Part shown: one piece after another, positions 1-34,395 of the stretch
Layout of the letters: each line of letters begins with the position of its first letter
Position numbering within the stretch: position 1 is the stretch's first letter
The notes under the pieces: model-generated
Database searches by the model: none
Told to the model about the DNA's origin: nothing
Seen by the model: the letters and a program-made list of their open reading frames with translations, nothing else
Translations under genes and position numbers: made by a program
NCBI GenBank assembly: GCA_043381765.1
Contig: JBHJMP010000026.1
Coordinates: forward strand, 1 to 34,395
Direction of reading: 5' to 3'
Origin: Collodictyon triciliatum
Taxonomy: Eukaryota
Length of the DNA stretch: 34,395 nucleotides

Positions 1-62
<62 letters not shown>

Positions 63-100
63 AAAAAAAAAAAAAAAAAACAAAACAAAACAAAAAAAAG
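1..100. repeat. poly(A)/A-rich low-complexity tract
   Basis: About 60 A followed by CAAAA-type units, seen directly. Confidence 0.95.
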
Positions 101-148
101 CAAAAGAAACCACATAATTTTCTTTTACCTCAGAATTCCCATTTTGCA

Positions 149-3100
149 ATGTCCGACCGCGACGCACGGTTTGAGGAGATACACCGGCTCCTCCGAGACG
201 AAGACGAAGGCGAGGACGAAGAGCATCAAGACATTGACAGCCGCAAAGAGCTGAAGCTCGCAGACAAAGGCCTGGAGGCTGTGCCCTCCGGCGTGTGGGA
301 CCTGAAGCAGCTCGTTGGGCTGTCGCTCCACTTCAACAAGCTGTCATCGTTGCCCTCCGACTTGTCGCGGCTGACAAACCTGCTGTGGCTCTATGTCCAC
401 AACAATCGCCTGTCCTCTCTGCCGGCTGCCATATCCCGTCTGCCTAAGCTCAAGGTGCTTGCTGTCCAGATCAATCGCTTGCCATCTCTGCCGCCAGAGA
501 TCTCCAGGCTGTCCGACCTTGTGGAGCTGTATATCTACGGCAATGAGCTTTCATCGCTGCCGCCGCAAATATCCTGCTTGTCATCTCTTCAGGTGCTGGA
601 CGTGCATCTCAACCAGCTCTCATCCCTGCCTCCCGAGATATCCGAGTTGACTAGCATGGTGCTGCTGGCCATATTTGAGAATCCGGTCGGCGCTTTTGTT
701 CCTTACCTTCCTCTCTCTCTCTTTTTTTTCCTTTTTTTTTCATGCGAACCTTCTATATATGAAACCGCAACATGATTAGTAATTGCCGAATCATGTATAT
801 GACCATTTGTCGTTCTATTTGTGGTGCTTTGTGGCTCATCATCCTATTATCTAACAGTTTTCTATTGACCGCCTAGATCGAGGAGCTACCCCATCATATC
901 ACTGGGCTGGTGAGCTTAAATGAACTCTGGATAAACGCGAACCATACGCAAACCATTAACAGGGCGCCTCGCGGCATCACTACCCTTCCATGCTGGAAAA
1001 ATACTGGATATGACGATTACAACCACGTTCGCGCTCTGGAGCTTTATGAAGTTGTATGTATTTCTGCTACTGCTTTGCATCTATGATAAGACATTTGTAG
1101 TAATCAAGATTGCAAAACAGGACGATGCTGAAGAAGAAGCCCGCAAAGTCGAGGAGGCCAAAGAAAAGCTTTTTGAGGAGCAAGAGGTTAGGCAGATAAT
1201 TTCTGTGTCAGTCAGACAGAAAATACTATTTTGTGACATAAAAAAAAGAAAAAGAAAAAGAAAAAGAAAAAGAAAAAGAAAAGAAAAAGAAAAGAAAAAA
1301 AGACTAACCGGGATGCACTCATTATGCATAGGCACAATATGTTCAAGCTCAAAGAAGCCATCACCCAGGTTTGACTGTTTGAGTATGCAATAGACCATGT
1401 ATCTACTTACAACCAATGACAAACAGATCCGAGCAAGAAAGGATATAAGCCTTACATGGTGGGAGAAATTTTTCGGGCACAATTAGAAACTTCATCAGAG
1501 TAAAGGCTCCATATATATATATCGAGATTTATTTCGTCTAATCCTGATCTATCCATGTTCTTTGTCAATGTTTACTCTATGAATCGTATGCAGTACCACC
1601 CCAGTGACACAACTTGAAGTAATTTTGGAAATATATAAATGACTTTTCCAATATCGAATAAACTCTTGATAGAGATGCCTTCATGGTCAGCGATATCAAC
1701 GGAGAATTTATCATCGATCAGAAACGTTTTAAAATGCTCGATCCTGGAACTTGCAAAAATGCCTCTCCCAGAGGTAACGATTTCATCCTGTTCTGTTCCA
1801 TAAAATATTGTTTGACCATGATTTTACGAGCAGTTTTCTTTCAATTTTGTAATATCTATCCTAGACCAACAAAAGAGAAGATTCAAACTTAAAACGATCC
1901 ACAAGCATACCGAAGAAGATGAGAGTGAAGAAAACCTCGATGACTTTGATGAATCAGAAATAGTATTTGTGAGCATTATTTAATTTAGTCATAAAATAAC
2001 TAGTGTTGGGTTGACTTGCTTTATCTTTTTCAGGGTGAAGAAGAGGTCAACGTTACGGAAACGGAAATAAATGCGTGTCTATCTGGAGGATTATGTAGCC
2101 TCTGCACCAAACAATACAACAATCCGCATGTCCTGCCCTGCTCTCATGTATTTTGTTTCGATTGCATAAAGAGCCATATCACAGGAGCTGAGAAAGAGAC
2201 ACCGTTCAAATGCTCGCTATGCTCCGAACTTATATTCGTTGATGAAGTCACCGTCGAAGAATTAAAGGCATTTGATTACAGACCTCTCACTTCTGGGGAT
2301 GTGAATCCAGAGTCAGAGACAGCTGAAATGAAAGAAACGATTACTGTACCGATTTGTAAGGCTAGAAGTTGCTCTAAGGAGGTCACACATTATTGTGTGG
2401 ATTGCGGTGAAAAAGGTCTCTACTGCGAATCACATGGAGCATTGCACACAGAACTTCTAGAAGAGCATATCATCAAGTAGACTACTTGATTAAAGTTTTG
2501 AATAACAAATCTTTTCAATATTTATGATCGACGCATGTGAAATTTTCTGCTATATTCTCTTTTCAATCATATCTATATAATTATTTCCTAGACCTCTCGA
2601 GTTGGGAACTTTGCTCACTTCCAAAGCTGAAGAATATTGCGCAACACACAAAAATACACCAGTGAGGTTTTACTGTTCCTCTTGCCCTGAATCGCCATTG
2701 AAATGCGCAGAATGCGCACTGAAGGACCGTAAGCATATAGAGGAGTTAGTAGAGCTCGGTCATGAGGATTTTGACCCTGATAGAATTCTTAAAGGCAAAA
2801 TTCGAGAGCTATGCAAATTAGAAGAGAAAGTGGCCCCAGACCTCGGCTTAGTTGAGAGCAAGATGAAAAAGGTAACAAATCTAAAATACATCTTTATCCA
2901 TCCCCATTCATTTATTTTGCTTTGATGTTTGATTGATTTTTTTTCTAATATCGTCAAATCTAAATGAATGTAATACAATTCAGCTATCTCAACGACACAA
3001 GGAGAAATCGGCTGAACTGGACAAATTTATAAAAGAACTTGAAGAACAAATTGGCCGGTTCAAATTGGAGGCCAAAAAAGAAGTAAGTTTACTCTTTATG

Positions 3101-4482
3101 ATAAAATGGCAGAAAGCGGGATGTAAAAACTAAACTACTCGAATCAAACAATTATATTTTAACCATCATTCCAAAATTAGCTTGAATCTCTGAATGAATC
3201 AGTCATAGCCCCACTGCGTGAATCTCAACAAAAATTGGACTCTGAAATGCACCGAATCCGTATTGCCAAAAGAGCTCTGATGAAACTCTTGCAGAAATCA
3301 AAGGGTGAACGCTCGCTGGCTCAGTTGGGCAATGCGCTTCGCTTCGCGAATCAGGTTCTCTATTCAAAGAAAGATCCACCCGTCCAGATCGAGCCCTTTC
3401 ATATGGTCTCAAGAATCCCGATTTTTATCATCGACGATTTGAAGAAGCTAAACGAAACATTCATGTTTGGGCTGAGCACAACGCATGGATCAGAGGATGA
3501 TAGTGACAATCATAAAGAAGACCACGAAGGGAGTGAGGAAAATGAAATCCATGAAGAAGAGCGACTCGAGCTAGGCGAAGATGAAGAACCATCTGGCGAT
3601 AGAGTAGGTTCTCTCTATTCAATATCTGTAGCGCCTTCCTGTATCCAATCCACACCATCAGCAACGTTCAATCTATCGACGTCTGGCGAGGTCACCCAGT
3701 GCCCGTGGGCTGTCTGCATCCACCCAAAAAATGGCAACCTCTACGTGACAGATGAAGATTTACAAACCGTCCGAATTCTTGATCAGCAACTCAATCACCT
3801 GTCATCACATCATACTGGACTGATCATCCGCAAGCCGCTCCATGGACCCAGAGGAATCTCGATATCCAACGACGGTCTCATTGCAATCGCAGACTGTGAA
3901 GGTCATTCCGTTAAGCTCTACACAGATGAGTTTACGCTAGTCAAATCCATAGGTGGACACAAGGGAAGCAAAGAGGGTGAGTTTAATCGCCCATACTCTG
4001 TAGCTTTTGATAGCAAGGGAAACTTTTACGTGGCCGACTCAGGAAACCAAAGAGTCCAGAAATTTAACAACAAAGGCCAATTCCTGTCGATTATCGGCAA
4101 TGAGGGCGATGGTGAAGAACTTTTCCCGTCGCTTGTCAACGGCGTCTGTGTCAATGAAGAAGATAAGCTCCTTGTCCTGTGTGCTGGCTTCAGCCATGTC
4201 CGTGTATTTTCAAAAGACGGAGCCTTAGAGGACAGCATTAAGCTCGAAGCCCCAACAAGTGTCGAAGCATGGTCACATATCTTCCGCGCCTCGGAAGGAA
4301 TCTTTGGTGTTTCTGAAAACAAGACTGGAGCGGTTAATTTCTACGACTACAGTGGCGACATCCAGCACAGCATGACTTTGTACGGTGCGTTAGGTGCCTG
4401 CTTTGGGCTTGATGGTACCTTCTACACTACAAATCTGCCAAAGAAAGCTATTTTTGCTTTTTCTGCTGCTTCTGAGTTCTGA
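149..4482 (+). CDS. LRR-containing TRIM-NHL-like protein (LRR - RING - B-box - B-box - coiled coil - acidic linker - NHL beta-propeller), probable E3 ligase; may instead be two genes split near 1500
   Basis: GT-AG exons 149-685, 877-1053, 1109-1186, 1332-1368, 1427-1499, 1673-1773, 1865-1968, 2034-2476, 2592-2871, 2984-3082 and 3181-4482 join in frame (1076 aa). Motifs: ~23-aa LRRs (LxxLxLxxNxLxxLPxxI), C3HC4 RING (CSLC..LPCSHVFCFDC..CSLC), two B-boxes (CVDC..CESH; CATH..CSSC..CAEC), NHL repeats (FNRPYSVAFDSKGNFYVADSGNQRVQKF). Domains are confident; the single-gene join is less so. Confidence 0.8.
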
Positions 4483-4535
4483 AATGTTGCAGTCCACTAC
4501 TTGAGCCTAAACTGAGCTCACGAAAGCTCACTCGC

Positions 4536-4536
<1 letters not shown>

Positions 4537-4601
<65 letters not shown>
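4537..4601. repeat. poly(A) tract
   Basis: Genomic A homopolymer downstream of the NHL stop codon. Confidence 0.9.
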
Positions 4602-4603
<2 letters not shown>

Positions 4604-4898
4604 CAATAAAAATAATAAGATGAATAAGGAAAAGATTAAAAAGAATAGACTGGAGTGTCGAAAGAGAAATGAAAAAAAAAGCGAAAAGAAAGAGTTAACT
4701 TATATAGGGCTAACTGCAATTTAGGCTGCGTGATGCTTATGGAGACCAGCGAGTTATCTCTTTGAAGATACGCGAGCCACACAAATGCGTATTTATTGTT
4801 TGCTCCGTAGCGTTTTAAGGATGAGACTATGAAGAAAAAAATGGGAGTAAAATGGAGCCAAACATCATGATTATTGCCTTTCGCTCTTATCCTCACCT

Positions 4899-4935
4899 TC
4901 ATCATCGTCATCATCATCATCATCAGCATCATCAT
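4899..4935. repeat. (CAT)n microsatellite
   Basis: Imperfect CAT repeat, seen directly. Confidence 0.85.
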
Positions 4936-5701
4936 TTAACCCTTTGTTACCTCTATACCTCGCTTGGCCTCCGCTTTGTGTCCACAAACGCAAAAGTCCA
5001 ATCATGACCTTTATGGAATTAAAAGTCAATAAATAAATGTGTAAGCGAGGTAATTTACATAAAGATCAAACCCCGCAAAGACTGGGACAGCATTCGGCTA
5101 ATTTCCATTAATCAGCCTATTAACGTTGTCACCAAAACGTCATCACTTGGTACTTTGTGAGCTTAAATATCTTGGGTTGTCCTGGGGGTAGTTATCCCGC
5201 TTGGAGCATTTTAAAATACCCAGCACCGCGTTGATAGGCAATTCTGCTAGATATATACATACCTTGGGCCTGCGTGTGCTGTGATTGATTGGGGGTTCCT
5301 ATACCGTTCTATTTCGGTAATACCTTTCCCATATCATCACCGATTATATTAATTCATTTATTACAAAATATTAATAGAAAATGAGCCAATTTGCAAAGTC
5401 ACTGTCGCTTCATCTGAGATTAAGTTCGTCCACAAAGACTCAAGGTGTTTCATCTTAAGCATTGTGCACCCGTTTTTTTTTTTGACTGCATACAGAAATA
5501 TACACTATTATCTCTAAAAGAAGAGGAAATAATTGAAGAAACACAGTTTTTTTCCCAACCTATCTCTCATATGCACCATAAAATAGCTAAAGAGATTTCG
5601 ACTAGGAAAATACAGAAAAATAAACGATTAAGTTGGCATTTTTAGGGAACCCCTTATCTCGTTTTTTCTCTGAGAAACCACCAACCAAAACACCACTGAT
5701 A

Positions 5702-5756
<55 letters not shown>

Positions 5757-5760
5757 AAAA

Positions 5761-5860
5761 NNNNNNNNNNNNNNNNNNNNNNNNNNNNNNNNNNNNNNNN
5801 NNNNNNNNNNNNNNNNNNNNNNNNNNNNNNNNNNNNNNNNNNNNNNNNNNNNNNNNNNNN
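5761..5860. other. assembly gap (100 N)
   Basis: Run of N flanked by poly(A) and (TTA)n. Linkage across the gap rests on scaffolding only. Confidence 1.

Positions 5861-5949
<89 letters not shown>
5861..5949. repeat. (TTA)n microsatellite
   Basis: About 30 perfect TTA units. Confidence 0.95.
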
Positions 5950-6115
5950 TACTTTCCCTGCTTCCTCACCTAAAAAAACTTTCTCTTCCGTCTCTTTTTC
6001 TTGCCTGCTCTTATTTTTGTTTCTACGGCTGGTTATTTTGTTTATTTGTTTATTTTGACACGTCTCTTCTTGTTAGAGCCGAAAGAAAAGGCACCCGCCG
6101 ACCACCCGAAAGACC

Positions 6116-7221
6116 ATGGACGACTGGCTTGAAGACGAGGGAGGCGCAGCAGACACCTCGTTTCGCGAGCGGGACTTTGAGCGCATCAGGAATCGCTACA
6201 CAAAGGTGACCTTCTTTTCCTCCTCCGCTCCGATCTTTTTCTTTCCCGCACACCCGCCCAAGATCAACACCGCCCCAAAGCGCGCCTGCCTTCTGTATCA
6301 CACAACTTACAAACCAGCCCACTGACCTGATCGAACGCAGCCACATGGCTGCTTTTTCCAACCTACCAGGTCGGATACCGCGAGGCTTATCAAAAGGCAA
6401 GCGAGGCGGCTGTGCAGGACGGCTTCAACCGAGGCTACAGAGACGGTAGGCTTTGGCAATCAAGTCTTCCCACTTGACCGGCAGGATGCGAGGAAACAAC
6501 GATGCAAATCCTTACCAGTGCCTTTCTCCTCACTCTCAAACAGCGATGCAGTTCGGCCTGCACGAAGGAACGCTCCACGGCATTATGAGGCAGGCAGCGC
6601 GCTGTGCTTTTCCCTTCCGTCCCACGACAGCTGATTCACTGCAAACTCACACAATCATACCCACGCTCACCCTCACAATCATACTCGCTTAGCTCCGTCC
6701 AACACGCTTGGGGCAAACTGCCTCACTCACAAACAACCCCGCCACCTCTTCGGGCGCCTCTGCAACCGCATATTGCTGCTTTGACCGCAGCCGCCAAGGA
6801 ATTCCGCATAGCAGATCACTCCACGATAGAATCGCATCACGACTCAGAGCATGTAAGACAACCTTCAAAATCATTATCGCTACAATATCAGGAAAAAAAA
6901 TGATGATTGTGATGATGATTGTGATGATGATGGTGATGATGATGATGGCGAGCCTGAGATTGTCCATACATATTGGTGTCTGTGACGAGTCAAAATCTCG
7001 TTTGGTTTGTGCAGGATGAGGACGAGCACGGGCATGAGCACAATCATAATCACAATCACGACGATCACGACCGCGAAGCGCGCCAAGACACAACGATTGA
7101 CGAGCAGTCTGCCCAGTTCCTCAGAGACTCGCATCGGCATCTGCAGACGCAAAAGGACGCTGTCTACCAGGCCCTGGCACTCTCTGTCGGCTCGGAGTGC
7201 GCGCATTTGATGGTTGATTGA
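6116..7221 (+). CDS. YAE1: Yae1-domain protein (Fe-S maturation adaptor for ABCE1/Rli1) with His-rich insert
   Basis: Spliced product MDDWLEDE..RDFERIRNRYTK|VGYREAYQKASEAAVQDGFNRGYRD|AMQFGLHEGTLHGIM matches the Yae1_N GYREG..Q.GF..G pattern. Five exons; the third intron needs a GC donor at 6590. Confidence 0.8.
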
Positions 7222-7441
7222 ACCCACCACACATTTCTTCTTGCTCGGATTAATCCTGTGTCGCTTGGAAGAAAAAAGAAGAAAAATGGGTGTATTTGCA
7301 CTGATACAAAATGCCTCGAATAAACAAAAAAAAAAGAAAAAGAAAAGAAAAGACAGGAAATAATGAGGGGACTTTGCACCTATTTATTTTGTAACTCGAT
7401 GTGTCTGTGGATTAAGAAAAATCGGTCACATGCCTGCGATA

Positions 7442-9703
7442 TTATCGGCGAGCAGAGCGTCTCTTTGGTCGCTGATTGGCCGCTGCTTTGGACTTTGGCT
7501 GTAATTCGTCCTCAAAGTCATCATCGTGGTGGTTCGGCCCCTTCCACGCCTTATCCGACCCCGAATCATCACCTGAGGATGAATCCACTCGTGGAGGCTT
7601 CTTTGCTTCAACTTTCGCCTTCCTTGTACTTGCCTTCTTGACCGCAGCTTTTGTTGTTTGGGCTTTGGTTTTTTTTGGTTTTCTGTCTTTGGAGGCAGTT
7701 GTATGCGCTTTCTCCAAATCAGGGGTGCTATTCGTAGGTGCGATTGCGATGCCCAGAGAAGGTGCTGATGTGTGCTTTGAACTGGGTTGCTTGGGCGGAT
7801 GGGCGCTTGTCCGGGGTGCTGCTGGTGCTGCTGTTTTTGTTGTGGCAGGATGAGAGTGCTCGACGTGGTCTCTGTCATTCATGAGCGGGCGTTCCTTAAG
7901 AAAAATGACAACGACAGTGATGTCGTCGTGTATGGTGCGCCTTACGTCCAGGGGAATGGCTCGGACATCTTCTACAGAGAGCCCGTTTTCTTCAGCGATG
8001 CTTTCAAGCGCCTATGAAAGTTTATTTTTATCAATATGTATTTGCTTTTGTTCCAATGAATGCTTGAGTGTAGATTTCTTCTTTATTTTTTTCCGGAAAA
8101 AAATAACGAGAAAAGAGGAATGAAGGTTTATTACAATATACAAAGAATTTACCTTGTCGATTAGAACTTGTGCAACATTGTCTGAGTTTCGGTTCTGCAT
8201 GGCTATCGCGACTGCTTCTTCATTCGAAAAAAGGTCCCACAGCCCATCAGATGCTATGATGATGCACTCATCTGCAGGTGTGATTTCGTGTGTAACTAAA
8301 TCCGGATTTGCATCGATGTAGGGCACAAATTGCTGATAAGGCATGAAAGAGAGCTCGTGGTATTTCAGAAACCCGTCTCCAAAAGCTCTCGTGACAATAA
8401 GACTTCCTGCAACGCGTGGTGTGTCAAGTTGGACGACTTTGTTTGCCGTGATTCGGGCGGAAGGGAAAGGGTCAGGGTCGGGTGAACGCGCACACACAAT
8501 TTCCTGTTCTTTTGGGTCAGAGGCTCTTTGGTCAAACGAAAGGGGAAGTGCTGTGTGTTGTTTCCCTGCTGACCGGCCTCGTGATGTCCGAGAGAGTGTG
8601 TTCTGCCCAAGCACGGCCCTGGAATCGCCGACATTTGCTACTGTTATGTGTGAGCCGTGGAAAAATACCACTACCCCACACGAACCTGCTGTATATGGTG
8701 ATTTTGCCTCGATTGGCACGGAGTCTCGATACTCCGAAAACATTCGTCCCATAAACAAGTCATCTAACTGGAAGAAGGCCTTTTTCATGTTGGTTTCTAG
8801 TTCAGTAATATAACTTTTGTTTGAGGTTGACATCCTATCCCTGAGGGAATTGTGACCAACTCCTTTTGATAGCCCTTTTGCTGAATCTTTATTTCTTTCT
8901 TCATCCTCGCGACCAGCTTCCGGTCCGATAAAGTCTCCTGCGTCAAAATCGCTGTCGCTGTCACTGCCACGGTATTTAGAAAACTTGTCGTTTCTTAGTT
9001 TTTTGATTCTGGTATGGCGTTCTTCCGCAGAAATGAATTTCTCGTTTGAATGGTTAATATTAGAACTAGAAGCCTGGCACTTTGCCAGATGGTTTAAAAG
9101 TACATTCACGGCATACTCTGAAAGAAAGGATGAACAAAGATGGCCACCATGTCCATCGAACACACCAAACTGATGTATTTTCAAGAAATGGTAATTTAGA
9201 TGAAAATTTTACTTGTTGAGAAAGAGAATCTCACATGAAACAAAACGTGGTTACTTTATAGAAATAAAACAATAATAACAGTTACAAACCATGCCAACTT
9301 CGCTATTCGCTATGAATCTATCTTCACAAGGATCATTCGCGCTGTATGAAGCATGTGAGATCTGATATAGCTTTGGTATCTGCCATATTCTCCGAAAATC
9401 TTCTGTGCTTTGATGGCCAAGGGCCATTAGATTCTATGGAGCAAACTTACAAAAATTAGGAAGTACAGCATAGCAAAACTTCACTTTAAGATGGCCTTGA
9501 GGGACAAAATAAGAAAAGAACATAACAAGTACCATAAAAATATATATTTATTCATATTTGCCGGCAGCTTAATACGCTGGAGATCGCAGAGCAGCTAGAA
9601 TTACCTTGGGTTCTGACCGTTCGACTGCCTGACGCGCAGAGGAATTCACAACAGTAGTAGCTGCGACGCGCCTGCGACTCCGCGAGCGAAAACTCGACTT
9701 CAT
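7442..9703 (-). CDS. PP2C (PPM) family protein phosphatase with Lys/Ala-rich low-complexity C-terminal tail
   Basis: Motifs across four exons: ANDPCEDR, FGVFDGHGG, VANVGDSRAVLG, VTRAFGD, IIASDGLWD, RRTIHDDITVVVIF. The tail continues in ORF 7442-7882. Start exon 9703-9605 splices in phase 0 and is less certain. Confidence 0.9.
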
Positions 9704-9742
9704 GCGCTTCAAGAGTCGTTATAAGTGGGTATGGTGAATGGA

Positions 9743-9745
<3 letters not shown>

Positions 9746-9807
<62 letters not shown>
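9746..9807. repeat. poly(T) tract
   Basis: Homopolymer, seen directly. Confidence 0.9.
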
Positions 9808-10406
9808 CATTTTTTTGATGTCTTGATAATCATTCTGTTTGCTTATTTTGCTTGTTTCTTTTTCTTTTCCTGTTTTTTTTTCTTCAAGATGGCATGAGAT
9901 AAGTACCAAGCCACTCGTATTTTTTTTTAAAAAATTAAAGGAGAGATAAAGAAAAAGAAGAGACAAAGATTCACAGATGCCTAAGATAATGGTGGGTGTG
10001 TCCCCAAGAATCAAGGTGTGTGTGGTTGAAATGCGATGCAGGCTCCATACAGCGCAACCGCAACGAGGGGCAATTGAGACCCAGCGCGAATGAGATCACG
10101 AATTCTCAATCTCGCTTGCCTTCCGCGCAAGTTCGGCGAAACGGGTGACTTTGTTCAGATAACGGCGAGGTGCAGTATTGTATGTACCGTACATGAGATA
10201 TGGCAACAGAATGAGTGAGGGCTCAGTCATCGATTCAGAGGCAATCAACTCAACGCAGCACTTGTTGAATCCGACTTCTTTTTGCATTTATAGGTTGAGA
10301 AGTTCCGACGCGAGAGAAAAAAAAAAGGGAGGGGTGGCGAGGGTTACACAGCTCAAAGGCAGATGAGAGAGGACACGGTTTGTTTCTGACAGTGTGGAGT
10401 GTGCAT

Positions 10407-12832
10407 CTAGAAAAGCGAGCCCAGCGGAGCCTGCTCTTTGGTGAAGGCCTCAAAGTACTGGAAGATGATGGTGACGGCGAGAAGAATACCCGTACCGGAG
10501 CCGATGGCACCTGAAGTTTCGCATATTAAAAGTGGGTGAGCATAGAGTAGACAGGCCATATGGCTTGAATTGTGAGGGGAGAGTTATCCGTCAGTCGTAA
10601 GAATTTATAATCAGGGAAACCAAATCATGGTAATTCTAGAGCTTATTCTTTAGACTCATCATTCAGAATGGGCCAGGAGGCGGAGAAGGGGCGGAGTGAG
10701 ACAAACCCATGAAGTCGGCAAAGACAGAGAGCGCTCCGATGCAGAGGCCTCCGAATGCAGCGGCGATGGGGATATAGCGGTCCAGCTCGTGCTGCAGGGA
10801 GGACGAGCGGAAGCCGGTGATGGTCATGTTCTGGTCGCGAAGCTGGCGGGCCACGTCGCGGGAGGAAGAGCCCGAGATTTCAATCCAGATCTTGGAAAAG
10901 AATGCGCAAGTGGTGAGGACAAAGGCGATGTAGAACAGAGTGTGGAACGGATCGTGGACGATGGCAGAGAAGCTCTGCGGAGGCGAGACATAGTAGGCGA
11001 GGCCTGAGATGGGATAGGACTGGCTGCCATTCTCGGATTCCTGTGTGTGAAGAATAGCAACGCTGAGTAACCACAGAGGCTAGCTAGAAAGGGAGTGACA
11101 CGCCTATGCACATGACAGTAGGATTGACACCTTCCAGACTCCGAGGATGCGGATGAGGAAGTTCTCGCTGAAGCGGCGGTAGAGGACTTGGGAGATGAAG
11201 TAGAGGTTGGAGACAAGGGCGGTCTGCAGGATAATGGGCATGTTGGACGTGTAGAAGAGCTTGATAGGGTAGGTACCAGCTGCTCCGCGTTGGCGTTCGT
11301 TCCTGATTGTTGGAGGGAGCTGAGTAACCAGGGGGTTTCGAATAGGGGAGGGAGCAAGAGGGAGGTGCTTGGGAGTGTCAACAAGTGTCTTACTCATATT
11401 TATTTATTCTATATACCTAGAATGAATAAATATCACTTACTTGACAGGGAGGTCGACACGGAAGCCTTGGAAGTAGATCACAACAACAAAGACAACAAGG
11501 GTCGCAAGCAGGTTGGTGATGTTGGGCAGGTTGCTGCGATAGAAGGCCTCGCGCAGGGCAGCGATCTTGTTGGGTTTCGTGATAAGAAGGTAGAACAGGG
11601 CAATGACTGCGCCTTCAAACTCGGTTCCTATTGGCATAGCGGCTTGTATTAGTGGTCCAGCGGGTTATTAGGCGTGACTGATAAAGGAGATGATATTGGG
11701 TGGGTGGGTGGCGTACCGCGGCCCATGTTGATCGTGGTGGGAGAGAAGGACTTCCAGAAGATATTCTCGCAGATGTTGGTGGCAATAAAGAGCGAGATTC
11801 CAGAGCCGAGACCGTAGCCCTTCTGGAGAAGCTCGTCCTACAGATGACAGGCCGGCAGTGAGCTGAGTACCAATTTGACAAAAGGGGGAGCGTGGAGGGT
11901 CAAAGTGGGGAAGAAGGGTGGGAAAGTAGCCGCAGGACGAAGGTGGCCAAGGAGAGGAGACCCACAAGGACAAGAACCACGAGGCCGGCAACGAAGAGCT
12001 GGATGATGATCAGGATGGCGTTTCCGGCGCCAAGGGTCTTGACGTCGCCGTACATGCCGGACATGACGTAGGCCACAGCCTCGCCGATAGTCACAATGAT
12101 ACCAAACACTGCGAATACAGGCTCGGGTCAGAGAAGGAAGACGAGGAAGCCAAGGAAGAGAAGGAGCGGGTTTGTGGACATTGTACAAGAGTGGAAGGTG
12201 CTTACGCTTCTGTGCGCCGTTGAAGAGGATGCGGTCCTCCTTCAGCCCGTGGTCGACGTCGATCAACTTGGCACCAGCAAGGAGCTGCATGATCATGCCG
12301 GACGTGACGATCGGGCTGTGGTCAGGGAGGATTCATAAGGCGGGGCTTGGAGGGAGGCGGCTTCGTTTGTCAAGGGGAGGAGCGAGAAGGATTGGAAAGG
12401 AAAGGAAGGGAAGGGAAGGAAAGGAAAGGAAAGGAAAGGAAAGGAGTGAGATAGCGTATGAAAGAGAGAGGAAATTGCAGGGACCTAATTCCGAGCTCCA
12501 TCAACGTGCCGCGGTTGGAGGCGAGGATGACGCGCAGCCAGTAGAAGGGATCGGAGCTCTTGGAGTTCTTGATGCCGTAGAGCGGGACCTGGCAGCTGAC
12601 CAGGAAGATGAAGAGGGTGGCGGCGGTCCACAGCATCTTCTCCCGGAAGGGGATGCGGCGCTCCGGCTGCTGGATCTCGGGCAGCAGGAACAGGAAGGGT
12701 CGCACGGTGTCCAGGAACCTCACTGCAGGAGGTGCAAGGGGTGTGAGCGAGGAATTGCTGCTGGGTATGGTTTGCAAGGTATGGTTTGCGAGGTACGGTA
12801 AGGTGTGGGGGTTGGCTGTGGTGGCGCTTACT
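10407..12832 (-). CDS. SEC61A: Protein translocon subunit Sec61 alpha
   Basis: Conserved Sec61a segments across exons: [91 protein letters not shown], ending EQAPLGSLF*. Confidence 0.97.
12393..12445. repeat. (GGAAA/GGGAA)n pentamer repeat in a Sec61 intron
   Basis: Seen directly. Confidence 0.8.
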
Positions 12833-13845
12833 CTTTTTCTGGCTGGAAGGTCGTGGCGTGGGTCGTTCGTCGGCGGCGTGTTTGTGAGTTGGGGTTAGAG
12901 TTGGAGTCGGAGTTAGTTTGGGTTTGAGTGCCAGTCGAAGCTGTTGGGGGAGGGTTGCGAGAGTGAAAGGCACTTTGGGGTTTTCCACAGCGCCACACGC
13001 TTTGCACAGGGGTGGTTTTGCTCTGTCTTGTGTTTTTGGTGCGGGATTCCTGCCCGCGGAGATGGGCGATAGGCTGATTCATGTTCGCGTGGCCTTTGGC
13101 GCAGCGGTCTGTCTGCTTGAAGCCACCATCGCAGGGCTGTGTGCTTCTGTTTCACTGAATGTTCGGCCGGGCTGGCTGGGACATATTCTGGACGTATATA
13201 TGTGCGGGCGCAAGACATAGGTTAACTTCTTTACGGTGCGGTGCTTCTTTTGTTTTAAATAGGGATTGCCGTGTTTTTCGAATTCATCATCGTGGTGTTG
13301 GTACTTATGAGATATTTCTGTGCAGAGAATAATCTAATTACAGATAGATATAGTGTATGTTCAAATGAATAGATCTTTTTGGAAAATTTCCCGAATTATG
13401 AATGGTTCTTTGAGAGGAATTAACCACAAATTATTGAATGGGAATAAAATAATTCCCATAATCAAACTAAACCACTCATGGGTTTGATGTCTACAAATTC
13501 ACGGTGGGTCTTATTGTGGAATGGTATCTTTCTCTGATTATATCTTTATACAGTATATTATTCGGATAAAATAAGAAAGTACATAAATGGTTATTTTACT
13601 GTGCACAAATGTGTTTGTCCTTATATGTAAGTATTCGCTATATTTTATCGTTAGACTAAAAAAAATTGATTACTTTTGTTTTCGAAAGGCGAGGGATTTG
13701 CAGCACATGACTTCGAGATATACGAGGCCCTTGAAAAACCTCGCACCGCATAAAACACAAGCTGGAGCGTTCCTACTTCACACAAGATGCTCATAGAGTC
13801 TCACTTTGTATTATAAGGGTAGAACATTTCCCTAATAGTTTATTA

Positions 13846-16800
13846 ATGGCCCAGTGTGATACGATGGACGCCTCGTCAAAGGTCACCAGCAAGGCCCTTG
13901 ACGATCTAGGTATGGATCATGACCTTGATGTTGGTATAATAGCTTGGGTCCAAGAAATATATACTGTTGATCTCGAATCATTCTTTATCTACGCTGAGTC
14001 TTAATGGGACAATTAGAATAAGAATATTTTGGGAGGTATTTTTCTTTTGGAAGTTCTAAGATAAAGGTATTATATGTATAGTTTATTTGTCGAAAGTAAA
14101 CCATATTCTGAGCCTGTGTGGTGTGGACGTCAGTGTTCGCGCTCGGAAGGAATGCACGCCATCCATGTTTATTGTCATGTTTGAGAAACTGTTGTATATT
14201 CATTTGAGAGGTGTGTATCTGCACAGCATCCCTATTTCCAATTATTTTGTGCCCATTCATCCATTTGATCACAATGTATATAAAGTGTTCTGAATCATTT
14301 GAATGCTAGATATTGAGCGAAATCCTTCCACCTTTGCTGACCACATTCGAAACATGGAAGTTCTCATCGAGGCGTTGTCAAAGGATATCCTCAGGGTCCT
14401 TTTTTTTTTTTCACTGTATTTTATGTAGCCATAAAGTGCGTAATTTGTTATTTTTTTATTTTTTTGCTCTTTGTTTTGATTCAAAGATAAGGAGCGTAAT
14501 TTCAGTGATATTCTAAACGTATAACAGACGGACTTGAGTCACATCACTCCAAGAGACGTTGCCGAGTTGAAGTGGGAATCCATTGCGGATATGATTGAAT
14601 TGTTTTATGAACTCTGTGAAATCATTCGATCCCAGCGAGCATTCGCCCAGCAACATGTTAGTATTGTTAATTTACCAAATCATGTTTTGGTGTGAAATGC
14701 TTTGTGAAGGCTTTAGTCATGATCTCGTCTTGCAAATCCACACTCAGCGCGTCTTACCATTTCCTCTGACAAGAAAACAAATAAAAATCGGTTGATATCG
14801 AACTAGGCTGCAGAACTCGTGAATGCTGGAATGGAAAATTATCCTCAAGTCATCGAAAGGCAGAAATCGAGGATAAAGGCATCGACAATAGCCAAGGATT
14901 ATCAGCAACTACATGCTGAAAATGAAAGTATCTTTTGTAGTCAAATATGTTTTGAAGAACATTCAGATTTTTACATCGTTAATCCATCAAAAGGTAGATA
15001 TTTGCGTAATATTGCTCACGAGATTCATGAATTATAGATATTCGTATACAAAATGAAATTGCCGATTTCCAAGCAGAAATAGACATGACGCGAAACAAGG
15101 TCGTTACTACTGCTCCCGAGATTTCTGAACATGATGCAAGTGAGCAGCTGACCAGTTCGGTATGTCTTGTCTTATATGAATAACTTCTCAAAGAACACGC
15201 CCGATGAAACATACATGCATGACAAATTTTGCATTCGATAGTCTATCTTTCCAAAGCCCACTTTAATTGATGGAAAATACCCGTCTGATTCTTTTAGTCT
15301 TCCCAAGCACCTACTCCTGGCCCCGTCTCCGCGTCGACATCTGTTTCTGCCCCAAGTCGCCGATCATCCTCTGCTCCCAAACAGACAAAAACTGTATCGA
15401 CCCAGGCACCAAAACCAGCTTTGAAGTCTCCCATTGCTTCCCTCCAACCATCGAGAACGTCTGTTAACAAACGTGCATGCAATCTACCCGATCAAAAGAC
15501 AAAGACTAGACCAGGGAGGTTGGCCTCTTCTACAAAAGCGAGAAAATCTCATGTTCCTCCGTCTCCCCCGAGTTTCGAGGAACTTGCTCAGCGCCTTGGG
15601 CAAAACGTAGTAGTAATTATTCGAGGATAATGATACATTCTTTAAATTCATGAAATATGAATCAGTAACTTTTAGTATATGTTGAAGTCTTAATGTATCG
15701 TATTACAAATAGATTGGCCCAAACGATGCTGATAATGAAATATTTGACCGTGAGAACCAAATTTTGAGTGGTTATTCTCGTTTTCTGGAATCCACTAGGC
15801 GAGTTACAGACCCATTTATTTATCCCGCTGAAGAAAGGGACAAAGTTAGCAACATGAGACTATCTGAAAAGGACGCTGCATTGAGACATGAAAAGCATAT
15901 ACAAGCCAAGGACTTTGCTGAAAAGAGAGGAAATCGTAACTACATGGAGGAAGGCCATACTTTCTGGAAAGCTGTGGAGACTCACTCGGATATGAGAACA
16001 GCCAAACTCGGAGAGATTTTTGAAGTTGTTCCACCAAAAGAATCTCAAGCAGGACGTTCATCCCGTACAATTGCAGACGATGGACATGTTCCTGAATTCT
16101 CTGTTGATAGCGGAAAGAAACCAAATTCATTCGTCTTCTCGGACGCTCATTTGGAAGATGGCAGACATCAGAAAGCTTTAGAGTCAAATCCTGTCATTCG
16201 TGATGTCCTCAAATCAAAAGACCCTAAGACCCCTACCTCCAGTCGCACCAATCATCCACATCAAAACCATCAGTCACAACCAATGTTGACACCAGAGCAG
16301 AGGCACGAAAGACTTTACCAAGAACTCATCGATATGAATTCAGGGTTCGTCCCCACAATACCGCCACCAGTGCCTTCCAAAAACATTGGGATAAAATCAC
16401 ATCGCACCATAACAAATGCCCCAAATAGAGCAGTTGCATGGGATGACCAACAAGATGAAGCGCGCCTGCGGACTTCCTTGAGGAATGAGCAAGAGTTCAG
16501 GAGAACCCGCCTTATGACGGAAGAATCTGACAACCCTGACTTTGCCTCCGAATCTACCACCCTAGCACCAGACGATTCTGACGTTCAAGCAACTCCCACG
16601 AGGAGGGTTGACCAGCGGATTTCCCTGACGGAGCCACGTCGGGCTTCAGACAAGAAACTGCCTACCGATTCCAGGAAATGTCACTCACCTGATTTGATAA
16701 GGCAAATAGGCGAATTAAGACAGCAGCTTGGCCTTCGTGAGCAAGAAATTCTTGCTGCTCAGTCGAATCCGAACCGACAGTGCGTCGCAGAAAGTGGAAA

Positions 16801-18492
16801 TCAACGAGGGCGCTCCTCGTCAGTCCCTGGAGGTCGTGGCTCTTACATGTCTCATACACACGCTTCTGTCAGCAAAAATGCAGTGAGTTGTTCTTACAGG
16901 ACCTTGAAGCTAATCTTTGTGTCGTCAATGCTAACATTATTATTTATTCAAGTATGACAATGGATAACTCAACTTGTCGCCTAGTTTGTCCACGAAGGTG
17001 CACATAGGCAAAGGCTTCTGTATCATACGATTGCTGATGATATAGCTCGTGCAAAGTGGAAAGTATGCTCCTCATTTGAGTGTTGATTTTCCTGTTCACA
17101 TACATAAGTTTTGTCAGTTTCTTTGTACATATTGTCTGGATCGGGTGTGCTTTACATTAGATTTATTGACAATGTGACCTCCTCCATAATTAAATAGGAC
17201 AAATAGACAAAAGTGTAATCATTTTTTTAAAAATTAGAAACATGTATCTCTCTAAATCTTTTAGAAACAACAACAAGCAAAGCTCAAGATGAAGTACCAG
17301 CTTTCCTCAGCCGCTCACGCGGAAAGGCAACTTAAGGTTTTTTTTTTATTGTATTACCATAGTGATATCTCCTTGGCCAATATATGTTCGTATATTTTTT
17401 CTTTTCTTTTTTTTTCTATGATGGAATTATAAATGACGGAAAAAAATACGGTAACCAAAATCCACAGGTTCATATGCAGCAGTATAAAGAAAAGGAAATG
17501 TTTGAAGCCAGGTCTACGGAATTGCGACGGAGATCTGAGCAGGAAAATTTATACAAGACCATGTTTGTATTTGATTCTCTTTTTTTCCGTTATTTTCTCC
17601 AAGAATTACGTTGATTTAATCTTACTCGATACTTTTCTACGTATTTCATTTTCGTAAATTGAGTTCTGTCTAGCTTAATTTATACACTGAAGTTAAAAGA
17701 AAACCCCCTTGTATGTACTAGGTTTGAACAGCTAAGGAAACTTCAGAAAGGACAGTTACTGGAAGAAAAGTCACGGATGAAAGAGGAACTGCAACAACTG
17801 GCCAAAGAACGCCGAGTAAGGCAGGAGGCAATTGACCATTAGTAAGCTTCATACCTTTTTCTTTTTCTTTTTCTTTTTCTTTTTCTTTTTCTTTTTCTTT
17901 TTCTTTTTCTTTTTCTTTTTCTTTTTCTTTTTCTTTTTCTTTTTCTTTTTCTTTTTTGTTTGTTTTAGTTTTTGGTTTCCTATGTTCATAGGCAAGATAA
18001 GTCCAAAATGTCTGGAGTGATTGTACGTTTGGTTTAGATGTTATTGTTCCATTCCATCATTTTCAGTCAGCAAGCTTGGCATAAACTGAGCTCATATGTT
18101 CATATGTATCGCAGCTATCAAACTCAGTACGAAATGATGAAAGAGCTCGCAGACGATACACGCCGAGAGAGAACGGTAGCTGAACAAGCCAATAAAAAGG
18201 TAAAGATTTACATTTCCCTAATAAGAAAATGTTAGTAATAACATTCAGACGAACCCCATAAATCTTTCTTCGGTATACTGGCTAAGTGTACCTTGATGTT
18301 GAAAAACATAATCGCCGGGAATGGGAAAAATAACCATTTTGTGCAAAGGCTATTAGGTCACTTGAACGGGAGATGAAGGAGAAGATGCAGTTTGAGCTCG
18401 AGCGTCTCAAAGAGTACCTCAAGTGTGAGGAGGAAATGCACTACTTCCGAGTGATGGACCCTTCTCGTCTGGTGGAGAGCGTTGTTCAGTGA
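13846..18492 (+). CDS. CEP95: Centrosomal protein CEP95-like (N-terminal DUF5745 region, disordered middle, C-terminal coiled coil)
   Basis: Spliced N-terminus VNHILSLCG..ECTPSMFIVMFEKL..DHIRNMEVLIEALSKDILR|TDLSHITPRDV..ESIADMIELF and C-terminus LEREMKEKMQFELERLKEYL..YFRVMDPSRL resemble CEP95 as I recall it. Includes the long exon within ORF 15764-16957. Start codon and some internal exons are uncertain. Confidence 0.78.
17856..17957. repeat. (TTTTTC)n hexamer repeat in a CEP95 intron
   Basis: About 16 units, seen directly. Confidence 0.9.
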
Positions 18493-18557
18493 CCGAAACA
18501 CAGACTTGAGAACATGCTAAGAGAATGGAAGATAGTATATCCATCACCTTTTCCAAC

Positions 18558-18616
18558 AGCATAAGAAAACATTTTTTTTTTCCTTTATTCGATTCAAAGT
18601 AGCATAAGAAAACATT
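18558..18616 (-). mobile_element. 27-nt poly(A)-tailed retroposon fragment with 16-bp target-site duplication
   Basis: Insert 18574-18600 (minus strand ACTTTGAATCGAATAAAGG-A8) flanked by perfect direct repeats AGCATAAGAAAACATT at 18558-18573 and 18601-18616. Confidence 0.8.
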
Positions 18617-19305
18617 AATCAAACATAGTGCCCTTATCTTGCACATATCGTTTCCCTGGCCTCTGGACAACTGCATCATTTTTTCTCTCCCTGTCAGCTC
18701 CAAACATGTCCGCACTGTATTTGGGTCTCGTTTATGCTTTTCTCTTAGTTTCTCGCTCTGCTCCACACTTTTCTTTTATTTTAAAATTCTTTTTTCTTGG
18801 ATAGCCTGCTTAGTCCAGAGCTCCCAATCCTTTTAATAAATCATTTGGATGGTGATTGATGTAATACCGACAACCAACTCAGCCAAGTAACTCCACTTTC
18901 GTGGCCATCCCTAAAAATCCATTATGGGATATTGGTTAACCTCTAATAGAAAAACTTATTTTACACCTTGCAATTTTATCTATTTTATAAATTTCCGTAT
19001 CGAGCTTGTCATTTGCTGATTTGTTTGTCCATGCACGCTTCCTTAGATTATAAATAACCCACCAATTGTATTCGGGTCGTTTACAATTTGGGCGGTATTA
19101 ATGGCCATAATGGAAAGCAGGATTAACCCAACATCTCCTACTTTCTTTTTTATCTAATCCAACATACATACGATTGCGCCAGAGCCCACCAGAGTCCTAA
19201 AGAAAGCGAGTATCTTGAGGTTTCAAGTAGACCCAAACCCAACGCTCGCCTGCTTCTTGGCTACTACATTACCGTCGATTATTCTTACTACTTGCTGCCA
19301 TACAG

Positions 19306-21031
19306 ATGTCCCAATTGACTTCATCGAGCGGAAATCCCGTCCCAGACAACCAGAACACAATGAGTGCAGGACAGGATGGCCCCCTTCTTCTTCAAGATGT
19401 CTTTTTCTTGGACAAGATGGCCCATTTCGACCGCGAGCGTATACCCGAACGGGTTGTACACGCAAAAGGTTCAGCTATGTCATGTGCTTTGATGTTGGTA
19501 ATAAGTTGCCGATTGGTGAATCAGAGGTTAAGAGCATCATGATGTATATAAACTCAAGGCACACGTTATCTATTTAAGGGACAGGTGCACATGGGTACTT
19601 TGAGGTTACGCACGACGTCACAAAGTTCACAAAAGCAAAGTTCTTGGACGGAATTGGAAAAAGAACCCCAATCCTAGCACGGTTTTCGACAGTAGGGGGT
19701 GAAAAGGGCTCTGCCGATTCTGCTCGTGACCCGCGAGGATTTGCTGTACGGTATTACACAGAGGAAGGAAACTACGACATGGTGGGGAATAACACACCTG
19801 TATTCTTCATTCGAGACCCAAACAAGGTGATAAGACAACACATTTGATATTACCATGTTCTATATGTATATGTGTTTCTAGACCAAGTGCCTATGTAAAC
19901 TCTGCCTTACCGCATCGACAAGCTATTTTATGTCTGATAGATATTGTTGCTCAGTTCCCAGACTTTATCCACACTCAAAAGAGACACCCGCAATCAAATC
20001 TCAAAGACCCAAACATGTTTTGGGATTTCCTTTCTCTCTCTCCCGAATCCGTCCACCAAGTCACTATCCTATTTTCTGACCGCGGGACACCTGCCTCCTT
20101 CCGTCATATGCACGGGTTCTCGGGACACAGCTTCAAGCTGGTTAACAAAGAGGGCGAGTACTTTTACTGCAAGTTCCACTACCTTACCGAGAGCGGCATC
20201 CAGAATCTAACCGACCAAGAGGCTGTGCGTCTTGCTGGGGAAGACCCCGACCACGCCACCCGGGACCTATTCGAGCATCTGGCTGCTGGCGGTGTGGCAT
20301 CGTGGAGCGTGTCCATGCAAGTGATGCCAATCAACGAGGCTGCCTCCTACAAGTGGGATGTGCTGGACGTTACAAAGGTCTGGCCCCATGCGGACTGCCC
20401 ATTAATCCCCATCGGCCGCATGGTGCTGGACCGCAACCCAGAAAACCACTTTGCTGAGATAGAACAGGTAGCTTTTTCCCCTGGGAATCTAGTCCCTGGT
20501 ATCGAGCCGTCGGAAGATAAGATGCTGCAAGGGCGGCTCTTTTCATACCCAGATACACAGCGCCACCGCTTGGGAACCAACTTCATGCAAATCCCAGTCA
20601 ACTGCCCATACCAAACTATTGTTCGCAACGGCCAGCGAGACGGACTTATGTGCGTCAATGGCAACCAACCTCACATCCCACACTACGAACCCAATTCCCT
20701 TGACGCACTTAAGGACAACAAAGCCCACTCGTGGCACCAGGCGCCAGTCCGAGGGTGTGTTGTGCAAGTCCCGCGTAACCACGCCAATTCGGACTATGAG
20801 CAGGCAGGCAACCTATATCGCCTCATGAACAGCGAGGAGAGAAGCAGGCTCGTTGCCAACATCTCCACACACTTGAAGGGTGCGCGCAAGGAGATTCAGC
20901 ACCGCCAAGTTGCCCTATTTTCCCTCGCTGACCCAGCGTATGGAGCTGGCGTGGCTGCTGGTCTGGGCTTGCAAACCGAAGACATCCCGCTTGAGAATGA
21001 TAAGGTGGCTGCTGCTTCATCATCACAATAA
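19306..21031 (+). CDS. CAT: Monofunctional heme catalase (small-subunit type)
   Basis: Exons 19306-19468, 19579-19826, 19955-21031. Active-site signature [35 protein letters not shown], proximal-heme signature RLFSYPDTQ. Confidence 0.98.
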
Positions 21032-21156
21032 ATCCCTTTGTGGTTGTGCTATGTTGTGTGCTGCTTAGGCAATCATTGTGCCGGGTGGGCTGACAGGCAC
21101 CAGCTTTTATTCATTCATGCTGGACACTCGTGCATTTGGCAAGGGCTGCACGTTGT

Positions 21157-25120
<3,964 letters not shown>

Positions 25121-26188
25121 GAATGGTCGCAGAAGTTGAACAAAAAGTGAGCACCCAAGAAAAATGAACAGAGAAAATAAAAAGAAAATAGGCTAGAGAG
25201 GAGCTGAAGAGAAGAGGAGGAGGAAGAGGAGGGAGAAGGTCACGATCAAGGCAGAGGATGCCATCCTCGAAGGAAGCATGAGAACATTTTGGAGTCATGT
25301 TTTTTTTGGAGAAGCAGCGTTTTCTTGCTGTCACTGGTGAGATTATGAGCCCATATAAGTGTGATTCCCATGCGTAGGTTTCGCAGCTGCGTCATCAACT
25401 ATGCTTTCGTAGTCATTGCGGAGTTGATGGTAGCCGGTTGTGTGTGCGACACACGATTCTCCCTGTCGCGGTCGCATTGTGCGCCTTACTTTCGCCTTGA
25501 GGCCGTTTGATGCGTCGTTTGCAGGAACGAGGAAAGCAGGGGCTGCCAGGGACTGGCGGGTGAACCCAGACGCTTTATATCCTGTGACCTCTGTCTCGAA
25601 AAGTGCGACTTATTATATACACATTTTCTTTTTTGCCCCGGGCAATTGTCACCGCGAGAATACGATTTATATACCTAGTGTCCCTTGTGTGGGCAAATAT
25701 TTAACTGCAATGTGTGTTGGGTGAAGTGGCAGAGTGCGAGGTGGATGGAATTTGAATTATTGAGGCGGCCGGCGGGGACAGAATGATAGCAGCCCGTGGC
25801 GGAGGGCAAGTAGTTTGGACACGAGCGGAACGAGTTGCGGTGACAGCTAATTTGTGTGTTTCTACTTTGGGAGAAAGGGCGTCTTTAGGAATCGCTTGTG
25901 GGTTTCAATGTCGACATGACGGTCTTTTATCCTAAAGTGGAAAATATTATGATATCGTTTACTTCGTGCATAGGATATAACTCTGGGCGTACCGGCAATA
26001 TCAATTTACACTTTTTGTATGATTATACGTTTCAATTTTGGGTGAATGTAATTATCCGAGATTGATCTATTCGTTTAAATTGCCATGTGACTAAATGTGG
26101 TGATCACACCGAGAGAAACAGACTTTAGAGGAACAATAAGAAAACACAGTATGAATAAGAAAAAGTCTCCTTTGCTCCTCGCTGCACA

Positions 26189-26214
26189 TTGAATCGAATA
26201 AAGGAAAAAAAAAA
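26189..26214 (+). repeat. copy of the TTGAATCGAATAAAGG-poly(A) dispersed element
   Basis: Core identical to the copies at 18574-18600 and 31023-31052. Flanking duplication is only degenerate (CTCCTCGCTG / CTCCTTCGCTG). Confidence 0.7.
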
Positions 26215-26641
26215 CTCCTTCGCTGAGAAACAATAAACACTGGGAGAGAAAAAGGACACATTCTCCAGAAAATAATATTATTGCACTGGCGTTCTTTCCT
26301 TTTCCCAACTCGCTGCATTCTGAAGCCGAAAAAAAAAAAAAAGTAAGCAAGGAAGGAAGCGGTCGAAAAGAGGGATCCCGAGAAGGACGAGACTGCCCAC
26401 CAGGAGACCGGCTCCACAACCCTGTCCCATGGAACGCCTACTGATCGTACGCATAACCGAGAAGGCCGATGCAGCCGACCCAGAGAGCGAAAAGGTCACT
26501 TGACCACATCCCTTGCAACACAGGTTATGCACCGAGATGCATCGACGATCAAGACGCCAGCTGCCACAGACCCGTGAGTACAACAACCTACTAATAATAA
26601 GACGGAGCGTGCTCTTTCAAACGAACAAGTTGTTTTCCTTT

Positions 26642-27712
26642 ATTGGATTCAAAGTACAGTGAGGTCGGAAAAACATTATTAATGAAGAATATATCTGGAT
26701 GCAAAGAGACCTATGGGATAAGTTCTTTGAAATGAAGAAGAGACTCTTTCATCAAAGAGACTGCAATTTCGAATACATTAAAAAAAAAAAAAAAAAAAAA
26801 TTATTGGGGGTTTTTTTTTTTTTTTTTTTTTGATAAGAAATCTATTTCAAATTCAAAATCCAATATAATTAGTCAAAAACCCCAAGAATATGTTAATATA
26901 TAGATGAACTTTCCGAAGAGCAGTTATCTTCATTAGCGACAAAAAAAAAATAGTTGGAGTGGACGCAGGCAAGTTTAATTTGGCTTCCATAGTGGATGAG
27001 ACAGGCAAGAAATTACGTTACACGGCACACCAAAGAAGACATGATAGCAAATCTGTTAAAAATCACAAAATACTCTTGCGCGAAAAAAAAGAAAATTACA
27101 ATGCTTCAGGTATATGCATGGCAACAGGTTTACAAAGTGCTGTTTCTTTTGGTCCCTGCTTTTTGAAGAGAATCAGCGGTTTGAGACATCAAGAGTATCT
27201 TTAATCGATTTAGAGACAAAACTGAGTGAACAACATTCATGCACGGTCGATTATGAAAATTTTCGAATACATATATATGAAATCAAGATACCAGATAGAA
27301 CTTTCCAGATTTTATAAACAAGTAACTTTTCGAAAGGTGAGATGGAGACAGCATGTTAATACAAAAAGAAGAGAACTGTTGTTTATGGACAGAATCGAAA
27401 AGACATTTGGCGAGGATGTTGTTCTGGTGTATGGGGACTGGAGCAGAAAATATCCGATGAAACTTTCTATGCCAACAATCGGAAGAGGGTTATAAAAAAA
27501 TACTATCCAAACGTTTTGAAACAGTTAATGTAGGTGAATTAAAAACCTCCGAGGTGTGCTGCAACTGGAAAAAAGAACTGGAATATATAAAACTGAATGG
27601 AAATTAAAAAAAAAATGTATATGGATGTCTCATATGTAAAGAATGCAATTGGTCAGAAAGCAAACAAAGTGTATTCTTGACAAGATACTTTAATAGCGCT
27701 AAAAAAATATAC
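26642..27712 (+). pseudogene. Degenerate Fanzor (eukaryotic TnpB-family RNA-guided nuclease) remnant
   Basis: Frameshifted segments: QRDLWDKFFEMKKRLF; YIDELSEEQL..IVGVDAGK (RuvC-I); KLRYTAHQRR; FYKQVTFRKVRWRQ; FGEDVVLVYGDWS..MPTIGRGL*; VNVGELKTSEVCCNW (RuvC-II plus Zn knuckle); CLICKEC; TRYFNSA (RuvC-III, D to Y). Multiple stops and frameshifts. Confidence 0.8.
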
Positions 27713-27790
27713 TCAAGAAAGATCATTTAATCCTTCGAAAAGTGCATACACCTTTCTCTAAAAAAACAGGCTGTTGGGTCTTTCCTGGCA

Positions 27791-27832
27791 GCCTTCACCA
27801 CTACACGATCTTTGTGAAAAAAGTGGTGAGGC
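27791..27832 (+). ncRNA. hairpin, candidate part of the Fanzor omegaRNA scaffold
   Basis: GCCTTCACCACT...AGTGGTGAGGC stem about 80 nt after the RuvC-III motif, where Fanzor/TnpB omegaRNAs are encoded. Function is inferred. Confidence 0.4.
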
Positions 27833-28423
27833 CTTGAATACTAGCGCACCATGTTTACCAATCGAAAGATTTGTATACCCCTCTAGCCAGCGATACATGG
27901 TTTCCACCCGGAAGCCCCGACATTTCCTTTAATCGATTGGCTGATTGGCTTCCACAGGATGCCTCTGCTGGTGTGACACTGTAATGAAAATGTATTCCTC
28001 GTTCAACAGACATCACTTTGTTGGGTGTTTTTTTATTTGTCTTTGGGATTTATTATAATTCGGTTCTCTGGTATTGGGATGCTTCGGGGTGTTGGGGAGT
28101 TCAGTAGACTGGTATCGCAGGAGAAGGAAAACAACGGGAGTGGAGATGAGGCGGGGAGAGAAACGATGAAGGTATAGGGGAAGTGGAATTGACAGAGGTG
28201 CGGAATAAGACATCAAATGAAGCCTTCTTAATAAGACTTCTTCGTAGAAAAATGCATAAGTGCAAGATAAATCAATATATGAAAAAAAAAACCAGAGCAC
28301 AACAGAAGCAAAACCCACAAAACACCCACAAACACAAACACCATGGTGCTCTGCCCTTCAATACATTTTCTTCTCTCTCTCTCTCTATCTATCTCTCAAC
28401 TGGGCGTGTCTGCTATATACGAC

Positions 28424-30329
28424 TCATTTGAGCCCGTTCGTCCGAGCAGCAAACTCCTTGATATGTTCTCGAGTATGTTTCCCATATGTCTCTCCGTAGT
28501 CATGATTAAACCCAGGGACGAAACCTATATCGATTGTCAACATCATATTTAGCAACAGCATGGTTAAATCTTGGACAGAGACAGAGAGACACGCCTGGAA
28601 ACAGACCCCCAGAGATACAACCCAAAGAAAAACAAAGCGGAATATGGAATAAGGTGAAGAAAGGCCAAGGCAACCAGACCTGTGTACCCAGGGAGATGGC
28701 CTTTCTGACGATGCGCACCCTGGTCGAGGACTTGGGTGGGGTCGCGGTGTGCCGGGGTGGGGGCGGGGCCGGCGCGGAGGCTGTCGCGGGCGGTGTCACC
28801 AAAGGTCTTTGCGATGATGTCCTGTGCGTGGGGCAGATGGCCGGTGTATCCGGGCAGGTGGGCGGGGGCGTCGTGTGCGGGGGGCGAAGGGTCAGGCTGA
28901 CGGTGGACGGGAGATGCGGACGAGGCCGGGGCAGGGCTGCGAGCAGGGCGCTGGGCAAGCAGCAAGTCCTCTGCAGCGCGGGTGCTGCGGCCGTATGTCT
29001 GGGCAACGGCATACTTTGTGCCGGGGCGGTATCCAGTGTAGCCGAGGGTGCGGGCGGTGGGTGTGGCGGGCTGCCAGCGCTGGTCTGCCTCCCTTTCTGC
29101 CTCCGCATCCGCACCCGCATCAGCATCGCGCTGTAAGTAGTGGAGCGGCGAGACTGGGGCGTCGGGCGACTGCGCATCCTCGGCGGCGACCTCGCGGGTG
29201 ATTTGGCCGTAAGTCTTTGCAAGCTTGTGCTCGGCGCGGTGGATGTAGCCGGTGTATCCGGGCAGGTGGTGGGCGTCGCCCAGGAGGCGGACGGCCGGGT
29301 CCAGCGGGCGGTGGTCCGTGAAGGGAATCGGGGCGCTGTCCTCGCGGGCGCGCTGCTCCATCTCCTCGCGTTCGGCTTGCACGTGCGCGCGGGTCTGCTG
29401 CACCTCCGCACGCCCGTCACGCAGACGCTCCCGCGTCAGGCGCCCGTACGTCTTGCCGTGGTCGTCCTTGGCGTGGCGGACAAAGCCCGTGTATCCGGGG
29501 ACCTGCTCCTGCTCCCAGTGCCGTGTCCCGTGGTGGTTGTGGTCGGCCTCAGCGCCGCTCTCCGGCGGGATTCCGTGGCTGGGCCATCGCCCCTCGGGTG
29601 ACCGCGCCACGCCCCGCGTCAGGTGTCCGTATGTGCGGCCGTAGTGGTGCTGCGCCCCGGCGATGAATGCGCTGTATCCGGGCAGCTTGTGTTCGCTCGG
29701 CTGCTCGAACTCGGGCTTGCTGTCTGACGCGTTGGGCTCGAACAGGCCTCTTCCGGGCACCTGGTTTGTTTGTTTTTTGTTTTGTTTTTTGTTTTTTGTT
29801 TTTTGTTTTTTGTTTTTTGTTTTTGCTCTTTTGATTTCATGCCATGCGTCCCGCCTACCGCAAGCACGGCCGTCGCGGCATCCACGGGCGGCGGGTTGTG
29901 CAGGCTGCCCTGGTGGTTGCGCGCATCGCTCAGCGCCTGCTCCTTGACGTGGACCGCCACGCGCGAGCCGTGCCCATAGGTCGACCCTGCCGGCATCCGC
30001 AGCGGCGACACGTACCCCGCGTATCCCGGCATGTGCTGCTCCTCCAGGCTCGGCGCTCGGTCCAGCGTGGCCGCCACTCCTGCGGGGGCCCCGCGGTAGT
30101 ACTCGGGCGAGGCCGGCCCGCTCCCCAGCTTCCCCGACGCGGACGCCGACCGCCGCCCAAACGGCGCCGCGTGCACAGTCTCTGCAGGGAACGGCCCGTC
30201 CCCACGAGCCACTTTGATGCGCAGCGCGTCCCGCGTGGTCTGTCCAAACGTCCGCCCAAAGTCTTCTCGTGTGTTGGACACAAACCCTCCGTACCCCGGG
30301 AGGTGGTGGCGGGAGAGGTCCAGTGCCAT
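28424..30329 (-). CDS. FAM166/CIMIP2-like ciliary microtubule inner protein with 8 PGY repeats
   Basis: Exons 30329-29859, 29760-28680 and 28524-28424 join in frame. Eight units of (P/L)GY(T/G/A/S)(G/A)..x(8-10)..(G/A)xT(Y/F)GxxT, starting MALDLSRHHLPGYGGF and ending AARTNGLK*. Confidence 0.8.
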
Positions 30330-30392
30330 GGGCTGCTTTGCTGTCTTGCTGCTTGTGTGGGCAAGGGTCAGGTTTACGGCTGGTGCTTTGTT

Positions 30393-30549
30393 TTGGTTGG
30401 TTTTTGGTTTTTGGTTTTTGGTTTTTGGTTTTTGGTTTTTGGTTTTTGGTTTTTGGTTTTTGGTTTTTGGTTTTTGGTTTTTGGTTTTTGGTTTTTGGTT
30501 TTTGGTTTTTGGTTTGTGGTTTTTGGTTTTTGGTTTTTGGTTTTTGGTT
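30393..30549. repeat. (TTTTTGG)n 7-mer tandem repeat
   Basis: About 21 units upstream of the FAM166-like ATG. Source of the spurious KTKNQKP/FWFLVFG ORFs. Confidence 0.95.
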
Positions 30550-30785
30550 GTTTTTTTTTTTTTTGAGTCAAGGCTCAAGAGCTTATACCCCACCAGGCTG
30601 GAAGGGTGGGTGTGGTAAGGGCTCGAGTGAATAAAAGAGAATGAGGGGGGATCGCCTCAGGTTTTGTAGCTTTGTTTCCGAAATATATACTCGGGGTGGT
30701 CATGCCTTCATTTGGGCTTTTCTTTTTCTTTTTCTTTTTCTTTTTCTTTCGCTGTATTTCTGGAGGGGTATGGTGGGAGATCGTC

Positions 30786-30828
30786 CGGATTTGATCGGAT
30801 TTGATCAGATTTGATCAGGTTTGGTCGG
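30786..30828. repeat. 10-bp tandem repeat (CGGATTTGAT x~4)
   Basis: CGGATTTGAT CGGATTTGAT CAGATTTGAT CAGGTTTGGT CGG. Confidence 0.8.
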
Positions 30829-31011
30829 CTGCGACTTGTCTTCACCTTTCTGGCTTTCCGTTGAGTTTCTATATCTGGTTTTTAAACGGACACATGTCCA
30901 GGGAATACACCAATGCTCCATGTGTGGAAGATAGGCATTTATGAATCAGTAATCCACGCTATATAGTATATTTTTGAATATTATATGTTAGATATCATAT
31001 ATACAAGAATT

Positions 31012-31063
31012 AATTCATATATGAAGGTCTTTGAATCGAATAAAGGAAAAAAAATTCATATAT
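31012..31063 (+). mobile_element. 30-nt poly(A)-tailed retroposon fragment with 11-bp target-site duplication
   Basis: GAAGGTCTTTGAATCGAATAAAGG-A(6) at 31023-31052 flanked by AATTCATATAT at 31012-31022 and 31053-31063. Confidence 0.8.
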
Positions 31064-31106
31064 TGTCGTATTATCACCTCTATATTATATAGGTGATAAT
31101 ACGACA
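31064..31106. repeat. Long palindrome (16-bp perfect inverted repeat)
   Basis: TGTCGTATTATCACCT (31064-31079) / AGGTGATAATACGACA (31091-31106). The spacer is itself nearly palindromic. Confidence 0.92.
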
Positions 31107-31193
31107 GCCAGCCCCAACCCTGCTATTTTACGCCTTTATATACACATATCCATATCTATATATGGTTAATTCCAGATTTGGCAACATCTTTGT

Positions 31194-31233
31194 GGAATGT
31201 TCTGGTATATTCCGGAGTCTTCTAGAATCTTTT
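31194..31233. promoter_or_regulatory. Array of alternating nGAAn/nTTCn pentamers (heat-shock-element-like) upstream of the first viral ORF
   Basis: gGAAt gTTCt gGTAt aTTCc gGAGt cTTCt aGAAt cTTTt: 8 in-phase pentamers, 5 perfect. Function is inferred. Confidence 0.4.
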
Positions 31234-31246
31234 CTCTATAAAAGGT

Positions 31247-31540
31247 ATGAGCGAATGGAAGAAGATTGTTAAGATCAATGGCGTCAAGTATTGCGTCAAA
31301 GTCTCCAAATTGAAAAACAAAAAGTACACTGCGTACTTAGTAGGCGAAGACGACACACTCTATCAACCTATCCACTTTGGCGACAAAAGATATAATCACT
31401 TCAAAGACAAGCTTGGCTTTTATAAAAACCTAGATACCAACGATAAAGAACAAAGACAACGTTACAGACAAAGACACGCAAAGGATAACATAGACGATCC
31501 TAACACACCAGGTTATTGGGCCTACCATTATTTATGGTAG
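31247..31540 (+). CDS. DUF5754-like small basic viral protein
   Basis: S..KNKKY..IHFGDKRYNHF..D..QRQRYRQRH..PGYWAYHYLW pattern, which I recognise from giant-virus/PLV hypothetical proteins. Family name recalled, not searched. Confidence 0.75.
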   Translation: MSEWKKIVKINGVKYCVKVSKLKNKKYTAYLVGEDDTLYQPIHFGDKRYNHFKDKLGFYKNLDTNDKEQRQRYRQRHAKDNIDDPNTPGYWAYHYLW

Positions 31541-31546
31541 CAGAGT

Positions 31547-31975
31547 TTATTCAGCGTGGAAGTCTCGCAGCAGCATCACAAGACGAATCATCAACATCTT
31601 GGTCATCTTATATATCTCGCGCTTCTGGCTTTGGGTTGCGTAAACTGGCACATTCAAAGCTGCCCAGACAGCAGCACGAGTAGCGTCCACACAACCATCT
31701 ACTATTGTTTGGGTAACTTCATCGCCTGGGCCAGTGCCATTGAAATGCACGTGAACCCTGATGACATCTTCTAATGTTGTCCTCCACATTGCTCGGTTTC
31801 TCCCATTCGACAATGTCAGTTGCGAATAGTCTTTCCATTCAATTGTGTAGCCATCAGCCTCGCCCTCCTTGAACTCAATCTTGTAATCATTCGTGCCCGT
31901 ATTGAATACAGTATCAAGAAATGTATAATCATCCCCATCAATAAAACGAATGTAAAAGTTTCGTAATTCGGCCAT
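31547..31975 (-). CDS. Hypothetical viral protein (142 aa from first ATG)
   Basis: Intronless ORF converging on the DUF5754-like ORF with a 6-nt gap. First ATG at 31975; the track uses a TTG at 31999. No recognised motif. Confidence 0.65.
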   Translation of the reverse strand: MAELRNFYIRFIDGDDYTFLDTVFNTGTNDYKIEFKEGEADGYTIEWKDYSQLTLSNGRNRAMWRTTLEDVIRVHVHFNGTGPGDEVTQTIVDGCVDATRAAVWAALNVPVYATQSQKREIYKMTKMLMIRLVMLLRDFHAE

Positions 31976-32065
31976 TGTAATTTCTTGACTGTCTAACAAT
32001 TTAATAGTTAGTAATTGGCTAGATATGTTTTGATTTGTAATATAACCTTATACAACAAATCAATT

Positions 32066-32221
32066 TTATACCGACGGATGTAATAAATCCTTTTCGCTTT
32101 TAAATTCAACACTACCCCCGCAACAACTTGACCGCTTCAAATGATCAACTGTATATTTCCACACGCGCTCTATCACAAGCACACAGGTCATCAACAAGGA
32201 TATAATAGTAACTGGGTCCAT
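32066..32221 (-). CDS. 51-aa putative viral membrane protein (TM helix followed by KRSSCCGG)
   Basis: MDPVTIISLLMTCVLVIERVWKYTVDHLKRSSCCGGSVEFKSEKDLLHPSV*. Starts 15 nt after the MCP stop, same strand, with the shared upstream motif. Below the ORF-track cutoff. Confidence 0.7.
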   Translation of the reverse strand: MDPVTIISLLMTCVLVIERVWKYTVDHLKRSSCCGGSVEFKSEKDLLHPSV

Positions 32222-32236
32222 ACATATATTAGAAAA

Positions 32237-33796
32237 TTATTCCACACGGAATGTTTGCTGGTTGCTCTGGATTTCAAGCACGGCATCGTACAGACTAGCC
32301 ACCACAACATTGTATGACTTTGCTCCGCTGTTGCCCTCAAATTCTAATCTTAGCGACATTAGCCCTGACCCGCTACTCTGGATATCTGTACCGACTATTT
32401 CCCCTTCGGCTACATCGAGTACTTTACGCAGATTAAACCCTAACATAAACTCACAAGGATTCTGTACACCCTCGCGCAAAAATCTAGCTACAACTCCTGT
32501 ATCACCATCCTCTAATCCCGTTGTGTCTGCTTGTCTTAGTTGACTGTACGTAGTATCACTAAATTCACATCCTACACGACCATATGGTGACAAAATTGGA
32601 ACACCACCAACATTTTGTTCAACTGGTTGAGCAACAGTAAATCCTTCAAGCAAATCAAACGTGCGATCAACAGGCGGTTTAGCAAACTCGTATCCATTAA
32701 AGCCATAAGGGCCAGTATATTCACTACGTACAAATGTTAGACCCATTGCCTTCTGTACCTCTAGGAAAACTTGACTTGCTCCGTTCTTACAATCCATTGG
32801 CTGGAGAGGATAATAGAAAGAACCTAACTGAAGTTGTGCTGTTTTCAGATTCGTAGGAAAATGTTTTCTGTCTCGACCTGGAATCATTATCTTTCCTTGT
32901 TCATTAGTGTCAAAAAATGCCACATATACAGCATTCAAAGATTTCACAGTGTCATTAATATTATACACAATAGAGGGCGTGTTGGCTGCCAAAGTATACA
33001 ATGAAGTCCTCCACGTTTTATAGGGAATCTGAAGCGGTACACCTCGGGATATAGATGATTGAAGTTGTGCGTGATACTCTGGCGCCATCCTTACCAAATC
33101 ATAAGTAATATAACAACTAGTTAATGTATATGTAGCTGTCGCATCCGCGCTTCCTAGTCCAGCATTAGCAGCCCCCCCACGATTGTATGCCTGTAGACAT
33201 TGGTTAGCTGGTGCTAGTTCTATCTCAATCTGAAAAGCTGCAACTGAATCAATTAAACTTGTACTGATCAAACCCGAATACTGACTAATTCCTGACAGTC
33301 GCAATGGAACCGAATAATTTCTAACAACCAAGTTTGAATTAAAGTTAGTTGCTGTTTCACGATGATTTCTAATACGGTCATAAGCATTCCCTATTCCCAT
33401 CAATGCCGCTCCGACACATTTGTTGTAGTCATCAGCCACATAATTCATAAACATACTATCTAGGTAATTATACCGTTGTATATCCTCTAAAAGGAAACTA
33501 GTGCCTTTTCTAATTCGGAGTGTTTGGATAATTGATTCAATCGAGTTATTAAAAAAGTAATCGTGGGTATTGGCTGCTCCCGTTCCTGGAACTATTGTGA
33601 CGTCAAAGTGAATCATCAACGTGTCCATATCTATTTCCATTCCAGTTTCGGAAGGTATATTCCACAGAATTCTGTCTACTTTAGTTGGTCCAAACTCTCC
33701 TCCGTTAAAAGGGGTAATTCTAGTTGTGTGACGGGCTAAAACTTTGTCATTGTAGTTCCGAATCTTCATATACTTTGCTTCGCTAGGGTACTCCAT
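32237..33796 (-). CDS. Major capsid protein, Polinton-like-virus type (putative double jelly-roll)
   Basis: 519-aa intact intronless beta-rich ORF. N-terminal ITPFNGGEFGP..RILWNIP..IDMDTLMIHFDV, SIIQTLRI..LLEDIQRYN, YSVPL, IEIELAP, YPLQPMDC and C-terminal LYDAVLEI resemble PLV MCPs. Lacks the NCLDV MGGGLMQLVAYG start. Confidence 0.8.
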   Translation of the reverse strand: MEYPSEAKYMKIRNYNDKVLARHTTRITPFNGGEFGPTKVDRILWNIPSETGMEIDMDTLMIHFDVTIVPGTGAANTHDYFFNNSIESIIQTLRIRKGTSFLLEDIQRYNYLDSMFMNYVADDYNKCVGAALMGIGNAYDRIRNHRETATNFNSNLVVRNYSVPLRLSGISQYSGLISTSLIDSVAAFQIEIELAPANQCLQAYNRGGAANAGLGSADATATYTLTSCYITYDLVRMAPEYHAQLQSSISRGVPLQIPYKTWRTSLYTLAANTPSIVYNINDTVKSLNAVYVAFFDTNEQGKIMIPGRDRKHFPTNLKTAQLQLGSFYYPLQPMDCKNGASQVFLEVQKAMGLTFVRSEYTGPYGFNGYEFAKPPVDRTFDLLEGFTVAQPVEQNVGGVPILSPYGRVGCEFSDTTYSQLRQADTTGLEDGDTGVVARFLREGVQNPCEFMLGFNLRKVLDVAEGEIVGTDIQSSGSGLMSLRLEFEGNSGAKSYNVVVASLYDAVLEIQSNQQTFRVE

Positions 33797-33836
33797 AACA
33801 TACCTGAGAAATTAATTTCAAATCAAACGCAATAAA

Positions 33837-34010
33837 ATAATGGGGAGGGTTGCATAACCTAAGTCACATCCCCCTAAAAACTTTTATATTGGTACCCTCC
33901 CTCTTTTCCCCTAATAATGGGGGAGGGTATCCTATGAACTTTATAAATATATACTTGTACATATATACTTGTGCATATAGATGTACATAGATACTAACCC
34001 TCCCCATTAT
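33837..34010. repeat. Nested inverted repeats in the spacer upstream of the MCP gene
   Basis: ATAATGGGGAGGGTT (33837-33851) / AACCCTCCCCATTAT (33996-34010), plus inner stem TACCCTCCC / GGGAGGGTA (~33893-33929). Confidence 0.85.
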
Positions 34011-34366
34011 CGAAAGCGGAGTTCCCTGCCGTGAGTTGTTAATGCATAAGCCTGCCCCAAATCGTGGATGCCAGAACCCAGTGATTTAGTGTTTATCTTT
34101 TTCAAGTCCATTTCCCCTAAAGTACTCAAACCCCGTCCCAGATAATTAGCTGCCTTGATACTAGAGACCAAGGGATTGGTTATTGTTTGGATGGCTGGCT
34201 TTACTCCACTTGTTGTAAGTAAATTATCAACCAACCCCATACTCGCATCATCTAGTCTGTTGTAAGCATCGTTCAGTCCCTCCAATCTTCGAATAGCTCT
34301 GTTAGTTGATGTAGTAAGGAATCGACCAACTCCTCGTGCTCCTCGTTGTGCGTAGTTTACAATCAT
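34007..34366 (-). CDS. Hypothetical viral protein upstream of MCP (119 aa, basic/amphipathic)
   Basis: Intronless, co-oriented with MCP, carries the shared upstream motif. No recognised family. Confidence 0.7.
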   Translation of the reverse strand: MIVNYAQRGARGVGRFLTTSTNRAIRRLEGLNDAYNRLDDASMGLVDNLLTTSGVKPAIQTITNPLVSSIKAANYLGRGLSTLGEMDLKKINTKSLGSGIHDLGQAYALTTHGRELRFR

Positions 34367-34395
34367 ACATTTCCCAAGATAAAAATATAAGCTTG

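Follow-up and report, generated by a model that had tools for sequence, protein, structure and literature searches.

The window, a 34,395-nt stretch of the Collodictyon triciliatum genome, contained on its plus strand what is very probably a defunct Fanzor1 gene copy (positions 26699-27817, possibly from about 26505). A spliced host gene and a low-GC block with a capsid-like open reading frame lay downstream of it. Fanzors are eukaryotic RNA-guided nucleases of interest for genome editing, and among the RNA-guided RuvC endonucleases of TnpB type, Fanzor1 is the branch found in eukaryotes and giant viruses; the routes by which Fanzors passed between giant viruses and protists are not settled. 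The features at the locus are listed below relative to P0162, the nearest full-length relative (648 aa), and to the Spizellomyces punctatus Fanzor1 (SpuFz1, structure 8gkh).

26505-26698, plus: possible, far more decayed 5' part of the remnant (P0162 residues ~224-282; frameshift-aware alignment)
26630-26664, minus: 35-nt poly(A)-signal retroposon tail, a genuine foreign insert in the remnant
26699-27817, plus: secure Fanzor1 pseudogene remnant (P0162 residues 283-642; tblastn, frameshift-aware alignment and shuffles)
26780-26831, no strand: A21-N10-T22 homopolymer palindrome at the 'ETDG...SLLF' codons of the relatives
26953-26970, plus, frame 1: RuvC-I VGVDAG, Asp (26962-26964) retained, equivalent to SpuFz1 D383
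27106-27200, plus: lineage-specific coding insertion, 31-37 aa and in frame in P0162, P0003, P0049 and P0079
27430-27444, plus, frame 1: YGDWS strand, aligned to 'MGDWS' of SpuFz1
27533-27550, plus, frame 2: GELKTS, alternative catalytic Glu (27536-27538) retained
27557-27646, plus: zinc-finger remnant, CCNW (27557-27568) and CLICKEC (27626-27646)
27680-27700, plus: RuvC-III TRYFNSA, Tyr (TAC, 27686-27688) in place of the catalytic Asp
27768-27829, plus: pair of neighboring stem-loops that span the 3' end of the reading frame
28564-30567, minus: CIMIP2-like host gene with spliced transcripts, between the Fanzor remnant and the putative viral element
32237-33811, minus: capsid-like 524-aa open reading frame in the low-GC block that begins near 30950

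The query for the protein search was the read-through of positions 26908-27495 with stops written as X. Among 1.84 billion proteins, 663 matched it at E ≤ 1e-3 and 90 at E ≤ 1e-10 (phmmer), with a top E-value of 1.7e-30. Only two of the solved structures (177,635 distinct sequences) matched at E ≤ 10, and both were Fanzor1 proteins: SpuFz1 (E = 0.0023) and that of Parasitella parasitica (9cf0; E = 0.034). The relatives, 560-690 aa long, matched Fanzor1 structures across their whole length; P0004, for example, matched residues 14-607 of SpuFz1 at E = 9.2e-37, PpFz1 at 7e-34 and GtFz1 at 7e-16. P0162, which matched at E = 3.4e-51, aligned to the window by tblastn in three segments, 26944-27516 (E = 5.5e-56), 27488-27805 (E = 1e-27) and 26699-26947 (E = 4.4e-6), and the window fragments were 58-62% identical to it. 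A frameshift-aware alignment of 26699-26950 scored 83, against 26.9 ± 4.2 for shuffled sequences, none of which (0 of 150) scored as high. When 150 relatives were compared with the window by tblastn, nothing matched except 26600-27710. The similarity to Fanzor is far beyond chance, which is ruled out by E-values down to 1e-56. The first-pass annotation, made from the sequence alone, had read this stretch as a fossil Fanzor; significant similarity was found, and the matches of the remnant and of P0004 to solved structures narrow the identification to Fanzor1.

Other searches returned little. No Pfam family matched the remnant read-throughs, a search for proteins of 'near' length gave two matches at 38-39% identity and none closer, a metagenome scan for further copies gave only two distant loci at 44% identity, and a cluster look-up of ten relatives returned uninformative names.

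Catalytic sites were mapped through alignments to 8gkh onto D383, E541 and D606, reported as the catalytic residues of SpuFz1 in PMC10432273. All of the motifs named by the first-pass annotation were found, colinear and on the plus strand, and their order was that of SpuFz1: the RuvC-I Asp, a Gly at the RuvC-II position, an alternative Glu before the zinc finger, and the RuvC-III motif. VGVDAG aligned to 'VIDPNK' of 8gkh. The Gly of YGDWS (27433-27435) occupies the canonical RuvC-II position, and the Glu of GELKTS, aligned through P0004 and P0162, corresponds to E541; such a rearranged RuvC-II site is described as typical of Fanzors in PMC10530073. The RuvC-III Asp was invariant in 17 of 17 relatives (D604 in P0162, D606 in SpuFz1) and is Tyr in the window copy, which thus retains the first Asp and the Glu of the triad and has lost the third residue. 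The second Cys of the first zinc pair has become Trp (27566-27568), leaving three of the four cysteines; the second pair, C-K-E-C, is retained (27635-27646), and a TAA stop lies between the pairs. In the relatives (alignment A1), C565 and C590 were invariant and C562 and C587 nearly so. SpuFz1 belongs by sequence to the same family as the remnant, though it is distant (E = 0.0023). It differs from the remnant's lineage in having N385 where that lineage has G, and in lacking the 31-37-aa insertion that follows the first RuvC segment.

The frameshift-aware alignment placed P0162 on 26505-27805 with 220 of 406 codons identical, seven frameshifts (at 26709, 26813, 26895, 26951, 27151, 27258 and 27493; the count varies with the alignment penalties chosen) and five stops. 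The in-frame stops were TAA at 27605 (27605-27607), TAA at 27728, and three consecutive stops at 26592-26600. Stops and frameshifts are thus present, as described in the first-pass annotation, and its bounds of 26642-27712 marked the right locus with the wrong end, since homology reaches the terminal TGA of the remnant at 27815-27817. At least three of the seven frameshifts (26813, 26951 and 27493) fall in runs of A or T and are possible assembly errors. The part upstream of 26699, extending to about 26505, scored 62 with P0162 against 28 ± 4.9 for shuffles (0 of 150 as high), whereas with P0023 four of 150 shuffles reached the score; its assignment is weak because most of the residues that are invariant in the family have gone there. 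The first ~220 residues of P0162 showed no similarity in 25000-26176, where 15 of 25 shuffles reached the score. In other words, ~220-280 N-terminal codons are absent, the locus has no single open frame of ~600-650 aa that includes an N-terminal REC/WED part, and what is retained is the C-terminal WED/RuvC/zinc-finger part, ~360-420 of roughly 648 codons. With the truncation, the frameshifts, the stops, the retroposon tail and the loss of both the RuvC-III Asp and a zinc ligand, no nuclease can come from this copy. The locus is an ordinary transposon fossil and not a working gene.

An apparent insert of about 100 nt near 27097-27200 had been noted in the first pass. It is not foreign; it is the coding insertion common to P0162, P0003, P0049 and P0079, and within it the window copy has lost one nucleotide near 27151, while RNA-derived contigs have an extra base after 27154. 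An intron at 27110-27195 (GT..AG, 86 nt, phase-compatible) was considered and rejected, since four relatives translate the stretch in frame and the halves on either side of the 1-nt loss both resemble P0162. The A/T homopolymer block at 26780-26831, also noted at first, is present, and as it is colinear with the P0162 coding sequence it has replaced codons and added no length. The retroposon tail at 26630-26664 has Fanzor similarity on either side of it in the same frame. Its 21-nt core motif occurred four times in the window against zero expected, the three other copies of the tail are flanked by target-site duplications, and the motif had no exact match in IMG/VR. The only strong inverted repeat in the window, 26177-26211 with 26630-26664 (35 nt, 86%), was considered as a pair of transposon termini or a 'ghost' MITE and was dropped because the common core is the poly(A)-ended retroposon tail, which both arms represent. 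A 16-nt match between 26192-26207 and 27923-27938 was likewise rejected as the right end of the element, being probably the core motif or chance; the cover by RNA contigs drops before 27923-27938.

Two sequencing runs, X1 and X2, are taken to be RNA-derived because 12 introns of the neighboring GH9 gene are spliced out in their contigs; the library type is guessed from this spliced neighbor only. Contigs of both runs spanned about 26470-27860, and a single site was covered by as many as 14 variant contigs. 261 contigs from X1 and 230 from X2 were placed on the window; 26 and 27 of these, respectively, were at least 99% alike, and the remainder were 90-99% alike. Some contigs carried indels that restore the frame at four of the seven frameshift sites (26709/26710, 26939, 27154 and 27495), though variant contigs are not attributable to individual copies. 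One contig had a gap of 1 nt at 27295, which was rejected as a further repair, since the frameshift of the window aligns at 27258. Runs X3-X8 had small word shares (0-9%), and X3 and X4 had zero cover over 25047-29201, making them uninformative on the Fanzor stretch. These variants suggest that the window copy belongs to a repeated family within this protist's genome and is the relic of a mobile element that would have carried the Fanzor gene, and that other members are transcribed, some of them in frame where the window copy is broken. The suggestion in the first-pass annotation that intact relatives may exist elsewhere in the genome is supported only indirectly, by the variant contigs and the frames restored at four sites.

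The immediate clade of the remnant consists of P0162, P0023, P0003, P0009 and P0045, which are metagenome and NCBI proteins with the coding insertion in common. P0045 has the same 'VGVDAG' variant as the window, and P0009 has a frameshift at the same place, near 27493. P0162 is full length with every catalytic and zinc residue present, unlike the window copy. The nearest large group is that of Fanzor1-like 'transposase' proteins of giant viruses (IMG/VR, GVMAG), which are 37-47% identical to P0162 over nearly the full length, belong to the 526-640-aa length class and carry PF26935. These giant-virus copies are intact reading frames, whereas the window copy is wrecked, and a consensus of 17 sequences, mostly from the giant-virus group, lacked the 31-37-aa insertion.

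That the nearest intact relatives lie mostly in giant-virus contigs is an observation, and it raises an account of origin that is compatible with a dead Fanzor1 copy: the family may have passed from a giant virus into the lineage of this protist, or the reverse, and then multiplied as a transposon. In an alignment-based scan, 316 of 571 pattern-matched IMG/VR stretches encoded relatives (a scan with P0162 alone gave none). All 80 of the retained loci had an uninterrupted reading frame of 526-640 aa, and 30 of them were on contigs named GVMAG; the viral relatives lay on giant-virus contigs that measured from tens to hundreds of kb. The Atlas clusters nearest to P0162 were 92-100% viral, most commonly Nucleocytoviricota, with PF26935 (DUF8286), a precomputed label also borne by 14 of 14 longer relatives. 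Pfam scans of P0004, P0005 and P0162, which bear the label, gave no match to PF26935, probably because its model is missing from the Pfam copy scanned. In the phylogenetic tree, the window copy, P0162 and P0003 formed a clade (SH-aLRT 99) inside a 63-row group (support 93) that contained all 40 viral rows. However, the clade of the window copy falls beside the viral clades, at a fork that the tree does not resolve, and is not nested within them. Choosing rows by similarity biased the sampling, 57 of the rows are metagenome proteins of unknown origin, and a midpoint root with no labeled cellular Fanzor1 leaves the direction of transfer unreadable. Exchange with giant viruses is thus a serious possibility, falling somewhat short of an even chance.

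Far less probable is that the Fanzor is part of the endogenous virus that starts about 3 kb downstream and came in with it, the route of viral delivery that the first pass had raised. Viruses commonly carry Fanzor relatives, and the low-GC block near 30950 does hold a capsid-like reading frame, whose language-model features are like those of viral capsid clusters (score 0.98, Preplasmiviricota/Nucleocytoviricota) in which the Capsid_N, DJR-like and Sputnik_MCP families occur in 10-29% of members. The block may be a small virus with a double-jelly-roll capsid, as a lead only: recognition of the capsid was 1900, under the mark of 2300, and no relative was found in PDB, Pfam or IMG/VR. The spliced CIMIP2-like host gene separates the Fanzor from this element, the remnant is part of a family with multiple, dispersed copies, and the Fanzor relatives come from large giant-virus contigs, not from small capsid-only elements. 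The position of the window's clade beside the viral clades likewise gives delivery by this neighbor no support.

Very improbable, too, is that the copy is alive, its breaks being introns or homopolymer sequencing errors in a gene that encodes a working Fanzor. The A or T runs at three or more of the frameshifts, the frame-restoring variants in RNA contigs at four sites and the frame-preserving GT..AG pair at 27110-27195 would fit this, and introns do occur in Fanzor genes according to PMC10530073. But 27106-27200 is coding sequence and not an intron, as shown by the four relatives and by both of its halves, and the joint from 27110 to 27195 was not seen among the 15 of 22 joints listed for the RNA contigs. 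Nor do homopolymer errors account for the two TAA stops (27605 and 27728), the replacement of Asp by Tyr and of Cys by Trp, the tail, the A/T block or the missing N-terminal codons, and the idea of a live copy is close to refuted. A remnant of prokaryotic TnpB (IS200/IS605), contamination, or a chance set of motifs can be dismissed almost entirely: one of six remnant fragments matched OrfB_IS605 of Pfam weakly (14.4 bits, E = 0.045, below the 30.5-bit cut-off), but spliced eukaryotic genes flank the remnant, its E-values are incompatible with chance, its relatives match Fanzor1 structures over their whole length, and TnpB chains were absent from the solved-structure matches of the remnant (E ≤ 10) and of P0004 (E ≤ 0.01).

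Fanzor2 chains were likewise absent from those matches; a Fanzor2 structure is reported to have been solved (PMC11832414), although the structure set may not include it. Prokaryotic TnpB (IS200/IS605, ISDra2 type) and Fanzor2 have the RuvC-plus-zinc-finger core in common with the remnant's family, and PF07282 (Cas12f1-like_TNB) was above its cut-off in two of the nine relatives tested and below it in five more. The relatives are ~150 aa longer than the mean TnpB given in PMC10530073.

As a dead Fanzor1 copy, the locus alone adds little, as partial Fanzor copies beside intact ones have already been described. PMC10432273 reports 42 loci in S. punctatus at which the Fz gene is either full-length (19) or partial, so that the coexistence of decayed and intact copies is already known. 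No 30-nt inverted repeats or TAM, by contrast, were definable for the window copy. What the analysis adds is that the transcriptome of an under-sampled protist appears to have a repeated Fanzor1 family of giant-virus type; the best identity of the host catalase in a collection of 5.8 billion proteins was 73%. It is conceivable, though on balance doubtful, that this poorly sampled, free-living protist keeps active, transcribed copies of a Fanzor1 lineage that is otherwise almost only giant-viral and has its own 31-37-aa insertion. If so, this locus would be one casualty of a family that moved between giant viruses and host, and the family would document directly that an RNA-guided nuclease was exchanged between them and would provide a new nuclease for testing. 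The protist is in any case a concrete source in which to seek intact copies, element ends, the TAM and the guide RNA.

A candidate for a remnant of the last of these lies at the 3' end of the reading frame. In the stretch 25500-28600, Rfam gave only two sub-threshold matches to miRNA models and no family. The two stem-loops at 27768-27829 are a candidate remnant of a guide (omega) RNA scaffold, as predicted from the fold of 27730-27900, which had an energy of -43.5 kcal/mol (z = -2.2), with four of 200 shuffles equally good.

The plus-strand remnant at 26699-27817, possibly starting near 26505, is well supported as a Fanzor1 pseudogene that is truncated at its 5' end, frameshifted, pierced by a retroposon tail and lacking one catalytic aspartate and one zinc ligand. 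In the plus-strand stop-to-stop frames of 26900-27730, RuvC and zinc-finger motifs occurred in the order expected for the RuvC domain of TnpB or Fanzor, and all of the motifs listed in the first-pass annotation were present and colinear between 26953 and 27700:

26953-26970, plus strand, VGVDAG
27430-27444, plus strand, YGDWS
27533-27550, plus strand, GELKTS
27557-27568, plus strand, CCNW
27626-27646, plus strand, CLICKEC
27680-27700, plus strand, TRYFNSA

When 26908-27495 (stops as X) was compared by phmmer with 1.84 billion representative proteins, 663 matched at E ≤ 1e-3, 90 of them at E ≤ 1e-10 and the strongest at 1.7e-30. Full-length relatives were about 560-690 aa long, and the closest, P0162 (648 aa), was matched at E 3.4e-51 in a word-indexed search for longer proteins. 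Only two of 177,635 solved-structure sequences matched the remnant at E ≤ 10, both of them Fanzor1 proteins: SpuFz1 of Spizellomyces punctatus (8gkh, E 0.0023) and Parasitella Fz1 (PpFz1; 9cf0, E 0.034). Another relative, P0004, matched SpuFz1 residues 14-607 at E 9.2e-37, PpFz1 at E 7e-34 and a third Fanzor1, GtFz1, at E 7e-16. Because the solved-structure matches of both the remnant and P0004 are Fanzor1 proteins, the remnant is assigned by similarity to Fanzor1, which upholds and narrows the earlier reading of a fossil Fanzor. In Pfam, one remnant fragment reached OrfB_IS605 at E 0.045 (14.4 bits, below the 30.5 cut-off), and the read-throughs had no match.

The metal-binding residues reported for SpuFz1 are D383, N385, E541 and D606 (Saito et al. 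2023, PMC10432273), and these were mapped to the remnant through 8gkh alignments and A1, an alignment of 17 relatives. D383 maps to the Asp of VGVDAG and E541 to the Glu of GELKTS, both kept. D606 falls on the Tyr of TRYFNSA, where the catalytic Asp has been lost; this position (D604 in P0162) is Asp in 17 of 17 relatives, and RuvC-III is thus mutated, as had been noticed. In the first zinc pair, C-C-N-W, Trp has taken the place of a Cys (C565) that is invariant among the relatives. In the rearranged Fanzor site, as outlined by Jiang et al. (2023, PMC10530073), the canonical RuvC-II Glu is replaced by an inert Gly or Pro and an alternative Glu lies elsewhere; the remnant's pair of YGDWS and GELKTS agrees with that outline.

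Similarity to Fanzor was confirmed by a tblastn search of the entire window with 150 relatives, in which matches were confined to 26600-27710, and by a protein-to-DNA alignment allowing frameshifts, which placed P0162 residues 224-642 on 26505-27805 with 220 of 406 aligned codons identical. Seven frameshifts relative to P0162 and several stops were found:

26709, 26895, 26951 and 27151, frameshifts, one base short
26813, 27258 and 27493, frameshifts, one base extra
27605, 27728 and three consecutive at 26592-26600, stops

The first-pass span of 26642-27712 had the right location, and its 3' limit was about 100 nt too short because the reading frame ends at the TGA at 27815-27817. At the other end, 26699-26950 scored 83 (shuffles 26.9 ± 4.2; 0 of 150 reached it) and 26480-26698 scored 62 against P0162 (28 ± 4.9; 0 of 150), while against P0023, another relative, 26400-26600 scored 36 (26.0 ± 4.7; 4 of 150) and 26601-26698 scored 29 (20.1 ± 3.8; 4 of 150). 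The family's invariant residues are mostly missing across 26505-26698, so this segment is graded as only a possible further 5' part of the remnant. No Fanzor match was found upstream of it, including 25000-26176 (score 41, shuffles 41.4 ± 4.1; 15 of 25 reached it), so the REC/WED part, about 220-280 N-terminal codons, is absent from the window. Directly upstream of the remnant is a GC-rich stretch (about 55-60%, ~26215-26500) with a 33-nt direct repeat (26378-26410 and 26457-26489), RNA cover by multiple contigs from about 26470 and no detectable Fanzor similarity.

The A/T homopolymer block described earlier was recovered at 26780-26831 (A21/T22), with a perfect 20-nt A run facing a 20-nt T run across 11 nt. 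It is colinear with Fanzor codons and looks as if A-rich and T-rich codons had undergone homopolymer expansion.

The insert of about 100 nt proposed near 27097-27200 proved not to be foreign. In an alignment of close relatives, P0162, P0003, P0049 and P0079 have an in-frame insertion of 31-37 aa at exactly the same place, which rules out a GT..AG intron at 27110-27195. The first half of the window copy resembles P0162 in frame 1 and the second half in frame 3, with a 1-nt loss near 27151. The insertion has no counterpart in the A1 consensus or in SpuFz1, and is a lineage-specific coding insertion.

Around the remnant, the inverted repeat at 26177-26211 and 26630-26664 (35 nt, 86%) is the strongest; it was considered as transposon ends and rejected, both arms being poly(A)-ended retroposon tails. 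The window holds four copies of the repeat's 21-nt core (0.00 expected), in tails of 29-38 nt that are poly(A)-ended and carry AATAAA, three of the four with target-site duplications:

18572-18600, minus strand, retroposon tail, perfect 14-nt duplication
31023-31054, plus strand, retroposon tail, perfect 9-nt duplication
26177-26214, plus strand, retroposon tail, 10-nt duplication with one mismatch
26630-26664, minus strand, retroposon tail inside the Fanzor remnant

These look like severely 5'-truncated copies of a single non-LTR retroposon family. Fanzor similarity picks up in the same frame on either side of 26630-26664, and this tail is the true foreign insertion in the remnant. The loose ends that RNA contigs have at 26177 derive from retroposon transcripts and are evidence of the family's expression.

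A run search found 27% of the words of 22000-31000 in X1 and X2, whose contigs (261 and 230) were mapped on 22000-30300. In the GH9-like gene on the minus strand 12 introns are spliced out in these contigs, as is one in the CIMIP2-like gene; both runs are therefore RNA-derived. The GH9-like cellulase gene (22013-25109) has GT..AG ends at 11 of its 12 confirmed introns; the joint 23589->23755 has non-canonical TA..GA ends on the plus strand. There was no X1/X2 cover over 25324-25877, and roughly 26470-27860 was covered by many contigs, with up to 14 variants per site; only 26 of 261 and 27 of 230 contigs were at least 99% alike. Among the indels listed, four of the seven window frameshift sites were matched, all in the frame-restoring direction, and the other three had no variant:

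after 26709/26710, extra base
26939, two bases fewer
after 27154, extra base
27495, one base fewer

The frameshifts at homopolymer sites could also be assembly errors in the window. The variants point indirectly to a repeated, transcribed Fanzor family with less damaged members. The suggestion of intact relatives elsewhere in the genome thereby gains indirect support, for less damaged variants and not for a full-length intact copy. Scanning metagenomes with a fragment of the window turned up just two loci, both distant, and a "near"-length protein search nothing closer than 39%. S. punctatus has 42 Fanzor loci, 19 of them full-length, in the account of PMC10432273; since partial copies alongside complete ones are documented there, the remnant adds a member to a known state. 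Its value lies in drawing attention to possibly intact copies in a host that has been little sampled.

The remnant's family, repeated and transcribed in a protist, is allied to giant-virus Fanzor1. In IMG/VR, 316 of 571 pattern-matched stretches encode a Fanzor relative; of the 80 retained, 30 lie on contigs named GVMAG and all 80 keep an uninterrupted ORF of 526-640 aa. The Atlas clusters nearest to P0162 are 92-100% viral, most commonly Nucleocytoviricota, with PF26935 DUF8286. A quick maximum-likelihood tree had 99 rows. Taking alternate members of the 80 viral ORFs gave 40 of them, metagenome proteins of unknown origin another 57 (P0162 and P0003 among them), and the last two were a JGI metagenome locus and the window. 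The window groups with P0162 (SH-aLRT 91), then P0003 (99), and this clade shares a 63-row group (93) with the two clades to which all 40 viral rows belong, the fork being unresolved. These sequence data show kinship with giant-virus Fanzors; the direction of transfer is unreadable because the tree is midpoint-rooted and has no labelled cellular Fanzor1.

The neighbours are ordinary eukaryotic genes (NHL-repeat, PP2C, catalase and CIMIP2B-like). The catalase is 73% identical to its best match, an unnamed EukProt transcript, and 64% and 60% to its best named matches, from Naegleria lovaniensis and Willaertia magna; the host is a protist of a poorly sampled lineage. Delivery by a nearby endogenous virus had been raised, and two features bear on it:

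28564-30567, minus strand, CIMIP2B-like ciliary gene
32237-33811, minus strand, 524-aa capsid-like ORF

The ORF lies in a low-GC block (about 39%, ~30950-34395) and by language-model features resembles viral double-jelly-roll capsid clusters of Preplasmiviricota/Nucleocytoviricota; it had no PDB, Pfam or IMG/VR match, and an ORF at 31226-31540 gave a sub-threshold DUF5754 match. As a lead only, the block probably represents a small virus that has integrated, polinton-like or virophage-like and of the small double-jelly-roll type. The spliced CIMIP2B-like host gene separates it from the remnant, and the argument from nearness does not stand. This gene is very GC-rich (about 66%), has one confirmed intron (28522->28678), and upstream a long tandem repeat (30397-30515) reads as KTKNQKP units.

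Guide RNAs of Fanzor and TnpB are described as encoded at the element's 3' end (PMC10432273, PMC10530073). Here, 27730-27900 folds at -43.5 kcal/mol (z -2.2, with 4 of 200 shuffles reaching this stability), and two adjacent stem-loops at 27768-27829 straddle the ORF end. Rfam gave no match in this region; the stem-loops are a candidate guide-RNA remnant, from the single copy examined.

A near-perfect palindrome (31066-31104, stem ~17 nt) adjoins the retroposon-tail insertion, just within the block of low GC from ~30950. A second low-GC stretch (33-42%, ~13000-18600), with a 414-aa plus-strand ORF (15713-16957) that has no Pfam match, could likewise be a foreign or viral insert; its right edge bears a retroposon tail.
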